DNA of 64,000 nucleotides from an uncultured Cellvibrionales bacterium (lineage in GTDB: Bacteria; Pseudomonadota; Gammaproteobacteria; Pseudomonadales; GM7GCV1). The first letter of the stretch is position 1. Every line of letters begins with the position of its first letter. The stretch spans positions 57,308-121,307 of the forward strand of contig CAJXYP010000001.1 in the NCBI GenBank assembly GCA_913063225.1. The letters run 5' to 3'. Below the pieces are notes generated by a model. It saw only the letters and a list, made by a program, of their open reading frames with translations, had not been told where the DNA came from and searched no databases. Position numbers and translations under genes: made by a program. This document shows, one piece after another, positions 1 through 64,000 of this stretch.

Positions 1-888
1 AACCCCTTCTAGTTCATCCGTAGAATTGTAGTTAATTATCAGCTTTCCTTTGCCGGAAGCTTTGTGTTGAATAGTGGATCGCGCACCAATCTTTTCACTA
101 AGTTTCTGCTCCAAGCGCTGGATATCTGCGTCGGGTTTAGCGGGCTCTGCTTTAGATTGTGAAGCGCCCTTATTGAAGTTGCGCGCTAGGGCTTCCGCCT
201 GGCGAACTGACATAGCCTTTTCAACTATCTGCAGTGCCGCTTCTTTTTGCTGCGCCGCTTCCAAGCTGAGCAACGCGCGGGCGTGGCCCATTTCCAGATC
301 GGTGTTTTCCACCATCTTACGAACGGCTTCGGTTAACCCGTTAAGGCGCAGCAAGTTGGTAACGGTACTGCGGGATTTACCGACAGCTTTGGCGACTTGA
401 TCGTGCGTTAATTCGAATTCATCTTTTAGCCTGCTTAGGGCATAGGCTTCTTCCATTGGGTTGAGATCTTCCCGCTGGAGGTTTTCGACAAGAGCTACCG
501 CCATGGTCGCTTGGTCGTCGAGCTCTTTGATAAGTACCGGAATATTGTGCAGACCGGCTATTTGGCTAGCGCGCCAACGACGTTCCCCAGCAATAATTTC
601 GTATTTAATGCCCTTAGTCTTAGGCGCGCTAAGGCTACGAACTACTATGGGCTGAAGTAAGCCCTGCTCTTTAATGGAATCAGCGAGTTCATTCAGGGCA
701 TCTTCATCGAAGTATCGCCGCGGCTGATATTGGCCGCGCTGAATCTGATCTACTGGTAGTTCGAGCAGGTTACCTTGGTGCGCTTCGGTTTTACCCGCTG
801 CTACCTCGACTTGCGATTGCTCTATCTCTTTACTTACGCCTAGAAGCGTATCGAGACCACTACCTAATCCACGTTTTTTTGCTGACAT
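1..888 (-). CDS. parB: Chromosome partitioning protein ParB (C-terminal end cut by window edge; start codon at 888-886)
   Basis: It is absent from the ORF track because it is open to the window edge. Manual minus-strand translation from ATG 888 gives MSAKKRGLGSGLDTLLG...YEIIAGERRWRASQIAG...ALVENLQREDLNPMEEA...GKSRSTVTNLLRL, which are ParB/Spo0J box and HTH motifs. It lies immediately downstream of parA. Confidence 0.93.
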   Translation of the reverse strand, partial: MSAKKRGLGSGLDTLLGVSKEIEQSQVEVAAGKTEAHQGNLLELPVDQIQRGQYQPRRYFDEDALNELADSIKEQGLLQPIVVRSLSAPKTKGIKYEIIAGERRWRASQIAGLHNIPVLIKELDDQATMAVALVENLQREDLNPMEEAYALSRLKDEFELTHDQVAKAVGKSRSTVTNLLRLNGLTEAVRKMVENTDLEMGHARALLSLEAAQQKEAALQIVEKAMSVRQAEALARNFNKGASQSKAEPAKPDADIQRLEQKLSEKIGARSTIQHKASGKGKLIINYNSTDELEGV

Positions 889-948
889 CGTTTTTGCCTG
901 AATGCTCTTCGTATATCTACGATTATTATTAAAAAATGTATCTACAAA

Positions 949-1719
949 CTATTTGTTGGTTTTTGCTCTGCGTATAACTTCGGCGGCCAATCCCATATAG
1001 GAAATTGCGCCTTTGGAGTCTTTGTCGTAATCAAAAATTGCCAGCCCATGGCTAGGCGCTTCAGCTAAGCGAATATTTCTCGGGATAGAGGTTTTATAAA
1101 CAATATCGCCAAAATGCTGAGTTAGCTGTTTGCTGACATCAATTGTGAGGGTTGTGCGACTATCGTACATGGTCATCACAATGCCTTCGATATGCAGATA
1201 TTTGTTCGCAACCTGTTCTACTTTTTTGATGGTCTGTACTAAGGCGGACAAACCTTCAAGCGCAAAGAACTCACATTGCACCGGAATAATTACCCCGTCT
1301 GCCGCCACTAAAGCGTTTAACGTAAGCATGTTTAGTGAAGGCGGGCAGTCGATAATGACAAAGTCGTAGTCACCGTCCACTCGCATAAGCGCATGTTTTA
1401 AGCGCTGCTCTCGCATTAACTCATTGAGTAACTCTACTTCGGCCGAGGTGAGTTCGCCGTTGGCGGGCAAGATATCGTATTTGCCTGACTCACACTTTTG
1501 AATGGCGTCTTCAATAGAGACTTCATTCATTAGTACTTCAAGAATACTGTTGGGCAACTCGTTCTTATCAAACGCGCTTGCGGTGGTGGCGTTGCCTTGA
1601 GGATCCATATCGATAAGCAAAACCTTTTTATAGCTTCGCGCTAAACCCGCCGCTAAGTTAACCGCGGTAGTGGTTTTACCTACTCCGCCTTTTTGATTGG
1701 CGATAGCAAAGGTTTGCAT
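949..1719 (-). CDS. parA: Chromosome partitioning ATPase ParA/Soj
   Basis: 256-aa ORF with the deviant Walker A motif NQKGGVGKTTT. It sits in the parA-parB operon position next to rsmG. Confidence 0.95.
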   Translation of the reverse strand: MQTFAIANQKGGVGKTTTAVNLAAGLARSYKKVLLIDMDPQGNATTASAFDKNELPNSILEVLMNEVSIEDAIQKCESGKYDILPANGELTSAEVELLNELMREQRLKHALMRVDGDYDFVIIDCPPSLNMLTLNALVAADGVIIPVQCEFFALEGLSALVQTIKKVEQVANKYLHIEGIVMTMYDSRTTLTIDVSKQLTQHFGDIVYKTSIPRNIRLAEAPSHGLAIFDYDKDSKGAISYMGLAAEVIRRAKTNK

Positions 1720-1735
1720 TAGATGTTGGGCCTTA

Positions 1736-2386
1736 TCAAGGTTGTTGCCTTTTAATTTCTAGTAGATGCCGATCTTCAAAGAGACCGGGCACGGTTAGCG
1801 CGTGACTATCGGTAACCGCAAAAGGAGCTGGCATATCCGTTATTTCTTGTTCTGGGTACTGGCCCTTCATGGCTAGGATAGATCCATTTTGAGTCAGTAG
1901 GTGGTTAGCATTATGTGTGATCTCTTTGAGACTGGCAAAAGCTCTGCAGACAATCACCGGATAAAGTTGATTTGATTGGTGCAGCTCTAGCCGGCTATTG
2001 ATCAATTCAACATTATTTAAGCCGAGCTGTGTGATAACCACTCTGAGAAAGCTGATTCGCTTTGTACTGCTGTCCAGTAAGTGCCATTGCCTGTTCGGCT
2101 GGGCTATTGCTAGGGGAATACCTGGTAGGCCGGCGCCGCTGCCAACATCGAGAATAGGCGACTCGTTCAAGCTCTCGATAAAAGGATAAATCGAAAAGCT
2201 GTCGAGTAGATGTTTGGTTATTTGCTCTTCGGGGTCAGAGATCGCGGTAAGATTTATTTTCTTATTCCAGCGATTCATCAAATCCAGATACTTTATTAGC
2301 TGGTCGATCTGGTCTGCATTTAATTGCTGGGACATTTCTGTCAGACCGTTCTGCAGCTTAGTGCGCAGTTGAACACTACTGGTCAT
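1736..2386 (-). CDS. rsmG: 16S rRNA m7G527 methyltransferase RsmG (GidB)
   Basis: 216-aa ORF with the SAM-binding motif DVGSGAGLPGIPLAI. It follows the conserved mnmG-rsmG-parA order. Confidence 0.93.
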   Translation of the reverse strand: MTSSVQLRTKLQNGLTEMSQQLNADQIDQLIKYLDLMNRWNKKINLTAISDPEEQITKHLLDSFSIYPFIESLNESPILDVGSGAGLPGIPLAIAQPNRQWHLLDSSTKRISFLRVVITQLGLNNVELINSRLELHQSNQLYPVIVCRAFASLKEITHNANHLLTQNGSILAMKGQYPEQEITDMPAPFAVTDSHALTVPGLFEDRHLLEIKRQQP

Positions 2387-2401
2387 ATTTGAAGCCCGCC
2401 A

Positions 2402-4279
2402 TTAAGCGGTTTTTTTCAGAGGTTGTTGCCGCTTAAGGTGGATCAATAACAGTGAAACCGCAGCTGGCGTAACACCGGGCACACGAGAAGCCTGGCCGAT
2501 AGTTTCTGGTTTTACATCGCCCAACTTCTGCTGAACTTCATTAGATAAACCGGACACACCGCTGTAATTAAACGTCGCTGGAATTTTGTGATGTTCTTGG
2601 TTTTTAACTTTAGCCACTTCGTCCGTTTGGCGATCAATATAACCAGCGTACTTAGCGGATATTTCTAATTGCTGGCCAGCGGCTTCTTCCACCGGTTCAG
2701 ATTCTGAAACGGCACAGATTTTTTTATAGTCCAGTTCGGGTCTTTTTAGTAGATCAAAAAGAGAGTATTCCCGACTTATAGGTCGCTCAATCAAATCATT
2801 TAGCCGCCCAGCCGTGGCGGTTCCGGGTTGAACCCAGGTATCTTTAAAACGCTGAGTTTCTTTGACTACCGCTTCGTTTTTATCTTGAAAGTTCTTCCAG
2901 CGGGCATCATCTACCAAACCTAGCTCGCGGCCTTTTGCCGTTAGTCGCTGATCAGCGTTATCTTCGCGCAACATCAACCGATGCTCGGCTCTGCTAGTGA
3001 ACATTCGATAAGGTTCTTTGGTTCCCAAAGTCACCAAGTCATCAACCATCACACCCAGATAGGCCTGGTCTCGCCCGGGACACCAGGAGTCTTGCTCGCG
3101 GCCAAGTAATACGGCGTTTATACCTGCCAACATACCTTGGGCGGCGGCCTCTTCGTACCCTGTAGTGCCGTTAATTTGTCCGGCAAAAAACAATCCCGGA
3201 ACATGTTTGTTTTCCAGCGAATTTTTCAGGTCTCGTGGATCAAAGAAGTCGTATTCGATAGCGTAGCCAGGACGGGTAATGTGCGCACTCTCAAATCCGG
3301 AAATACTGCGCACAAGATCCTGCTGCACATCAAAGGGCAAACTGGTGGATATGCCGTTTGGATATAACTCTTTTGTTTGAAGCCCTTCTGGCTCAACAAA
3401 TATCTGATGAGAGCTCTTGTCGGCAAAGCGAACAATTTTGTCTTCAATCGATGGGCAGTACCGCGGGCCAATGCCTTCAATTACGCCGGTAAACATAGGT
3501 GAACGATCTAGACCGCCGCGAATAATCTCATGGGTTTTTTCAGATGTGTGGGTAATCCAGCAGCAAGCTTGCTGAGGATGTTGATCTACCGAACCAAGAA
3601 AGCTCATTACGGGTTCTGGTTTGTCTCCCCACTGTTCTTCCATCACGGAAAAGTCGACGCTGCGCGCGTCAATGCGGGGAGGAGTACCGGTTTTTAATCG
3701 ATCTACTCGAAGCGGCATTTCGCGCAAACGATCAGCCAATCTAATTGAGGGTGGATCGCCTGCTCTGCCGGCCAAATGGTTTTCTAGGCCGATATGCACT
3801 TTGCCGCCGAGGAATGTACCGGTGGTTAATACAACCGCTGGTGCGCTGAAGGTCAGGCCCATGTTGGTAACTACACCGGTTACCCGGCCAGATTCAATCG
3901 CCAAGTCATCAACTGCTTGCTGAAAAATATGCAGGTTTGGTTGGTTTTCTAGGATTCCGCGAATGGCTTGTCGATATAAAACCCGGTCGGCCTGAGCGCG
4001 AGTTGCTCTAACCGCTGGGCCTTTTCGAGAGTTTAGCAACCGAAATTGGATGCCGGCCTGGTCTGTGGCTAAGCCCATTGCGCCGCCAAGAGCATCTACT
4101 TCTCGGACGAGGTGGCTCTTGCCAATACCGCCAATAGCGGGGTTGCAGGACATTTGGCCAAGTGTTTCGACGTTGTGAGTTAGCAGGAGTGTGCTGGCGC
4201 CCATGCGCGCAGCCGCTAACGCCGCTTCGGTGCCTGCGTGTCCTCCTCCAACAACGATAACGTCGTAATTCAAATCCAT
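2402..4279 (-). CDS. mnmG: tRNA uridine 5-carboxymethylaminomethyl modification enzyme MnmG (GidA)
   Basis: 625-aa ORF with the N-terminal FAD motif [14 protein letters not shown] and typical GidA length. Confidence 0.96.
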
Positions 4280-4359
4280 GTGGTTAGTGATTGATCAATT
4301 ATTAATTTGGCCGCGCATTATAGGCTCCTTTTCTGAAACACCAAATTATTGGATTCAGC

Positions 4360-4681
4360 TAAGTTATTAATAATATATATATGAATATGTATGAAAAGAT
4401 AGAAGCACTATTGTTGTTACTACTACTGAAGCACTTTTCGGTGGGTAAGTGCCTTTTCTCTTCTGGGGTCAATTGCTTGCGGCAAGTATAACTAGGCAAA
4501 TAAGTCGTAACTAAACAGCGAAAGTCTTGAGTGTAATCTGTGGTTAGTTTTTAGGGTAAATTCGGGTCGAAAATCTATCCCCTTTGTGGGCACACTTAAT
4601 CCACAGGATATCTTCTGAAAAAAAGGATAAGTATTTTTTAGGAAGCTAGATTCCGGATACTTGTGGAAAAGCTGTGGGTGA
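4360..4681. other. AT-rich tract plus degenerate DnaA-box-like 9-mers in the mnmE-mnmG spacer (secondary DnaA-binding / oriC-like candidate)
   Basis: The 426-nt non-coding gap contains a very AT-rich run at 4363-4400 (gttattaataatatatatatgaatatgtatgaaaag). One-mismatch DnaA boxes are TAATCCACA at 4597-4605 and TGTGGAAAA at 4662-4670. Weaker matches are TGTGGTTAG at 4539-4547 and TGTGGGTGA at 4673-4681. Confidence 0.25.
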
Positions 4682-4705
4682 CTGCTTTTATTTAGCGGTG
4701 GTTTT

Positions 4706-6142
4706 TTATTTGCCTACACAGAAGCTAGAGAATATCTCACCAAGTAAATCATCGGTGCTAAACACACCCGTGATGCTCTGCAGTTTTAAATGGGCCCACT
4801 TAAGTTCTTCAGCTATAAGCTCACCTGCTTGCTGATCAACCAATAGGATTAAGCAAGTTTGGATATGTTGCTGGGCTGATTCCAGTGCGTGGATGTGCCG
4901 GGTTCTTGCAGAGAAGGCGGGCTCGGTGTCTGTTAGTCCCGCTAGTTCTTTAAGGTGTTGCGTAACCTCTTTAAGGCCGGTGCTTTCTTTTAGGCTGGTG
5001 CCATAGGTGGGGATGTTGTTTGAAGCGGCCCCTGTATTAGCGCTATCAGAGCCCCAAAGACCATAAGCATCGCCAGATAAATCTATCTTGTTTGCTATAA
5101 GGCTAATACTTACTTTTAGGGCTAAACCAGATTGGTACTTTTCTATTAGCGCTAAGCTAGATTCGCCACTGTCTTTGCTGGCATCAAACATTATAAGTAG
5201 ATGGTCTGCTTTGGTAGCTGACTGAATAGCTCGCTTTATACCTAGCTCTTCAACCGCGTCTGGATTGGCGTTAAGGCCAGCGGTATCTGTAATGGTTACC
5301 GCTAGACCGTCTAGATCTATGGTTTCTGACAGGGTGTCTCTGGTAGTGCCGGCGATATCAGTAACAATGGCGCGGTCTGTTCCTGAGAAGTAATTAAGTA
5401 AGCTGGACTTGCCCGCGTTGGGAGCACCTAGAATTACTAAGCTCAAGCCATCTAACAATTTCTGACCACGTCTGCCCTCTTCCAGGCAGTTGCTAACATC
5501 ATGAGCTATTTGGTTGATGGCTTTTTCTACTTTGCCGTCGCTAAGAAAGTCGATTTCTTCTTCGGCAAAGTCGATAGAGGCTTCTACGTATTTCCTTAGC
5601 TCAACAGCTTGGTTAGCTATGCCATTAACGATATTTGAGAACACACCTTCTAGGGATTTAGTTGCAGCGCGAGCAGCAGATTCGCTGCCGCTGGCAATAA
5701 GGTCGGCGATAGCTTCTGCCTGAGTTAGATCTATACGGCCGTTTAGAAAAGCACGTTGTGAAAACTCACCTGGTTCTGCAAGACGAGCACCTAGGGCTAA
5801 GCATTCCCTTATAAGTCTTTTCAGAGTGATCGGGCTACCGTGCGCCTGAATTTCTACGACATCTTCGCCGGTAAAGGAGTTTGGTTGGGGGAAGTAGAGG
5901 CTGATACCTGAATCAATGGTTTCAGGTTCGAAAGCTTGTACGGTGTGCGCGCTGGTGAAATAAGAGAACTTTGCCTTTCTGGGTTGCAGCTGCCCTGCCC
6001 CAATAGATTCAGCTATCTTCAAGCTGTTGGCACCACTCAGACGAATGATGCCTATACCAGATTTCCCTGGGGCTGTGGCTAGGGCGACAATCGTGTCGCC
6101 AACATAATTGCCAGTTAAAGCTTCAGGCTCTATATCCGACAT
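4706..6142 (-). CDS. mnmE: tRNA modification GTPase MnmE (TrmE)
   Basis: 478-aa ORF with G1 motif GAPNAGKSSLLN, G-domain DTAG, and the characteristic C-terminal CVGK tetrapeptide. Confidence 0.95.
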   Translation of the reverse strand: MSDIEPEALTGNYVGDTIVALATAPGKSGIGIIRLSGANSLKIAESIGAGQLQPRKAKFSYFTSAHTVQAFEPETIDSGISLYFPQPNSFTGEDVVEIQAHGSPITLKRLIRECLALGARLAEPGEFSQRAFLNGRIDLTQAEAIADLIASGSESAARAATKSLEGVFSNIVNGIANQAVELRKYVEASIDFAEEEIDFLSDGKVEKAINQIAHDVSNCLEEGRRGQKLLDGLSLVILGAPNAGKSSLLNYFSGTDRAIVTDIAGTTRDTLSETIDLDGLAVTITDTAGLNANPDAVEELGIKRAIQSATKADHLLIMFDASKDSGESSLALIEKYQSGLALKVSISLIANKIDLSGDAYGLWGSDSANTGAASNNIPTYGTSLKESTGLKEVTQHLKELAGLTDTEPAFSARTRHIHALESAQQHIQTCLILLVDQQAGELIAEELKWAHLKLQSITGVFSTDDLLGEIFSSFCVGK

Positions 6143-6145
6143 AGC

Positions 6146-7888
6146 TTATTCGGGTTTGGTATCGGCTTTTTCTATGTTGCGCGTAATTACCCATTGCTGG
6201 CTGATGGATAGAATGTTGTTGCTCACCCAATAAAGCACCAAACCAGAGGGGAACCACATAAACATAAAGGTAAACATGAACGGCATCATCTGCATTACCT
6301 TAGCCTGAGTCGGATCAGGTGGCGCAGGGTTTAGGCGCATTTGGAACCACATACTAACGCCCATAACGAGCGGCAATATAAACCAGGGGTCTTTGGAGGA
6401 TAGATCGATAATCCATCCAAAGAATGGTTCGTGACGCAATTCAACGCTTTCTCGTAGAACCCAATAAAGCGCAATAAAAACAGGCATTTGCACCAGTATA
6501 GGCAAACAGCCACCCATAGGGTTGACCTTCTCTTTTTGGTAGAGACGCATCATCTCTTGCGAGAATTGTTGTTTGTCGTCGCCATAGCGTTCTTTTAAGG
6601 CAGCGAGCTTAGGCTGCAACTTACGCATCCGCGCCATCGACTTATAGCTGGTCTCGGATAACTTAAAGAAAATCAGCTTCACTATTAGCGTGAGCAAGAT
6701 AATACAAATACCCCAGTTGGCTACGCCACCAAATACTTTGGCGTCGATACCAAAGGATTTAATTTCTCCGTTGTGGAGAAAATAAAGAATGGCGTATAGC
6801 GGTTGTGCTGCCCACCAAACCCAGCCGTAGTCTACGGTGAGATCAAGATGTTCAGAGATGGTGCGCAAGCGATATTGATCTTTGGGTCCTATGTATAAAC
6901 CCGAAGTTAAGCTGTCTTGACTGCCAGCAGCAACCTGAAGCGGTGCTTGAGTGAAGCCCACATAGTACAAGCCGTTGGCGGTAGATTGGCGCAAGTTGTA
7001 TTCCAGGGAATAGGCAGCGTCCGGAATCCAGGCCGATAGAAAGTAGTTTTGCAGTATGGCGGCCCAGCCAGAATCGACAGTTTCACGAAAGCCACCATCT
7101 TCTAAGTCGTCAAAGTCAAATTTCTTATAGCGATCTTCCGGAGTGGTAATAGCCGGCCCAACAAAGGGTTTGGCGCCCATACCACCGGTTGATGGTGGAA
7201 CGTAGTTGTCGCGTTTTAACTGCGCATAAAAAGCGGCTGACCAATTTTCGGTACTGCGGTTGTCTACTATGTATTCAACGCCAAGGTAGTAATCACCACG
7301 ATTAAGGGTAAAGCGCTTAGTAATCAGTACTTCGCCTTGAAGGTATTGCAGGTCCAGAACTACAGAATCCTCACCTTCGGAAATTTCTAAATCGGTTGTT
7401 GCTGAACTAAAGGTAGGCCGGCCTTCGTTAGTATCCGTTCCGTTGCTACCAACCAGGCCGCTCTGAGCTACATAGGTTCGGTTGCCGTTGTCGATCAGTA
7501 AATAGATAGGGTCCTGCCCGTCTATGGTTTCTAGGTGCTCCAACAATTGCGCTTCAACAATATCTCCACCTAATGGGTCGATCTGTAGTTGCAGTACATC
7601 GTTGGCAAAGCGTATTAGTGAAGTATTGGCGGGCGCCACATCTGTAAAGGGCGCGCCCGATGATGCCCCTGCCGCGAAGGCTTCAGGGATCTCTTGATTG
7701 ATGCCGTTCCCGCTTGGACCGCTTTGGGTTGGAATACCGGTAGCCCGGTTAGCGGCTATAGCTGGTTGGTTGGCTTCCGCTTGATTAGCAAGCTCGGCCT
7801 GAAAGTCGTCGTACTCTCTAAAAAGAAGCAGTAGTACAGCAACCATGCCCGCAATGAGGCAGCCGCTAATCAGATCAAATTTTTTCAA
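6146..7888 (-). CDS. yidC: Membrane protein insertase YidC
   Basis: 580-aa ORF with an N-terminal TM segment, a large periplasmic domain and a C-terminal Oxa1/YidC core ([20 protein letters not shown]). It follows the canonical rnpA-yidD-yidC-mnmE order. Confidence 0.95.
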
Positions 7889-8187
7889 AAGGTCTCACCT
7901 AAATTATGTTGGGGCATAGGAGTATTAGTTTCTGGTGCCGGTGTTTTTGGTACCGAAGCGTCATGAACGGGATCTATGCCGCCAGGATGAAAAGGATGGC
8001 ATTTTAAGCATCGACGGGCCGCTAGGTAACCCCCACGAGCAAAACCGTGGTGAATTAGTGCATCTTTAGCGTAATGAGAGCAACTGGGGTAGAAGCGACA
8101 CTTGGGGCCAAACATAGGGCTAATGTACTTTTGGTACAGTCCGATTAACTCACAAAGGATAGAAGTAGCTCTATTGGATTTGGGCAT
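7885..8187 (-). CDS. yidD: Membrane protein insertion efficiency factor YidD
   Basis: 100-aa ORF with [23 protein letters not shown]...[12 protein letters not shown]. It overlaps the rnpA 3' end and the yidC start by 4 nt. Confidence 0.85.
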
Positions 8188-8536
8188 AACGCTTTGCGAT
8201 GGTGTCGAACATATCGTCTATTAACTTTCGTAATTCTGTTGCGGAGAGATCGCCAGCACCAGGCCGGGTTAGTACCAAACAGTCTAAACCAGAGATATTG
8301 GTTTGTAAGTGACGAAAAGATTCTCGAACAATTCGTTTTACCCGATTTCTATCGTGGGCGAAACGGACAAACTTTTTACGCATCACTAATCCGAGACGCG
8401 GATGTTCTAAGTCATTAGGTTTAGCAAGAATTAACAGGGTCGGAGAGCCGACCCGAAATTGGTTCTGATCAAAAACCGCCTGAAATTGTTTCGGGGTTTT
8501 CAGTCGGTGCTGAGGGCGGAATTTAAAACGGAGCAC
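8171..8536 (-). CDS. rnpA: Ribonuclease P protein component RnpA
   Basis: 121-aa basic ORF with the RNR motif region ([15 protein letters not shown]). It lies directly downstream of rpmH. Confidence 0.92.
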
Positions 8537-8561
8537 TTCGGCAAGCGCTCGAGCGGCCTGT

Positions 8562-8696
8562 TTAGGCGCTCAGCTCTTTTCTGCCTTTCGAACGACGACG
8601 AGCTAATACCTTGCGGCCGTTAGCTGAAGCCATGCGTGCACGAAAGCCGTGAGTTCGCTTGCGGCGAATGTTGCTGGGCTGAAATGTTCTTTTCAT
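8562..8696 (-). CDS. rpmH: 50S ribosomal protein L34
   Basis: It is too short for the ORF track. Manual translation gives [44 protein letters not shown] (44 aa), a textbook L34 sequence. Confidence 0.95.
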
Positions 8697-8957
8697 CGGA
8701 CTGCTTCCGTAATCTAATTAGTGTAGCTCGGTCAGCGAAAGTTTGCTGTCACAGAGCGGGGCGCGCGATTCTAAGCAACCCACCCGAATAAATCAATGAA
8801 AGCTTCAAAAAAGAAGCAGTTATCTCTTCTGGTAGAAAATAGTTATTTAGAGTCGTAACCTAATAGAACTTATTAATACCTGCTTTATCTCTTAGGTGAA
8901 ATACAAATTGGAGCCAAAGTGTGAAAGATAACCGCCAATTCACTGTTAACTCACAAC

Positions 8958-9150
8958 ATATCCACAGCTTTCGGATATGAGAGTCCTCTTCTGGGGATAG
9001 TTTTCTATTGGGGTGTATTTCGTTGACTTGACTTAACGTTATGAAAATAAAAGAATAAAGTGGTTTTTTGTGGGGGGTTTACCCGGGCTCTAGGTTGTGG
9101 ATAAATACGCTGCATATTAAGACAGGGTCTCCACTGAGAAAGGTGGATAA
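8958..9150. other. DnaA-box cluster in the rpmH-dnaA spacer: best candidate for oriC and/or the dnaA autoregulatory region
   Basis: There is a perfect DnaA box TGTGGATAA at 9096-9104. One-mismatch boxes are ATATCCACA at 8958-8966 and GGTGGATAA at 9142-9150, and TATGGATAG at 9161-9169 is weaker. An AT-rich stretch lies at about 9036-9062 (atgaaaataaaagaataaag). In Pseudomonas-type genomes oriC lies in this spacer. Confidence 0.5.
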
Positions 9151-9222
9151 CTTCTCCAGCTATGGATAGGTGGGTAAACAATCAATCGGCGCAGTACGGT
9201 TAATAATAAAGAGGTCTAATCG

Positions 9223-10623
9223 GTGTCCACCCTTCTTTGGGAACAGTGCAGCAACGCACTACAAGATGAATTACCGGAACAACAGTTTAATACTTGGATT
9301 CGTCCCCTGAAGTGTCAGGAGGGCAATGGTGAGATTCGTCTATTGGCGCCAAACCGTTTTGTATTGGATTGGGTTACCGAGAAGTTCTTGGTGCGGATCA
9401 AAGCATTATTGGGAGAAGCATCGGCACAACCGCCGCGTGTAATTATTGATTTGCTTGATGCCAACCAGGAAGTGCCAGCGCTAAGCTTTGGCCCAAACCT
9501 TGGGTTGCATGCCACTGCCGCTCAATCTCAAGTCACTCCAGCGGTTCATACCGGGTCTAGGACTAGGGTAGAGCACAAAGAACATTCGTTGATGGGCACC
9601 AGCCGATCAAATTTGGATAATCAATTTACCTTTAATACCTTTGTTGAGGGTAAGTCTAACCAGCTTGCTTTGGCGGCTGCTAAGCAAGTAGCGCAAAATC
9701 CTGGCGAAGGCTACAACCCTCTATTTATATATGGGGGCGTAGGCTTGGGTAAAACCCATCTTATGCAAGCGGTTGGTAATCAACTAAAGCTGCAAAACCC
9801 TAATGCCCGAGTGTTGTATTTACACTCCGAGCGTTTTGTAGCGGATATGGTTAAAGCGCTGCAGCTGAATGCTATCAATGACTTCAAAAGATTCTATCGT
9901 TCTGCAGACGCGCTTTTGATTGATGATATTCAATTTTTTGCGAATAAAGACCGTAGCCAGGAAGAGTTTTTCCATACCTTTAATTCGTTGTTGGAATCTC
10001 GCCAGCAAATGATTATGAGTTGTGATCGTTACCCAAAAGAAATTGATGGGCTAGAAGAGCGATTAAAGTCGCGTTTTGGTTGGGGTTTGACGGTTGCAGT
10101 AGAGCCTCCTGAGCTGGAAACGCGCGTCGCAATTTTGATGAATAAGGCCCAGCAATCGAATATGGATCTGCCCACAGATGCCGCCTTTTTTATTGCGGAA
10201 AGAGTTCGATCAAATGTTAGAGAGCTAGAAGGTGCGCTTAAGAGAGTGATGGCGAGCGCTCACTTCACAGGCCAGCCTGTAACCCTGGACTTGATCAAAG
10301 AATCCCTTAAAGACTTGTTTGCTTTGCAGGACCGGTTGGTGACTGTAGATAACATTCAGAAGACGGTTGCAGCCTACTATCAAATAAAATTAAGCGACCT
10401 GATGTCGAAAAAAAGAACACGTTCTTTGGCCCGACCAAGGCAAGTGGCTATGGCATTATCTAAGTCCCTGACTAATAATAGCTTGCCTGAAATAGGCACT
10501 GCTTTTGGCGGTCGAGATCACACTACGGTATTGCATGCATGCCGTAAGATTAAAGAGCTCGAAGAGACAACCGCGGACATGCGTGAAGACCTAAAGAATT
10601 TGAACCGAACACTGAGCCATTAA
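9223..10623 (+). CDS. dnaA: Chromosomal replication initiator DnaA
   Basis: 466-aa ORF with a GTG start 8 nt after GAGG. It has the AAA+ Walker A motif [13 protein letters not shown] and the C-terminal DNA-binding signature [11 protein letters not shown]. Confidence 0.97.
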
Positions 10624-10672
10624 TTAAATACTAGGCTGTTCAGCTAGAGGCCTAAATAGGAATTATGTACCC

Positions 10673-11779
10673 ATGAAATTTTCGACCGATAGAGAGTCTT
10701 TATTAAGTGCACTGCAGTTAGTCGCAGGTGTGGTTGAAAGGCGTCAAACTTTGCCCGTATTGTCTAACGTTTTGGTGGTTGCCGGTGATGGCAAGCTAGA
10801 ACTTACTGGTACGGATCTGGAAGTTGAAATTGTCGCAAGAGTGCAGGGCATACATGTTGATTCTGACGGTTCTTCTACTATCCCGGCGCGTAAGTGGTTG
10901 GATATTTGTAAATCCTTGCCAGAAGGAAGCGATATCAGCATCCAGCAAGAAGGAGAGCAGGTAGAGATTGTTAGTGGCCGTAGCCGGTTCAAGCTTAGTA
11001 CGCTGCCAGCGAGCGAGTTTCCTAATGTAGAGGGTGGCCAAAACGTTGATGGTTTTAAAGTTAGCCGAGGCAATCTAAAGGGCATGATAGAGAAAGTCGC
11101 TTTTTCTATGGCGCACCAGGATGTTCGATACTATTTGAATGGCATGCTTATAGAGCATACATCAGAGCATTTGCGCATGGTTGCTACCGATGGACACCGT
11201 TTGGCTATGGTGACTACGAGCCACGATGGGGGCGATGTAGCGGAAACTTCTCAATCAATATTGCCGCGTAAAGGCGTAATGGAGTTGTCTAGATTGCTAG
11301 ATGATTCTGACAATGAAGTAGAAATTTCTATTGGTGCGAACCATTTTCGGCTCGTTTCCGAAGAAATGGAATTTACCTCTAAATTGGTAGACGGTAAGTT
11401 TCCCGATTATCAAAAAGTGGTTCCCCAGGGTGGAGACAAGTTTATTCTCTCGAATCGGCAGAACCTAAAGGCAGCGTTTTCTAGGGCTTCGATACTATCC
11501 AACGAGAAATACCGTGGTGTTCGTATACAGCTGAGCCAGGATTTACTGCGCATAACTGCGAATAACCCAGAGCAAGAACAGGCAGAAGAAGAGGTAGGCT
11601 TGGATTATTCTGGTGGCGAGTTAGAGATTGGCTTCAATGTAAGTTATCTAATTGATGCTATGAATGCGCTTAGCGGCGAAGATGTTCGGGTTACTCTAAG
11701 TGACTCTAACAGCAGTGCCTTGGTGGAGAATCCTCAGGATGAGACCACGAAGTACGTTGTTATGCCGATGCGGCTGTAA
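10673..11779 (+). CDS. dnaN: DNA polymerase III beta sliding clamp
   Basis: 368-aa ORF with N-terminus MKFSTDRESLLSALQLVAGVVERRQTLPVLSNVLV and C-terminal VVMPMRL. Confidence 0.97.
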   Translation: MKFSTDRESLLSALQLVAGVVERRQTLPVLSNVLVVAGDGKLELTGTDLEVEIVARVQGIHVDSDGSSTIPARKWLDICKSLPEGSDISIQQEGEQVEIVSGRSRFKLSTLPASEFPNVEGGQNVDGFKVSRGNLKGMIEKVAFSMAHQDVRYYLNGMLIEHTSEHLRMVATDGHRLAMVTTSHDGGDVAETSQSILPRKGVMELSRLLDDSDNEVEISIGANHFRLVSEEMEFTSKLVDGKFPDYQKVVPQGGDKFILSNRQNLKAAFSRASILSNEKYRGVRIQLSQDLLRITANNPEQEQAEEEVGLDYSGGELEIGFNVSYLIDAMNALSGEDVRVTLSDSNSSALVENPQDETTKYVVMPMRL

Positions 11780-11810
11780 TTCGGAACTAGCGGCCCGTTA
11801 TAATAACCGG

Positions 11811-12905
11811 ATGAAGATTCTCTCCGTAGAAATTCAAAATCTACGGAACCTTAAAAATACTTCCTTAGACTTATGCCCTCAGCACAACCTGCTGGTGGGC
11901 GCTAATGGTGCCGGGAAAACCTCGGTGCTAGAAGCGCTTCACTTGCTGGGCTACGGTCGTAGCTTTAGATCGCGACAGCCAAAAGACATTATCAGCCGAA
12001 AAGAATCCGAGCTTGTTGTTAGCTGCAGCTTTATTGATGCTGTCGGGAACGAGAGCAGGGCGGGCATTAGGAAAACTAATTCGGCGGATTCAGAAGTTCG
12101 ACTAAATGGCCAGAGCCTTAGCTCTGCAGCTGAGCTGGCGTCGAACTTCCCTGTGGTAGCTATAGAGAGTAATTCTTTTGATCTTTTAGATGGAGGCCCA
12201 AAAGAGCGCCGGCAGGCTTTGGACTGGGGAGTGTTCCACGTGGAACATTCTTTCTCTGATGTATCGAAGTCTTACCGACGTATATTGGCTCAACGCAATG
12301 CCCAGCTCAAGGTAAGCGACGATAGAGTTGACTTTATTGTTTGGAATCAAGGACTTGTAGATCTTTCCGGCCAAATAGACCAACTTCGGAAGCAATACTT
12401 TGAAAGATTCACTCCGATATTCTCAGATTTGCTACAAGAGCTGGCTCCTGAGCTTGGTTTGGTTTCATTGGGCTATCAGCGAGGCTGGAGCCAGGATAAG
12501 GATTTGGCAGACGTCTTAGATGAGCGATTCAGCAGGGACCGTTTTGAGAGACGAACTACTCGGGGCTGCCATGCGGCCGATTTGGAGTTTTTCGTTGAGG
12601 GAGTGGCTGCCAGAGACAGTCTTTCTCGCGGACAGAAAAAGATATTAGTAATTGCATTCAAGTGTGCTCAAGCAAGCCTGTATAATGCCGTCAGAGGCAA
12701 TAGCTGTGTCTTGCTGTTAGATGACCTTGCTTCCGAACTGGACGCCGATAAATGGCACAGAGTGCTAGCCGTATTAGATAGTGGGGGTTGTCAGACTCTT
12801 CAGACGTACACGGAACTGGATGATAGGGAGTTCCTTGGGTCAGAAGAGCGTGAGTTTGCAATGTTCCACGTGGAACAGGGCGAGATATCCAAAGCCAACA
12901 ATTAG
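11811..12905 (+). CDS. recF: DNA replication and repair protein RecF
   Basis: The track ORF begins at 11700 inside dnaN. The homologous N-terminus MKILSVEIQNLRNL starts at ATG 11811. It has Walker A GANGAGKTSVLEA. Confidence 0.93.
   Translation: MKILSVEIQNLRNLKNTSLDLCPQHNLLVGANGAGKTSVLEALHLLGYGRSFRSRQPKDIISRKESELVVSCSFIDAVGNESRAGIRKTNSADSEVRLNGQSLSSAAELASNFPVVAIESNSFDLLDGGPKERRQALDWGVFHVEHSFSDVSKSYRRILAQRNAQLKVSDDRVDFIVWNQGLVDLSGQIDQLRKQYFERFTPIFSDLLQELAPELGLVSLGYQRGWSQDKDLADVLDERFSRDRFERRTTRGCHAADLEFFVEGVAARDSLSRGQKKILVIAFKCAQASLYNAVRGNSCVLLLDDLASELDADKWHRVLAVLDSGGCQTLQTYTELDDREFLGSEEREFAMFHVEQGEISKANN
12232..12247. promoter_or_regulatory. parS centromere-like site (perfect 16-bp palindrome TGTTCCACGTGGAACA) inside recF
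   Basis: The sequence is an exact palindrome matching the ParB-binding parS consensus. It encodes F-H-V-E in the recF frame. Confidence 0.8.
12862..12877. promoter_or_regulatory. Second parS site (TGTTCCACGTGGAACA) near the recF 3' end
   Basis: The 16-mer is identical to the first site and lies 630 bp downstream of it. It is in the same codon phase and again encodes F-H-V-E. Confidence 0.8.
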
Positions 12906-12916
12906 ATTATGAATAG

Positions 12917-15364
<2,448 letters not shown>

Positions 15365-15482
15365 ACGGGGGTTGCCCCTTTACTCCCTAGCGTCGATAAA
15401 AGCGTGTCAGAATCGGTCATTTATTTGTATATAAATTCTCTCTTCTGCGCGCGCTTTTGCCTCGCTAGAAAGCAAAATTCCT

Positions 15483-15516
15483 AACCCCGTTATCCTGATT
15501 CGGGGTTGCTATTTTT
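15483..15516 (+). terminator. Putative intrinsic terminator downstream of gyrB
   Basis: A 7-bp stem pairs AACCCCG (15483-15489) with CGGGGTT (15501-15507) around an 11-nt loop. It is followed by gcTATTTTT. The T-run is offset, so this is only a moderate call. Confidence 0.4.
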
Positions 15517-15623
15517 CCCTCTGGCGTTGCTGAAAGCGAGCTCAATCGGTCACTTTCGCCTAGCGATAGCGAAAAATATCTTACTCCTTAATTAATAGCG
15601 CATTTATTGAAAGTAAGTGGTTA

Positions 15624-16352
15624 CTAACCTAGAGGTTTTTGTCGCTTTTCTGTGGGTATATTAGCGGTTTCTCGGATCCATTTTTCTACCTGATCCGTTA
15701 GGCTCTTTGGGTCTCTGCCAGCAGTATCTATTGGTTCGCCGACAACTACTTTGATAGTTCCTTTTTGGAAACGTCCCGAAGGGCTCCAGCAATTACTGGC
15801 CGTATGGGCTACGGGCACCAGTTGTACGTTCGCATCTATCGCTAGCTTCGCGCCAGTACGTGTAAAACGACGGTATTCTCCCTCCGCCACCCGAGTGCCC
15901 TCGGGAAAGATTAATACGTTTATGCCCTTCTGAAGGCGCTTCAATCCGAGCTTTTCAATGCGTTTTAAGGATCCGCGAGCGTTAGACCTATCTATACCAA
16001 TGTGGCCTGATCCCCAGAGTGCCCAACCAAAAAAGGGTATGTGTAACAGATCTTTCTTTAAAACAGAGTTAACCGGGTTCAATAAGTAGCAGAGATGCAA
16101 GGTTTCCCATTCACTTTGATGGTTTGAAAGCGCAACAAAGGCCTGTTTGGGAATATTTTCCCTGCCTTCAATCTCTACCCGAATACCCGTAGTAATCCGC
16201 AATAGGCTCAGGCTAACAAAACGATTCCATGATGTAGCTATGGTCAGGCGCATGCGCATGGTCATGAGCTGCCCGAGGGTTATTACGAATACCGATGCAA
16301 TAAACAAAGTCGGCACGTAGAAAAGGTAATAGATGCCCTTTCTAAGCTTCAT
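15624..16352 (-). CDS. Lysophospholipid (1-acyl-sn-glycerol-3-phosphate) acyltransferase family protein, PlsC-like
   Basis: 242-aa ORF with an N-terminal TM segment, acyltransferase block I NHQSEWE (HX4E variant of HX4D) and block III FPEGTR. It occupies the same position after gyrB as in Pseudomonas. Confidence 0.85.
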   Translation of the reverse strand: MKLRKGIYYLFYVPTLFIASVFVITLGQLMTMRMRLTIATSWNRFVSLSLLRITTGIRVEIEGRENIPKQAFVALSNHQSEWETLHLCYLLNPVNSVLKKDLLHIPFFGWALWGSGHIGIDRSNARGSLKRIEKLGLKRLQKGINVLIFPEGTRVAEGEYRRFTRTGAKLAIDANVQLVPVAHTASNCWSPSGRFQKGTIKVVVGEPIDTAGRDPKSLTDQVEKWIRETANIPTEKRQKPLG

Positions 16353-16370
16353 TTGGCTTGAATCCGTGCT

Positions 16371-18446
16371 TTAGCCACTTAGTTCGGAAAGATCAGCGAT
16401 CTTTAGTACCAGGTGTCTAACTTCCGAGAGCAGTGCCAACCGATTTAGCTTCAAATTCTCTTGTTCGGCCATAACCATCACCGACTCAAAGAAAGCATCC
16501 AAGGGTTGCTGCAGCCTTGCCATGCTCGACAGGGCAGCAGAAAAGTCTCCGGACGCCAGGGCCGGTGCGGTATCCGATTGGATCTGGGTAAGCGCTGCGG
16601 CTAGTGCAGACTCTGTGTCCGATTCGAACAGCGAAGCATCTACTTTGGGTAAGTTGGATAGATCCACCTTGGCCAAGATATTGGCAACTCGCTTATTGGT
16701 GGCCGCCAAACTTTCTGCTGCAGGTGTTTCGGCAAAGCTAAGCACCGCTTGTACCCGGCGGTAAATCTCGTAAGGAGAGCTCTGTTCGACGCTGCGTACG
16801 GCGCGGAAGACTTCAACCGTAGTGCCCTCGTCTTCGAACCAAGCTCGAAAACGATCAATAAGATAGCCTTGAACCTGTTGCACAAGTTCTTGCTTGGGAA
16901 CCGGTAGGTTCTCAAAATTGTCATATGCCTCGCCTATTACTTGGGTAAGGTCGAGTTGGATTTTTTGATCTACCAAGATATTCAAAACGCCAAGGCTGGC
17001 TCGTCTTAAGGCAAAAGGATCGCGAGAGCCTGTTGGCGGCTGTTTTATACCAAAGATGCCGGTCAGAGTGTCTAGGCGCTCAGCAAGAGCCAAGCAGACA
17101 CCGGTCGGCGTTGTCGGAAGTGCTCCGCCAGCTTGCTTAGGTAAGTACTGTTCATAAATGGCTTGCGCTACTTCAAAAGGCTCACCATTTGCAGTGGCGT
17201 AGTAGCGACCCATGGTTCCTTGCAGCTGATCGAACTCCTGCACCATGTCAGTCACAAGGTCGCATTTGGCAAGTTCTGCAGCGCGGTTAACCAATGCGGT
17301 GTCGGCGTTGCAGCTCGCAGCTAAGCTGGATCCGAGTTTGCCGACGCGGGCGCTTTTATCTGCAAGGCTGCCGAGATCTGCTTGGAAAACAATTTTGGCC
17401 AATTTAGCCCGATGGTCCTCTAAGGGAGTCCTTAAATCCTTATCGTAAAAGAACTTTGCGTCGGCTAAACGAGGGCGGATAACCCGTTGGTTACCGTCAA
17501 TAACCTTGGACGGGTCTTTGGACTCGATATTACTGACAGTAATAAACAGCGGAAGTAGCTTTTCCGACTCGCCTACTAGATGAAAATATTTTTGATGCTC
17601 GCCCATAGATGAAATCAGGGCTTCTTCAGGAACATCCAGGAAGCTTTCATCAAAGCGACCGCATAGAGCTACAGGCCATTCAACCAAGGAGGTAACCTCC
17701 TGCAGAATGCCAGGACTAATGACGGCTCGGCCGCCAGACTCTGCGCCAAGTTTGGTGACTTGGTCGACTATAGTCTGCTGGCGCTTGTTTATATCCACCA
17801 CTACTTTGGCGCTTTCGAGCTGCGTTTCGTAGCTTGCCGGGGAATCAATAGTTAGTTGGCCTGAGGAGTGGAATCGGTGCCCTCTGGTTTGATTGCTAGC
17901 CGTTAAGCCCATAATCTGCACGGGGACTACTTGATCACCAAACAGCAGAACAATCCAATGTACCGGCCGAACAAACTCTTGCCGGCCAGAGCCCCAGCGC
18001 ATGCGTTTAGCGATGGGAAGCTTGTTCAGCGAAGCTTCAATACAGTCCGCAAGAAGAGACTCTGTCTTTTGGCCAGTGCGGTTTTCTTTAAAGGCCAGTC
18101 GCTCGCCTTTATTGGTTTCGACAAAAGTTAGTTCGCTAACATCAGTTACTCCGCATTTACGTGCGAAGCCTAGAGCTGCTTGTGTTGGGTTTCCATCTGC
18201 ATCAAATGCAGCAGCGCGTGCGGGGCCTAACAACTCAATATTTTCGTCGGGCTGGGTTTCACTAAGCTGCTCGATAATTACCGCTAGCCTTCGTGGGGTC
18301 GCATAAGATTTGCTGCCGGAAAAGCTAAGTCGTTGTGCACTAAGTTGTTTGCTGAGCTCTTTTTCAAAAGCCAAGCGGAGCTTGTCCAAAGACTTTGGCG
18401 GCAGTTCTTCGGTACCAATTTCAACTAGCAGGTCACGCGCGCTCAC
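16371..18446 (-). CDS. glyS: Glycine--tRNA ligase beta subunit
   Basis: 691-aa ORF that overlaps the glyQ stop by 4 nt. Its length and sequence are typical of GlyS. Confidence 0.95.
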
Positions 18447-19390
18447 TTTTTGTTCTCCAGTTCAGCTAACACCTTGGAAGCGAGTTCCGGCGGAGCCAAA
18501 GGGAAACCTAGGTTTTTGCGAGCGTCAAAATAAGCGCTGGCGACCGCGCGCGCTAAGGTTCGTACCCGCAGAATAAAGCGCTGTCGTTCCGTAACCGATA
18601 TAGCGTGACGAGCGTCGAGCAGGTTAAAGGCGTGAGAAGCCTTCATAACCATTTCATAGGCCGGTAATGGCAGTTCGGCCCGAAGAAGATCTGTGCAGGA
18701 TTTCTCGTATTGATCAAAGCTTTCAAACAGAAAGTCGACGTTGGCATGTTCAAAGTTATAGGCCGACATCTCTACTTCGTTCTGATGAAAAATATCGCCA
18801 TAGGTAACAGGCGTACCGTCTGGCGCAATATTCCAAACCAGGTCGTATATGGATTCAACGCCCTGTAAGTACATGGCAATGCGCTCGAGACCATAGGTGA
18901 TTTCGCCGGAAACCGGAAAGCACTCTAGCCCGCCGACTTGCTGAAAGTAGGTGAACTGCGTGACTTCCATGCCGTTCAACCAAACTTCCCAACCCAAACC
19001 CCAAGCGCCAAGCGTTGGCGATTCCCAGTTGTCTTCTACAAATCGAATATCGTGAACGCTCGGATCGATACCCAAGAATTTAAGTGAGTCTAAGTATTTG
19101 TCCTGAATGTCTGCAGGCGAAGGCTTAAGAATTACCTGAAACTGATAATAGTGCTGCAACCGGTTGGGGTTTTCGCCATAGCGGCCGTCAGTAGGTCTGC
19201 GGCATGGCTGCACATAGGCAGCATTCCAGGTCTCTGGCCCAATAGCGCGCAAAAAGGTTGCTGGGTGAAAAGTACCTGCGCCCACTTCCAAGTCGAGGGA
19301 TTGCAGGACTACGCAGCCTTGGTCGGCCCAAAAGTTTTGCAAGGAGCTTATTAGCCCTTGGAATGTTGATACGTCGGTCTGGTAAGTCAC
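18443..19390 (-). CDS. glyQ: Glycine--tRNA ligase alpha subunit
   Basis: 315-aa ORF containing [21 protein letters not shown]...[28 protein letters not shown], a highly conserved GlyQ sequence. Confidence 0.97.
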
Positions 19391-19524
19391 AGCAACAATT
19401 TTTATATTGGAAGGCAGGTGATTATAGCGGTTACAGCTGCGCTGAAATAGCGGCCAGCCCGCTAAATTGAATAGAAGCGCTTTTATGCGTCATTATTCTT
19501 CCAATCTGTTGCTAAACTCGTGCC

Positions 19525-20397
19525 ATGAAAAGCAAACTAATAGAATTACTTCTTCGCGGTATTTCCCTATTGCCGAGAGGCGTTCAGCGCAAGCTGGGAA
19601 ATAGCTTGGGTCGGCGCCTATACAAAAAAAATGGGCGTGACGCAAAAATTACCCGGGTCAATCTTGCAGCATGCTTCCCTGACATGCCAGTTGACGAGCG
19701 GGATGTATTGGCACTAAAGAGTTTGCAGGCAACGGCCACCATGGGATTAGAAACTTCTTCCGTTTGGTTTCGCGGAGCGAACTGGCGCAATAAGTCGGTA
19801 TTAGGTGTTGAGAATAGAGAGTTGTTTGAAAAAGCGCTGGCCGCAGATTCGGGCCTGATGCTTCTGATTCCTCATTTTGGCAACTGGGAGCTTGCAGGGA
19901 TGTGGGCTTCAACCTTTGCGCCAACCACCGCGATTTATCGAACGCCTCGTATGACGGCTTTAGACGGTATGTTACGAAGAGTAAGAGGTATTGGAACCAC
20001 GAATATGGTGCCGGCATCCTCAAGAGGGGTAATGGCTGTGGTGAAGGCACTGAATCGTGGCGAGATGACGGTGGTATTGCCGGACCAAGAGCCAGCGCTT
20101 GAGGGCGGGATTTTCAGTCCGTTTTTTGGCATTCCTGCTTTGACCATGACGCTAATAAATCGACTAGTGGTAAAAACCAAGCCGGGGGTCTTGATCGCCT
20201 ATGCGCGAAGGGTCGATGGCGGTCATATTGTTGGATTCGCGCGGCCAGATGACGAGATTCACTCGGAAGATCAGCAGACTGCGGTAGATGCCATGAACCG
20301 GTCCATAGAAAAGCTCGTTGTTACTGCACCAGAGCAATATCAGTGGGAATACAAACGGTTCCGCAAGCAGCCGGAAGGCGCCGTCAATATTTACTAG
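19525..20397 (+). CDS. lpxL: Lipid A biosynthesis lauroyl/myristoyl acyltransferase (LpxL/HtrB family)
   Basis: 290-aa ORF with the family motif PHFGNWE and C-terminal PEQYQWEYKRFR. The exact acyl specificity cannot be told from sequence. Confidence 0.8.
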   Translation: MKSKLIELLLRGISLLPRGVQRKLGNSLGRRLYKKNGRDAKITRVNLAACFPDMPVDERDVLALKSLQATATMGLETSSVWFRGANWRNKSVLGVENRELFEKALAADSGLMLLIPHFGNWELAGMWASTFAPTTAIYRTPRMTALDGMLRRVRGIGTTNMVPASSRGVMAVVKALNRGEMTVVLPDQEPALEGGIFSPFFGIPALTMTLINRLVVKTKPGVLIAYARRVDGGHIVGFARPDDEIHSEDQQTAVDAMNRSIEKLVVTAPEQYQWEYKRFRKQPEGAVNIY

Positions 20398-20490
20398 CGC
20401 TTTACCAGATTGTAAAGGTGCTAGTTATTGCAAAAAAACAGGCATAGAATCGGGTAAAGGTAGCTAGTGTAGCTAGTTCGGAGGCTCCCA

Positions 20491-21090
20491 ATGCACAAAT
20501 TAAATCCTTTAGTCGTGGCGCTATTGTTAGCGACCTCCAGTTTATTTTCCATCGGCGCGCAGGCCCAATCGATAACGGTGTTGGGTACAAATGATGCCTA
20601 TAGGTGTTATGAAAGTGCTCAATATTCTGCGCGTAGTCTGAGCGGCTCAAGTTCTGACCTGGTTGAATGTAATGATGCCATTCGTGAAGGACGGTTAAAC
20701 AGGCGCGATAAGGCGGCCACCTACATTAACCGAGGAATTATTCGGGTGAACATGGGCGATGTAGTTCGAGCGGAGCAAGATTATCTAAGCGCTCTTGATA
20801 TATCTGACCGATCGCCGGAAACCTTTCTTAATCTCGGAAACCTGCAATATATGATGCAGGATTACTCTTCGGCAATTTCAGATTACGATCACGCAGAAAC
20901 CCTGGGTTTAGCGCAACAACATGTACTGTTCCTAAACCGAGGAATGGCCTACATGCGCATCGGTCAATTTGATTTGGCTGAGGCTGACTATTTAAAAGCT
21001 TTGGAGGTGCGCCCGGATTGGGTGACTGCTCAGGATAAATTGGAAGACCTGAAAGAGAAGCGATTGGATGCAGCAGCGGGGCTGCAGTAA
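20491..21090 (+). CDS. Secreted TPR-repeat protein (paralog 1, intact)
   Basis: 199-aa ORF with a signal peptide ending SIGAQAQ and TPR-like repeats (YINRGIIRVNMGDVVRAEQDYLSALDI..., FLNRGMAYMRIGQFDLAEADYLKALEV). Confidence 0.75.
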   Translation: MHKLNPLVVALLLATSSLFSIGAQAQSITVLGTNDAYRCYESAQYSARSLSGSSSDLVECNDAIREGRLNRRDKAATYINRGIIRVNMGDVVRAEQDYLSALDISDRSPETFLNLGNLQYMMQDYSSAISDYDHAETLGLAQQHVLFLNRGMAYMRIGQFDLAEADYLKALEVRPDWVTAQDKLEDLKEKRLDAAAGLQ

Positions 21091-21146
21091 GGGCGTATAG
21101 CCCAGCCGCGTCAAAGCGCTATTGGGGTAACTTTCCGGGGGCTTCA

Positions 21147-21751
21147 ATGAATAAAATTCCTGACACCCTAAAAATAATTTTTCCGGTTGTACTCGGGTTT
21201 ACTGCAGCGTTTGCGCAGGCACAGTAATGGGCGCGTCCGTCGCTCATAAATGTTTTCAAAACGCCGAATATGCGGTCAGCTCCGGTGAGGGGTCGCGCAG
21301 AGATGTGGATAATTGCACCGCCGCTATTAGGAACGGTCGGTTGAGTCGCGGCGATCTAGTGACAACACATCTCAATCGGGGAATTATTAAGGCCAAGCTC
21401 GGTGATATTAGCGGTGCCCAGGAAGATTATCTAAAAGCATTGGATCTCTCGGACCAATCACCGGAGATATTCCTGAACCTCGGTAATCTGCAGTTTCTGA
21501 TGCAAGACTTTACTAGTGCGATAGCCGATTACGATCAGGCCGAATCTTTGGGCGGACTAGAGCGCAACACACATATTTTGTATTTGAATCGTGGTATGGC
21601 GCTGGTTAGGCTGGGTCGTCTTGACGACGCCGAGGCCGAATATAGAGTAGCTTTCGAGCAGCGTCCGGGCTGGGGCAATGCGTTGGATCAGCTTGAATTA
21701 CGGGAGCGAATTCGTGAAGGTCTGGCAGAAGAGAGTCAGACCGGAAATTAG
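21147..21751 (+). pseudogene. TPR-repeat protein paralog 2, with the signal peptide separated from the mature domain by a 1-nt frameshift
   Basis: ATG 21147 encodes MNKIPDTLKIIFPVVLGFTAAFAQAQ and then TAA at 21225-21227. The TPR body (track ORF 21227-21751) continues in the +2 frame and aligns to paralog 1 from VMGASVAHKCF against VLGTNDAYRCY. Confidence 0.65.
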
Positions 21752-21824
21752 CGCTCGAACTAGCTAGTTACTTTTGCTGCCTCCTTATTCTGTCGCTTAG
21801 GGTTATTTGGGCCGCTCCTTAGGA

Positions 21825-23291
21825 CTATTTGTGCCAAAAGAGCGGAACAAAAAGCACTATCAGAGTGAAGAGTTCTAGCCGACCCAAGATCATGGAAAAA
21901 CACAGTACCCATTTCGAAAAATTTGGAATAGAGGCGTAGTTACTAACCACTTCACCAAGCCCGGGACCAAGGTTGTTCAGGGTTGCAGAAACGGCAGACC
22001 AGGCCGTAACGAAATCGAGGCCACTGGCCAATAGCACCAATATCATGGCGTAAAAAACGATTAGGTATGCCCCAAAAAAGCCCCAGATCGCATCTGCAAT
22101 TCGCGCATCAACCGCGCGATTACCCACCTTGATTGGCACTACTGCACTAGGGTGAATTAATCGGGTTATTTCTCGCAGAGTCTGTTTGGCTAAAATGATC
22201 ATTCGGCCAATCTTTATGCCGCCGCCAGTAGAGGCTGCGCAGGCACCGAAGAAGCTTAAAAATAACAAAAAGAATGCTATGTGCTCTGGCCAGGTACCCA
22301 AGTTAGATGCCGTAAAGCCCGCGGTTGTCATAATGGAAACCGTGTGGAACACACCCTGCAATAAGGTTTCAGACGCAGCAAACTGATTCGCAATCATCAA
22401 TCCCAAGGTAACAAAGATGGCACTGCTACCGAGTATAAGCAGATAGACACGGGCTTCGGTATCTTTCAGGTAATGACGAATGGAGCGTCTGAAAAGAGCG
22501 ACATAGTGCAGCCCAAAATTCAGACCTGATATCACGGTAAAGAATATGCAGACGCTCAGGATCAGGTTGCCGTTGTAGTCGGGGCTGTCCAAAAAGAAGC
22601 CCATGCTGGCATCGTGAGTAGAGAAGCCGCCAATAGATACGGTTGAGAAACTGTGGCCGATAGCGTCGAAAGTCGACATGCCCGCTAATTTATATGCGAC
22701 GGCACAGGCTAATGTGAGGATCAGGTAAACAAAAAACAAAGCCTTAGCGGTTTCGCCGATTCGGGGTGTGAGCTTGCTGTCTTTTACCGGGCCGGGAACC
22801 TCGGCACGATAGAGCTGCATGCCACCCACGCCGAGCATGGGTAGGATGGCCAGGGCGATAACCACAATACCGATACCGCCAAGCCATTGGAGCATTTGTC
22901 GGTAGAATAAAATGGATAGTGGCAGTTCTTCGATATTCTCAATTACCGTGGCACCAGTGGTAGTAAGCCCGGAAACTGATTCAAAAATACTGTCAGTGAT
23001 TGAAAGATGCGGCGTCGAGCCCAAAATAAAAGGAAGGGATCCGATGGCACCTAGCACTATCCAAAACAGTACGGTAATTAAGAAGCCGTCTCTGGATCGC
23101 AGTTCGCGTTTTTCGTTGCTATAGGGTATCCATAAGCAAGCGCCCAAGGACATAGTAATGATAAGAGAGTATACAAAAGCAGAAGATGAGCCGTCATCAT
23201 AAAATATAGAGACTGCTAATGGGATCATATAACTGGTGCTGAACAGCATCAGTAGAATGCCCAATACTTTGAGAATTACTCCGTAATTCAT
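21825..23291 (-). CDS. trkH: Potassium uptake protein TrkH
   Basis: 488-aa polytopic membrane ORF of TrkH/KtrB type. It lies adjacent to trkA. Confidence 0.9.
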   Translation of the reverse strand: MNYGVILKVLGILLMLFSTSYMIPLAVSIFYDDGSSSAFVYSLIITMSLGACLWIPYSNEKRELRSRDGFLITVLFWIVLGAIGSLPFILGSTPHLSITDSIFESVSGLTTTGATVIENIEELPLSILFYRQMLQWLGGIGIVVIALAILPMLGVGGMQLYRAEVPGPVKDSKLTPRIGETAKALFFVYLILTLACAVAYKLAGMSTFDAIGHSFSTVSIGGFSTHDASMGFFLDSPDYNGNLILSVCIFFTVISGLNFGLHYVALFRRSIRHYLKDTEARVYLLILGSSAIFVTLGLMIANQFAASETLLQGVFHTVSIMTTAGFTASNLGTWPEHIAFFLLFLSFFGACAASTGGGIKIGRMIILAKQTLREITRLIHPSAVVPIKVGNRAVDARIADAIWGFFGAYLIVFYAMILVLLASGLDFVTAWSAVSATLNNLGPGLGEVVSNYASIPNFSKWVLCFSMILGRLELFTLIVLFVPLFWHK

Positions 23292-23294
23292 TAT

Positions 23295-24692
23295 CTAGAA
23301 AAAGCTAACGCTAACGGAAAAGAGTTGTTCGATCTTACGTATATGTTCTTTGTCCGCGACGAAGATTATTAGGTGGTCCTCATCTTCAATGACTACATCG
23401 CCGTGGCCCATAAGAACCTTAGGTTTATTATCAACGTTGCGCACTATGCCACCAATAGTTGCCCCCTGGGGCAGCTTAACTTCACTAATGCAGCGACCGA
23501 CAACCTTGGAGGATTTTGAATCTCCATGAGCGACAATTTCCATTGCCTCAGCTGCGCCACGCCTCAATGAATGAACCTTAACGGTATCGCCGCGCCTCAC
23601 AAAAGAGAGCAGGGCGCTGGTGGTGATCTGCGCCGGCGCTATGGCGATATCAATATCGCCGCTGCTTTGCATAAGATCTACGTAGACAGGATTATTAATT
23701 AGTGTAATAACCTTGCCCGCATGCAGGCGCTTGGCGAGCATCGAAGAGATTATGTTGGCAGCGTCGTTGTTGGTGAGCGCAAGGAATACGTCAACGGTTT
23801 CAATACCCTCTTCTTTCAACAATTCCTGATCGGAGGAGCTGCCATTCAATACAATAGTTTTCTGTAGTCGCTCGGCGAGAAACTCGCAGCGCTTGGTGTC
23901 CATCTCAATAACTTTTACTTGATAGTCATGCTCGAGGGCTTGAGCTAAGCGAAAACCAATGTTGCCGCCGCCGGCAATCACGATACGTCGATAGGGTTTC
24001 TCTTTGTTGGCTAGTTCAGCCATTACATTACGGATATGTTTTTTGGAAGCGAGGAAAAAGACCTCATCGCCGGACTCAATGCGTGTATCGCCTTCAGCGA
24101 TAATGGGTCGGTTGTGTCGGTATATGGCGGCAACCCGGGTTTTTGCTTTGCCGAGCTGACCAACAAGATCCTTAATCTGTTTGCCAACCATAGGGGCGTC
24201 AGGCTTTGCGCTTACTGCAACGAGCTGCACACGCTTGTCAGCGAAATCCATTACCTGCAAGGCACCAGGCTGATGAATAAGCTGAACTAGGTGATCAGTA
24301 ACTAATTGCTCGGGCGTAATGGTCACGTCAACAGGCAAATGTTCGGAGCTAAAAAGTTTTTCGCGAATGCGGTCATTGGTATAACCACTGGAGCGAATGC
24401 GCGCTATCTTGTGTGGGGTTCGGTAAAGCGAATGCGCTATTTGGCAGGCCACCATATTGATTTCGTCTTGGTTGGTGACGGCCACTAACATATCAGCGTC
24501 TTCGATACCGGCCTGTTCAAGCACTTCGGGATGTGAGCCCCAGCCGCAAACCGTTTGAATATCGAGGCGATCGCGCAGTTCCGCCAACAACTCTTCGCGA
24601 GAGTCGATTAGGGTTATATCATTTGATTCACTGGAGAGGTTGCTAGCTAAAGTTGAACCTACCTGCCCCGCACCTAATATGACTATTTTCAT
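23295..24692 (-). CDS. trkA: Potassium uptake protein TrkA (tandem RCK/NAD-binding domains)
   Basis: 465-aa ORF with MKIVILGAGQVGSTLA and a second Rossmann motif VIAGGGNIGFRLA. Confidence 0.95.
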   Translation of the reverse strand: MKIVILGAGQVGSTLASNLSSESNDITLIDSREELLAELRDRLDIQTVCGWGSHPEVLEQAGIEDADMLVAVTNQDEINMVACQIAHSLYRTPHKIARIRSSGYTNDRIREKLFSSEHLPVDVTITPEQLVTDHLVQLIHQPGALQVMDFADKRVQLVAVSAKPDAPMVGKQIKDLVGQLGKAKTRVAAIYRHNRPIIAEGDTRIESGDEVFFLASKKHIRNVMAELANKEKPYRRIVIAGGGNIGFRLAQALEHDYQVKVIEMDTKRCEFLAERLQKTIVLNGSSSDQELLKEEGIETVDVFLALTNNDAANIISSMLAKRLHAGKVITLINNPVYVDLMQSSGDIDIAIAPAQITTSALLSFVRRGDTVKVHSLRRGAAEAMEIVAHGDSKSSKVVGRCISEVKLPQGATIGGIVRNVDNKPKVLMGHGDVVIEDEDHLIIFVADKEHIRKIEQLFSVSVSFF

Positions 24693-24698
24693 TCTTCT

Positions 24699-25991
24699 CT
24701 ATCCTTCGGACTGCTTCGCCATAAGCACATAATAGAAGCCATCGCTGCCATCCGCCAAGGGTAATAATTGAATTCCCGGATTACATTGAATCGCGCCTTC
24801 GATCTGGATGGGCAAAAAATCAACATCATTGCGGCCTTTTGCAAAATGGTTAACAACATCCTGATTCTCTGACTTTAATATAGAACAGGTTACATAAAGC
24901 AGTTTGCCACCACCGGCCAAGGTTGACCACAGTGTCTCTAACAGATTGATTTGGCGCTCGCGAAAACCGCTCACATCTTCCGGGGTCCGCAGTTGTTTGA
25001 TATCTGGATGGCGGCGCATTACTCCGGTTCCAGAGCAGGGCGCATCGATCAATATACGATCAAATGCTTTGCCGTCCCACCATGAATCTAGATCACTGGC
25101 GTCGGCGGCGCGAACATCGGCGGTGTAACCCAAGCGATGCAGGTTTTGATCAACTTTAGCTATGCGAAGCTCATCAATATCCAGTGCGGTCAAGGATATC
25201 TCTGGGCATAGCTCTAGCAAGTGGCCGGTTTTACCGCCAGGTGCAGCGCAGGCGTCTAATACCCGGGCCATTTTCTGAGGGCTTAAGAGCTCTGCTGCGA
25301 GCTGCGCGCTTTCGTCCTGCACGGAGGCGAAACCTTTATCAAACCCGGGAATACGATGCACGGCCACTGCGCTCTTTAGTTGCAGTGCCGACACGCACAG
25401 TTTGCCCGGAAAAGAATCGACGCTTAACTCTGCCAATTCAGATCTTAGAGCGTCTCTAGTTTGTTTTTGTAGATTCACCCTTAGGGTCATGGGTGGTCTG
25501 GAATTGGCAGCATCAAATATCTGTTGTGCCTGATCAGGCCACTGGCGCTGGATGCTATTAATAAGCCATTGGGGATGTGCAGTGGTGTAAATAGGATTGC
25601 TGTTTAACTCGGCATCGAATTTTTCTTGAGCGCCAAGATAGTTTCTAAGGGCGGCGTTCAGCAGGCCAGTTGCCCATGACTTTTTGAGTTGTTTGGCAGC
25701 TTGCACGGTTTCTGAAACAGCGGCGTGATCAGCAACGCGCAAATAGCGAATTTGGTAAAGGCCGATAAATAACAGGGCGAGAACATCCGCGTCTTTGTCA
25801 CGTATTTTTTTATGCAGCAGTTTTTCGGAGATTACTTGCAGGGCAGGAAGGTACCGCAGCGTGCCGTAGCACAGTTCAGAAATAAGGCCGCGGTCCGGGT
25901 CTTCAGGGTCTACGCTATCCAAACTGAGGGCGCCTTGCTTGCAGATAACAGGTGCCAGATGCTGAGCAGCGCGAGCGCGAGCGTTCTTCAA
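24699..25991 (-). CDS. rsmB: 16S rRNA m5C967 methyltransferase RsmB (Sun)
   Basis: 430-aa ORF with SAM motif DACAAPGGKT and catalytic DAPCSGTGVMRRHPD. It follows the fmt-rsmB-trkA order. Confidence 0.93.
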   Translation of the reverse strand: MKNARARAAQHLAPVICKQGALSLDSVDPEDPDRGLISELCYGTLRYLPALQVISEKLLHKKIRDKDADVLALLFIGLYQIRYLRVADHAAVSETVQAAKQLKKSWATGLLNAALRNYLGAQEKFDAELNSNPIYTTAHPQWLINSIQRQWPDQAQQIFDAANSRPPMTLRVNLQKQTRDALRSELAELSVDSFPGKLCVSALQLKSAVAVHRIPGFDKGFASVQDESAQLAAELLSPQKMARVLDACAAPGGKTGHLLELCPEISLTALDIDELRIAKVDQNLHRLGYTADVRAADASDLDSWWDGKAFDRILIDAPCSGTGVMRRHPDIKQLRTPEDVSGFRERQINLLETLWSTLAGGGKLLYVTCSILKSENQDVVNHFAKGRNDVDFLPIQIEGAIQCNPGIQLLPLADGSDGFYYVLMAKQSEG

Positions 25992-26971
25992 GATGTGGGG
26001 TCGTCCGTTGCGGTGGTTCCGAATTTGGTTCCGACTTTGAATCGGGCAGCGTTGCCACGCATTAATTCAGATACGGGCGTCGACTTTTTCCCGGGAAGTT
26101 GCAGAGTTTTTAGTCTCAATAATCCAGACCCACAGCCGACATCGATACCCTCTTCGCTGGAACCCGCGATAACTCCGGGCTTTGCAGCAGTTGCGTTGTC
26201 CGCCAGTGGGTATACCTGCCAGATGCGCAAACGATCGTTTCCGAGGGTCGTAAAGGCAACAGGCACTGGGTTAAACGCTCGAATTTTTCGGTCGAGATCG
26301 GTGACTGATTGCGTCCAATCGATTTCTGCCTCGGCTTTGTGGATTTTTGCCGCATAGCAGGTTTCGGCATTATCCTGAGGTTCTGAGTGTGCTGTACCCG
26401 CGGCGATCTGGTCTATGGTTTCGACCAAGAGGGGTGAGCCGACTTCAATTATTCGGTCGTGAACCATTCCGGCGGTGTCTATCGTGCCTATTGGGAAACT
26501 GGTTCGACTTAGTACCTCTCCGGTATCAAGGCCGGCATCCATTTGCATAATACATACGCCGGTTTCCTTGTCGCCGGCTTCTATAGCGCGTTGTATTGGC
26601 GCTGCGCCACGCCAACGGGGCAGAAGCGATGCATGCACATTTATACAGCCATGGCAGGGCGTATCCAATACCGATTGCGGCAAAATAAGGCCGTATGCGA
26701 CCACTACTAAAAGATCTAGTTCTAGCGCAGCCATATCTGCGCAATCATGCTCGAGTAATTTTTGCGGTTGCAATACGCGTATTTTGTGTTCTTCGGCAAG
26801 CTGTTTAACCGGGCTTGCTTGAGTCTGCTTGCCACGACCGGCGGGCCGATCTGGCTGCGTCCAAACGGCTACAATAGCGTGGTTGCTGTCTTGCATTAAA
26901 GCGCGTAAATGTTCAGCAGCAAAAAGGGGGGTGCCGGCGAAGCCGATACGTAAAGCCTTGGCAGATGTCAT
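25988..26971 (-). CDS. fmt: Methionyl-tRNA formyltransferase
   Basis: 327-aa ORF with the motif NVHASLLPRWRGAAPIQRAI. It lies downstream of def. Confidence 0.95.
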   Translation of the reverse strand: MTSAKALRIGFAGTPLFAAEHLRALMQDSNHAIVAVWTQPDRPAGRGKQTQASPVKQLAEEHKIRVLQPQKLLEHDCADMAALELDLLVVVAYGLILPQSVLDTPCHGCINVHASLLPRWRGAAPIQRAIEAGDKETGVCIMQMDAGLDTGEVLSRTSFPIGTIDTAGMVHDRIIEVGSPLLVETIDQIAAGTAHSEPQDNAETCYAAKIHKAEAEIDWTQSVTDLDRKIRAFNPVPVAFTTLGNDRLRIWQVYPLADNATAAKPGVIAGSSEEGIDVGCGSGLLRLKTLQLPGKKSTPVSELMRGNAARFKVGTKFGTTATDDPTS

Positions 26972-26987
26972 TGTGGGGTTAGCCTCC

Positions 26988-27494
26988 TTAAGCTCGTTTT
27001 TTGTGCTGTTTTTCGAGTTTTGATCGAATGCGTTTGCGCTTTATCGGAGATAAGTAGTCTACGAAAAGCTTGCCATTAAGGTGGTCAATTTCATGTTGAA
27101 TGCAGGTAGAGAGCAGTCCATCGATCTGCAATTGAAAGGTTTCGCCATTCTGATCCAGTGCGGTAATTACTATGCTGTCAGGACGTTCCACCTCTTCAAA
27201 GTAACCCGGCACGGACAAACAGCCTTCATCGTATGAGGAGACCGCTTCACTAAATTGCTGAATTTCCGGATTGATAAAGACCAAAGGCTGGCTTTGATCC
27301 TCAGATATATCACATACCAATAGGCGTTTATGTACATTTACTTGGGTTGCGGCCAGCCCGATCCCCGGGGCCTCATACATGGTTTCAAACATGTCTTTAC
27401 ACAGCTGACGAATACCATCATCAACCTCTGTGATTGGTTCGGCGACCTTACGAAGGCGCGGGTCGGGAAATTCTAGGATATTCAAAAGGGCCAT
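26988..27494 (-). CDS. def: Peptide deformylase
   Basis: 168-aa ORF with motifs [16 protein letters not shown] and HEIDHLNG. Confidence 0.97.
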
Positions 27495-27570
27495 TTGTAC
27501 TAAAAAACCAGTATTTTAAGTCAGATATGAGAACAAGGTGATGGAGTTTCAAGCCTTCTTAGTATAGCTC

Positions 27571-28623
27571 ATGTTTCGTAGGCTGTGCCTTGTGGCCATT
27601 CTTACAATTTCTAGCTTAACTGCTGTCGCACAGGTTGCGGTGAACCCTGACCATCCCGATGTTTATGTGGTGCAGCTCGGCGATACGCTCTGGGATATTT
27701 CCGCAGTTTTTTTGCGTGATCCTTGGCTTTGGCCGGAGATATGGCAAATTAATTCTCAAGTAGCTAACCCCCATTTGATTTATCCGGGTGATCAAATGCG
27801 TCTAGTTTATGTTGATGGGCAACCCCGTTTGCAACTCGACAATGGGCAAAGCGTTGCCAATAATATGAATTCTGCTATGAGTCCCGTGGTCAAACTGACA
27901 CCGGAAATGACGAGCATTCCGTTAGTAGAAGCGATTACTTCGATTCCGCTGGCCGAAATTCAAGAGTTTTTCACCGCTACAAGAGTGATGACCGAAGAAG
28001 AGATCGACCTTGCGCCATATATGGTCGCCGGCCCAGAGAGCCGTATTTTGGTAGGTCAAAGTGATGAATTTTATGTTCGGGGCCAGCTAGCGGCCGGTGT
28101 GGGCATCTATCAGATTTTCCGTATTGGCGATCGATATCGAGATCCAGAAACTCGAAAATATCTTGGTTACCGCGCAGAAGCCATGGGTACTGCGCGATTT
28201 ATCTTCCAGTCCGAAGATGTCAGCAAATTCAATATTATTCGAAGTTCCCAAGAAATCCTCGCTGGTGACCTCTTGCTGCCATTGGCTCAAGACGACATAG
28301 ACCCTATTCTTTTTCCGGAAGTTCCAAGCATCCCGGTGTTGGCACAAATTATTGCGGTGGAAGGTGGCGTATCCCATATCGGACAATTGGACGTGGTGGC
28401 ACTAAATAAAGGTCTGGAAGCTGGAGTGCGAAATGGTCATGTGCTCGCCGTGATGGATGCAGGGGAGCGCGTACGCGATAGAGTTCAGGGTGGCAGCGTA
28501 GATCTACCCGATGAAAAAGCCGGTATGTTGATTATTTTCAAATCTTTGCCGAGCATGAGCTTCGGCTTGATTTTGGAAGCTGAGACAACCATGGCCATTG
28601 GAGATCCGGTTACCAACCCATAA
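27571..28623 (+). CDS. LysM-domain periplasmic protein, TsaP-like (the def/dprA-linked family)
   Basis: 350-aa ORF with a signal peptide and an N-terminal LysM domain (YVVQLGDTLWDISAVFLRDPWLWPEIWQINSQVANPHLIYPGDQMRL). It lies between def and dprA, as the Pseudomonas PA0020/TsaP homolog does. Confidence 0.8.
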   Translation: MFRRLCLVAILTISSLTAVAQVAVNPDHPDVYVVQLGDTLWDISAVFLRDPWLWPEIWQINSQVANPHLIYPGDQMRLVYVDGQPRLQLDNGQSVANNMNSAMSPVVKLTPEMTSIPLVEAITSIPLAEIQEFFTATRVMTEEEIDLAPYMVAGPESRILVGQSDEFYVRGQLAAGVGIYQIFRIGDRYRDPETRKYLGYRAEAMGTARFIFQSEDVSKFNIIRSSQEILAGDLLLPLAQDDIDPILFPEVPSIPVLAQIIAVEGGVSHIGQLDVVALNKGLEAGVRNGHVLAVMDAGERVRDRVQGGSVDLPDEKAGMLIIFKSLPSMSFGLILEAETTMAIGDPVTNP

Positions 28624-28718
28624 AAAGGATTACATAATCACCGCATAGGATGTGCGGTGCATCTCGCTAGAAATGCATATAAGTATTGCATAATAAGAGA
28701 GCCTAATAAGGAGCGTTC

Positions 28719-29834
28719 ATGGACGAGCTGCAATCTAAAATATTCTGGCACTTGCTGCCAAATTTCCCCAATAGCGTTTTGCTTCGAATTCAGGATGCTT
28801 TCGTAGAGCTACCTCATCCTGAATATCTAATCGCAGAACAGCGCGACTGGATGCCCGAGCTACTTCTCCAAGCAATCAACGCGGCCATACAGTCGCCTAG
28901 GGCAGAGTTTTCCCAGAGATTGGAATACGCCTCGAACTTCATATATACGAACGGTCTTTGCTTGGTAGAACGAGGAAGTAACGATTATCCAGATCTGTTA
29001 ACAGAAATACCGGATGCGCCCGCCTTGCTCTATGTATTGGGTGATTTTAAACAATTACATAAACCACAGATGGCAATTGTTGGCAGTCGCCGATGCAGCC
29101 GCTCCGGACAGCTCGATTCAAGAGCCTTCGCTCGATGTATGGCCCAAAAAGGATTTGGAATAACCAGTGGGCTCGCAATTGGTATTGATACCGCTGCTCA
29201 TCAGGGCGCTTTAGACGCCGAAGGGCTAACCAGTGCTGTTATTGGTTCAGGCTTAGACAAAATATATCCGGCGAAAAACAAATTTTTGGCGCAGGAAATA
29301 ATCGAATCGGGAGGCACGCTTGTCAGTGAGTTTCCTCCGGGAATGCCGCTTTTGCCCGAGAATTTTCCCAAGCGAAATCGCATTATTAGTGGATTGTCTG
29401 TGGCATCTCTTGTTGTGGAGGCATCAGAGAGAAGCGGCTCGTTAATCACCGCGCGCCTAGCTTTGGAGCAGGGGCGAGAGGTGCTAGTACTGCCCGGGAA
29501 TATTCATGACCCGTTAAAGCGGGGATGCCATCGGCTAATTAGAGACGGCGCCACGCTGGTTAGTTCGGCTGATCAAATGGTAGAGGAGCTCGGCAGTTTA
29601 TTAGGGTTTCAGCTCGAAATCGTTAGTGCAAAAAATGCAAAACACCCGCTGAGCGATGACCTGAGCCACAAGCATGAAGCGGTATTTGGCCATATTGAGT
29701 TTGAACCATTGGGTCTCGACGATTTACTCGAACTAACCGGGTTAGAAGTCCATGCTTTGGTAGAGATATTAACCGACCTTGAGCTGCAGGGATCGGTGCA
29801 ACGTACCCCTGAGGGAATAAAACGACTTGAATAA
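28719..29834 (+). CDS. dprA: DNA processing protein DprA (Smf)
   Basis: 371-aa ORF with the Rossmann-like DprA core (MAIVGSRRCS...GLAIGIDTAAHQGAL...SGSLITARLALEQGREV). Confidence 0.93.
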   Translation: MDELQSKIFWHLLPNFPNSVLLRIQDAFVELPHPEYLIAEQRDWMPELLLQAINAAIQSPRAEFSQRLEYASNFIYTNGLCLVERGSNDYPDLLTEIPDAPALLYVLGDFKQLHKPQMAIVGSRRCSRSGQLDSRAFARCMAQKGFGITSGLAIGIDTAAHQGALDAEGLTSAVIGSGLDKIYPAKNKFLAQEIIESGGTLVSEFPPGMPLLPENFPKRNRIISGLSVASLVVEASERSGSLITARLALEQGREVLVLPGNIHDPLKRGCHRLIRDGATLVSSADQMVEELGSLLGFQLEIVSAKNAKHPLSDDLSHKHEAVFGHIEFEPLGLDDLLELTGLEVHALVEILTDLELQGSVQRTPEGIKRLE

Positions 29835-29905
29835 AACAGAGATATTCCCCTCTCTACCTAGAATGTCTTGGCTTGCGAGCGTAATCTTGCGCCGAACTTA
29901 CAAGA

Positions 29906-30487
29906 ATGACGTTATTCATGCCTCGATACTCACCTTCTTATACTTTAGCCGCTCGATCAATGCTCGAAGGTGGCGTGATTGCCTATGCAACAGAAGGAGT
30001 ATGGGGTTTGGGGTGCGACCCCTTAAATGAGGCTGCTGTATCAAGAGTTTTGGCTCTAAAGTCCAGGCCTGAAAACAAAGGATTGATACTCATTGCTGCG
30101 GATATCAAGCAGCTAGCTGCCTACACCGCAGGTTTGGAGAAGAAGAAACTCAAACTAATTATCGAAAGCCAAGGCAAAGGGATGACCTGGTTAATACCCA
30201 ATTTGGGCGTTGCGCCAGATTGGATTACAGGAGGTCAGGCCACATTGGCCGTCAGGGTCAGTAACCATCCATCGGTGGTGGGCATATGTGAAGCTTATGG
30301 CGGGGCAATGGTTTCAACTTCTGCCAATCCTGGCGGGCGTCCTGCAGCTACTAATTTGATAACGGTGCACCGCTACTTCCCTAACTTGATTGATGTCATT
30401 GTTCCGGGAACGACAGCCGGCCAGAATGGCCCCACTGAAATTCGCGAATTGGAAACCGGGCGAATCATTAGGCCCAAACAGACATGA
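29906..30487 (+). CDS. tsaC: Threonylcarbamoyl-AMP synthase TsaC (YrdC family)
   Basis: 193-aa ORF with GGVIAYATEGVWGLGCDP, LKSRPENKGLILIAA and STSANPGG. The start codon is uncertain within the first roughly 20 codons. Confidence 0.88.
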   Translation: MTLFMPRYSPSYTLAARSMLEGGVIAYATEGVWGLGCDPLNEAAVSRVLALKSRPENKGLILIAADIKQLAAYTAGLEKKKLKLIIESQGKGMTWLIPNLGVAPDWITGGQATLAVRVSNHPSVVGICEAYGGAMVSTSANPGGRPAATNLITVHRYFPNLIDVIVPGTTAGQNGPTEIRELETGRIIRPKQT

Positions 30488-32237
<1,750 letters not shown>

Positions 32238-32320
32238 ATTTAGTAAAGATTATTGCAACTGTTCGAAGCGAAATGCTTAATGGTCAGACTTAAATTTGGC
32301 TTTTGGTTTGGAGAGAAGTT

Positions 32321-32764
32321 ATGAAGATTGGAATTGCCTTAGCGATTGGTTTGTTCTGCGCAACCGCAGTAAATGCACAGATGCCTCGCCAGAGCGCACC
32401 AGATAACGCGCAGCTTTATATTGTTTCGCCTGCACACGGTGAAATTGTGAGCAGCCCGGTACGAGTAAAGTTCGGCCTACAGAATATGGGCGTTGCGCCA
32501 GCCGGAGCCTTTCAGAATCCCACTACACTGACTCAGTTCGCGAATACTGGGCATCATCACATTATTATCGATGGCGACTTGCCGCCTATGGGCAGTCCGG
32601 TGCCAGCAAATGAGACCTATGTGCATTTTGGCACGGGCGCTACTGAAACCACGCTAAACCTTACTCCTGGCGAGCATACGTTGCAGCTAATATTGGGAGA
32701 CGCCTTACATATTCCCCATGATCCAGTGGTTATATCAGAGCAGATTACTATTACTGTCGAGTAG
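32321..32764 (+). CDS. DUF4399-family periplasmic protein
   Basis: The start is taken at ATG 32321, after GGAGAG, rather than the track's 32303. The signal peptide is MKIGIALAIGLFCATAVNAQ. It has a HHHIIIDG...GEHTLQLILGD motif. Confidence 0.75.
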   Translation: MKIGIALAIGLFCATAVNAQMPRQSAPDNAQLYIVSPAHGEIVSSPVRVKFGLQNMGVAPAGAFQNPTTLTQFANTGHHHIIIDGDLPPMGSPVPANETYVHFGTGATETTLNLTPGEHTLQLILGDALHIPHDPVVISEQITITVE

Positions 32765-32796
32765 TCGCCTATAGATTTGATATCTAGTTTGAAAGG

Positions 32797-32822
32797 GCAC
32801 CGCCGAAAGGTGGTGCTTTTTT
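32797..32822 (+). terminator. Intrinsic terminator after the DUF4399 gene
   Basis: The stem is GCACCGCC-gaaa-GGTGGTGC (one G:U pair), followed by TTTTTT. Confidence 0.8.
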
Positions 32823-32856
32823 ATGAGCAGCCTTTACGAGAAGGCTGGACTGGAAG

Positions 32857-33402
32857 CTATTCTTGCTCTGAGATGTACTGGTTTTTCAGCTTTATATAAT
32901 TTTGCGGCGAATAGCCCAAAAATTTGGTTTCCATTTCACTCAGTGGTCGCAGTTGCTTGGCCGGATTACCCACATAGATAAACCCTCCCTCTAAGGTTTT
33001 CCCGGGAGGCACTAGCGAGCCAGCTCCGACCATTGCGCCGGATTTGATAGTTACGCCATCGTTGATAATCGCGCCAATACCGATCAATACCTTATCTTCG
33101 ATGGTGCAGCCATGCAGCACAGATGAGTGACCAATGGTCACATCTTTGCCGATGGATGTTGGAAACCCTGCCGGGTTAAATTCGTCGCTGGCATGTGTGG
33201 TGTGTATAACGGCGTTGTCCTGAACGTTTGATCGGTCGCCTATGCGTATCCAGTGCATATCTCCACGGATAACTGCGCCGGGCCACACGGAGACATCTTC
33301 ACCAAGTTCGACTTCTCCTATTACGGTAGCAGCCGGGTCGATGTAGGCATTGTTTCCAAGCTTTGGGATAATGCCATTAAAGGCGCGTAGGTTAGATGTC
33401 AT
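32857..33402 (-). CDS. Gamma-carbonic-anhydrase-like hexapeptide-repeat protein (YrdA/PaaY family)
   Basis: 181-aa ORF with left-handed beta-helix hexapeptide repeats and WPGAVIRGD...IGDRSNVQDNAVIH. Confidence 0.85.
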   Translation of the reverse strand: MTSNLRAFNGIIPKLGNNAYIDPAATVIGEVELGEDVSVWPGAVIRGDMHWIRIGDRSNVQDNAVIHTTHASDEFNPAGFPTSIGKDVTIGHSSVLHGCTIEDKVLIGIGAIINDGVTIKSGAMVGAGSLVPPGKTLEGGFIYVGNPAKQLRPLSEMETKFLGYSPQNYIKLKNQYISEQE

Positions 33403-33452
33403 ATGAGATACTTCATTTTTTGTAGATATAAAAATTCAGATTAGCTGAGGCA

Positions 33453-33689
33453 GTGCAAGTGAACAAGCGCAGATTTATCGCCGGAGCAATATGTCCCCAG
33501 TGCAAAGAGGTGGACAAAATTGTGGTCTATCAAGATGAGGGTGTTGATGTGCGCGAATGCGTGCGCTGCGATTACAAGGATATCCAGCGATTTGAATCGT
33601 CGCCGAATGAACCTAGCACCCGAGTAAATAAGACTCGATCTGAACGAGACACGGTAGCACAGGCCGTTCAGATCAAATTCGTACCCTAG
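33453..33689 (+). CDS. YheV-like putative zinc-ribbon protein (DUF2387)
   Basis: 78-aa ORF with two Cys pairs, CPQC...17 aa...CVRC. Confidence 0.65.
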   Translation: MQVNKRRFIAGAICPQCKEVDKIVVYQDEGVDVRECVRCDYKDIQRFESSPNEPSTRVNKTRSERDTVAQAVQIKFVP

Positions 33690-33712
33690 GTTTCGTACTT
33701 ATAAGTTCTTTC

Positions 33713-34411
33713 CTAGAACTTATAGCTAATGCCTACGGTAGTGAGGGTATCTGTTGATTTAGAACCCAGTGGCGCATCGGAATTTTGTTTAATCAAATAT
33801 CCCGCTCGCAGCCCTAGGGCATCTGACATAGCTACTCGAACGCCAGCACCGGCTTCTGAATAGCGGTTGCTGCTACCAGATTCAGTAAAGTAGCTTACGT
33901 CGATATCGGTAGTGTCTGTAATGGATCGCTTATAGGTCAAATTTAGGCTAAAAACGCCCTCGTTTTCGCTGCCAAGGCCGCCGAGTAATTCTGAGTCTCT
34001 ATAACCGCCACCGATTTCAGCATTGAAGGAGGCCACTTCGCTGGCTATAACATGCCAGCCGGCACCGCCCGTTATCGATGCTTGGCTATCATAGCCACTA
34101 AATCTATCCGCCTGATATCGTGCCGCGCCGAAGCTATAATAGTCTGCGCTGTAGGCGTAATCTGTCTGGCCGCTTAGGGTATATGACTCTGCCGTGGTGG
34201 TATCGTCTTGTGTCGAGCCTACCGCGTCTAGTCCAACGCTATGCTTCCATTTACCCGACTCTTTGGATAGGGCCAAAGATGCGGCCAGGGCGCTATTGTT
34301 AGAGTTGCCGTTGGCGTTGCTGTATGCCAAGTTTCCTTCGCCAGCCCATTGTGGCCAAGCTGATGTAGTAGCTATAAGTGCTGCGACAATCAGCGCGATT
34401 TTGATTTTCAT
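33713..34411 (-). CDS. DUF481-family outer-membrane beta-barrel protein (YdiY-like)
   Basis: 232-aa ORF with a signal peptide, an alternating aromatic/Gly-rich beta-strand pattern and a C-terminal ...GISYKF aromatic terminus typical of OMPs. Confidence 0.75.
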   Translation of the reverse strand: MKIKIALIVAALIATTSAWPQWAGEGNLAYSNANGNSNNSALAASLALSKESGKWKHSVGLDAVGSTQDDTTTAESYTLSGQTDYAYSADYYSFGAARYQADRFSGYDSQASITGGAGWHVIASEVASFNAEIGGGYRDSELLGGLGSENEGVFSLNLTYKRSITDTTDIDVSYFTESGSSNRYSEAGAGVRVAMSDALGLRAGYLIKQNSDAPLGSKSTDTLTTVGISYKF

Positions 34412-34491
34412 TTTTGATTCCCAAATTTAGGGCGCCATTTAAACCATTGTTGGTTACTCAATCAAGGGAAACACGCGGAATCTTTTGCTCA

Positions 34492-34543
34492 CCTAGTGAA
34501 ATAAATACATAGAGCCCTAGATTAAAAATCTATGATTTCACTA
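34492..34543. repeat. Nested inverted repeats upstream of the TSP3 lipoprotein gene
   Basis: The outer perfect 10-nt inverted repeat is CTAGTGAAAT (34492-34501) with ATTTCACTAG (34534-34543). The inner palindrome is TAGATTaaaAATCTA (34517-34531). A third CCTAGTG copy lies at 34551-34557. Confidence 0.6.
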
Positions 34544-34627
34544 GAAATAGGCCTAGTGTAAATGACCCTTATTTTACCGGGGTTACTCTAAAAGAACCAA
34601 ATGAACTAAATGGAATAGGGGACAGAT

Positions 34628-36258
34628 ATGAAGTGGCCATACTGTTTAAAAGTAATCTCGGTTACGGCAGTTTTTACGCTCGCGGGGTGTGATGTTTTGA
34701 AGACAACGACGAGGACGATGCTACCGTAGACCCCATAGGGGTTGGTGGTGCGGGTGTTAAAGGGCCCTTAGTTGGGGCGGACGTAAATCTATATTTGGTA
34801 AAAATCGCCGCCGTCGATCTAAAAGGCGTCCAGCAGGGATCCACAGCTACGACAGGGGCTGACGCAAGCATTCAAGGGCTCGATGATGTGCCTGGGATAT
34901 ATCAGGTTTGGTCCTATTGGAGTTTCTTGTGGTCGCCGCAACAATGGATCTAACCACAGGCACTGCTCCGATATTCGATGACCTAATTACGGTAGTTGAT
35001 GCGGCCCAGATTATAGCTGGTGGCGACATTTATGCCTCGGTATTAACTACTATGGTGGTTAACCTTGCTATTAAAAATGCTGATACCGGCGCGCCCTATT
35101 CGGGTGATGGCAACGGCACTATATCCGAGGCGGAATTCACGGCCGCTTTGGACTTAGCTCAGGTGCAGGTCAAATCGACCCTAGGCTTTGGCTTGGATAG
35201 CACCACCGATATCTTTACTACTCCACCAATACTTACTGACGATACTACTAGTGATGCTGATCAAGCTAGCGTTGCTGCGTATCGGCAGGCTATTGAAGCG
35301 GTAGCTGTGATTGCAAACGCGGTATCTGCTGCTGGGAGTGGCGCGACTGCTCAGGACGCCTTTGAAGCTTTGATAGAAGGTTTGAGTGACGGCTCTATTG
35401 ATGGTCAGAGTGATGATGGTGCTATTGCCAGCTTGGCAACGGTAGCGACGCTAACCACTATTGTTACTCAGGATGTTACGACCCTAGTGATTCCCGGAAC
35501 CACTACTACGGTTGGCGATATAGAAACCGTACTAGGGAGCGAAGATACTGGCTCTTCAACCACGTTGTCAGATCAAGTTTCTGTCACCCCAGTACCTGCG
35601 GTAGTTGAAGTGGATTCTGATGAAGATGGCGTAGTGGATAGTGAAGATGCCTTCCCAGAAGATGGGACTGAAACTGCCGATACCGATGGTGACGGTACTG
35701 GCGATAACGGTGACGCTTTCCCTGAAGACGAAACGGAAACTACTGATACTGACGGTGATGGAGTCGGGGATTAACGACGATCAGGACGATTTCCCCAACG
35801 TGCCTAATGATTCAGACAATGATGGTATCGCTGACGGCACGGATAACTGCGTCGATGTACCAAATACCTTTGAAGCTGGTGCGGCGGCTACCGCTGCATC
35901 GGTTAATGCCAACTTTAGCGCGCTGATAACGGCAATCGATGCCATTGGAAGTCGCGTTACGGCTCTAGAGGCGGGTACCACGAGTTCCGGTAATGTGACC
36001 CGAGAAGATTTGGTGGGTACTAATTACTGCATTTCCTTCTTCGGCGATCTTGGTCAAGGGGCTGCCGACCCTGGCGGAGATTTTGCAAGCATCGGATCCT
36101 ATGTGGGCAGTTCAAAGCTCGAGATCACTAGTACCACTGCGGCAACCTTTACTGTTGTGCATGACGAAGAGCTAGAGCTTAGTTGGATTGTCAATGGCGC
36201 TTCTCCCGCTGAGCTTGTGGCAACCCTAGATGCCCGTGAGGTTGATCCAGCTGGTTGA
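34628..36258 (+). pseudogene. Thrombospondin type-3-repeat lipoprotein, disrupted by 3 frameshifts (plus a possible premature TGA)
   Basis: ATG 34628 encodes MKWPYCLKVISVTAVFTLAGC, a lipobox. The frame is lost at T-run 34695-34698, again at 34907-34909, and again at gatTaac 35771-35772. The reconstructed protein carries Asp-rich calcium-binding TSP3 repeats (DSDEDGVVDSEDAFPEDGTETADTDGDGTGDNGDAFPEDETETTDTDGDGVGD-NDDQDDFPNVPNDSDNDGIADGTDNC). The same frame stays open past TGA 36256-36258. Confidence 0.7.
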
Positions 36259-36374
36259 CCTACTCCGGCGGTTGTTAACAGTCTGATAGATGGAGTATTG
36301 ACAGTAACTCTGGATGGTGAGCAGGAAAGCTTTAATCTGAGCCCAGATGGAAATATGATTTTGGGAACCAGCTT

Positions 36375-37676
36375 TTATTGTGCCTTAAAAACCAATAGCA
36401 GGGGAATCCCCAAACTTACCACTCTTGCTAAATGGAAGGCCGAGAGCGCCATCCAAATTCCGGTATTACCACTGTCTCTACCCATAAAGAACAGCGGCAA
36501 AAAAACCAGCAGGAAGGAAAGCAGCATTGCGTTGCGCATGCTGTGGGTATGGCCGATACCAATAAAGATACCGTCTAGCTGATAACACCAAATAGCGACT
36601 AAGGGCAGCAGCGCCAGCCAGAGGTAAACAGCCTTAGCCTCGAGAATAACTTCGGGCAAGTTGGTATATAGACCTAAAATAGATTGCTCCAGCAGCAGGA
36701 ATATCGCAACAAAGCTGATTCCTATAAGGAGCGCATAGATTGTGCTTTCCTTGGCTACCAACCAGAACTCTTTAAAATCCCGCTTACCCCAAGCTCGGCC
36801 GCAGAGGGATTCAGCTGCATAGGCAAAACCGTCCATTGCGTAAGCTGAGAAGGCTAGAAGATTTAGCAATATAGCGTTGGCGGCGGCTACTTCAGGGCTG
36901 ATGCGCACACCGGCGCTGGAAACAATTAGAAATACTAATAACAAACTGATGGTGCGTACAAAGAGATCGGCGTTGGTCTGCAAGAGCTCTGAAAATTTGG
37001 CGCGATCAAATAGCTTTGATTGTTGCGTCAGTCTAAATGGAGACCTTCCAATAATTCCAAGGCAGATCAGAAGAGCGGTAGTCACGCCTAGGTACTCAGC
37101 GATTAGTGAAGCATAGGCTGCGCCCCGAATATCCATTTCTAATACGACTATTAATAGGTAATCCAAAAGCCCATTGGCGATATTGGTTACTAGTAAAACT
37201 ATCAAGGCGCTGCGGCTTTTGCCTAAACCAATAAACCATCCGACAAAGCAGTAGGTCGCGAGAGTTGCAGGCGCTGACCAAATGCGGATATTCAGATAGG
37301 CGGTGCTCAATTCGGCGATAGCGGAGTTGCCGCTGAGCGTTTGCGCCAGTAGGCCTAAAACTAGTTGTCCAACTGCCAGCAGTGGTATTGCTATTAAGGT
37401 AGCTAGGATCAGGGCCCGTAAAAGAGCTGCTCTAACTTCTGCAAAGTTTTCCGCGCCAAACAATCGGCTGGTCAATCCCGTTGTCGACATGCGCAGAAAA
37501 CCAAAGGACCAAAACAGCAACGAAATAATATGAGCGCCCAGGGCGGCAGCCGCTAAAGTAGAGGCGTTTTCCAGATGGCCAAGAATGGCAGTGTCGACGA
37601 GCCCCAAGAGCGGCACGCTGAGATTGGCTAAAATCATGGGCCCGGCGATATGTAGTATCGGCTTGGTGCGTTTCAA
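36375..37676 (-). CDS. dinF: MATE-family efflux transporter (DinF-like)
   Basis: 433-aa ORF with 12 TM segments and N-terminus ILHIAGPMILANLSVPLLGLVDTAILGHL, typical of the DinF subfamily. Confidence 0.8.
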   Translation of the reverse strand: MKRTKPILHIAGPMILANLSVPLLGLVDTAILGHLENASTLAAAALGAHIISLLFWSFGFLRMSTTGLTSRLFGAENFAEVRAALLRALILATLIAIPLLAVGQLVLGLLAQTLSGNSAIAELSTAYLNIRIWSAPATLATYCFVGWFIGLGKSRSALIVLLVTNIANGLLDYLLIVVLEMDIRGAAYASLIAEYLGVTTALLICLGIIGRSPFRLTQQSKLFDRAKFSELLQTNADLFVRTISLLLVFLIVSSAGVRISPEVAAANAILLNLLAFSAYAMDGFAYAAESLCGRAWGKRDFKEFWLVAKESTIYALLIGISFVAIFLLLEQSILGLYTNLPEVILEAKAVYLWLALLPLVAIWCYQLDGIFIGIGHTHSMRNAMLLSFLLVFLPLFFMGRDSGNTGIWMALSAFHLARVVSLGIPLLLVFKAQ

Positions 37677-37967
37677 GAAAATCGGTTCTTTGTCAATTAG
37701 GGCACAAGTCTATCAGCAGGCTCTTTTTACTTGTGATTTTGGCGAAAGCTTATGCAATAAAAGCAAAACTTGATTAAAGCCAAGAAAGGACGGTTCTGAG
37801 CGTAGAGTTTTGTTAAGCACTTGGCTATAATACGCCGCGTTTTGCCATATCAGGGCCCTCTTGGGCTTGAGGCTAGCCAGCCACATCGATGTCTTATTAG
37901 GACTATTCCATGGTCTAATTATCGAGCCGAATTTATGAATTCACTATTTTTGAGAACGGAGAAACGG

Positions 37968-39116
37968 GTGATTTTGAGAAAAACACTCCGGCTTTTCAGT
38001 CTGACTTTTTTAGCTCTGTCTGGTGTATATGTCCAGGCTCAGCAAGAGGAAGTCAGCAGTACGGCGCTTCTGAATATGCCTATCGGCGTAAGCACCATAA
38101 GCCACGAGATTTACAATCTGCATATGCTGATCTTCTGGATTTGTGTTGTTATTGGCGTTGGTGTGTTTGGTGCAATGCTTTGGGCAATGTACTTCCACCG
38201 AAAGTCTATCGGCCACGAAGCCGAAAACTGGCATGAACACTTAGGCGTTGAGCTAGTTTGGACTATCGTGCCTATTTTTATTCTGGTCGCTATGGCTTGG
38301 CCGGCGACCAAAACACTGATTGATCTTTACGATACCAGCGATGCCGAAATAGATATTCGTGTAACCGGCATGCAATGGAAGTGGCAATATGAGTATTTGG
38401 GCGAAGGGGTTCAGTATCTTAGTGAGCTTTCCACAAGCCTCGACGAAATCTACAACATTGAACCCAAAGGCGAGTTTTACCTTCAGGAAGTAAATAACCA
38501 CTTAGTTATTCCGGTAGATACTAAAGTTAGGTTTCTACTAACCGGCGCGGATGTTATCCATTCATTCTGGGTTCCTGATTTCGCAATTAAGAAAGATGCG
38601 ATCCCCGGCTATATAACCGAAACCTGGGTTGAAGTTACGCAAACGGGCGTTTACCGCGGCGAATGTACCGAGCTGTGCGGGCAAGGCCATGCCTTTATGC
38701 CAGTAGTAGTTAACGTAGTAGAAAAAGACGAATACCAGTTTTGGCTGGCTGAGAAAAAACAAGAAGCACTTGATATTGCTGCTCTTACTCAAGTCACTTT
38801 TACCATGGAAGAGTTGGTGGAGCGTGGCGAAGAAGCGTACTTGCGCTCTTGTGCAGCTTGCCATCAGGCCAACGGCCAAGGCATTCCGCCAGCTTTTCCA
38901 GCGCTTGCCGGCAGTGCGATAGTTACTGGCCCGGTCGAAGCGCATCTAGAGATTGGTGTTAACGGGGTTGCGGGAACGGTTATGCAGGCTTTTGGACCAC
39001 TACTTAGCGAGCTAGATCTCGCTGCGATTTTGACTTACCAGCGTAATGCTTGGGGTAATGATATGGGTGACGTAGTTCAGCCAATCGATGTTTACAACTA
39101 CATTCAGGCCCAATAG
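37968..39116 (+). CDS. coxB: Cytochrome c oxidase subunit II with fused C-terminal cytochrome c domain
   Basis: It has the CuA site CTELCGQGHAFM and the heme-c motif CAACHQANG. The start is chosen at GTG 37968, 6 nt after GGAG, which gives a signal-like N-terminus ILRKTLRLFSLTFLALSGVYVQAQ. The track ORF (37821) and ATG 37935 are alternatives. Confidence 0.9.
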   Translation: MILRKTLRLFSLTFLALSGVYVQAQQEEVSSTALLNMPIGVSTISHEIYNLHMLIFWICVVIGVGVFGAMLWAMYFHRKSIGHEAENWHEHLGVELVWTIVPIFILVAMAWPATKTLIDLYDTSDAEIDIRVTGMQWKWQYEYLGEGVQYLSELSTSLDEIYNIEPKGEFYLQEVNNHLVIPVDTKVRFLLTGADVIHSFWVPDFAIKKDAIPGYITETWVEVTQTGVYRGECTELCGQGHAFMPVVVNVVEKDEYQFWLAEKKQEALDIAALTQVTFTMEELVERGEEAYLRSCAACHQANGQGIPPAFPALAGSAIVTGPVEAHLEIGVNGVAGTVMQAFGPLLSELDLAAILTYQRNAWGNDMGDVVQPIDVYNYIQAQ

Positions 39117-39128
39117 GAGAATTACGGA

Positions 39129-40745
39129 ATGGCACATGGTCCTGCAAAAGGCATAACACGCTGGTTATTTACCACCAACCATAAAGATATAGGCACGCTT
39201 TACCTCTGGTTCAGCTTTGCCATGTTTATTCTTGGCGGGTTTTTCGCCATGGTGATTCGCGCCGAGCTCTTTGAGCCCGGCATGCAACTGGTTCGTCCAG
39301 AGTTCTTTAATCAAATGACCACCATGCACGGCTTGGTAATGGTCTTTGGCGCCATCATGCCGTCATTTGTTGGCTTGGCGAACTGGATGATTCCTCTGAT
39401 GATCGGTGCGCCAGATATGGCACTGCCGCGTATGAACAACCTGAGTTTCTGGATTCTGCCACCGGCTTTCTTGATGTTGGCCTCTACCCTCTTTATGGAA
39501 GGTGGTGGTCCTAACTTTGGTTGGACTTTCTACGCGCCGCTGTCTACGACTTACGCGCCGGATTCGGTCAACTTCTTTATCTTTGCCATCCACATCATGG
39601 GTGCGTCTTCGATTATGGGTTCCATCAACATTGTTGCCACTGTGCTAAATATGCGTGCGCCCGGTATGACCATGATGAAAATGCCGCTCTTTGTTTGGAC
39701 ATGGCTTATTACCGCATTCTTGCTGATTGCCGTTATGCCAGTATTGGCAGGCGCGGTAACCATGATGCTGATGGATATCAACTTTGGCACGGCATTCTTT
39801 GATGCAGCCGGTGGCGGTGATCCCGTATTGTTCCAACATATTTTCTGGTTCTTTGGTCATCCTGAGGTATACATCATTATCTTGCCGGCCTTTGGTGTGA
39901 TTTCTGAAATCATTCCAACGTTCAGTCGCAAGCCGTTATTTGGTTACGCATCCATGGTATATGCGACATCGGCAATTGCCTTCTTGTCCTTTATCGTTTG
40001 GGCTCACCATATGTTCTTGGTGGGTATTCCGATTTCTGGTCAGCTCTACTTTATGTACGCCACAATGCTGATTGCGGTGCCAACGGGCGTGAAGGTATTT
40101 AACTGGGTAAGCACAATGTTCCGTGGCTCTATCAGCTACGAAACACCTATGCTGTTTGCCATTGCCTTTATTGTTCTGTTCACCTTGGGTGGCTTTACTG
40201 GCCTGATGTTGTCGATCGCTCCAAGTGATGTCCAGTATCACGATACCTACTTTGTAGTAGCTCACTTTCACTACGTAATGGTTGCCGGTGCGGTATTTAG
40301 TATGTCCGCCGCGGTGTACTACTGGTTACCTAAGTGGTCTGGCCGTATGTATAGCGAAGCCATGGGTAAGCTGCATTTCTGGGTATCCTTTATCGGCTTT
40401 AATATTACCTTCTTCCCGCAGCATTTCTTGGGACTAGCGGGTATGCCGCGGCGGTATGCGGATTACGCATTGCAGTTTGCCGATTGGAATATGGTATCTA
40501 GTATTGGTGCATTTATTTATGGTGCCTCACAAATCTTGTTCCTCTACAACGTGGTAGCCACCATCGTTGCGGGCAAAAAAGTGAGTGAGCCTAAAACTTG
40601 GGATGGAGCTAACGGTCTGGAGTGGACATTGCCTACGCCTCCGCCATACCACACCTTCACTACACCGCCAGACTTGCGCGACTTGCATGATCACCAGCTG
40701 ACAGATGATCAGATGGAAGAGCATCCAGGGAGCGCTACGCACTAA
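39129..40745 (+). CDS. coxA: Cytochrome c oxidase subunit I
   Basis: 538-aa ORF with WFFGHPEVYIIILPAFG and the conserved heme/CuB His ligands. Confidence 0.97.
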   Translation: MAHGPAKGITRWLFTTNHKDIGTLYLWFSFAMFILGGFFAMVIRAELFEPGMQLVRPEFFNQMTTMHGLVMVFGAIMPSFVGLANWMIPLMIGAPDMALPRMNNLSFWILPPAFLMLASTLFMEGGGPNFGWTFYAPLSTTYAPDSVNFFIFAIHIMGASSIMGSINIVATVLNMRAPGMTMMKMPLFVWTWLITAFLLIAVMPVLAGAVTMMLMDINFGTAFFDAAGGGDPVLFQHIFWFFGHPEVYIIILPAFGVISEIIPTFSRKPLFGYASMVYATSAIAFLSFIVWAHHMFLVGIPISGQLYFMYATMLIAVPTGVKVFNWVSTMFRGSISYETPMLFAIAFIVLFTLGGFTGLMLSIAPSDVQYHDTYFVVAHFHYVMVAGAVFSMSAAVYYWLPKWSGRMYSEAMGKLHFWVSFIGFNITFFPQHFLGLAGMPRRYADYALQFADWNMVSSIGAFIYGASQILFLYNVVATIVAGKKVSEPKTWDGANGLEWTLPTPPPYHTFTTPPDLRDLHDHQLTDDQMEEHPGSATH

Positions 40746-40746
40746 G

Positions 40747-41319
40747 ATGCATAAAGTTTTGGTAGCAAAACTGTCGATGGGCGTGGTTGTCATGTTCGTT
40801 TTTGCGGTGTTTGCGATGCCACCACTTTATCGGCTGGCGTGTGACGCGCTCGGTATAGGACCACAGGAATACAGCGCCTATGAAGAAGCTGCCGCAGCGG
40901 TAGATGAAACTAGGACAGTGAAAGTGCAATTTATGGCGACCAACCAGGCAAATATGCCCTGGATTTTTGAGCCAGCGCAGTTTGAGGTAGTGGTGCATCC
41001 GGGCCAGAGGTCAGAAGTTACCTACTACGCCAAGAACACCACGACGCGGGATATGGTTGCCCAGGCAGTCCCCAGTGTAGTGCCAATTAATGCAGTTAAT
41101 TATTTACACAAAATTGAATGTTTTTGTTTTGAACAGCAGCCCTTGGCTGCTGGTGAAGAGGTGGATATGAAGTTAGTATTTTTTGTGGACCCGGAGCTTC
41201 CGAAAAGCATAGGTACTATAACGTTGTCTTACTCGGTATTTGATATTACCAGCCGGGTAAGCGACCCAGTCGCTGCAAGCCTTAAAGCTGAGCCAGCCTT
41301 AATAACCGCTTCGAACTAA
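40747..41319 (+). CDS. ctaG: Cytochrome c oxidase assembly protein CtaG/Cox11
   Basis: ATG 40747 lies immediately after the coxA stop. It has a TM anchor and the copper-binding motif CFCF. Confidence 0.9.
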   Translation: MHKVLVAKLSMGVVVMFVFAVFAMPPLYRLACDALGIGPQEYSAYEEAAAAVDETRTVKVQFMATNQANMPWIFEPAQFEVVVHPGQRSEVTYYAKNTTTRDMVAQAVPSVVPINAVNYLHKIECFCFEQQPLAAGEEVDMKLVFFVDPELPKSIGTITLSYSVFDITSRVSDPVAASLKAEPALITASN

Positions 41320-41375
41320 TATAATTGCAGAGGATTCAATATTTCCTTTGCCCCGAAGTATGATTGGAGTTAGAA

Positions 41376-42284
41376 ATGTCATCAGAAGCTGAATATTACG
41401 TTCCGGAGCAGAGCAAGATGCCCATCTTGATGGCTGCTTCCCTGGGGCTTGCTGCCTATGGTGGGGGGCATTGGATGATTACTGGCGAAGGCTGGATATG
41501 TCTTCTGGGGATCGCTGCAATCGCGGTCATGATGTATGCCTGGTTTAGCACGGTTATTGATGAAAATATTCGCGGCTTGCCAAATGCGCAACTAAAGCGC
41601 TCTTACGTTTGGGGTATGAGTTGGTTTATCTTTTCTGAAGTAATGTTCTTTGCGGCTTTTTTTGGTGCGCTTTTCTATCTTCGCAACATTGCTATGCCCT
41701 GGTTGGGCGGCGAAGGCGTTGGCGTTAACAACCCGGTCTTATTGTGGAACGGTTTTGAAGCTGAATGGCCATTGTTGCATACGCCGGATCAAGCATTAAA
41801 TGGTGAAGATGCGCGTTTCATTGGCGCTCATGAATCTTTGGCCTTCCCGGGCTGGAGCAACCTGCTGCATTGGTTACCACTTTGGAACACTATCGTTCTT
41901 ATATCTTCCAGTTTCACTGTGCATATTGCCCACCATGCGCTTAAGCATGGCGACAACCGCAAAAAGTTTAACCTTTGGTTGGGTATTACCGTTGCACTGG
42001 GAGTGCTCTTTTTAATCCTGCAGGTTGCGGAATATTATGAAGCCTATACGCACTATGGACTGAAGCTGACTTCTGGTATTTATGGCACTACCTTCTTTAT
42101 GCTGACAGGCTTTCATGGGGTTCACGTAACGATGGGAACCTTGATGTTAGGCATACAGCTGGTGCGTTCCTATAAAGGGCAGTTTACTTCCGATGACCAT
42201 TTTGGTTTTGAGATGGCTTCTTGGTACTGGCATTTCGTTGACGTAGTCTGGGTTATGTTATTTTTCTTCGTTTATATTCTGTAA
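41376..42284 (+). CDS. coxC: Cytochrome c oxidase subunit III
   Basis: The start is ATG 41376, after GGAG. It has 7 TM segments and the C-terminal motif WYWHFVDVVW. Confidence 0.93.
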   Translation: MSSEAEYYVPEQSKMPILMAASLGLAAYGGGHWMITGEGWICLLGIAAIAVMMYAWFSTVIDENIRGLPNAQLKRSYVWGMSWFIFSEVMFFAAFFGALFYLRNIAMPWLGGEGVGVNNPVLLWNGFEAEWPLLHTPDQALNGEDARFIGAHESLAFPGWSNLLHWLPLWNTIVLISSSFTVHIAHHALKHGDNRKKFNLWLGITVALGVLFLILQVAEYYEAYTHYGLKLTSGIYGTTFFMLTGFHGVHVTMGTLMLGIQLVRSYKGQFTSDDHFGFEMASWYWHFVDVVWVMLFFFVYIL

Positions 42285-42315
42285 AAATATTCCTATTTTA
42301 GAATAGCGAAGAAAT

Positions 42316-42342
42316 AAAAAGGCCGGTTGAACCGGCCTTTTT
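42316..42342. terminator. Bidirectional intrinsic terminator between coxC and the DUF2909 gene
   Basis: The sequence is AAAAAGGCCGGTTgaACCGGCCTTTTT, a perfect GC-rich stem flanked by A5 and T5. It lies between convergent genes. Confidence 0.85.
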
Positions 42343-42358
42343 ATCGGAAAAATAAGTC

Positions 42359-42610
42359 TTATTGAGGTTGGGCAGGAACGACTCGTTCCGGATGTAGTTC
42401 CTGATCCCAAGGCGCCTGGCTTCCTAGCTGTCCAGTACCTATTCCGTATATCACGGTTGCCATTAGCATGGCGGCGAGACTAACGCGGATACCCAGGGCA
42501 TAGTACAAACGTTTTCTGGAATTGCCCTGGTCTTTGACCAGGAAGTAAAAACCGGTAGTTAGGCTCGCGATTACCGCTATTAGGAGTACAACAATGACTA
42601 GTTTCAACAT
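42359..42610 (-). CDS. Twin-transmembrane small protein (DUF2909), cox-cluster associated
   Basis: 83-aa ORF with two hydrophobic helices. It has the same position and opposite orientation as in Pseudomonas cox clusters. Confidence 0.7.
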   Translation of the reverse strand: MLKLVIVVLLIAVIASLTTGFYFLVKDQGNSRKRLYYALGIRVSLAAMLMATVIYGIGTGQLGSQAPWDQELHPERVVPAQPQ

Positions 42611-42668
42611 CGATAGAGTGGCTCAGATAAACTTGAATATGTATTTAACCATTTAGGCTATGTAAACG

Positions 42669-43451
42669 TTGAACTTTTCTTCCCATTTTCTTTGGCAACT
42701 AAACTGGAAAATACTGTTATTTGTAGCCGTGTTTCTGCCCTTGACCGTCGTGCTCGGATTTTGGCAGCTGGACAGGGCAGAGCAAAAGCGTGAGATTTTG
42801 GCGGCGCAACTCTCGCAGCAGAGTTTGCCTGCCATTGAAAATCATAATTGGCGGCAAGACCCGGAAAATCACTTACGCGCTGTTAATCTAAGTCTGAACT
42901 TTGATGCAGAGCGGTACATGTTGTTGGCAAACCGAATGCGCAATGGGCGAGTTGGTTATGAGGTGCTAGGCATAGCCTATTTGTCCGACGATGAAGGGAT
43001 GCCGGTGCTGGTGAATCGTGGTTGGGTGCAGGCATCTTTGGATCGCAGTGAGCTGCCTGAAATTAGTCAACCACAAGAGACTTCGAGAGTGGCGGGCTAC
43101 TATTATTGCCCGCAACCAAACTCCATGATCAGTCAGTCCACTGAATATTCTGGTGAATGGCCGGCTCTCGTATACGATTTGGACCAAGAGGCAGTTGACC
43201 AGATATTTGAGCCAGCCCAACGACCTCTACCTTGCGAAGTGCGCATAGATAGCGCTTCTCCCCTGGCGCTGCTTGCGGAATGGGAAATCGTAAATCAAAA
43301 GGTTGAAACCCATATAGGATACGCAGTGCAGTGGTTTTCGATGGCCATCGCTCTTATCATTCTCGCCCTTTTTTCTAATTCCAATCTGGCGGTCTTTTTC
43401 AGACGCTCAGACGCCCGAACTACCAATAGTGGAAGCTCTAAAAATGAATAA
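42669..43451 (+). CDS. SURF1-family cytochrome oxidase biogenesis protein
   Basis: 260-aa ORF with a TTG start. It has N- and C-terminal TM segments, GFWQLDRAEQK and VNRGWV motifs. Confidence 0.85.
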   Translation: MNFSSHFLWQLNWKILLFVAVFLPLTVVLGFWQLDRAEQKREILAAQLSQQSLPAIENHNWRQDPENHLRAVNLSLNFDAERYMLLANRMRNGRVGYEVLGIAYLSDDEGMPVLVNRGWVQASLDRSELPEISQPQETSRVAGYYYCPQPNSMISQSTEYSGEWPALVYDLDQEAVDQIFEPAQRPLPCEVRIDSASPLALLAEWEIVNQKVETHIGYAVQWFSMAIALIILALFSNSNLAVFFRRSDARTTNSGSSKNE

Positions 43452-44067
43452 CGAACCATCTTTCGATCAGTCAGAGACTACAGGCGAAAAGCCCTGGCCC
43501 GTGATAATAATGCTGGTGATGGTTTTTTCCGTGATCGCTTCGGGGTTCTTGCTGGTGCCTAATACGGACGAAGAAAAACTGAAATGGCTGTCCATTCTTG
43601 GTACCAACAACTATGGCGAGCTAATGAATCCGCCGGTTGAGATGGCTGGCAAATTGCTGGATGCAGAGGGTGCTGTATGGTCGGCAGACACTGATGTTCC
43701 CTGGAAACTGGTTATAGTAAATCAGGGCGCTTGTGAACAGAGCTGTCAGGAGATGGCAGATGTGGTTACCCGAGTACATACAAGAACCAACAAATTGTCG
43801 CCTTATATAAAACGCGGTTATCTTCAGGTTAGATCCCAATCGATAGTTGGCCAAGAATCCCTCGAGGCAATTGGATATGATTTCCTGCACACTGATAACC
43901 TGGACATAGGCGCTATGCTTGCCGCCTCTGGTGTGCCTAGTTTGTCTGATGGGCCATTGATGTTTGTGATGAACCCGCTGGAAGTATGGTTTCTCTACTA
44001 CAACGGAGAACATGAAGGCATAGGCATGCTTGAAGATATTGAGCATGTTATTAAGCTTTCACAATAA
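43444..44067 (+). CDS. Conserved cox-cluster hypothetical membrane-anchored protein
   Basis: ATG 43444 overlaps the SURF1 stop. It has one TM segment (WPVIIMLVMVFSVIASGFLLV) and a CEQSC pair. It sits in the SURF1-ctaA position seen in Pseudomonas-type clusters. Confidence 0.6.
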   Translation: MNNEPSFDQSETTGEKPWPVIIMLVMVFSVIASGFLLVPNTDEEKLKWLSILGTNNYGELMNPPVEMAGKLLDAEGAVWSADTDVPWKLVIVNQGACEQSCQEMADVVTRVHTRTNKLSPYIKRGYLQVRSQSIVGQESLEAIGYDFLHTDNLDIGAMLAASGVPSLSDGPLMFVMNPLEVWFLYYNGEHEGIGMLEDIEHVIKLSQ

Positions 44068-44070
44068 GGT

Positions 44071-44130
44071 TGAGAAGGGTTGAGAAGGGTTGAGAAGGGT
44101 TGAGCGTAATTGAGAGGAAATGAGAGTTGA
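44071..44130 (+). repeat. 10-bp-periodic tandem array (six TGAGnnnnnn units) running into the ctaA start codon
   Basis: The units are tgagaagggt x3 (identical), then tgagcgtaat, tgagaggaaa and tgagagttga. TGAG recurs exactly every 10 nt from 44071 to 44121. Confidence 0.85.
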
Positions 44131-45179
44131 ATCAGAGTAAACGAGCGAACAAGGGAGTGAAAAAGGGCTTCAATTTAGCTCTGGCGGCGTTTTTGTTGGC
44201 GATCTTTGTCGTTATGCTGGGTTCGTTTACACGCTTGGTGGACGCCGGGCTAGGGTGCCCAGATTGGCCCGGTTGCTATGGACATCTCACCTGGCCTGAT
44301 GAGGCAGACGAAATTGTCGCTGCTAATCAGGCGTTTCCTGATACTCCCGTACTGCGCGGTAAGACTTGGCCAGAGATGGCGCATCGTTATGTCGCAGGAA
44401 CTTTAGGTTTGTTGGTTCTGGCCCTCGCGGTAATTGCTTTTCGAAATCGCAAAGACGAAGACTATCCTTTTAGACTGCCGATGATCATGTTTGTATTGAT
44501 TGTTTGGCAGGCCATGTTTGGTATGTGGACGGTGACTCTAAAATTATGGCCACAGGTGGTTACCACGCACCTGATGGGTGGTGTGGCGACTTTTACGCTC
44601 TTGGCGCTTTTGGTTTTTCGGCTAAATAATAACTGGAGAATATCCAGTCAAGCTCTGGCTTCATTGCAGCCGTTGCGACCAGCCATTTTGATTGGATTAG
44701 CCATCGTGGTGCTTCAGGTTTTCCTCGGTGGCTGGGTGGCTTCCAACTACGCCGCTGTGGCGTGCCCGGATTTTCCAACCTGCCAGTTATCCTGGATCCC
44801 GCCTATGAATTTTGCCGAAGGGTTCAATTTCACTCAGCATGTTGGCCCAAACTATCTTGGCGGCAGATTAGATGGTGAGGCGCGCACCGCTATCCATTTT
44901 GCGCATAGAGTCGGCGCACTAGTGACTACCTTCTATCTGATAGGCTTAGCTATTTTGATGTTTAAGAAAAAGCAGAAATCGATATCAGCAATGGCTACTG
45001 TTGTATTGTCGCTTCTGGTGCTCCAGATTGGGTTGGGTATTACCAACGTGATTATGTCTATTCCTTTAGCTGTTGCAGTAGCCCACAATTTTGTCGGAGC
45101 GCTTCTTGTAGCAGTTATGGCGGTAGTCTGGCTGCATAGTCATGAAAAACTCGCTATTCGCAGTGACCAAGAGCAATAG
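44127..45179 (+). CDS. ctaA: Heme A synthase (Cox15/CtaA)
   Basis: 350-aa ORF with a TTG start. It has TRLVDAGLGCPDWPGCYG and multiple TM segments with conserved His residues. Confidence 0.9.
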   Translation: MNQSKRANKGVKKGFNLALAAFLLAIFVVMLGSFTRLVDAGLGCPDWPGCYGHLTWPDEADEIVAANQAFPDTPVLRGKTWPEMAHRYVAGTLGLLVLALAVIAFRNRKDEDYPFRLPMIMFVLIVWQAMFGMWTVTLKLWPQVVTTHLMGGVATFTLLALLVFRLNNNWRISSQALASLQPLRPAILIGLAIVVLQVFLGGWVASNYAAVACPDFPTCQLSWIPPMNFAEGFNFTQHVGPNYLGGRLDGEARTAIHFAHRVGALVTTFYLIGLAILMFKKKQKSISAMATVVLSLLVLQIGLGITNVIMSIPLAVAVAHNFVGALLVAVMAVVWLHSHEKLAIRSDQEQ

Positions 45180-45194
45180 GGGCCAAAGGCAATA

Positions 45195-46112
45195 GTGGCT
45201 TCTTCTCTCGAAAATAGCGCACCGAATGTTCAGCTAAGTTGGCGGGACTATCTTGAGCTGACCAAGCCAAATGTTATTGCCTTGATGATTCTTACCTCGG
45301 TGATCGGCATGGCGCTGGCAGTGCCGGGCATGGTTCCTTTAGATATTTTGATATTGGGTAATTTCGGTATTGCCTTAGTAGGTGGCGCGGCGGCCACTAT
45401 CAACCACGTTGTTGATCGCCGGATTGATGTTCATATGGCCCGCACGCAAAACAGGCCAGTCGCCACCGGCCGGTTGAGCCCCGCTCGCGCGTTAATTTTC
45501 GCAGGATTTTTGGGAACACTTGGTACCGTTATATTGATGGTTTTCACCAATATGCTGTGCGTGATTCTTACCCTTGCGACCTTAATCGGGTATTCCATTG
45601 TTTATACCCTCTACCTAAAGCGAGCAACCCCGCAAAATATTGTTATTGGGGGCCTGGCAGGTGCAACTCCACCTCTTCTGGGTTGGGTTGCGGTAACCGG
45701 CGAAGCTAGCCCTTATGCCTTGTTATTGGTGCTTATTATTTTCGCTTGGACGCCTCCACACTTCTGGGCCCTAGCCGTTCATCGTCAAGAAGACTATGCC
45801 AAGGCAAAAATACCTATGCTGCCGGTCACACACGGTGAGCGGTATACGGTGTTGAACATATTTTTATACACCTTGCTGCTTATAGCGGTTTCTCTGCTGC
45901 CCTTTGTTTTTGGGATGTTCGACTGGATATATTTGATTGGTGCCCTTGTTCTTGGCGCTCGGTTTTTATATTGGGCTGTGGTGATGATGCGAGGCAAAGA
46001 CAATGCCTCCGGCATGAAGACCTTTAAGTATTCCATTTGGTATCTAATGATTCTCTTTGTGGTGATGCTAGCGGATCACTACATCTTGCCCGTTCCCCCT
46101 TTCGCCGGTTAA
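45195..46112 (+). CDS. cyoE: Protoheme IX farnesyltransferase (heme O synthase)
   Basis: 305-aa ORF with a GTG start and UbiA-family motifs (NHVVDRRIDVHMARTQNRP; PPHFWAL). Confidence 0.93.
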   Translation: MASSLENSAPNVQLSWRDYLELTKPNVIALMILTSVIGMALAVPGMVPLDILILGNFGIALVGGAAATINHVVDRRIDVHMARTQNRPVATGRLSPARALIFAGFLGTLGTVILMVFTNMLCVILTLATLIGYSIVYTLYLKRATPQNIVIGGLAGATPPLLGWVAVTGEASPYALLLVLIIFAWTPPHFWALAVHRQEDYAKAKIPMLPVTHGERYTVLNIFLYTLLLIAVSLLPFVFGMFDWIYLIGALVLGARFLYWAVVMMRGKDNASGMKTFKYSIWYLMILFVVMLADHYILPVPPFAG

Positions 46113-46119
46113 ATTAGCA

Positions 46120-46782
46120 ATGTACTCAAGTTCTGACCCAGAAACGCAAAAACGTATTCGTAAAACCTTCATGATTATTGGTGTGATGGTCACGGTGTTT
46201 TTGCTTCTCTTTTTCAATCGCATGAGCCAGCCTCGCGCCTTAACTAGTAACCAAATGTCGATAAATGGTCTCTCTATGTTTGAGCAGCCACGGGCCTTTG
46301 AAGACTTTAGTTTCACCGACCACAATGGCGAAGTTTTTGATCAGAGCAATTTGGACGGAAATTGGACCATGATATTCCCGGGATTTACCTTCTGCCCGGA
46401 CATCTGTCCGATAACTATGTCGGTGCTGGCAGACACCTGGGATTTGCTTGACGACAAACCCAAAGAAGACCTGCAAGTGGTGATGATGACAGTGGACCCA
46501 CACCGGGATACTCCTGAGCGGCTGGCCCAATACGTTCCCTATTTTAACGAGAACTTTATTGGCATTGCCGCGGACATTAGCAAGACGCTTTGGATAGCCC
46601 AGCAGCTCAATATTGCTATGACTGTAGTTAATCCTGAAACCGCAGGCGATTTTTATACTATTAGCCACAGCGGCAACATAATTCTGATTAATCCTCGCGG
46701 ACACTACGCGGGTTACTTTAAACCGCCCTTTGACGCGGGCCGGATCAAGCTTACTTATCAATCTGCCTGGGGGCAGTTTTAG
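46120..46782 (+). CDS. senC: SCO1/SenC copper chaperone
   Basis: 220-aa ORF with a TM anchor and a thioredoxin-fold CPDICP copper-binding motif plus a downstream His. Confidence 0.9.
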   Translation: MYSSSDPETQKRIRKTFMIIGVMVTVFLLLFFNRMSQPRALTSNQMSINGLSMFEQPRAFEDFSFTDHNGEVFDQSNLDGNWTMIFPGFTFCPDICPITMSVLADTWDLLDDKPKEDLQVVMMTVDPHRDTPERLAQYVPYFNENFIGIAADISKTLWIAQQLNIAMTVVNPETAGDFYTISHSGNIILINPRGHYAGYFKPPFDAGRIKLTYQSAWGQF

Positions 46783-46865
46783 TAGATAACAAAAGCAGTG
46801 CTTTCTCGGCAACAATTTTCCATTCTGGTTAAACTGTCTGCCATCTTTTTATCCGTTCAAAGACT

Positions 46866-49658
46866 ATGTCCGACGCCCCGCTTATTCTCGTTGACGGCTC
46901 ATCCTATTTGTACCGAGCCTTCCATGCATTGCCCCCGTTAACCACCTCAAAGGGAAAGCCTACCGGTGCGGTTCGTGGTGTGGTGGCCATGCTGAAAAAA
47001 GAACAAAAGAAATATCCCGATAGCACTATCGTGGTGGTATTTGATGCCAAGGGTAAAACCTTCCGCGACGAACTCTACGGCGAATATAAATCACATCGGC
47101 CACCAATGCCGGATGACTTGCGAGAGCAAATCGAACCCTTGCACGCCTGTGTGCAGGCTATGGGTTTCCCTATGCTGGTTCATCCGGGAGTAGAGGCAGA
47201 TGACGTTATTGGTACCTTGGCCTGTGAAGCTTCCAGTCGGGGTAAGCCGGTGCTTATATCCACGGGCGACAAGGATATGGCTCAGTTAGTTGACGATAAT
47301 GTCGGCCTAATCAATACCATGTCAGGCAGCCAATATGATGCCGCCGGTGTTGAAGAAAAATTCGGGGTGCCGCCCAAACTGATTATCGATTACCTCGCTC
47401 TTATTGGTGATAAAAGTGACAACATTCCGGGTGTGCCTGGGGTAGGTGAAAAAAGTGCAACGCCTATTCTGCAAGCCTTAGGCGGGTTAGACGATATCTA
47501 CGCCAACCTTGATGCTATTGCCGGGTTGGAATTTCGTGGCGCCAAAAAGATGGCCGAGAAGCTGGTCGAACATAAAGAATCTGCCTACCTTTCTTACACC
47601 TTGGCGACCATTAAGCTAGATGTCGATCTCGACATCGATCCTGCAGACCTAAAGAATAGTGAGCCAGATACCGCAGCACTGCGACAGCTCTATGCCGACC
47701 TTGAATTTAAAGGCTGGGTTACTGAGTTGCCTGTGCCAAGCAATGAATTTAGCTTGTCTCAGGGCAATGCCTCAGTGTCCGGTGCCGCTGCTGCGGACCC
47801 GGCGGGCGATGTTGCTCAAACTCCAATTGTGCCTTCTCTCCCTGCCATAGAGGTTGAATACGAAACGATACTTAGTGAAAGCAGTCTCGATGCTTGGGTT
47901 GCAAAATTAAAAACGGCCGAAGTCTTTGCCTTTGATACCGAGACTACGAGCCTTAACTATATGAAGGCTCGCGTAGTCGGTTTGTCCTTTGCGATTGAGC
48001 CCTATAAAGCGGCTTATGTGCCTCTGGAACATGATTATCCTGGTGCGCCGAATCAGTTAGGCGCCGAACTCGTATTTAGGAAGCTTGAACCTATTTTGAT
48101 GGACGCCAACAAAACCTTAGTGGGTCAAAACATTAAGTACGATATTAGCGTTCTGGCTCAGGCTGGAATCGAGATTGCCTGCACACTGCAGGACACTATG
48201 CTCGAATCCTATGTGCTGAATTCTGTAGCCGGACGTCACGATATGAACTCATTAGCCTTGCGTAATCTGGATCGCGAGACCATCCAGTTTGAGGATATCG
48301 CCGGCAAGGGTGCCAAGCAGATCACTTTCAATCAGATAGAGTTGGAGCAAGCTGGGCCTTACGCTGCGGAAGATGCTGATGTGACCATACAGTTGCATCA
48401 AACCCTGCATCCCCAATTGAGCGAACATCCCTCTTTGCTAAAGGTCTACAATGAAATAGAAGCTCCGTTAATTCCGGTTCTGTCGCGTATTGAACGCACC
48501 GGTGCTTATATCGACAGTAAAGCTATGCAGAAGCAGAGCGGCGAAATTGCCATTCGTCTTATTGAGCTAGAAGCAGAAGTTCATGAGCTAGCTGGGCAGC
48601 CGTTTAACTTGGCTTCACCCAAACAGCTGCAGCATATCCTCTACGAAAAAATGCAGTTACCGGTTCTGAAAAAGACCCCTAAAGGGCAACCCAGTACAGC
48701 GGAAGACGTACTACAAGACCTCGCATCAGAGCATGAATTACCCGCGCTTATTGTTCAGTACCGTGGTTTAGCCAAGTTGAAGTCTACCTATACCGATAAG
48801 CTGCCTCTAATGGTGGATGAAAAAACGGGAAGGCTACACACCTCATACCACCAAGCGGTTGCCGCAACGGGTCGGCTGTCTTCCACCGAACCCAATTTGC
48901 AAAATATTCCGATTCGAACCGAAGAAGGTCGGCGAATCCGTAAGGCATTTATCGCGGAACAGGGCAGCAAAATATTGGCGGCGGATTATTCTCAGATCGA
49001 ACTGCGCATCATGGCGCATCTATCTAAAGACGCCGTGTTGCAAAAAGCCTTTGCCGACAATCTTGATGTTCATTCCGCTACGGCGGCCGAAGTCTTTAGC
49101 GTCGAACTGGATCAGGTGACTACAGACCAGCGGCGCAGTGCCAAGGCGATCAACTTCGGGTTGATGTACGGTATGAGTGCATTTGGTCTCGCCAAGCAAT
49201 TGCATATAGGCCGTAAAGAAGCACAGCAATATATGGATCTCTATTTTGAACGATACCCCGGCGTAGCCACTTTTATGGAGCAGATTCGAGAAGACGCCCG
49301 CGACAAAGGTTTTGTCGAAACGCTATACGGCCGACGGCTTTATCTGCCCCAAATAAACGCGCGCAACGGGCAGCATCGCGCCGCCGCAGAGCGCACCGCT
49401 ATTAATGCCCCGATGCAGGGTACCGCTGCGGATATTATTAAACGAGCTATGTTATCGGTTGATGCATGGCTATTGGAGGAAGAACCTCCGGTTAAAATGA
49501 TTATGCAGGTGCACGATGAACTCGTGTTTGAGGTGCAAGAAAATTATTTGCAGACCGCGAGCAAAAAAATAATTCAACTAATGGAATCTGCTGCCGAACT
49601 GTCAGTGCCCTTAGTTGTAGAGGCTGGAAGCGGGGAAAACTGGGAAGAGGCGCATTAA
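46866..49658 (+). CDS. polA: DNA polymerase I
   Basis: 930-aa ORF with a 5'-nuclease N-terminus, 3'-5' exonuclease FDTETTSL, and polymerase motifs DYSQIELR and QVHDELVFE. Confidence 0.97.
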
Positions 49659-49720
49659 TTTAATATTTTTTAATTATCTGTGAACTATTCGCAGCTATGG
49701 ATGACTAATAGTATGTAAAA

Positions 49721-49787
49721 GTTCCCCCCTCCTTGTGTTTTACCTAGCAAGTTTGCTAAACCCCGTTTGTCCGACGGGGTTTTTTTT
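49721..49787 (+). ncRNA. sRNA-like unit A (possibly polA 3'UTR-derived): C-rich seed, small hairpin and intrinsic terminator
   Basis: The seed is GTTCCCCCCTCCTTGTGTTTTACC (49721-49744). A hairpin spans 49746-49757. The terminator stem is CCCCGT/ACGGGG (49761-49779) followed by T8 (49780-49787). The 5' end is unknown. Confidence 0.4.
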
Positions 49788-49814
49788 GAACTTTTTTAAT
49801 CGATACCGTTCTTA
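49788..49814 (+). promoter_or_regulatory. Sigma-E/AlgU-like promoter candidate (GAACTT-N16-TCTTA) in front of sRNA unit B
   Basis: GAACTT lies at 49788-49793 and TCTTA at 49810-49814, spaced 16 nt apart. Compare the ECF sigma-E/AlgU consensus GAACTT-N16/17-TCTGA. Confidence 0.3.
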
Positions 49815-49820
49815 TTAATA

Positions 49821-49917
49821 GATGGTTTGAGTTCTCCCCTTTTCTTGAACTGTTTTAACCCCCTGCGGTATATACATAAGTAACCGCCTTTATAAGCCCG
49901 CATAGCGGGCTTTTTTT
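49821..49917 (+). ncRNA. sRNA-like unit B: C/U-rich seed, internal hairpin, AU linker and intrinsic terminator (Spot 42/ErsA genomic position)
   Basis: The seed GTTCTCCCCTTTTCTTGAACTGTTTTAACC (49831-49860) is related to that of unit A. A hairpin pairs GCGGT with ACCGC (49865-49887). The terminator stem is GCCCGC/GCGGGC (49896-49910) followed by T7 (49911-49917). A second terminator 130 nt after the first implies an independent short transcript. Confidence 0.45.
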
Positions 49918-50041
49918 AGTCGATGAAATCGGCTTGCTATTTTGTCGTAGTCGTTGAAACCCTGCTCAATCAGTCGCGTACCTATGTAAGCTAACTCTTT
50001 GCGTGCGCTTTCGCGTTGGGTCTCAGGTAGCTACTTGTTCT

Positions 50042-50734
50042 TTAGTCTTGCGGGAGATTAGCCGGCGGGGCTAGGTCCAACCAGGAATTGAGTTGTGCCT
50101 TTAGTTCGTCTAGACCGGTTTTCTTTGTAGCCGAGAATAGCTGCGATGTAAGGCCGTCGGCTAGATTCATTTTTTTAAGTTCAGACAGGATGTGTAGCCG
50201 GTTACTGGATGCAGGGCCGCGCTTTAGTTTGTCGGCCTTGGTAAGTACCAGGTGAACTGGTTTTTCGCTGGCGCTTGCCCAATCGATTAGATTTAGATCA
50301 TAGGGCTGCAGGGGCAGTCTTACGTCTGCAAGAAGTACTAGCCCCCTTAAACTGGTGCGTTCTTCGAGGTATTGGGTGAGATGTTCCTGCCATTCGAGCT
50401 TAACTCTTTCCGAAACCTTGGCGTAGCCGTAACCCGGAAGATCGACGAGCCGACGATATTCGTCCAATTCAAAGAAGTTGAGAAGCTGAGTCCGGCCCGG
50501 AGTTTTACTAGTCCGTGCTAATTTTCCGTTGCGAGTCAGAGCATTTATAGCACTGGATTTACCCGCGTTTGATCTACCGATAAAGGCAACTTCTGCGCCT
50601 TCATCTGGGGGACACTGGGCTAACCCAGGTGCGCTGAGCATAAATGCAGCCCGGTCGAAAGACGGCATTGGTGGTATTGGCTTGTCGAAAGAGTTCAATG
50701 CTTCGCTCAGTTGAAGGGGGTTGGAATCGGGCAA
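50042..50734 (-). CDS. engB: Ribosome biogenesis GTP-binding protein EngB (YihA/YsxC)
   Basis: It has G1 motif [22 protein letters not shown] and TKADK. The track start (TTG 50734) may be too long, and ATG 50668 gives an E. coli-like length. Confidence 0.9.
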
Positions 50735-50768
50735 TTCTACAGTTACCGCAGGATTTGTTTAGATCCGG

Positions 50769-50797
50769 TTAACAGACCCGCATCCCTAGTATATAAT
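50769..50797 (+). promoter_or_regulatory. Near-consensus sigma-70 promoter upstream of cytochrome c4
   Basis: The elements are TTAACA (50769-50774), a 17-nt spacer and TATAAT (50792-50797). It lies about 135 nt upstream of the c4 start. Confidence 0.5.
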
Positions 50798-50932
50798 CCG
50801 CGGGCTCTGAGGGGCAGCCGAGATATGATTTATCCGGAAAGATTTTTTTGTCGGCATTAGGCCCGCTTTTAAGTCGCATTGTCTCAGCAGAGAATTACAA
50901 AGTTTTAGACACAGTTTTGGTAGCCCATTCAA

Positions 50933-51577
50933 ATGAAATTAAGTCTATATAGCCTATTTATTCTTGCCATAATGGCAGCAGCACCCCTTTGGGCGCAAAC
51001 CGGAGATGCCGAAGCCGGACAAGGCAAAGTTGCACTCTGTGCTGCTTGCCACGGGTCTGATGGAAAAGGTATTTTGCCTCTCTATCCAAACATCGGTGGG
51101 CAAGGCGAAGCCTATCTTTATAAGCAGATCTCGGAAATTAAAGCCGGTATTCGTGTTGTGCCTGAGATGGCTCCCTTCACCGCTGCCCTGAGTGATCAGG
51201 ATATGATGGATATTGCCGCATATTATTCCACGCAGCCAAGGCAGCTTGAGGGATCGCAACCATTAGAAAGTGTTCCCTTCGCGCTTAATTCAGAAGATTT
51301 TCTGGTTCTGGGCGAACTGGTTTTCCGCTCCGGTAATCTTGAAAATGGTGTTCCAGCATGTACTGGCTGCCATTCTCCTTCGGGAAAGGGTAACTTCCCC
51401 GCGGGCTACCCTGCGCTAAGTGGCCAAAAAACTGCTTACCTTGTTAAACAACTTACCGATTTCCAGAACAACATACGGACAAATGATGGCGAAACGCGAA
51501 TTATGCGTGGTGTTGTGGCGCGTATGACTGCGCTGGAAATTGAGGCCGTGGCCAACTTTATCTCCGGTCTTAACTAA
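50933..51577 (+). CDS. Diheme cytochrome c4
   Basis: 214-aa ORF with a signal peptide and two heme-binding motifs, CAACHGSDG and CTGCHSPSG. Confidence 0.92.
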   Translation: MKLSLYSLFILAIMAAAPLWAQTGDAEAGQGKVALCAACHGSDGKGILPLYPNIGGQGEAYLYKQISEIKAGIRVVPEMAPFTAALSDQDMMDIAAYYSTQPRQLEGSQPLESVPFALNSEDFLVLGELVFRSGNLENGVPACTGCHSPSGKGNFPAGYPALSGQKTAYLVKQLTDFQNNIRTNDGETRIMRGVVARMTALEIEAVANFISGLN

Positions 51578-51596
51578 AATTTACCTGAATTTTGTT

Positions 51597-51623
51597 AAAA
51601 AGGCGGCATGTGCCGCCTTTTTT
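51597..51623 (+). terminator. Intrinsic terminator after cytochrome c4
   Basis: The sequence is AAAAAGGCGGCAtgTGCCGCCTTTTTT. Confidence 0.85.
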
Positions 51624-51689
51624 GTGCCGATCTAGAGATATCATGGCGAGCAATGAATAGAACAACCTCGAATTATAAGGAGACAATAA

Positions 51690-52343
51690 ATGTCTAAGCT
51701 GTTGAAACTAACAATATTAGCTTTGCTAATACCCGCGGCCTTGAGTAATGCACAAACCACTGCTAGCAGTTTTGCATTTCAGGATGGCATTGATTTTCAA
51801 ACTTTAGCTCGACCTGTTGCGACAGAAGATCCTAGCAAAATCGAATTGGTTGAGGTTTTTTGGTACGGCTGCATTCATTGCTTCAGATTGGAACCAATGC
51901 TGAAAGAGTTCGCGGCAGCGCTGCCGGAAGATGTTAGTTTAGTGAAAGTTCCAGCAATGTGGCACGAGACTATGGAGCTTCACGCAAAGGTCTATTTTGC
52001 TTCGCAAGCCTTGGGCATTACCGACGAGATTCATGACGGTGTATTCTCCGCGATGAATGAGCAGCGCAATACGCTGGCCAATGAACAAGCTATCTTTAGC
52101 CTGGTAGAAGACCTTGGTCAGGACCAAGCAAGATTTGAGCGCGCTTTTAGTTCCTTTGGTGTTACCAGTCAGGTCACTCAGGCCAAGTCTAAAACCGCTG
52201 CTTATGGAATTCGCGGAACGCCAGAGCTTATTGTTAATGGTAAGTACAGAATATCTACCACCATGACGGGTACGCAGCAGCAAATGTTGGTTGTTGCCGA
52301 AGCGCTTATCAATCGTGAAAGGGCAATGCTGCAAGGGCAGTAG
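51690..52343 (+). CDS. dsbA: Thiol:disulfide interchange protein DsbA (soluble periplasmic paralog)
   Basis: 217-aa ORF with a Sec signal peptide (…AALSNAQ) and an active site FWYGCIHCF (CxxC). Confidence 0.88.
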   Translation: MSKLLKLTILALLIPAALSNAQTTASSFAFQDGIDFQTLARPVATEDPSKIELVEVFWYGCIHCFRLEPMLKEFAAALPEDVSLVKVPAMWHETMELHAKVYFASQALGITDEIHDGVFSAMNEQRNTLANEQAIFSLVEDLGQDQARFERAFSSFGVTSQVTQAKSKTAAYGIRGTPELIVNGKYRISTTMTGTQQQMLVVAEALINRERAMLQGQ

Positions 52344-52365
52344 TTGAAAGCAGAGGAACAAACTC

Positions 52366-53031
52366 ATGTCTTATAGAAAGTCGATTACCAAGAAGATTTC
52401 GCTATTTGCAATGATGCTGGTTTTGGCAGCTTGCAGCGCGCAGGATGATCAAGCGGCTGGCGGCGATCAATTTACCGATGGCGTAGATTATCAAACTCTC
52501 GCACGTCCAGTGGCAACTGAAGATCCCAGCAAAATCGAACTTGCGGAAGTGTTTTGGTATGGATGTATCCACTGTTATAGATTTGAACCGCTCTTAGAAG
52601 AATTTGCTGCCGATCTTCCTGAGGATGTGACTCTGGTGAAGATTCCGGTTGCATGGAATGCCACAGCAGAGCTGCACGCTAAAATCTATTTTGCAGCTGA
52701 GGCTTTGGGAATCACTGAAGATATTCATATGGATGTTTTCAGGGCGTTAAATGATCAACGAAAAGTGTTGGCCAGTGAATCCTCGGTTTTGAATTTTATT
52801 GAGGACCTCGGCCACAATCGAACGAGCTTTCAAAGAGCGTTTAATTCATTTGGCGTAAGTACCCAGGTCACGCTGGCAAAGTCTAAAACTACAGCCTACG
52901 GAGTTCGCGGAACACCGGAACTGATTGTAAACGGCAAATATAGAGTTTCCAGCTCTCTGACAGGCACCACTGACCAGATGCTGGTCGTGGCCGCCGCTCT
53001 AATCGAGCGCGAGCGAGCGGCTGCACAGTAA
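52366..53031 (+). CDS. DsbA-family thiol:disulfide oxidoreductase, lipoprotein paralog
   Basis: 221-aa ORF with a lipobox (MMLVLAAC) and active site FWYGCIHCY. By eye it is about 70% identical to the upstream paralog. Confidence 0.85.
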   Translation: MSYRKSITKKISLFAMMLVLAACSAQDDQAAGGDQFTDGVDYQTLARPVATEDPSKIELAEVFWYGCIHCYRFEPLLEEFAADLPEDVTLVKIPVAWNATAELHAKIYFAAEALGITEDIHMDVFRALNDQRKVLASESSVLNFIEDLGHNRTSFQRAFNSFGVSTQVTLAKSKTTAYGVRGTPELIVNGKYRVSSSLTGTTDQMLVVAAALIERERAAAQ

Positions 53032-53038
53032 CCAAATA

Positions 53039-54781
53039 ATGTCCCTCAAAAAACGAATTAACGAAGCTGCAACTGCAGCTTTCGTCGCCGCAGGTTTGCC
53101 GGAAGATACGCCAACGCGTTTGCAGTGGTCAGCGCGTCCCGAGTTTGGCGATATGCAGATCAATGGCGTGATGGGGGCTGCCAAGCAGCTCAAGCAAAAT
53201 CCCCGTGAGTTAGCCCAGAAAATTGTGGACCAACTCGATTTGGAAGGCTTGGTCACAAAAGCGGAAATTGCTGGTCCCGGGTTTATAAACCTGCATCTTG
53301 AGAACGCGGCGATTGTTGAAGAATCGACAAAGCTGCTTGGAGATGCCCGCTTGGGTCTCGAGTTTCCAGAGACTAAAGAGTGCGTCGTAGTGGATTATTC
53401 GGCTCCAAATCTTGCCAAAGAAATGCATGTCGGACATTTGCGCAGCACCATTATTGGTGATGCCGTCTGTCGCGCGCTGGAATTTAAAGGGCATAAAGTA
53501 GTTCGGCAAAATCATATCGGTGACTGGGGTACCCAGTTTGGAATGTTGATTACCGAGCTTCAACAGACGCATTCCCAAGAAGAGCTAGACGCTGGAATTT
53601 CTTTAAGTGATCTGGAAGGCTTCTACCGCAAATCCAAGCAACACTTTGATGCCGACCCGGTGTTTGCAGATTTAGCGCGGACCAACGTGGTGAAATTGCA
53701 GTCCGGTGATCCAGAATGCAGGAAGCTTTGGAAGCAGTTCATCGATGAATCCCTTTCCCACGCGGAAGACATTTATCAGAAGCTCGGCGTATTGCTAACC
53801 AAAGCTGATGTGCATGGTGAGAGCGCTTACAACGAAGATTTAAAGCCTGTGATTGCCGCTTTGGTTGAAGCGGGTATAGCGGTCGAAGATCAAGGGGCCC
53901 TGGTTGTCTATTTGGACGAACTGGCCGACAAAGAAGGCAATCCTTCTGTAGTAATTGTGCAAAAAGCCGATGGTGGATTTCTCTATGCCACCACGGATTT
54001 GGCCGCTATTCGATATCGGGTAAATCAGCTACACGCCACGCGTTGCCTCTACTTTATTGATGCACGCCAATCCCTTCATATGAAGCAGATCTTTGTCATC
54101 GGCCGCAAAACCGGTTGGGTGCCAGCAAATGTAGAATTTGAGCACTGTGCCTTTGGCACGATGATGGGTGAGGATGGAAGGCCATTCAAAACCCGCAGCG
54201 GCGAAACTATCAAATTGGCGGATTTGCTAGACGAAGCTATTGAGCGAGCTCAGGCCGTGGTTGCGAAAAAGAATCCGAACTTGGATAAAGAGACGCAGCT
54301 AGAGATTGGCCGGGCTATAGGTGTCGGCGCAGTGAAATACGCCGACCTAAGTAAGGTTAGAACCAACGACTATAGGTTTAGTTGGGAAGCTATGCTGAGC
54401 TTTGAAGGCAATACCGCGCCATACTTGCAGTATGCGGGCACTCGCATTCATAGCCTCTTTGAGAAAGCCGGCGAGGACCTTTCCAGCTTTAGTGGCGCTA
54501 TACAAATTGATCAGCCGGAAGAGCGGGCTTTGGCGCTTTCTATACAAAGGTTTTCGGAGGTAGTGGATCAGATGGTAGATTCAACCATGCCGCACGAACT
54601 CTGCACCTACCTTTATGACCTGTCGGGTAAGTTCGCTACTTTTTACGAAGCCTGTCCGGTACTTAAACCTGACATTGAGCCACAAATACGCGAAAGTCGT
54701 CTTGCGCTATCTGCACTTACGTCAAAGACTCTTGCGTCTGGACTGTCGCTATTGGGGATACAAAGCCTAGAGCGCATGTAA
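53039..54781 (+). CDS. argS: Arginine--tRNA ligase
   Basis: 580-aa ORF with the class I HIGH motif (MHVGHLRS) and the C-terminal anticodon-binding domain ending ...LERM. Confidence 0.96.
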   Translation: MSLKKRINEAATAAFVAAGLPEDTPTRLQWSARPEFGDMQINGVMGAAKQLKQNPRELAQKIVDQLDLEGLVTKAEIAGPGFINLHLENAAIVEESTKLLGDARLGLEFPETKECVVVDYSAPNLAKEMHVGHLRSTIIGDAVCRALEFKGHKVVRQNHIGDWGTQFGMLITELQQTHSQEELDAGISLSDLEGFYRKSKQHFDADPVFADLARTNVVKLQSGDPECRKLWKQFIDESLSHAEDIYQKLGVLLTKADVHGESAYNEDLKPVIAALVEAGIAVEDQGALVVYLDELADKEGNPSVVIVQKADGGFLYATTDLAAIRYRVNQLHATRCLYFIDARQSLHMKQIFVIGRKTGWVPANVEFEHCAFGTMMGEDGRPFKTRSGETIKLADLLDEAIERAQAVVAKKNPNLDKETQLEIGRAIGVGAVKYADLSKVRTNDYRFSWEAMLSFEGNTAPYLQYAGTRIHSLFEKAGEDLSSFSGAIQIDQPEERALALSIQRFSEVVDQMVDSTMPHELCTYLYDLSGKFATFYEACPVLKPDIEPQIRESRLALSALTSKTLASGLSLLGIQSLERM

Positions 54782-54795
54782 TGGCTAACCTAAGC

Positions 54796-56580
54796 CTACT
54801 CGTGATCTCTTAGTATTCCATCCTGAGAAAATAGGTCTTCCAATTCTTTGCGGCCGTCTTTGGCTATTTCGAGCAGTTTTTTCTGGTCTTCTTTGTGTTC
54901 GATAGACTCTAGAAGAATTTTTTCATCGTGATTACGGAATATCTCCACATTGTGGATGGCCTGTGCCTCGGTATAACCCAGAGTATTTAGGGTGATACGA
55001 GCGGCCTCCAAACCGCCGGCAAAGTATTCGCGAAATACATGATCGACGCCCAGAGTATGTAGTTGATATGCGTGGTTCCGGTCTACGGCACGAGCAATAA
55101 TAGTTAGGTCTGGGTACATTTCTTTGGCATTTTCAATAATGGCTATTGAGTCTTTGGAGTTAACACAGACCGCCAGAACTTTCGCATGTACTATGCCTGC
55201 GGCTTCCATTACGTCCATATTGCCCGCGTCGCCGTAAAATATTTTGTTACCAAAACGACGCACAAAATCAACGTTCGAGGAGCTTTTATCCAAGGCGGTA
55301 AAAGGGATGTTATTTGCGCCTAGAATCCTTCCGATAATTTGTCCAAAACGCCCAAACCCGGCAACTATAACTTCTGGCTCACTACCATCAGGGTTCTGGT
55401 CGTAATTGCTTGGTTCGGCCTGCTCTTTAGCTCTACAGCCTATATTCCAGAGGGCTAGCAAAGGTGAGGTGAGAGCCATTGATACGCCAACGGTGAGAAT
55501 GATTTGGTTCGCTAGAGCCGCGTCCACAAATCCCAAACTGAGAGATTGGCCCATTACAACAAAGGCAAATTCGCCGCCCTGAGATAGTATAAGGCCGATC
55601 TGAATGCCTTCACGCCAACCATGGCCTCTAAGGCGAGCCAAGCAACAAATAACCAGGGTTTTAATAAGCATTAGCACCAGTGCACCGCCAATGATAAGTG
55701 CAGGCTCGTTTATCATGAGCCGCAGGTCTAGCGTCATTCCTACGGCAATAAAGAATAGACCCAACAATAGCCCCTTAAAGGGTTCAATATCGGATTGCAG
55801 CTGATGACGGAAGCTGGAATTGGCCAGAATAATGCCGGCGGTAAAGGCCCCAAGGCCCATAGATAGGCCAATGTTCTCCATATAGACGGCGGTTCCCAGC
55901 ACTATCAATAGTGCTGCCGCTGTCATCACTTCGCGACTTCCGTATTCGGCTATCAGCCGCAAACCGGGGTTTAGTAGGTATCTACCTGCGACTAACAATC
56001 CGATTACCGAGGTAATGGAAATCATCGCGCTGTAAAAATTGGTATGTTCAGAGCTGCCGCTTCCCGCCCAGATTTGCACCAAAATCAGAAGCGGAATTAC
56101 CGCCATATCCTGTAATAAGAGAATGGAAAAACCTTTGCGGCCGATGGGTCGGGCGATAATGCCTTGCTCCGCCATTAGCGGCAGGACCAAAGCCGTTGAA
56201 GATAGTGCGAGGGTGAGCGCGATAACTACGGCTACTTGGTTAGATACGCCGCTAAAGAAATAGAAAATCGCAAATATCATTAACGCGCTGATACTTAGTT
56301 GTCCGCCGCCAAGGATAAGGATCTGTGATCGCATGCGCCAAAGCTTGTCAGGCGCGAGCTCCAAGCCTATAACAAAGAGCAGCATCACCACGCCAAACTC
56401 GGCGAAATGCAGAGCATCAGTAGGGTCTCCAACAAAGTTGAAGGCAGCCGGGCCGATTAGCGCACCAGCTGTCAGGTATCCCAGAATAGCGCCTAGGCCG
56501 AGCCTACGAAATATGGGCACCGCAATTACAGTCGCCAGCAGATAGCAAAGCACATTTTTTAAAAGGTGTGATTCTTCCAA
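54796..56580 (-). CDS. CPA2-family K+/H+ antiporter with C-terminal RCK/TrkA-N domain (KefB/KefC-type)
   Basis: 594-aa ORF with a TTG start, about 12 TM segments, then a Rossmann motif VIVAGFGRFGQIIGR. Confidence 0.88.
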   Translation of the reverse strand: MEESHLLKNVLCYLLATVIAVPIFRRLGLGAILGYLTAGALIGPAAFNFVGDPTDALHFAEFGVVMLLFVIGLELAPDKLWRMRSQILILGGGQLSISALMIFAIFYFFSGVSNQVAVVIALTLALSSTALVLPLMAEQGIIARPIGRKGFSILLLQDMAVIPLLILVQIWAGSGSSEHTNFYSAMISITSVIGLLVAGRYLLNPGLRLIAEYGSREVMTAAALLIVLGTAVYMENIGLSMGLGAFTAGIILANSSFRHQLQSDIEPFKGLLLGLFFIAVGMTLDLRLMINEPALIIGGALVLMLIKTLVICCLARLRGHGWREGIQIGLILSQGGEFAFVVMGQSLSLGFVDAALANQIILTVGVSMALTSPLLALWNIGCRAKEQAEPSNYDQNPDGSEPEVIVAGFGRFGQIIGRILGANNIPFTALDKSSSNVDFVRRFGNKIFYGDAGNMDVMEAAGIVHAKVLAVCVNSKDSIAIIENAKEMYPDLTIIARAVDRNHAYQLHTLGVDHVFREYFAGGLEAARITLNTLGYTEAQAIHNVEIFRNHDEKILLESIEHKEDQKKLLEIAKDGRKELEDLFSQDGILRDHE

Positions 56581-56750
56581 GGTTGGTTTCTCGTCGATTA
56601 ACAGGTACTAGTGTGGATAGGCTCTCCGAGGTAGAGAGAACCCTATCCCAAAATAAGCTTACAACACCACTATATGATCTACAAAGTGGCTGTCAGCGTG
56701 GCCTAACGCAGAGTTAACCAAGTATTATCGGTAACCGGAGGCCCAACCGA

Positions 56751-59240
56751 ATGAAAAAGTCGAACATCACCATCGGGAAGCGTGATTGGTTTCTAGCCTT
56801 AGCAGTGTCAGGTCTGTTTCTGGCGCTTTCCCAATCTGCTGTTCTGCAGAGCATAGAACGGTTTGCCTACGATAGGGGTCTTAGAGGATCCTCTGCCGAA
56901 CCTAGCGATCGTATCGCCGTGATCGCCATCGATAATGAAAGCCTGAAAAATATCGGGCGCTGGCCCTGGTCGCGAGACGTGCACGCGAGCATGATTGATT
57001 TGCATCTCTAATGCTGGAGCCAAGGTGATTGGCCATACTTCCTTTTTCTTTGAGCCTCAGGATGATCCCGGTCTCGATATTGTAGAGAGCATCGGATTTT
57101 TCTTAGAAGATTTTGGATTGGCGGCCACTGATTTTGATGCAGATGGTTTTCCGGTTTCTATCCCGGGGTATGGTTTTGATGACCTGCGGTTAACGCTCGA
57201 AGCATCTAGCGCTGATTTAGATCCACTGGCGGCGGAAGACCTGTCGTTTGCTATAGAGGCTTTGGAATTCCCCCTAACGGAACTTCATCAACAGGTGTTT
57301 ACTGTTGTTGAAGCTTTGGATCTGGATCAGATACTTGCCAATAGCATTGCAGATGTTTTTCTATATTGGCCAACCCTTGGGCAATCCAGACACCCTTATG
57401 CCCGGCTTTATATCAGATAGTAGTGCGCTGTTTAATATTCAGGAAAATATACAGGCCGCGCAAAGCGGGCTGTTTCCCTTGCAGTCGGTTTTTGTCGAAA
57501 CGCCTATTGATGTTCTTGGTTCTTGGGCTTCTGGTGTCGGACATTTAAACGCGCTTCCGGATGTTGATGGTGGCATTCGATCCGAGCCATTGGTGCTTGA
57601 TTGATTTGGTGAGCCCTATCCCTCCCTATCTTTATTATTGGCGGCAAAAAGTTTGAATCTGTCCGTTGATGACATCGGTGTAAAACTCGGTGAGGGCTTT
57701 GATTTGGGGGCTTTAAGCATTGGCACGGACGATACCCTGCAAATGGACACCTTTTTCTACACTGACCAAGATGGCGTGCCTGTCTTTCAGGTTGATTCAT
57801 TTTACGATGTTATTTCCGGCAGCATTCCGGCCAGTAAATATAGCGATAAAATTGTGCTTATAGGTGCAACTGCGGTTGGTTTGGGCACTACTCAGGTAAC
57901 ACCGGTCGACCCGGCTATGACTCCGGTGGTCGCCCTTGCGCACTCGGTATCAAGTATTCTCAATGAGCATTTCTTTATAACTCCCATCTGGGGAGCCTAT
58001 GCCAGCCTTGGAGTGTTTTTACTGGTGGCGCTGTAATTACCGTCGGGTTGTTTCTCGTACTTGTAGTCACTCACTATGTACTTATGACCCAGCAGTCTAT
58101 GTGGGTGCAGTTAATGGTGCCTGCGGTACTGCTGGTGGTTGGCTATATGTTGCTAACAACCAAAAGATTTTTGGTTGCCGAAGCGGGCAAGCGCATGTCT
58201 GATATGGAGTCCTCGGAGAGCAATCGGATGCTAGGTCTCGCCTTTCAGGGGCAAGGCCAGCTGGTGCCGCGTATCAATATATCTTTGACTTCGCTCCCGG
58301 ATTCAAAGATGTGGAAGAGCGCATACAGCGCAGTAAAAAATTGGAAGAAACTATTATTCTGGGCGGTAGCGGCGGACACGCCTGGATGCGGCAGAGAAAC
58401 CTATGTTGGGCCGCTCTCAAGTTCAGAAAGAACTCGGTAAGGGTGCAATGGGTATTGTCTATTTAGGGTCAGATCCAAAAATTAACCGCACGGTGGCGAT
58501 TAAGACCATGGCGCTTTCTCAGGAATTTGAAGGCGACGAGATGGATGATGTTAAAGAGCGGTTCTTTCGCGAGGCAGAAAACGCTGATCGGCTAAATCAC
58601 CCACATATCGTTACCATTTATGACGCTGGCGAAGAGTATGATCTAGCTTATATCGCTATGGCGTTCCTCAAGGGCGCTGATTTGGCTCCTGCGACGAAAA
58701 AAGAGGCTTTGCTGCTATTTGGACAAAGTCATAGAAATCACGCTTAAACGCGCTTCTGCACTCAACTACGCCCATGCGCAAAATGTTGTGCATCGGGATA
58801 TCAAACCCGCCAATGTTATGTGCGACCCCGAATCCAATGAAATGAAAATCACAGATTTTGGTATCGCTCGTATTACCGATTCCAGCAAGGCTAAAACTGG
58901 TATGGTTTTGGGCACACCAAGATATATGTCCCCGGAACAGTTAGCCGGCAAGAAAGTAGATGGAAGGTCAGATCTATTTTCGTTAGCCGTAATGCTGTAT
59001 CAGCTGTTGACGGGCAAATTGCCATTTCAGGCGGAGTCCATGGCAACACTGATGTATAAAATTACCAATGAACCACATCCGAGAATTCGTGAAGCAAATG
59101 CCAACGTGCCTATTGAATTTGAGGACTATTTTGAAAAAGCCTTAGAAAAAGATCCTGACGAGCGATTCCAAGATGGTACTGAGATGTCGCAGGCCCTCAA
59201 AGATACCATCCGAAAAATTAAACAGCGGCAGAAAGGCTAG
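56751..59240 (+). pseudogene. CHASE2-sensor Ser/Thr protein kinase, heavily fragmented (about 6 frameshifts, 1 in-frame TGA, probable internal deletion)
   Basis: Seven consecutive track ORFs in changing frames tile one protein. The CHASE2 part reads AVIAIDNESLKNIGRWPWSRDVHASMID / AGAKVIGHTSFFFEP / GHLNALPDVDGGIRSEPL / YPSLSLLLAAKSL. TM helices follow, then SESNRMLGLAFQGQGQL. The Hanks kinase part reads GKGAMGIVYLG, AIKTM, HRDIKPANVM, DFG and GTPRYMSPE. An in-frame TGA lies at 57602-57604. Confidence 0.85.
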
Positions 59241-59253
59241 GTTGAGGTAGGGT

Positions 59254-59902
59254 TTGCTAATGGATATAAGAGATAGCATCGAAATAGTTTGCAGTACTGA
59301 TACTGGCCAGAAGCGAGACCATAACGAAGATGCGGTGGGCTCAGAAGCTAGCCTTGGACTTGTGGTGCTGGCTGATGGAATGGGCTGCTATCAGGCCGGC
59401 GAAGTTGCCAGTGCAATGGCCGTGGATATTGTACTGGAAGATATCCGGGCAAAACACGAGGAGGCTGTCGCTGGGGAAGACGAAGACCTAGATAAAACCG
59501 TTGTGATAAAGCCCTATGCCGTTGGTATGGACGGTACGGCAGCCTTTGAGGCTGCAATTCTCGAGAAAGAGAAAGAGAAAGAGAAAGAGAAAGAGAAAGA
59601 GAAAAAGCAAAAGCAAAAGCAAAAGGACGATGCCGTCACTGCTGAATTAGTTGCCAGCGGAGAAAAGCCCGCATTACTGCAGCTTTTAAATGGGCCAAAT
59701 AATGGCGCTTAATAAATCAATTACTCGCTTGGGTAAGCCGGGCGAGCAGGTTGCTGCCATTGCCAAACGCCCTCAGGGATATTTCATCATGCATTTGGGC
59801 GGCAGTACCGCCCAGCCTATTCTGAACGGCAGTAATGTCGGCACACAGGCTACGTCGCTTAAGCACGGTGATATTATTGAAGTGGGCAAGGGGTCCGTAT
59901 GA
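59254..59902 (+). pseudogene. PP2C-phosphatase N-terminal remnant joined to a low-complexity linker and an FHA-like C-terminus (frameshifted)
   Basis: Only PP2C motifs I-II are present (STDTGQKRDHNEDA; LADGMGCYQAGEVAS), and the rest of the roughly 240-aa fold is missing. An (EK)7(KQ)3 linker follows. A +1 shift near 59700 leads into LNKSITRLGKPGEQVAAIAKRPQGYFIMHLGG...GDIIEVG, which looks like an FHA domain. Confidence 0.6.
59563..59624 (+). repeat. Hexanucleotide microsatellite (GAGAAA)7 followed by (GCAAAA)3
   Basis: Seven perfect GAGAAA units span 59563-59604 and three GCAAAA units span 59607-59624. In frame they encode EKEKEKEKEKEKEK-KQKQKQ. Confidence 0.95.
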
Positions 59903-59973
59903 AAATTATGATTCCCAGCTAGAGGGGACCATCTAGAGCTCGACATAACTAGTTCTAATTAGACATGTGCCCC

Positions 59974-60582
59974 TTAAGTTCGATCCCAGATCAAAAGACG
60001 ATTGTTGGCGGCCATTTCACAGTCTTCGAATAGCTCGATTCCCTGTTGGTTCATTAGAGTCTCAAGCCTATCAAAATCACGAATTCCCATACTAGGCTCT
60101 TGTTGCCTTAGGGACTGATCAAAGCGTCTATTGCTTTCTGAGGTATATTCTCCGCCATAGTTGAAGGGGCCGTAGGTAATTACTCGAGCTTTTGGCGCCA
60201 GCACTTTTGGCAGCCAAGCAACCATGCCTACGACTTCTTCCCAGCCCATTATGTGCAGCGTATTGGCAGTGAAAATACCATCGTAGCGTAGATCGAAATT
60301 CGACCAGGGTTGGCTCACATCCAGCGCTATGGGCGCGGGAAGATTATCTAGATCAGCGTACTGAATCCGTGTGGCCAGGTTCTCAAGATAGACAGCCCTA
60401 TCTGTGGTTTGCCAACTTAGGTGAGGCATTGCAGAAGCAAAATATTGAGCGTGCTGGCCCGTTCCTCCTCCAATTTCGAGTACGCTTGTAGTCACAGAAA
60501 GATGCTGATCGAGTTTTTTTAGGATTGCATCCTTATTGCGCTCGCAGGAAGGTGAATTAGGTAAGTCTGCTAGATCTTTCAT
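59974..60582 (-). CDS. DUF938-family SAM-dependent methyltransferase
   Basis: 202-aa ORF with SPSCERNKDAILKKL, SAM motif VLEIGGGTGQHA and a C-terminal NNRLLIW motif typical of DUF938. Confidence 0.8.
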   Translation of the reverse strand: MKDLADLPNSPSCERNKDAILKKLDQHLSVTTSVLEIGGGTGQHAQYFASAMPHLSWQTTDRAVYLENLATRIQYADLDNLPAPIALDVSQPWSNFDLRYDGIFTANTLHIMGWEEVVGMVAWLPKVLAPKARVITYGPFNYGGEYTSESNRRFDQSLRQQEPSMGIRDFDRLETLMNQQGIELFEDCEMAANNRLLIWDRT

Positions 60583-60656
60583 TCAGGGTAGATGAGCTCT
60601 GCTGTAAACTGCGAGAATAGTAAAACAAATACTCTTAGGAGTTGAAGTATATCCAC

Positions 60657-61916
60657 ATGGTAGATCAGCCTCGGACATATCTAGTCGGCGGAGCGGTGCG
60701 GGACGAACTGCTCGGAATCCCTGTGTCTGAAAAAGATTGGGTAGTTGTTGGTGCAACACCGGAATGGATGGCGGATCGCGGTTTCCGTCTAATTGGTCAG
60801 TCTTTCCCGGTATTTCTTCACCCCGAAACCAGCGAAGAGCATGCATTAGCCCGCACCGAACGAAAATCTGGCCGAGGCTACAAGGGGTTTAGTTTTTTTG
60901 CCGCTCCCGAAGTAACGCTAGAACAGGACTTGGTTCGTCGGGACTTGACTATAAATTCCATTGTGAAAGACGGTCAGGATAATTTTATTGATCCGTATGG
61001 CGGACAAAAAGATTTGCATGACCGGGTGCTTCGACATGTATCGGCTGCATTCTCGGAAGACCCGCTACGGGTGCTGCGGGTGGCCAGATTTATGGCGAAA
61101 CTGGCTGATTTTGATTTTAATATTGCGCCAGAAACCCTACACCTTATGAAGCAGATAGTTGCTTCAGGTGAGCTTGATGACTTAACGCCAGAGCGCGTTT
61201 GGATGGAAACAGAAAAGGCGTTGCTGACTGCGCGACCGCGTCGATATTTTGAAACGCTCCAGCAGGTAGGTGCATTAGAGGTCCTGTTTCCTGAAATTTC
61301 CCGCCTGTTTGGTGTGCCTCAGGCGCCCAAATATCATCCGGAAATTGATACTGGTCTGCATACCATGATGGTACTGGATCGGATTTGCTCTATGTCCAAT
61401 GAAATCAGCCTTAGGTTCTCCGCCCTGAGTCATGATTTAGGCAAGGGCACTACGCCAAAAGAGTGGTGGCCGAGTCACCGAGGCCATGAGGAGCGCGGCG
61501 TAAAGCAAATAGAGATTTTGAGCTTGCGATTACGTGTTCCGAATAACTGTCGTGACTTGGCGATTAAGGTCTCGCGATGGCACCTACATTGTCACCGTGC
61601 ATTAGAGCTTAAAGCCAGCACTGTTGAAAAGTTATTTAGTGGGCTAGATCTCTGGCGAAATGCCGAAAACTTAAATGCCTTTTTACTTTGCTGCACTGCA
61701 GATTTGCGTGGACGAACCGGTTTGGAGAAGGCTGAGTATCCCCAAGCAGAATTTTTGCGGAATTGCTTTGAGGCGGCCCGTGCCGTGAATGCCAAAGACA
61801 TTATTGAAGCAGGATATCAGGGTATCGAAGTGGGTGAGCAGATGCAGATAGCTAGGATTGAAGCGATACAGTCTGTTAAAGAAAGTCGTGAAAGCCCGAG
61901 TGCAACCCAAAGCTGA
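60657..61916 (+). CDS. cca: Multifunctional CCA-adding tRNA nucleotidyltransferase with HD domain
   Basis: The start is taken at ATG 60657 (MVDQPRTYLVGGAVRDELLG) rather than the track's TTG 60642. It has RDLTINS and the HD-domain HPEIDTGLHT. Confidence 0.93.
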   Translation: MVDQPRTYLVGGAVRDELLGIPVSEKDWVVVGATPEWMADRGFRLIGQSFPVFLHPETSEEHALARTERKSGRGYKGFSFFAAPEVTLEQDLVRRDLTINSIVKDGQDNFIDPYGGQKDLHDRVLRHVSAAFSEDPLRVLRVARFMAKLADFDFNIAPETLHLMKQIVASGELDDLTPERVWMETEKALLTARPRRYFETLQQVGALEVLFPEISRLFGVPQAPKYHPEIDTGLHTMMVLDRICSMSNEISLRFSALSHDLGKGTTPKEWWPSHRGHEERGVKQIEILSLRLRVPNNCRDLAIKVSRWHLHCHRALELKASTVEKLFSGLDLWRNAENLNAFLLCCTADLRGRTGLEKAEYPQAEFLRNCFEAARAVNAKDIIEAGYQGIEVGEQMQIARIEAIQSVKESRESPSATQS

Positions 61917-61924
61917 ATCAAGAC

Positions 61925-62998
61925 CTAAAGAACAGCCAGTAGCTGCTCTTCATCAAAGTCATTAATCACTTCTGCCCGGCCAATTTGCTTTAACAAGATC
62001 AACCGAAGCTGTCCGCGGGTTACCTTTTTATCGTGAGACATAAGGCTGCGCATTTTTTCCGCGCTAATGTCCTGAGGTGCTTCCAAAGGTAAGTTAGCGG
62101 CGCTTAAAAGCGATTCGATGCGCGTCATATCAGTGGAATCCAGCCAGCCCATATTCTGCGACATGCGTGCAGCCATCGCCATACCAGCACCCACGGCTTC
62201 ACCATGTAACCAGTGTTTGTAGTGCTGTGCGGCTTCAATGGCGTGGCCGAAAGTATGGCCGAGGTTCAAGATGGCTCTTAGTCCCTGTTCCGTTTCATCG
62301 GCTGATACCACCTCTGCTTTGGTTCTGCAGGAAACTAGTATTGTTTCGGCCAGACAGTCAGGGTCTCTCGCCATAATCGCTTCTATGTTTTGTTCGAGCC
62401 AGCCAAAGAATGCGTTGTCACGGATAAGGCCATATTTGATAACCTCTGCCATACCCGCTGAAAATTCCCGTTCGGGTAGAGTTTCCAAAGTGGTCAAATC
62501 TATATATACCCCTTTTGGCTGGTAGAACGCACCAATCATATTTTTGCCAAGAGGGTGATTTACGGCCGTCTTTCCGCCGACCGAAGAATCAACTTGAGAA
62601 AGTAAGGTGGTTGGGATTTGAATGAAATCTACGCCGCGCTGGTAGGTTGCAGCAGCAAAACCCACGGTATCTCCAATAACGCCTCCCCCTAGTGCGATTA
62701 GAATGCAGGACCGATCGTAGTGGCTTTCCAAAAGCCGGTCATATATTTTTTCAAGGGTATTGATGGTTTTGTACTGCTCGCCATCGGGCAGGATTAGTTG
62801 ATCTAGCTCTACTTCCAACGCTGCACCAGACAGACAAGATTTGAGCCGATCCAAATATAGTGGAGCGATAGTTTCATTGCTAATGATTAGTGCGCGACGT
62901 CCGCGCACCTGTTCGCTAAGGCTTGCGTCATTCCAAGCCTCTGGGCTAATAACTATTGGGTAGGATCTGGCGCCGAGTTCAAGTGTCAGCTTTTTCAA
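61925..62998 (-). CDS. aroB: 3-dehydroquinate synthase
   Basis: 357-aa ORF with a TTG start 8 nt after GAGGA. It has GGGVIGDTVGFAAATYQRG and metal ligands in LNLGHTFGHAIE. Confidence 0.95.
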   Translation of the reverse strand: MKKLTLELGARSYPIVISPEAWNDASLSEQVRGRRALIISNETIAPLYLDRLKSCLSGAALEVELDQLILPDGEQYKTINTLEKIYDRLLESHYDRSCILIALGGGVIGDTVGFAAATYQRGVDFIQIPTTLLSQVDSSVGGKTAVNHPLGKNMIGAFYQPKGVYIDLTTLETLPEREFSAGMAEVIKYGLIRDNAFFGWLEQNIEAIMARDPDCLAETILVSCRTKAEVVSADETEQGLRAILNLGHTFGHAIEAAQHYKHWLHGEAVGAGMAMAARMSQNMGWLDSTDMTRIESLLSAANLPLEAPQDISAEKMRSLMSHDKKVTRGQLRLILLKQIGRAEVINDFDEEQLLAVL

Positions 62999-63262
62999 TC
63001 CGTGTGTCCTCTAACTCGAGTGTTTCGTGAAGGATTTGGATTTTAGGGGAAATTTGGCTAAGCAGTTTGGATTGTCCTCCGCAGAGCCATAGTCGAAACT
63101 ATTGCCCAATGATGATAGTTCAAAATGCGACGTCAAATTTTTCCTAAAACCAAATAGAAATATGAGCGAGAGAAACCCTAACACGCATAAACCGCGTAGG
63201 ATTTTGATGTTTTTGTATGACTGTTCATGTGCTGTCCGTTTTCGTGAAATACTCGGGTTACA

Positions 63263-63799
63263 CTAAAATTTATTTGGAAATTCTTCTTCAAGCTTTGCGT
63301 AAACCGCCGCTGTCATAGAGTTAGGAGACTCTCGATCTGACGAGGATAACACTAGATCAGCTACCTCCCGATATAGTGGCTCACGTTTTTTCAGAATGTC
63401 TTGAATGGTGGCTTTAGGATTATGCACTTGCAAGAGAGGACGGCCAGAGTCGTGCCGAACCCTTTGATATATTTGATCCGCGGTAGCTGAAAGGTATACC
63501 ACTACACCAGCTCCGCTAATTAATTCCCGGTTTTTCTCAGATATTACTGCACCGCCGCCAGTGGCAAGTAGAATGCCTGACATGGAACATAGCTCGGATA
63601 GAATTTCGGTTTCGCGTGTTCGAAAACCACTTTCTCCTTCGATATCAAATATCCAAGGTATATCTGCGCCGCATCTGGACTCAAGTTCGCGGTCAGAATC
63701 TAGAAAGCTTAAGCCCAGCTTTTCGGCAAGCAATTTCCCGACAGAGGTCTTGCCAGCCCCCATCGGACCAACAAGGACCAAATTGGCCCCTGCGTTCAT
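63263..63799 (-). CDS. aroK: Shikimate kinase
   Basis: It has Walker A motif LVGPMGAGKTSVGK. The start is placed at ATG 63799 (MNAGANLVLVGP...), giving an E. coli-like length. The track ORF extends to 63847. Confidence 0.9.
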   Translation of the reverse strand: MNAGANLVLVGPMGAGKTSVGKLLAEKLGLSFLDSDRELESRCGADIPWIFDIEGESGFRTRETEILSELCSMSGILLATGGGAVISEKNRELISGAGVVVYLSATADQIYQRVRHDSGRPLLQVHNPKATIQDILKKREPLYREVADLVLSSSDRESPNSMTAAVYAKLEEEFPNKF

Positions 63800-64000
63800 T
63801 GAGTTGTTAGGCTGTCGTTCAGAGCGTCTATAGCCTCCTTGCGACAAGCGGCTAATAAAATCTTTACTTGCTCGGAGTTTTCTTCCTGCTCAATAACGGT
63901 AAAGTCGACCGCGACTTCATCAAGGGAGTATGGGATATATTGTTCCGCTTCCATTAGAAGCTGGGTTTCCATCTCATCGCCTGTGAGATCACCGGGCATT
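63796..64000 (-). pseudogene. pilM: Truncated pilM (type IV pilus assembly ATPase-like protein) stump, ending at an ATGA overlap with aroK; its 5' part lies outside the window
   Basis: The translation ...GDEMETQLLMEAEQYIPYSLDEVAVDFTVIEQEENSEQVKILLAACRKEAIDALNDSLTTQ* matches the central PilM signature (EADQYIPYPLEEVAIDF...VLLAACRKE) at about residue 110-165 of a roughly 350-aa protein. It then stops, and no pilN/O/P/Q follows before aroK. Confidence 0.7.

Follow-up and report, generated by a model that had tools for sequence, protein, structure and literature searches.

In the envelope stress response, repression is the task of small RNAs (sRNAs) driven by sigma-E/AlgU. In enterobacteria and vibrios, RybB, MicA, MicL, and VrrA use a 5' or loop seed to repress the mRNAs of abundant envelope proteins, and head-to-tail sibling sRNA genes with separate promoters and terminators are exemplified by PrrF1/PrrF2 in Pseudomonas aeruginosa and OmrA/OmrB in Escherichia coli. 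Three separately filed RNAs are found beside engB in other bacteria. Spot 42 (spf, RF00021) is repressed by CRP and has U-rich rather than C-rich seeds, and anti-hemB (RF02837; B. cenocepacia ncS04) is still discussed as a hemB-related antisense RNA. The spf gene lies in the polA-engB spacer (bioRxiv 10.64898/2026.07.10.737749), and anti-hemB (ncS04) binds Hfq (PMC5688073). The third, ErsA (RF01719, Pseudomon-1/ErsA; P. aeruginosa SPA0122, once called 'Spot42-like'), is encoded at a P. aeruginosa locus adjoining PA5492/engB (PMC3349714). ErsA depends on sigma-22/AlgU and acts with Hfq, repressing algC and oprD, with amrZ as a further Hfq-assisted target (PMC8395346, PMC5819304); its mapped interaction region is a CUCCU motif with a U-rich single-stranded stretch (PMC5819304).

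The locus described here lies in the window, the whole 64-kb stretch of DNA that was analysed, in which polA (DNA polymerase I; 46866-49658, + strand; Pfam DNA_pol_A with 5'-3' and 3'-5' exonuclease domains) and the engB/yihA GTPase gene (50042-50734, - strand; Pfam MMR_HSR1, homologues named YihA/YsxC) converge on a 383-nt gap (49659-50041). From comparative sequence analysis, it appears probable (roughly 0.6) that this spacer contains two tandem envelope-stress sRNA genes of the ErsA kind, each with its own promoter and terminator. The convergent arrangement, the length of the gap, and the positions of two + strand intrinsic terminators had been reported in the first-pass annotation and were all confirmed, the terminators by a terminator scan. 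Terminator 1 spans 49758-49787 (stem-loop 49758-49782, T8 at 49780-49787) and would end the predicted sRNA-1 (unit 1; 49715-49787, + strand, ~73 nt), and terminator 2 spans 49894-49917 (stem-loop 49894-49912, T7 at 49911-49917) and would end the predicted sRNA-2 (unit 2; 49821-49917, + strand, ~97 nt). In the 900-nt region scanned, five terminator-like sites were observed against 1.3 expected.

Close relatives were gathered by 12 exact-protein look-ups, among which L107, L111, and L113 end inside or before the spacer, and the conservation set comprised eight distinct lineages with EngB proteins 68-100% identical. An EngB search of genome contigs returned only relatives that were 51-62% identical, and a search of metagenome contigs added 80 distant loci (42-62% identical) that were later used to survey the neighbourhood of engB. 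The EngB protein of the window was itself found on a 2.33-Mb contig, the basis on which the genome is taken to be small. The spacers of the eight relatives span 242-548 nt and both units are kept in every one of them as discrete conserved blocks, the rest of the spacer being variable or absent. Beyond terminator 2, the sequence leading up to engB varies and is missing altogether in L103 and L108; the distance to engB ranges from 0 to ~220 nt. In L100-102, unit 1 is intact but lies ~160 nt further from the polA stop. Covariance models built for the units recovered them in all relatives, with model R1 scoring unit 1 at 60-96 bits (69 bits in the held-out L118) and model R2 scoring unit 2 at 73-91 bits (88 bits in L118), and the fold z-score was -2.8 for unit 1, whereas that of unit 2 came to about -3.8 to -4.0. 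An alignment of the relatives' spacers for covariation had also been proposed, and the terminator stems of both units do covary: three pairs of terminator 1 and five of terminator 2 carry compensatory changes, with 89% and 98.6% of cells paired, respectively, and both signals exceed shuffle and slide controls.

Each unit is preceded by a conserved motif of the sigma-E/ECF02 type. P1 (49682-49708, + strand) reads GAACTA-N16-ACTAA, with the -35 element at 49682-49687 and the -10 element at 49704-49708, and P2 (49788-49814, + strand) reads GAACTT-N16-TCTTA, with the -35 element at 49788-49793, directly abutting the T8 tail of terminator 1, and the -10 element at 49810-49814. The 16-nt spacing is invariant in both across the eight lineages; identity reaches 0.92 in the -35 and 0.88 in the -10 element of P1 but falls to 0.58 in its spacer, the corresponding values for P2 being 0.96, 0.82, and 0.59. 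The E. coli sigma-E consensus is GGAACTT-16-TCAAA, followed by a 5-6 nt discriminator and preceded by an A/T-rich upstream region (PMC1312014); its geometry equals that of P1 and P2, and P2 of L112, which reads GGAACTT-N16-TCAAA, matches it exactly. In P1 the first base of the -10 element is A, not T, and in the close relative L118 this element has become AATAA, losing the key C. A degenerate sigma-E motif occurs three times in the 64 kb against 1.4 expected, a count that is not significant by itself; two of the three matches fall on the + strand of the 383-nt spacer and both are kept in every relative. The first-pass annotation had placed a single sigma-E-like promoter, P2, ahead of unit 2: its coordinates were correct, and hexamer, -10 element, and spacing are kept in 8/8 lineages, but it is not the only one, since unit 1 is preceded by P1. 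Both units thus have predicted RpoE/AlgU (ECF02)-type promoters and may be sigma-E dependent, and the T8 tail of terminator 1 would take the place that A/T-rich UP sequences have at sigma-E promoters of E. coli. In the annotated part of the 64-kb window, neither rpoE nor hfq was found.

The same evidence bears on the reading that the spacer holds no independent genes, terminator 1 serving to end polA and terminator 2 insulating polA from the convergent engB or serving engB as a bidirectional terminator, with the conserved blocks as polA 3'UTR elements or processed RNAs. Terminator 1 is the sole terminator downstream of polA in the scan and must end polA transcripts too, so that some of what is ascribed to sRNA-1 could come from the 3'UTR; terminator 2 touches the engB stop codon in L103 and L108, and the imperfect -10 element of P1, mutated in L118, also fits such a view. 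Against this, no open reading frame (ORF) precedes terminator 2, which lacks a U-tract on the engB strand in any lineage, the promoter-like hexamers hold their exact spacing while the sequence between them drifts, and the non-terminator blocks of both units are more conserved than the covarying terminator stems. The ~160 extra nt between polA and an intact unit 1 in L100-102 likewise speak against this reading, which is considered unlikely. Two sRNA genes remain the preferred interpretation.

The start of sRNA-1 was placed by the 5-6 nt discriminator rule and the onset of conservation, and the RNA would begin almost immediately with its C/U-rich seed, UUCCCCCCUCCUUGUG (49722-49737). The sRNA proposal had been made to depend on conservation of such blocks in relatives, and this seed is near-invariant in the eight lineages and predicted to be unpaired, its C-rich part having an unpaired probability of ~0.9 in every lineage. 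The conserved core is UCC(C)UCCUUGU, which includes CCUCCU; the poly-C seed described from the window alone did not generalise, the poly-C run being specific to the window. CCUCCU is the 3' end of 16S rRNA (the anti-Shine-Dalgarno), and UCCCUCCUUGU, the block predicted to be exposed at the 5' end of sRNA-1, contains this motif. The seed is followed by a conserved box, UAGCAAGUUUGCUA (49745-49758), that may form a small hairpin; its sequence never varies and shows no covariation, which leaves the pairing unproven, and folding also allows the box to pair over a long range with the 5' end instead.

The predicted sRNA-2 opens with SL1 (49821-49854), an 11-bp stem closing the loop UUCUCCCCUUUU (49832-49843). 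MAFFT misaligned this stem as well as the unit 1 terminator, so that RNAalifold caught only part of the structure, and SL1 was therefore assessed by independent minimum free energy (MFE) folds and a flank-shuffle test. The design recurs in 8/8 lineages, with the same U/C-rich loop on lineage-specific stem sequences, and among 1000 flank shuffles an equivalent stem arose in none for the window group, three for L112, and 42-43 for L103 and L108. A second C-rich block, AACCCCCU (49857-49864), is predicted to be unpaired, its motif ACCCC(U/C)U being kept in 5/8 lineages and weakened in L100, L118, and L109. SL2 (49865-49887, GCGG...CCGC) is a predicted fold whose four pairs are invariant in nine sequences, which is evidence neither for nor against pairing. 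The ORF list also contains a 35-codon - strand frame at 49796-49903, and the region might be thought to encode a small protein; single-nucleotide indels fall within this frame relative to relatives with 92% identical EngB, open frames change phase and length between lineages, and ATG frames on the + strand reach only 2-3 codons, so the small protein was rejected as a candidate and a coding function has next to no probability.

The first-pass annotation had regarded the two units as related. Reciprocal covariance-model scores reproduce the likeness in the window and several relatives, the unit 1 model scoring unit 2 at 16-22 bits and the unit 2 model scoring unit 1 at 16-20 bits, but support at this level is weak, and the resemblance resides mainly in a 5' GU..AGUU.UCCC..UU stretch and the terminator. 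As two related sRNA genes in tandem, the proposed pair recalls PrrF1/PrrF2 and OmrA/OmrB, although those siblings can be aligned over most of their length, whereas nothing beyond the 5' C/U-rich stretch and a general design is common to the units. An accessible conserved seed and Rho-independent termination with six or more U residues in the tail, as expected of the sigma-E Hfq sRNA class, are both found here. With RybB, MicA, MicL, and VrrA the likeness is confined to the inferred logic of promoter, short seed RNA, and U-tailed terminator; those RNAs lie at other loci, have seeds that are not C-rich, and show no sequence or structure match.

No Rfam family matched the whole 64-kb window at gathering thresholds. 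At E<=10 the spacer gave sub-threshold matches to anti-hemB, RsaE, PsrR1, GP20-a (on the wrong strand), PyrR, and Trp leader, which were dominated by terminators and C-rich motifs, and membership was accepted for none. The Spot_42 and ErsA models, proposed earlier as the ones to run, both failed to match the spacer even at E<=10. The ErsA model (RF01719, gathering score 50 bits) had no match in 49600-50100, its scores on control loci being 67-143 bits (L012, L029, L031, L038), and the Spot 42 model (threshold 80 bits) scored 125 bits on a genuine Spot 42 in L052.

The units could nevertheless be diverged copies of Spot 42, which at this locus in Enterobacterales and Vibrionales regulates sugar metabolism under the control of sigma-70 and CRP. 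They share the polA-engB spacer and the polA strand with spf (L052; bioRxiv 10.64898/2026.07.10.737749), and model R1 weakly matches genuine Spot 42 (16.5 bits, E 0.13). Set against these points are the absence of any Spot_42 match in the spacer and the lack of a + strand sigma-70-like promoter in the region scanned around it; inspection of the spacer by eye revealed no conserved CRP-type palindrome, and the genuine spf locus is without the sigma-E motif that precedes both units. This origin is judged very unlikely.

The comparison with ErsA is closer in position and promoter than in sequence. ErsA is likewise adjacent to engB, on the opposite strand and on the polA side, and its loci carry a sigma-E/AlgU-type promoter of equal geometry (GAACNN-N16/17-TCAGA), exposed C-rich motifs, a CUCCU/U-rich single strand, and a Rho-independent terminator. 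The divergent ErsA of L031 and unit 1 share UCCUCCUU(UG)GUGUUU (p ~0.003-0.004 before correction for 12 comparisons); pairwise similarity to the other three of the four ErsA sequences did not exceed that of shuffles, and unit 2 gave no significant similarity. ErsA is a single gene of ~132 nt, whereas two genes of ~73 and ~97 nt, each with a predicted promoter and terminator, are proposed here. The ErsA architecture also includes a 5' hairpin, a GUGUUGGCAGA box, a CCCC-loop hairpin, and a CCCUCCCC terminator loop, its C-rich loops being set in two hairpins rich in G+C; the only counterparts in the units are the CUCCU/U-rich stretch in unit 1 and a C-rich hairpin loop in unit 2, split over the two genes. 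The units look like a duplicated and strongly diverged local version of the RNA locus known from Pseudomonas.

Among Rfam families, anti-hemB scores highest on unit 1, with 21.1 bits (E 0.013) for the window itself and 33.6 bits (E 4e-4) for L110, the best relative, but this range of 21-34 bits lies below the gathering score of 49.5 bits and does not place unit 1 in the family. In Betaproteobacteria-like loci, anti-hemB is adjacent to engB on the same strand as the units, antisense to engB and with a terminator at its end, and a sigma-E-type motif lies 19-24 nt upstream of six of its seven matches. Its motif CUCCUCCCUGAGC is similar to UCCCUCC...CCUGAGC, which unit 1 has in relatives; the C-rich motif of anti-hemB occupies the loop of a G+C-rich hairpin that is followed by a second hairpin, whereas in unit 1 it is found at the free 5' end.

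A survey of the 500 nt downstream of engB at 87 distant loci found 23 sigma-E motifs (in 20 loci) on the antisense strand and one on the sense strand, the antisense rate being 0.53/kb against a background of 0.036/kb. The motif lies 19-28 nt upstream of the model start in 4/4 Rfam ErsA and 6/7 anti-hemB matches at engB. The first-pass annotation had recognised the position as that of ErsA or Spot 42, and Rfam ErsA, Spot 42, and anti-hemB all match there, on the same strand, in other bacteria. The locus is the positional counterpart of Pseudomonas ErsA and betaproteobacterial anti-hemB and probably also their evolutionary counterpart, here shortened, AT-shifted, and present as two units.

It is proposed that release of the envelope-stress sigma factor would lead to synthesis of both sRNAs, which would act in trans, probably with Hfq. 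Their exposed C/U-rich segments, i.e. the 5' UCCCUCCUUGU of sRNA-1 and the UUCCCCUUUU hairpin loop and ACCCCCU linker of sRNA-2, would pair with G-rich Shine-Dalgarno regions and thereby block translation, the likely targets being mRNAs of envelope or outer-membrane proteins, as in other sigma-E sRNA circuits. Target prediction with the C-rich seeds, another check proposed in advance, was run as a duplex-energy scan of both strands of the 64-kb window and found nothing better than shuffled seeds: the best non-self site (-30.0 kcal/mol) lies inside an ORF, and shuffled seeds reach -31.8 kcal/mol. Nearly every strong Shine-Dalgarno sequence would be complementary to a seed of the CCUCC type, so that the proposal does not account for specificity.

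Two other modes of action were weighed. The C-rich exposed loops might titrate a protein or the ribosome, as anti-Shine-Dalgarno mimics or sponges, instead of pairing with specific mRNAs; the identity of CCUCCU with the 16S rRNA 3' end, the threefold occurrence of such a motif across the two RNAs, and the lack of a specific target in the 64-kb window are all compatible with this. GGA repeats of the CsrA/RsmA type are absent, however, and ErsA base-pairs with mRNAs, aided by Hfq (PMC8395346, PMC5819304), so that titration seems distinctly improbable. Action in cis on the convergent engB, whether by interfering with its transcription or by antisense pairing to its 3' end, is given similarly little credence: unit 2 does read towards engB and ends at its stop codon in some relatives, but both units terminate ahead of engB in all lineages, their distance to it varies, and conservation is concentrated in the seed-like C-rich segments and not at the engB-proximal end. 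ErsA, at the equal position, acts in trans (PMC8395346). Pairing in trans is therefore retained as the preferred mode of action for the two putative sRNAs.

A broader scenario, which is put forward tentatively and is less probable than the presence of the two genes themselves, is that a single very old sigma-E-controlled sRNA gene has stood beside engB since before the Beta-/Gammaproteobacteria split. anti-hemB, Pseudomon-1/ErsA, and forms not yet filed would be its descendants, and in several Cellvibrionales-like lineages (the window clade, L001, and L114-117) it would have been duplicated or split into two RNAs with separate promoters, the C-rich seeds being shared out between them. The tandem units of L001 and L114-117 escaped both R1 and R2, so they are only putative homologues of the pair in the window.

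To our knowledge, only a handful of sigma-E/AlgU-driven sRNAs have been described, nearly all from cultured pathogens. Here, a marine lineage that is abundant but uncultured and has a small genome appears to keep a predicted sigma-E sRNA arm at the same chromosomal address as Pseudomonas, in the form of two short predicted RNAs that escape current family models. The locus provides a testable link among three RNAs filed separately at engB, and the analysis suggests that anti-hemB is an envelope-stress sRNA; if the common-origin scenario is true, the envelope-stress sigma factor would be the regulator of this orphan RNA, which would also acquire a likely function. For marine metagenomes and metatranscriptomes, models R1 and R2 offer a means of annotating such RNAs.

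The gap of 383 nt between the convergent polA (46866-49658, + strand) and engB (50042-50734, - strand) genes most likely holds a conserved pair of predicted sRNA genes (units 1 and 2) with sigma-E-type promoters, at the address used elsewhere by ErsA, anti-hemB, and Spot 42. Among named EngB proteins, those of Microbulbifer, Porticoccus, and Halieaceae come closest, at only about 60-64% identity, and an identical EngB is present in marine metagenomes and on a 2.33-Mb contig, which places the window in a marine gammaproteobacterium, uncultured and close to the Cellvibrionales. Spacers of relatives, retrieved via exact-protein look-ups, come from eight distinct lineages whose EngB identity is 68-100%: the window (= L019, among the numbered fetched engB loci), L118, L100-102, L103-105, L108, L109, L110, and L112. 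Spacer length across these lineages is 242-548 nt, and both units are kept in every spacer with order and orientation unchanged. The stretch from terminator 2 to the engB stop (49918-50041) varies among relatives, L103 and L108 lacking it, and in L100-102 the unit 1 promoter is separated from the polA stop by about 160 extra nt. Judged from these alignments, conservation belongs to the two units, not to the spacer as a whole. The RNAs might be thought to act in cis on engB, which is unlikely since their distance to engB ranges from 0 to about 220 nt.

Several features were noted around the units. A short hairpin, AGTCGATGAAATCGGCT (49918-49934), flagged as terminator-like by the scan, lies downstream of terminator 2, and a comparable hairpin occupies the equivalent place in L118. 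In the L100-L102 spacer (3092-3639, - strand), an ORF of 62 codons was called that overlaps the end of polA. A small protein encoded in the spacer was excluded because indels break the frame. Beyond engB lie a cytochrome c4-like gene (50933-51577) and two tandem DsbA-family genes (51690-52343 and 52366-53031), and the cytochrome c/dsbA/dsbA/argS neighbourhood is also kept in relatives. At 56995-59712, short consecutive + strand ORFs encode part of a CHASE2 domain, part of a Ser/Thr protein kinase domain (the C-terminal two thirds), and part of a PP2C phosphatase; this pattern looks like that of one or two frameshifted genes, or of assembly errors.

The first-pass annotation placed a sigma-E-like promoter before the second unit only. 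This putative promoter, P2 (GAACTT-N16-TCTTA, 49788-49814, + strand), is present as described, directly 3' of the T8 tail of terminator 1, but it is not the sole one, as a motif match of the same geometry, P1 (GAACTA-N16-ACTAA, 49682-49708, + strand), precedes unit 1. GAAC(T/C)(T/A), exactly 16 nt, and a five-base element are found ahead of both units in all eight lineages, the last reading (A)C(T/C/A)AA for unit 1, where that of P1 starts with A, and TC(T/C/A)(T/A)A for unit 2. Column identity is 0.92 and 0.96 in the -35 hexamers of units 1 and 2, respectively, 0.88 and 0.82 in the -10 elements, and 0.58 and 0.59 in the 16-nt spacers; at the sequence level, conserved elements flanking a drifting spacer are the pattern that a two-block promoter would be expected to leave. 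In geometry, the motifs match the E. coli sigma-E consensus, in which GGAACTT and TCAAA are separated by a strongly preferred 16 nt, the discriminator is 5-6 nt long, and the upstream region is A/T-rich (PMC1312014). Unit 2 of L112 carries GGAACTT-N16-TCAAA. With a discriminator of that length, the predicted starts (about 49715 for unit 1 and about 49821 for unit 2) coincide with the first positions of the conserved RNA blocks. Motif counts over the whole window (3 vs 1.4 expected) are non-significant by themselves, so it is position and conservation that carry the promoter argument. No sigma-70-like promoter was found on the + strand by scanning. In L118 (3143-3619, - strand), from the same 90% EngB cluster, the unit 1 -10 is AATAA rather than ACTAA, so that the conserved C is lost, while the RNA is intact.

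Both + strand intrinsic terminators reported earlier were recovered by a terminator scan, terminator 1 at 49758-49782 followed by T8 and terminator 2 at 49894-49912 followed by T7. Predicted sRNA-1 (49715-49787, + strand) would comprise an unpaired 5' UUCCCCCCUCCUUGUG, a box or small hairpin UAGCAAGUUUGCUA, and the terminator. The conserved core of its 5' segment, UCC(C)UCCUUGU, includes CCUCCU, the 16S anti-Shine-Dalgarno sequence. Predicted sRNA-2 (49821-49917, + strand) would comprise SL1, a linker, SL2, and the terminator. The SL1 stem varies in sequence by lineage, whereas the loop it closes is of the UUCCCCUUUU type throughout; the unpaired linker contains ACCCC(U/C)U in five of eight lineages and a weakened form in L100, L118, and L109; SL2 has an invariant GCGG/CCGC stem. 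Against shuffles, the fold z-score is -2.8 in unit 1 and lies between about -3.8 and -4.0 in unit 2. Aligning the relatives' spacers bore out the anticipated covariation, with terminator stems covarying above controls: five pairs of unit 2 changed on both sides, with 0/500 shuffles reaching its covariation score and with 99% of cells paired over the whole structure and 98.6% in the terminator helix, and the unit 1 terminator has three pairs with changes on both sides. SL1 was missed by MAFFT-based consensus folding. When flanks were shuffled, the advantage of the native ones in forming SL1 proved large for the window group (0/1000) and L112 (3/1000), moderate for L103 and L108 (about 0.04), and absent for L109 and L110. 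Because neither SL2 nor the small hairpin of sRNA-1 ever varies, the pairing of both is predicted only. That the spacer holds terminators only, or polA 3'UTR structures, without independent genes, is improbable: the promoter footprint, the conservation of sequence outside the stems, and the absence of a U-tract from terminator 2 on the engB strand all speak against it. Terminator 1 may nonetheless also end polA transcripts, in which case some sRNA-1-like RNA could come from polA read-through.

Covariance models built from the unit 1 (R1) and unit 2 (R2) alignments recovered the held-out L118 with 69 and 88 bits, respectively, and found no copy in the window beyond the two units. R1 matches unit 2 and R2 matches unit 1 with 16-22 bits in the window and several relatives, the similarity being confined to the first ~23 nt and the terminator. 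The earlier suggestion that the units are related is thus weakly supported: an old duplication may lie behind them, and shared design could give the same similarity.

Existing family models recognise neither unit. Rfam at gathering thresholds returned nothing in the whole window, and the Spot_42 and ErsA models, proposed earlier as a check, did not match the spacer even at E<=10; neither unit qualifies as a member of Pseudomon-1/ErsA, anti-hemB, or Spot_42. The anti-hemB model, with its gathering score of 49.5, reaches 21.1 bits on unit 1 of the window and 33.6 bits on that of L110. Unit 1 and one divergent ErsA (L031) have UCCUCCUU(UG)GUGUUU in common (shuffle p about 0.003-0.004 per comparison, borderline after 12 comparisons); the other three ErsA sequences show no significant similarity to unit 1, nor do any of the four to unit 2. 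In the L031 variant, CUCCUCCUUUGGUGUUU resembles the unit 1 seed. R1 scored 16.5 bits (E 0.13) on the Spot 42 of L052 (1066-1184, - strand), too weak to interpret, unit 1 aligning with its 5' GUA.GA.GUUCU...UUUUAC stretch. That the units are Spot 42 orthologues is highly improbable, with both the model search and the promoters speaking against it; no sigma-E-type motif was found at the Spot 42 locus.

The Spot 42/ErsA position assigned to the pair was corroborated, as ErsA and Spot_42 matches occupy the equivalent site in other fetched loci. Three Rfam families were found at the equivalent engB-adjacent position and strand: Pseudomon-1/ErsA (67-143 bits; L012 3659-3791, L029 2732-2847, L031 2617-2724, L038 2778-2893, all - strand), Spot_42 (125 bits; L052), and, immediately 3' of engB on the opposite strand, anti-hemB (54-80 bits; L053 2622-2714, L066 715-805, L077 2608-2706, L083 2613-2703, L087 2600-2689, L088 2446-2533, L097 1643-1734, all - strand, with loci oriented with engB on +). 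GAACNN-N16/17-TCAGA lies 27-28 nt upstream of the model start in 4/4 ErsA matches, and GGAACT(A/T)-N16/17-TC(T/A)TA 19-24 nt upstream in 6/7 anti-hemB matches, with a small 5' hairpin between motif and model start in the latter. The Rfam ErsA model leaves out a conserved 5' hairpin, GAAUGGCUGG..AAGCCCUUC. Among 87 distant engB loci, 23 motifs (20 loci) lie on the antisense strand <=500 nt downstream of engB and one on the sense strand, a downstream rate of 0.53/kb vs a background of 0.036/kb. ErsA adjoins PA5492/engB (PMC3349714), is sigma-22/AlgU-dependent and Hfq-assisted, represses algC and oprD, and activates amrZ via a U-rich unstructured region (PMC8395346, PMC5819304). Anti-hemB has been described as an orphan RNA (PMC1950547) and, as ncS04 of B. 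cenocepacia, is expressed and Hfq-bound (PMC5688073); a 2026 preprint still treats it as a hemB-related antisense element (10.64898/2026.09.01.748597). The papers cited here on anti-hemB, which call it orphan or hemB-antisense, make no mention of a sigma-E link.

Two tandem units also occur in the polA-engB spacers of L001 (about 3730-4090, - strand) and L114-L117 (3128-3555, - strand), where EngB is 61-63% identical and each unit combines C-rich motifs and a terminator with a sigma-E-type motif. Sub-threshold Rfam scores on the L001 units are 28.7 bits (Spot_42) and 27.2 bits (Pseudomon-1). R1 and R2 find no match on these units, so their demonstrated likeness to the window pair is one of layout. 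In the Alcanivorax-like L014/L015 (about 3590-3760, - strand) and L008, polA is not a neighbour and cation-antiporter-like ORFs lie upstream instead, yet a sigma-E-motif RNA with several CCCCC loops still adjoins engB, which suggests that engB, not polA, is the gene to which it is tied.

The units have address, strand, predicted promoter class, exposed C-rich motifs, and terminator kind in common with the known engB-adjacent families, and functional likeness is on these grounds much better supported than descent; one ancient origin for all sigma-E-promoted RNAs beside engB is a tentative proposal. A target scan within the 64-kb window gave nothing above shuffled seeds. Titration of a protein or ribosomes by the RNAs is an unlikely alternative. 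In the mechanism we favour, an envelope-stress sigma factor would transcribe both RNAs, with the T8 tail of terminator 1 perhaps doubling as the A/T-rich upstream region of P2, and the exposed C/U-rich segments, probably with Hfq, would base-pair to G-rich ribosome-binding sites, thereby lowering the translation of envelope-related mRNAs.

Follow-up and report, generated by a model that had tools for sequence, protein, structure and literature searches.

A pilM'::'pilQ fusion remnant in front of aroK, and parallel losses of the pilMNOPQ operon in its relatives

At the right edge of the 64,000-nucleotide stretch of contig CAJXYP010000001.1 analyzed here (the window), an open reading frame (ORF) on the minus strand enters from beyond the last nucleotide, carries sequence of the pilus protein PilM and stops where the gene aroK starts. 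The original prediction described it as a pilM stump left by a deletion of the remaining pilus genes, and took the Pseudomonas-type order pilM-pilN-pilO-pilP-pilQ-aroK-aroB as the ancestral state. This raises the questions of what the ORF is, how it came to abut aroK, and what keeps it open. The proposed ancestral order agrees with the published synteny of the locus, in which ponA/mrcA lies upstream on the other strand and aroK and aroB lie downstream of the pil genes (PMC7545093). According to our tblastn analysis, the pilM start is located 3.6 to 7.3 kb (mostly ~5 kb) upstream of aroK in 58 of the 82 fetched loci, where ponA is divergent from pilM. The window lineage keeps ponA divergent upstream and aroK-aroB downstream, with 482 bp from the pilM start to aroK. 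An apparent absence of rpmE between priA and ponA on the source contig was discarded, since the gene is present and simply uncalled.

The window part of the ORF (63796-63999, minus strand), which translates as MPGDLTGDEMETQLLMEAEQYIPYSLDEVAVDFTVIEQEENSEQVKILLAACRKEAIDALNDSLTTQ followed by the stop codon, matches Pfam PilM_2 (PF11104) with E=1.6e-18 over profile positions 81-144 of 340. To read past the window end, as had been proposed, we used the source contig, ENA ERZ534234 NODE_1 (1.98 Mb; here L001), on which the pilM 5' half was found with the divergent ponA (PBP1A) 118 bp from its start. The complete ORF has 161 codons from its ATG (MQIPLFSKNS...), of which the window holds the 3' part only; the first 94 codons, together with the conserved region between ponA and pilM, are found past the window end, at L001 8600-9000. 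By sequence alignment to solved structures, the ORF aligns with residues 6-157 of P. aeruginosa PilM (5EOX, 357-residue chain; E=3.9e-36), and the Pfam match and this alignment agree in assigning it to PilM, the actin-like ATPase of the type IVa pilus alignment complex, as the original prediction had it. The ORF ends shortly after the CRKE motif, 12 codons later by our count instead of the ~15 first estimated. It comprises the equivalents of residues 6-157 out of 354, not the full-length two-domain actin-like fold (~350 aa), so that the C-terminal half of PilM is absent and the N-terminal half alone remains. From pilM, the ORF has also kept the original start, the Shine-Dalgarno motif, and the conserved intergenic region that precedes it. 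The usual neighbors of pilM (pilN, then pilO, pilP, and pilQ) do not follow it, and aroK is found directly downstream.

Both downstream genes are intact, in agreement with the first reading of the sequence. The aroK gene (63263-63799, minus strand) encodes a shikimate kinase of 178 aa (Pfam SKI, E=1.4e-49) that is 73-85% identical to AroK of clade relatives, and aroB (61925-62998, minus strand) encodes a 3-dehydroquinate synthase of 357 aa with matches to Pfam DHQ_synthase and DHQS_C. Among the matches listed, AroB of the best GTDB relatives is 53-59% identical to the window AroB. The 264-bp spacer between the two genes (62999-63262) is specific to the window lineage, as the related locus L095 has 19 bp at this place and aroK overlaps aroB in L087 and L089, and we found no second copy of it in the window or in any fetched locus. 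An Rfam scan of the whole window at gathering thresholds gave no match. Elsewhere, the window contains other scars, namely, a PP2C'::'FHA scar, a split Ser/Thr kinase and CHASE2 fragments.

The origin of the ORF became apparent from close relatives gathered by a metagenome scan with the stump as query. Three close relatives (L089, L091, and L144) carry intact versions at the orthologous position with the same flanks. In L089 and L091, the PilM N-terminus is 82-83% identical to that of the window, pilM (354 aa), pilN, pilO, pilP, pilQ, and aroK are all intact, and PilQ has 716 and 714 aa, respectively. Alignment of the window junction with these pilMNOPQ-bearing loci, a check that the original prediction had recommended, placed both breakpoints, from pilM codon 154 to pilQ codon -7: pilM codons 1-154 are joined in frame to the last seven pilQ codons (NDSLTTQ and stop). 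The window protein reads CRKEAIDAL/NDSLTTQ across the junction (slash), and the DNA reads ATA GAC GCT CTG / AAC GAC AGC CTA ACA ACT CAA TGA. All on the minus strand, the pilM-derived part present in the window (codons 95-153, supported by the Pfam and 5EOX alignments) spans 63823-64000, the junction codon CTG for Leu154 spans 63820-63822 according to the DNA comparison with L089 and L091, and the pilQ-derived tail with its TGA spans 63796-63819. At the breakpoint, PilM of L089 and L091 continues as CRKEGID(S/A)LTEMVEQ, and their PilQ proteins end in ITPKILNDSLSTQ (KILNDSLSTQ) or in ILNDNITTQ (KILNDNITTQ). The clade consensus for the PilQ end is ITPKILNDSL(S/T)(T/A)Q, and nine further clade PilQ proteins end in ILND(S/N)(L/I)xxQ, which confirms the pilQ origin of the tail of the fused ORF. 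The description of the ORF as a pilM stump therefore holds up to Leu154 and fails for the last seven codons, which are the conserved PilQ C-terminal tail. The Leu codon at the junction is common to pilM (IDAL/T) and pilQ (KIL/N), giving a microhomology of ~3-4 nt. Counted from coordinates, the deleted stretch corresponds to 4,452 bp in L089 and 4,450 bp in L091, in line with the 4-5 kb first estimated; gone with it are the pilM 3' half, pilN, pilO, pilP, and all of pilQ except seven codons. The comparison thus indicates that a single deletion of ~4.45 kb in an ancestral locus with ponA divergent from pilM-pilN-pilO-pilP-pilQ-aroK-aroB left the window ORF. Since the ORF lacks both the full length of PilM and the PilN partner, the appropriate annotation is a pilM'::'pilQ fusion pseudogene and not PilM.

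With the window cut off within the ORF and metagenomes as the source of the data, the junction might be thought an assembly artefact, or the ORF a paralogous piece of pilM in a genome whose true pilMNOPQ operon lies elsewhere, a possibility that the original prediction had itself raised. Against the first of these, four assemblies (ENA ERZ534234, Logan SRR5590986, JGI 3300006947, and JGI 3300027704) agree at 100% identity over 5-14.5 kb, junction included, so that the junction is not an assembly artefact. Against the second, the flanking ponA and aroK-aroB genes constitute orthologous synteny and the PilQ C-terminal tail sits at the junction, so that the ORF is not a paralogous fragment. In addition, a database search with the L089 PilQ gave no hit on either of the organism's two chromosome-scale contigs (1,984,433 and 2,330,155 bp) among the best 120 homologues (down to ~49% identity), which is a weak negative. 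We consider the chance that either reading is correct to be negligible. The absence of pilN, pilO, pilP, and pilQ claimed for the junction extends to everything covered by tblastn with the PilN, PilO, PilP, and PilQ proteins of the relatives, which found no match in the window or in L001. The organism thus appears to be devoid of the inner-membrane alignment complex (PilM/N/O/P) and of the secretin (PilQ). Loss of these proteins would make a type IVa pilus, and DNA uptake through one, impossible, and the organism is predicted to have lost type IVa pili together with twitching motility, pilus-mediated DNA uptake, and pilus-specific phage sensitivity.

We then come to the question of why the remnant is an open frame that runs into aroK. 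The TGA of the fused ORF (63796-63798) and the aroK ATG (63797-63799) share a 4-nt ATGA overlap (63796-63799, minus strand). The overlap had already been recognized from the window alone; since the pilQ TGA overlaps the aroK ATG in the intact L089 and L091 as well, it is the native pilQ-stop/aroK-start overlap of the clade, preserved by the deletion. Overlap of an upstream ORF with aroK, as ATGA or TAATG, is the rule in the clade and in neighboring families, and many other gammaproteobacteria have a spacer before aroK, often with a terminator-like hairpin. By motif inspection only, the 25 nt that precede the aroK ATG contain no AGGA, GGAG, or GAGG in any of the four loci inspected (the window, L089, L095, and L087), and a Shine-Dalgarno motif is present for aroB (AGAGGA), for pilN, and for the stump itself. 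All alleles share a conserved ponA-pilM intergenic region. A simple sigma-70 scan returned no consensus promoter upstream of or inside the stump, and a promoter and terminator scan of the locus returned nothing above shuffled expectation. Since aroK lacks a Shine-Dalgarno motif and lies inside the pil operon, it is probably dependent on the pilM promoter and on restart at the ATGA, and translational coupling of aroK to the stump, as was originally proposed, is the arrangement that these signals suggest. In Acinetobacter baylyi, aroK and aroB belong to a type IV pilus operon and are listed as essential (PMC5542475).

On this basis, the remnant can be explained as follows. The deletion of ~4.45 kb left the pilQ tail in frame behind pilM codon 154, with the native pilQ stop and its ATGA overlap with the aroK start preserved. 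Transcription of aroK-aroB would proceed from the pilM promoter, ribosomes translating the fused ORF would terminate at the ATGA and restart on aroK (termination-reinitiation), and, whether tolerated or retained, the ORF would be a translated leader instead of a pilus protein. Most likely, then, the remnant is nonfunctional in itself and would serve only as a translated leader for aroK-aroB. Taken as a whole, a deletion remnant without pilus function, acting as a translated leader into aroK-aroB in an organism that has lost its pilus, is the best explanation that we can offer for the locus, and we regard it as probable.

Further alleles found in the relatives bear on this explanation. In L095, a full-length pilM is broken by an 11-bp tandem duplication causing a frameshift, and pilN codons 1-82 are fused in frame to the pilQ tail (ADMID/SLSAQ and stop), with the ATGA overlap with aroK in place. 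In L083, L087, and L088, pilM(1-154) is cut after the same Leu154 and is followed by one Leu codon and TGA, again with the ATGA overlap; the stump of this type of allele has 156 or 160 codons. In L090, PilM(1-215) is in frame with AroK in a 394-aa ORF in which the aroK ATG has become ACG, on a contig with a coverage of only 4.5x. In L145, pilM codons 1-8 run out of frame into what is left of pilP, its 3' third with a stop in it, and the intact pilQ is ATGA-coupled to aroK. The Porticoccus metagenome-assembled genome (MAG) L011 has a 138-codon stump with its TAA 8 nt inside aroK, and the Porticoccaceae MAG L010 has no pil sequence left and no leader ORF, with ponA 219 bp from aroK. L010 apart, all alleles with a junction directly at aroK still have an ORF that reads up to or through the aroK start, and the one junction away from aroK, that of L145, is out of frame. 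L044, which had been flagged as a further stump, was rejected, as its pilQ is intact and the flagged ORF is a chance frame.

The relationships among these loci were reconstructed with a neighbor-joining tree of PonA+AroK+AroB, which gave (window,(L095,(L083,L087))) with 100% bootstrap support and the intact L144 as sister to this group at 86%. L089, L090, and L091 group together with 100% support, L145 falls outside these groups, and the intact L092 and L093 lie further out. The whole pilM in L095, the sister of L087, means that the window and L087 truncations are separate events. From the alleles and the tree, we count at least five deletion events in the clade of the window and two in the Porticoccaceae. 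The right ends of four or five independent deletions lie within ~21 nt of the aroK ATG, and the left ends are scattered. As an observation apart, two independent alleles, that of the window and that of L083/L087/L088, are cut after the same pilM codon 154. The pilM sequence ATA GAC GCT CTG AC at this point resembles the pilQ tail sequence AAC GAC AGC CTA AC, and this likeness may mark a recombination hot spot.

It could be objected that the deletion left a neutral scar that contributes nothing to aroK expression, the ATGA and the open frame being by-products of a deletion that happened to end before the essential aroK. Deletion bias in a decaying genome, as reflected in the PP2C'::'FHA scar, the split Ser/Thr kinase, and the CHASE2 fragments, would fit such a scar, and in L010 aroK is retained without any pilM trace. 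The frame statistics are also only marginal: for the three events with the native stop, a random frame would give (1/3)^3 = 0.04, which is weak, all the more so as two-thirds of the possible frames could deliver ribosomes to aroK. However, a neutral scar does not readily account for four to five independent right ends this close to the aroK ATG, all with an ORF to or through the start, for the out-of-frame state of L145, where the deletion does not abut aroK, or for the missing Shine-Dalgarno motif of aroK. It also fits poorly with L090, in which the loss of the aroK ATG leaves AroK obtainable only as an in-frame PilM-AroK fusion. A purely neutral scar thus seems unlikely to us. The presence of an aroK-reaching ORF in all the alleles abutting aroK, as opposed to the out-of-frame L145, is suggestive support for the translated leader, statistically modest as it is. 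A broader proposal, to which we give somewhat less than even credence, is that pilMNOPQ has collapsed at least five to seven times across the clade and the Porticoccaceae, with the Shine-Dalgarno-less, operon-embedded aroK dictating the geometry of each loss, such that only deletions keeping an ORF into aroK survive, be it by the native stop overlap, by a new overlapping stop, or by direct PilM-AroK fusion. If true, the locus would be a natural experiment on how coupling to an essential downstream gene constrains the loss of an accessory operon during genome streamlining.

The alternative that the ORF encodes a functional half-PilM under selection, i.e., the N-terminal half of the actin-like fold with a role independent of the pilus machinery, draws on the open frame, on the native start that has been kept, and on our first protein search, which gave several short PilM proteins of 137-187 aa. 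When their contexts were inspected, the notion of a conserved short-PilM family was rejected, since they turned out to be independent truncations, frameshifted genes, and contig- or adapter-truncated fragments. Their end points fall at codon ~131, 154, or 215, or result from frameshifts or adapter; P0006/L084 and P0007/L086 are full-length genes of pil operons with a frameshift, and the ends of P0002 and P0005 (CLLYTSPSPRD and LSLIHI) are what we take to be translated sequencing adapter. The short PilM proteins thus are not one family, and the conservation of the short ORF as a distinct protein, against which the original prediction had cautioned, did not emerge. A half-PilM would furthermore be without the C-terminal half, and its partner gene pilN is missing.

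Substitution patterns were also considered in this light. Between the window and L087, the stump shows pN 0.10 and pS 0.78, values akin to those of bona fide genes at saturated synonymous sites, and this would at first sight favor selection on a half-PilM. Purifying selection on the stump could not be upheld from this pair, as the tree shows the truncations to be independent: with saturated sites and separate truncations, the low pN/pS predates truncation and mostly reflects the era of full-length pilM. In the unsaturated pair L095/L087, instead, pN is 0.066 and pS 0.070 over the pilM N-terminus (pN/pS ~0.94), compared with 0.011 and 0.104 for ponA, 0.025 and 0.129 for aroK, and 0.037 and 0.235 for aroB; the stump in this sister lineage evolves neutrally, with pN/pS ~1. 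A three-point decomposition of pN places most of the nonsynonymous change on the L087 tip. By the same three-point arithmetic, the window branch shows no acceleration of pilM relative to ponA, with a pN ratio of ~0.66, which could also be taken in favor of a functional half-PilM; the ratio is 0.5-0.77 among L089, L090, and L091, whose pilM is full length or longer. Either the window deletion is recent, or some constraint on the stump persists; the four window-lineage assemblies, being identical, offer zero within-lineage diversity for dN/dS. Altogether, we deem a selected half-PilM quite improbable, more so than a neutral scar, and retain the deletion remnant read as a translated leader.

Seen in this way, the locus is a real, cleanly resolved, and fairly ordinary gene loss, repeated independently in relatives. 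Both a microhomology-flanked deletion and a translated remnant before a coupled gene are familiar; the novelty lies in this instance and in the parallel alleles that accompany it, and no new molecular system is involved. A literature search on pilQ, aroK, and pilM found no paper on deletions at this locus. The allele series provides a compact, sequence-resolved case in which the downstream aroK appears to limit how the accessory operon before it can be lost. In terms of annotation, it explains the short "PilM" ORFs and the PilM-AroK fusion encountered in metagenomes.

Compared with the locus of Pseudomonas, Vibrio, and Acinetobacter, where ponA (mrcA) is divergent from pilMNOPQ-aroK-aroB, the window is alike in flanks and orientation and its retained pilM part is orthologous, but it lacks the pilM 3' half, pilN, pilO, pilP, and most of pilQ, and pilM is fused to pilQ. 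In the Enterobacterales loci L031, L040, L049, and L072, ponA lies ~4.1 kb from aroK, as known from the spacing alone, whereas 482 bp of pilM::pilQ occupy this place in the window lineage. The operon hofMNOPQ-aroK-aroB at the same locus in Enterobacterales is a pilus operon of doubtful function, cryptic or decaying. ATGA stop/start overlaps are characteristic of translationally coupled gene pairs, such as those of the E. coli trp operon, and the window likewise has a 4-nt ATGA overlap and a downstream aroK without a Shine-Dalgarno motif; unlike in the known pairs, the upstream partner is a gene remnant instead of a functional gene, and the coupling is a putative one. Finally, the microhomology-flanked deletion, the scars and split genes nearby, and the genome of ~2.0-2.3 Mb recall the scars of streamlined or host-restricted genomes, but, unlike the usual scars of this kind, the remnant in the window is an open in-frame ORF placed so as to preserve the expression signals of the downstream gene.

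Among relatives in the same clade, the pil-aroK locus occurs in other deletion alleles. In the relative L090, an open reading frame (ORF) of 394 amino acids (L090 positions 2958 to 4142) encodes an in-frame fusion of PilM residues 1 to 215 to AroK, and the aroK start codon ATG is replaced by ACG, so that AroK would apparently be produced only with the 215-residue PilM extension, in a contig covered at only 4.5x. In another relative, L145 (positions 7668 to 10151), an out-of-frame junction links pilM codons 1 to 8 with the final third of pilP, which also carries an in-frame TAG, while pilQ (716 amino acids) is intact, retains its ATGA overlap with aroK, and stands as an orphan secretin gene adjoining ponA. 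Tandem duplications within pilM were found in two more of these relatives: one of 11 bp in L095 (positions 7181 to 7245), which shifts the frame in the stretch encoding LAQTLRKAV, and one of 12 bp in L087 (positions 10001 to 10483), which remains in frame in the equivalent stretch, LRKVLRKAL. This stretch, duplicated in both, may be a slippage hot spot.

The spacer between aroK and aroB (264 bp, positions 62999 to 63262) is confined to the lineage of the window; in L095 the two genes lie 19 bp apart, and in L087 and the intact relative L089 they overlap. The spacer contains a 57-amino-acid ORF on the minus strand (63011 to 63184), a promoter-like sequence TTGACG-16-CATCAT, an imperfect inverted repeat of 44 nucleotides (63036 to 63079 and 63111 to 63154), and direct repeats of TTTCGTGAA close to either end. 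No further copies of it were detected in the window or in any of the fetched loci. Identity of AroB to the nearest GTDB representatives is only 53 to 59% among the matches listed.

Four assemblies with separate accessions (ENA ERZ534234, the source contig; Logan SRR5590986; JGI 3300006947; and JGI 3300027704) show 100% identity across as much as 14.5 kb, suggesting that the population is clonal or that the source data overlap. Decayed genes were also identified elsewhere in the window, on the plus strand. At 59254 to 59919 lies a second deletion scar, where residues 1 to 70 of a PP2C phosphatase (278 amino acids in L144) run into the C-terminal part, approximately residues 94 to 235, of the neighboring FHA-domain protein, and the join features an EKEKEK/KQKQKQK repeat stretch and a frameshift, with ORFs at 59254 to 59712 and 59690 to 59902. 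Upstream, in a broken segment at about 56750 to 59240, two overlapping ORFs (58403 to 58747 and 58719 to 59240) each hold part of one Ser/Thr protein kinase, and a CHASE2 sensor domain is in at least three pieces. Since the DNA of this segment is the same in four assemblies, these fragments are probably real pseudogenes; in L087, everything between cca and argS is missing.

The window also includes the chromosomal origin neighborhood (6146 to 15364), with yidC on the minus strand (6146 to 7888) and dnaA-dnaN-recF-gyrB (9223 to 15364); the GC skew is about zero over the first 4 kb and then positive. The gene dprA (28719 to 29834) is kept despite the loss of the pilus secretin.

Two short database proteins annotated as PilM (P0002 and P0005), matched by the stump, terminate in CLLYTSPSPRD and LSLIHI, which we take to be translated sequencing adapter; as these cases show, short homologues from metagenome protein sets may be artifacts. 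Outside the clade, the pil-aroK locus has collapsed independently in two metagenome-assembled genomes of the Porticoccaceae: L011 has a 138-codon pilM stump with an 8-nucleotide overlap with aroK (L011 positions 9000 to 9416), L010 has lost all pil sequence, leaving 219 bp between ponA and aroK (L010 positions 8387 to 8606), and the locus is intact in L004, of the same family.
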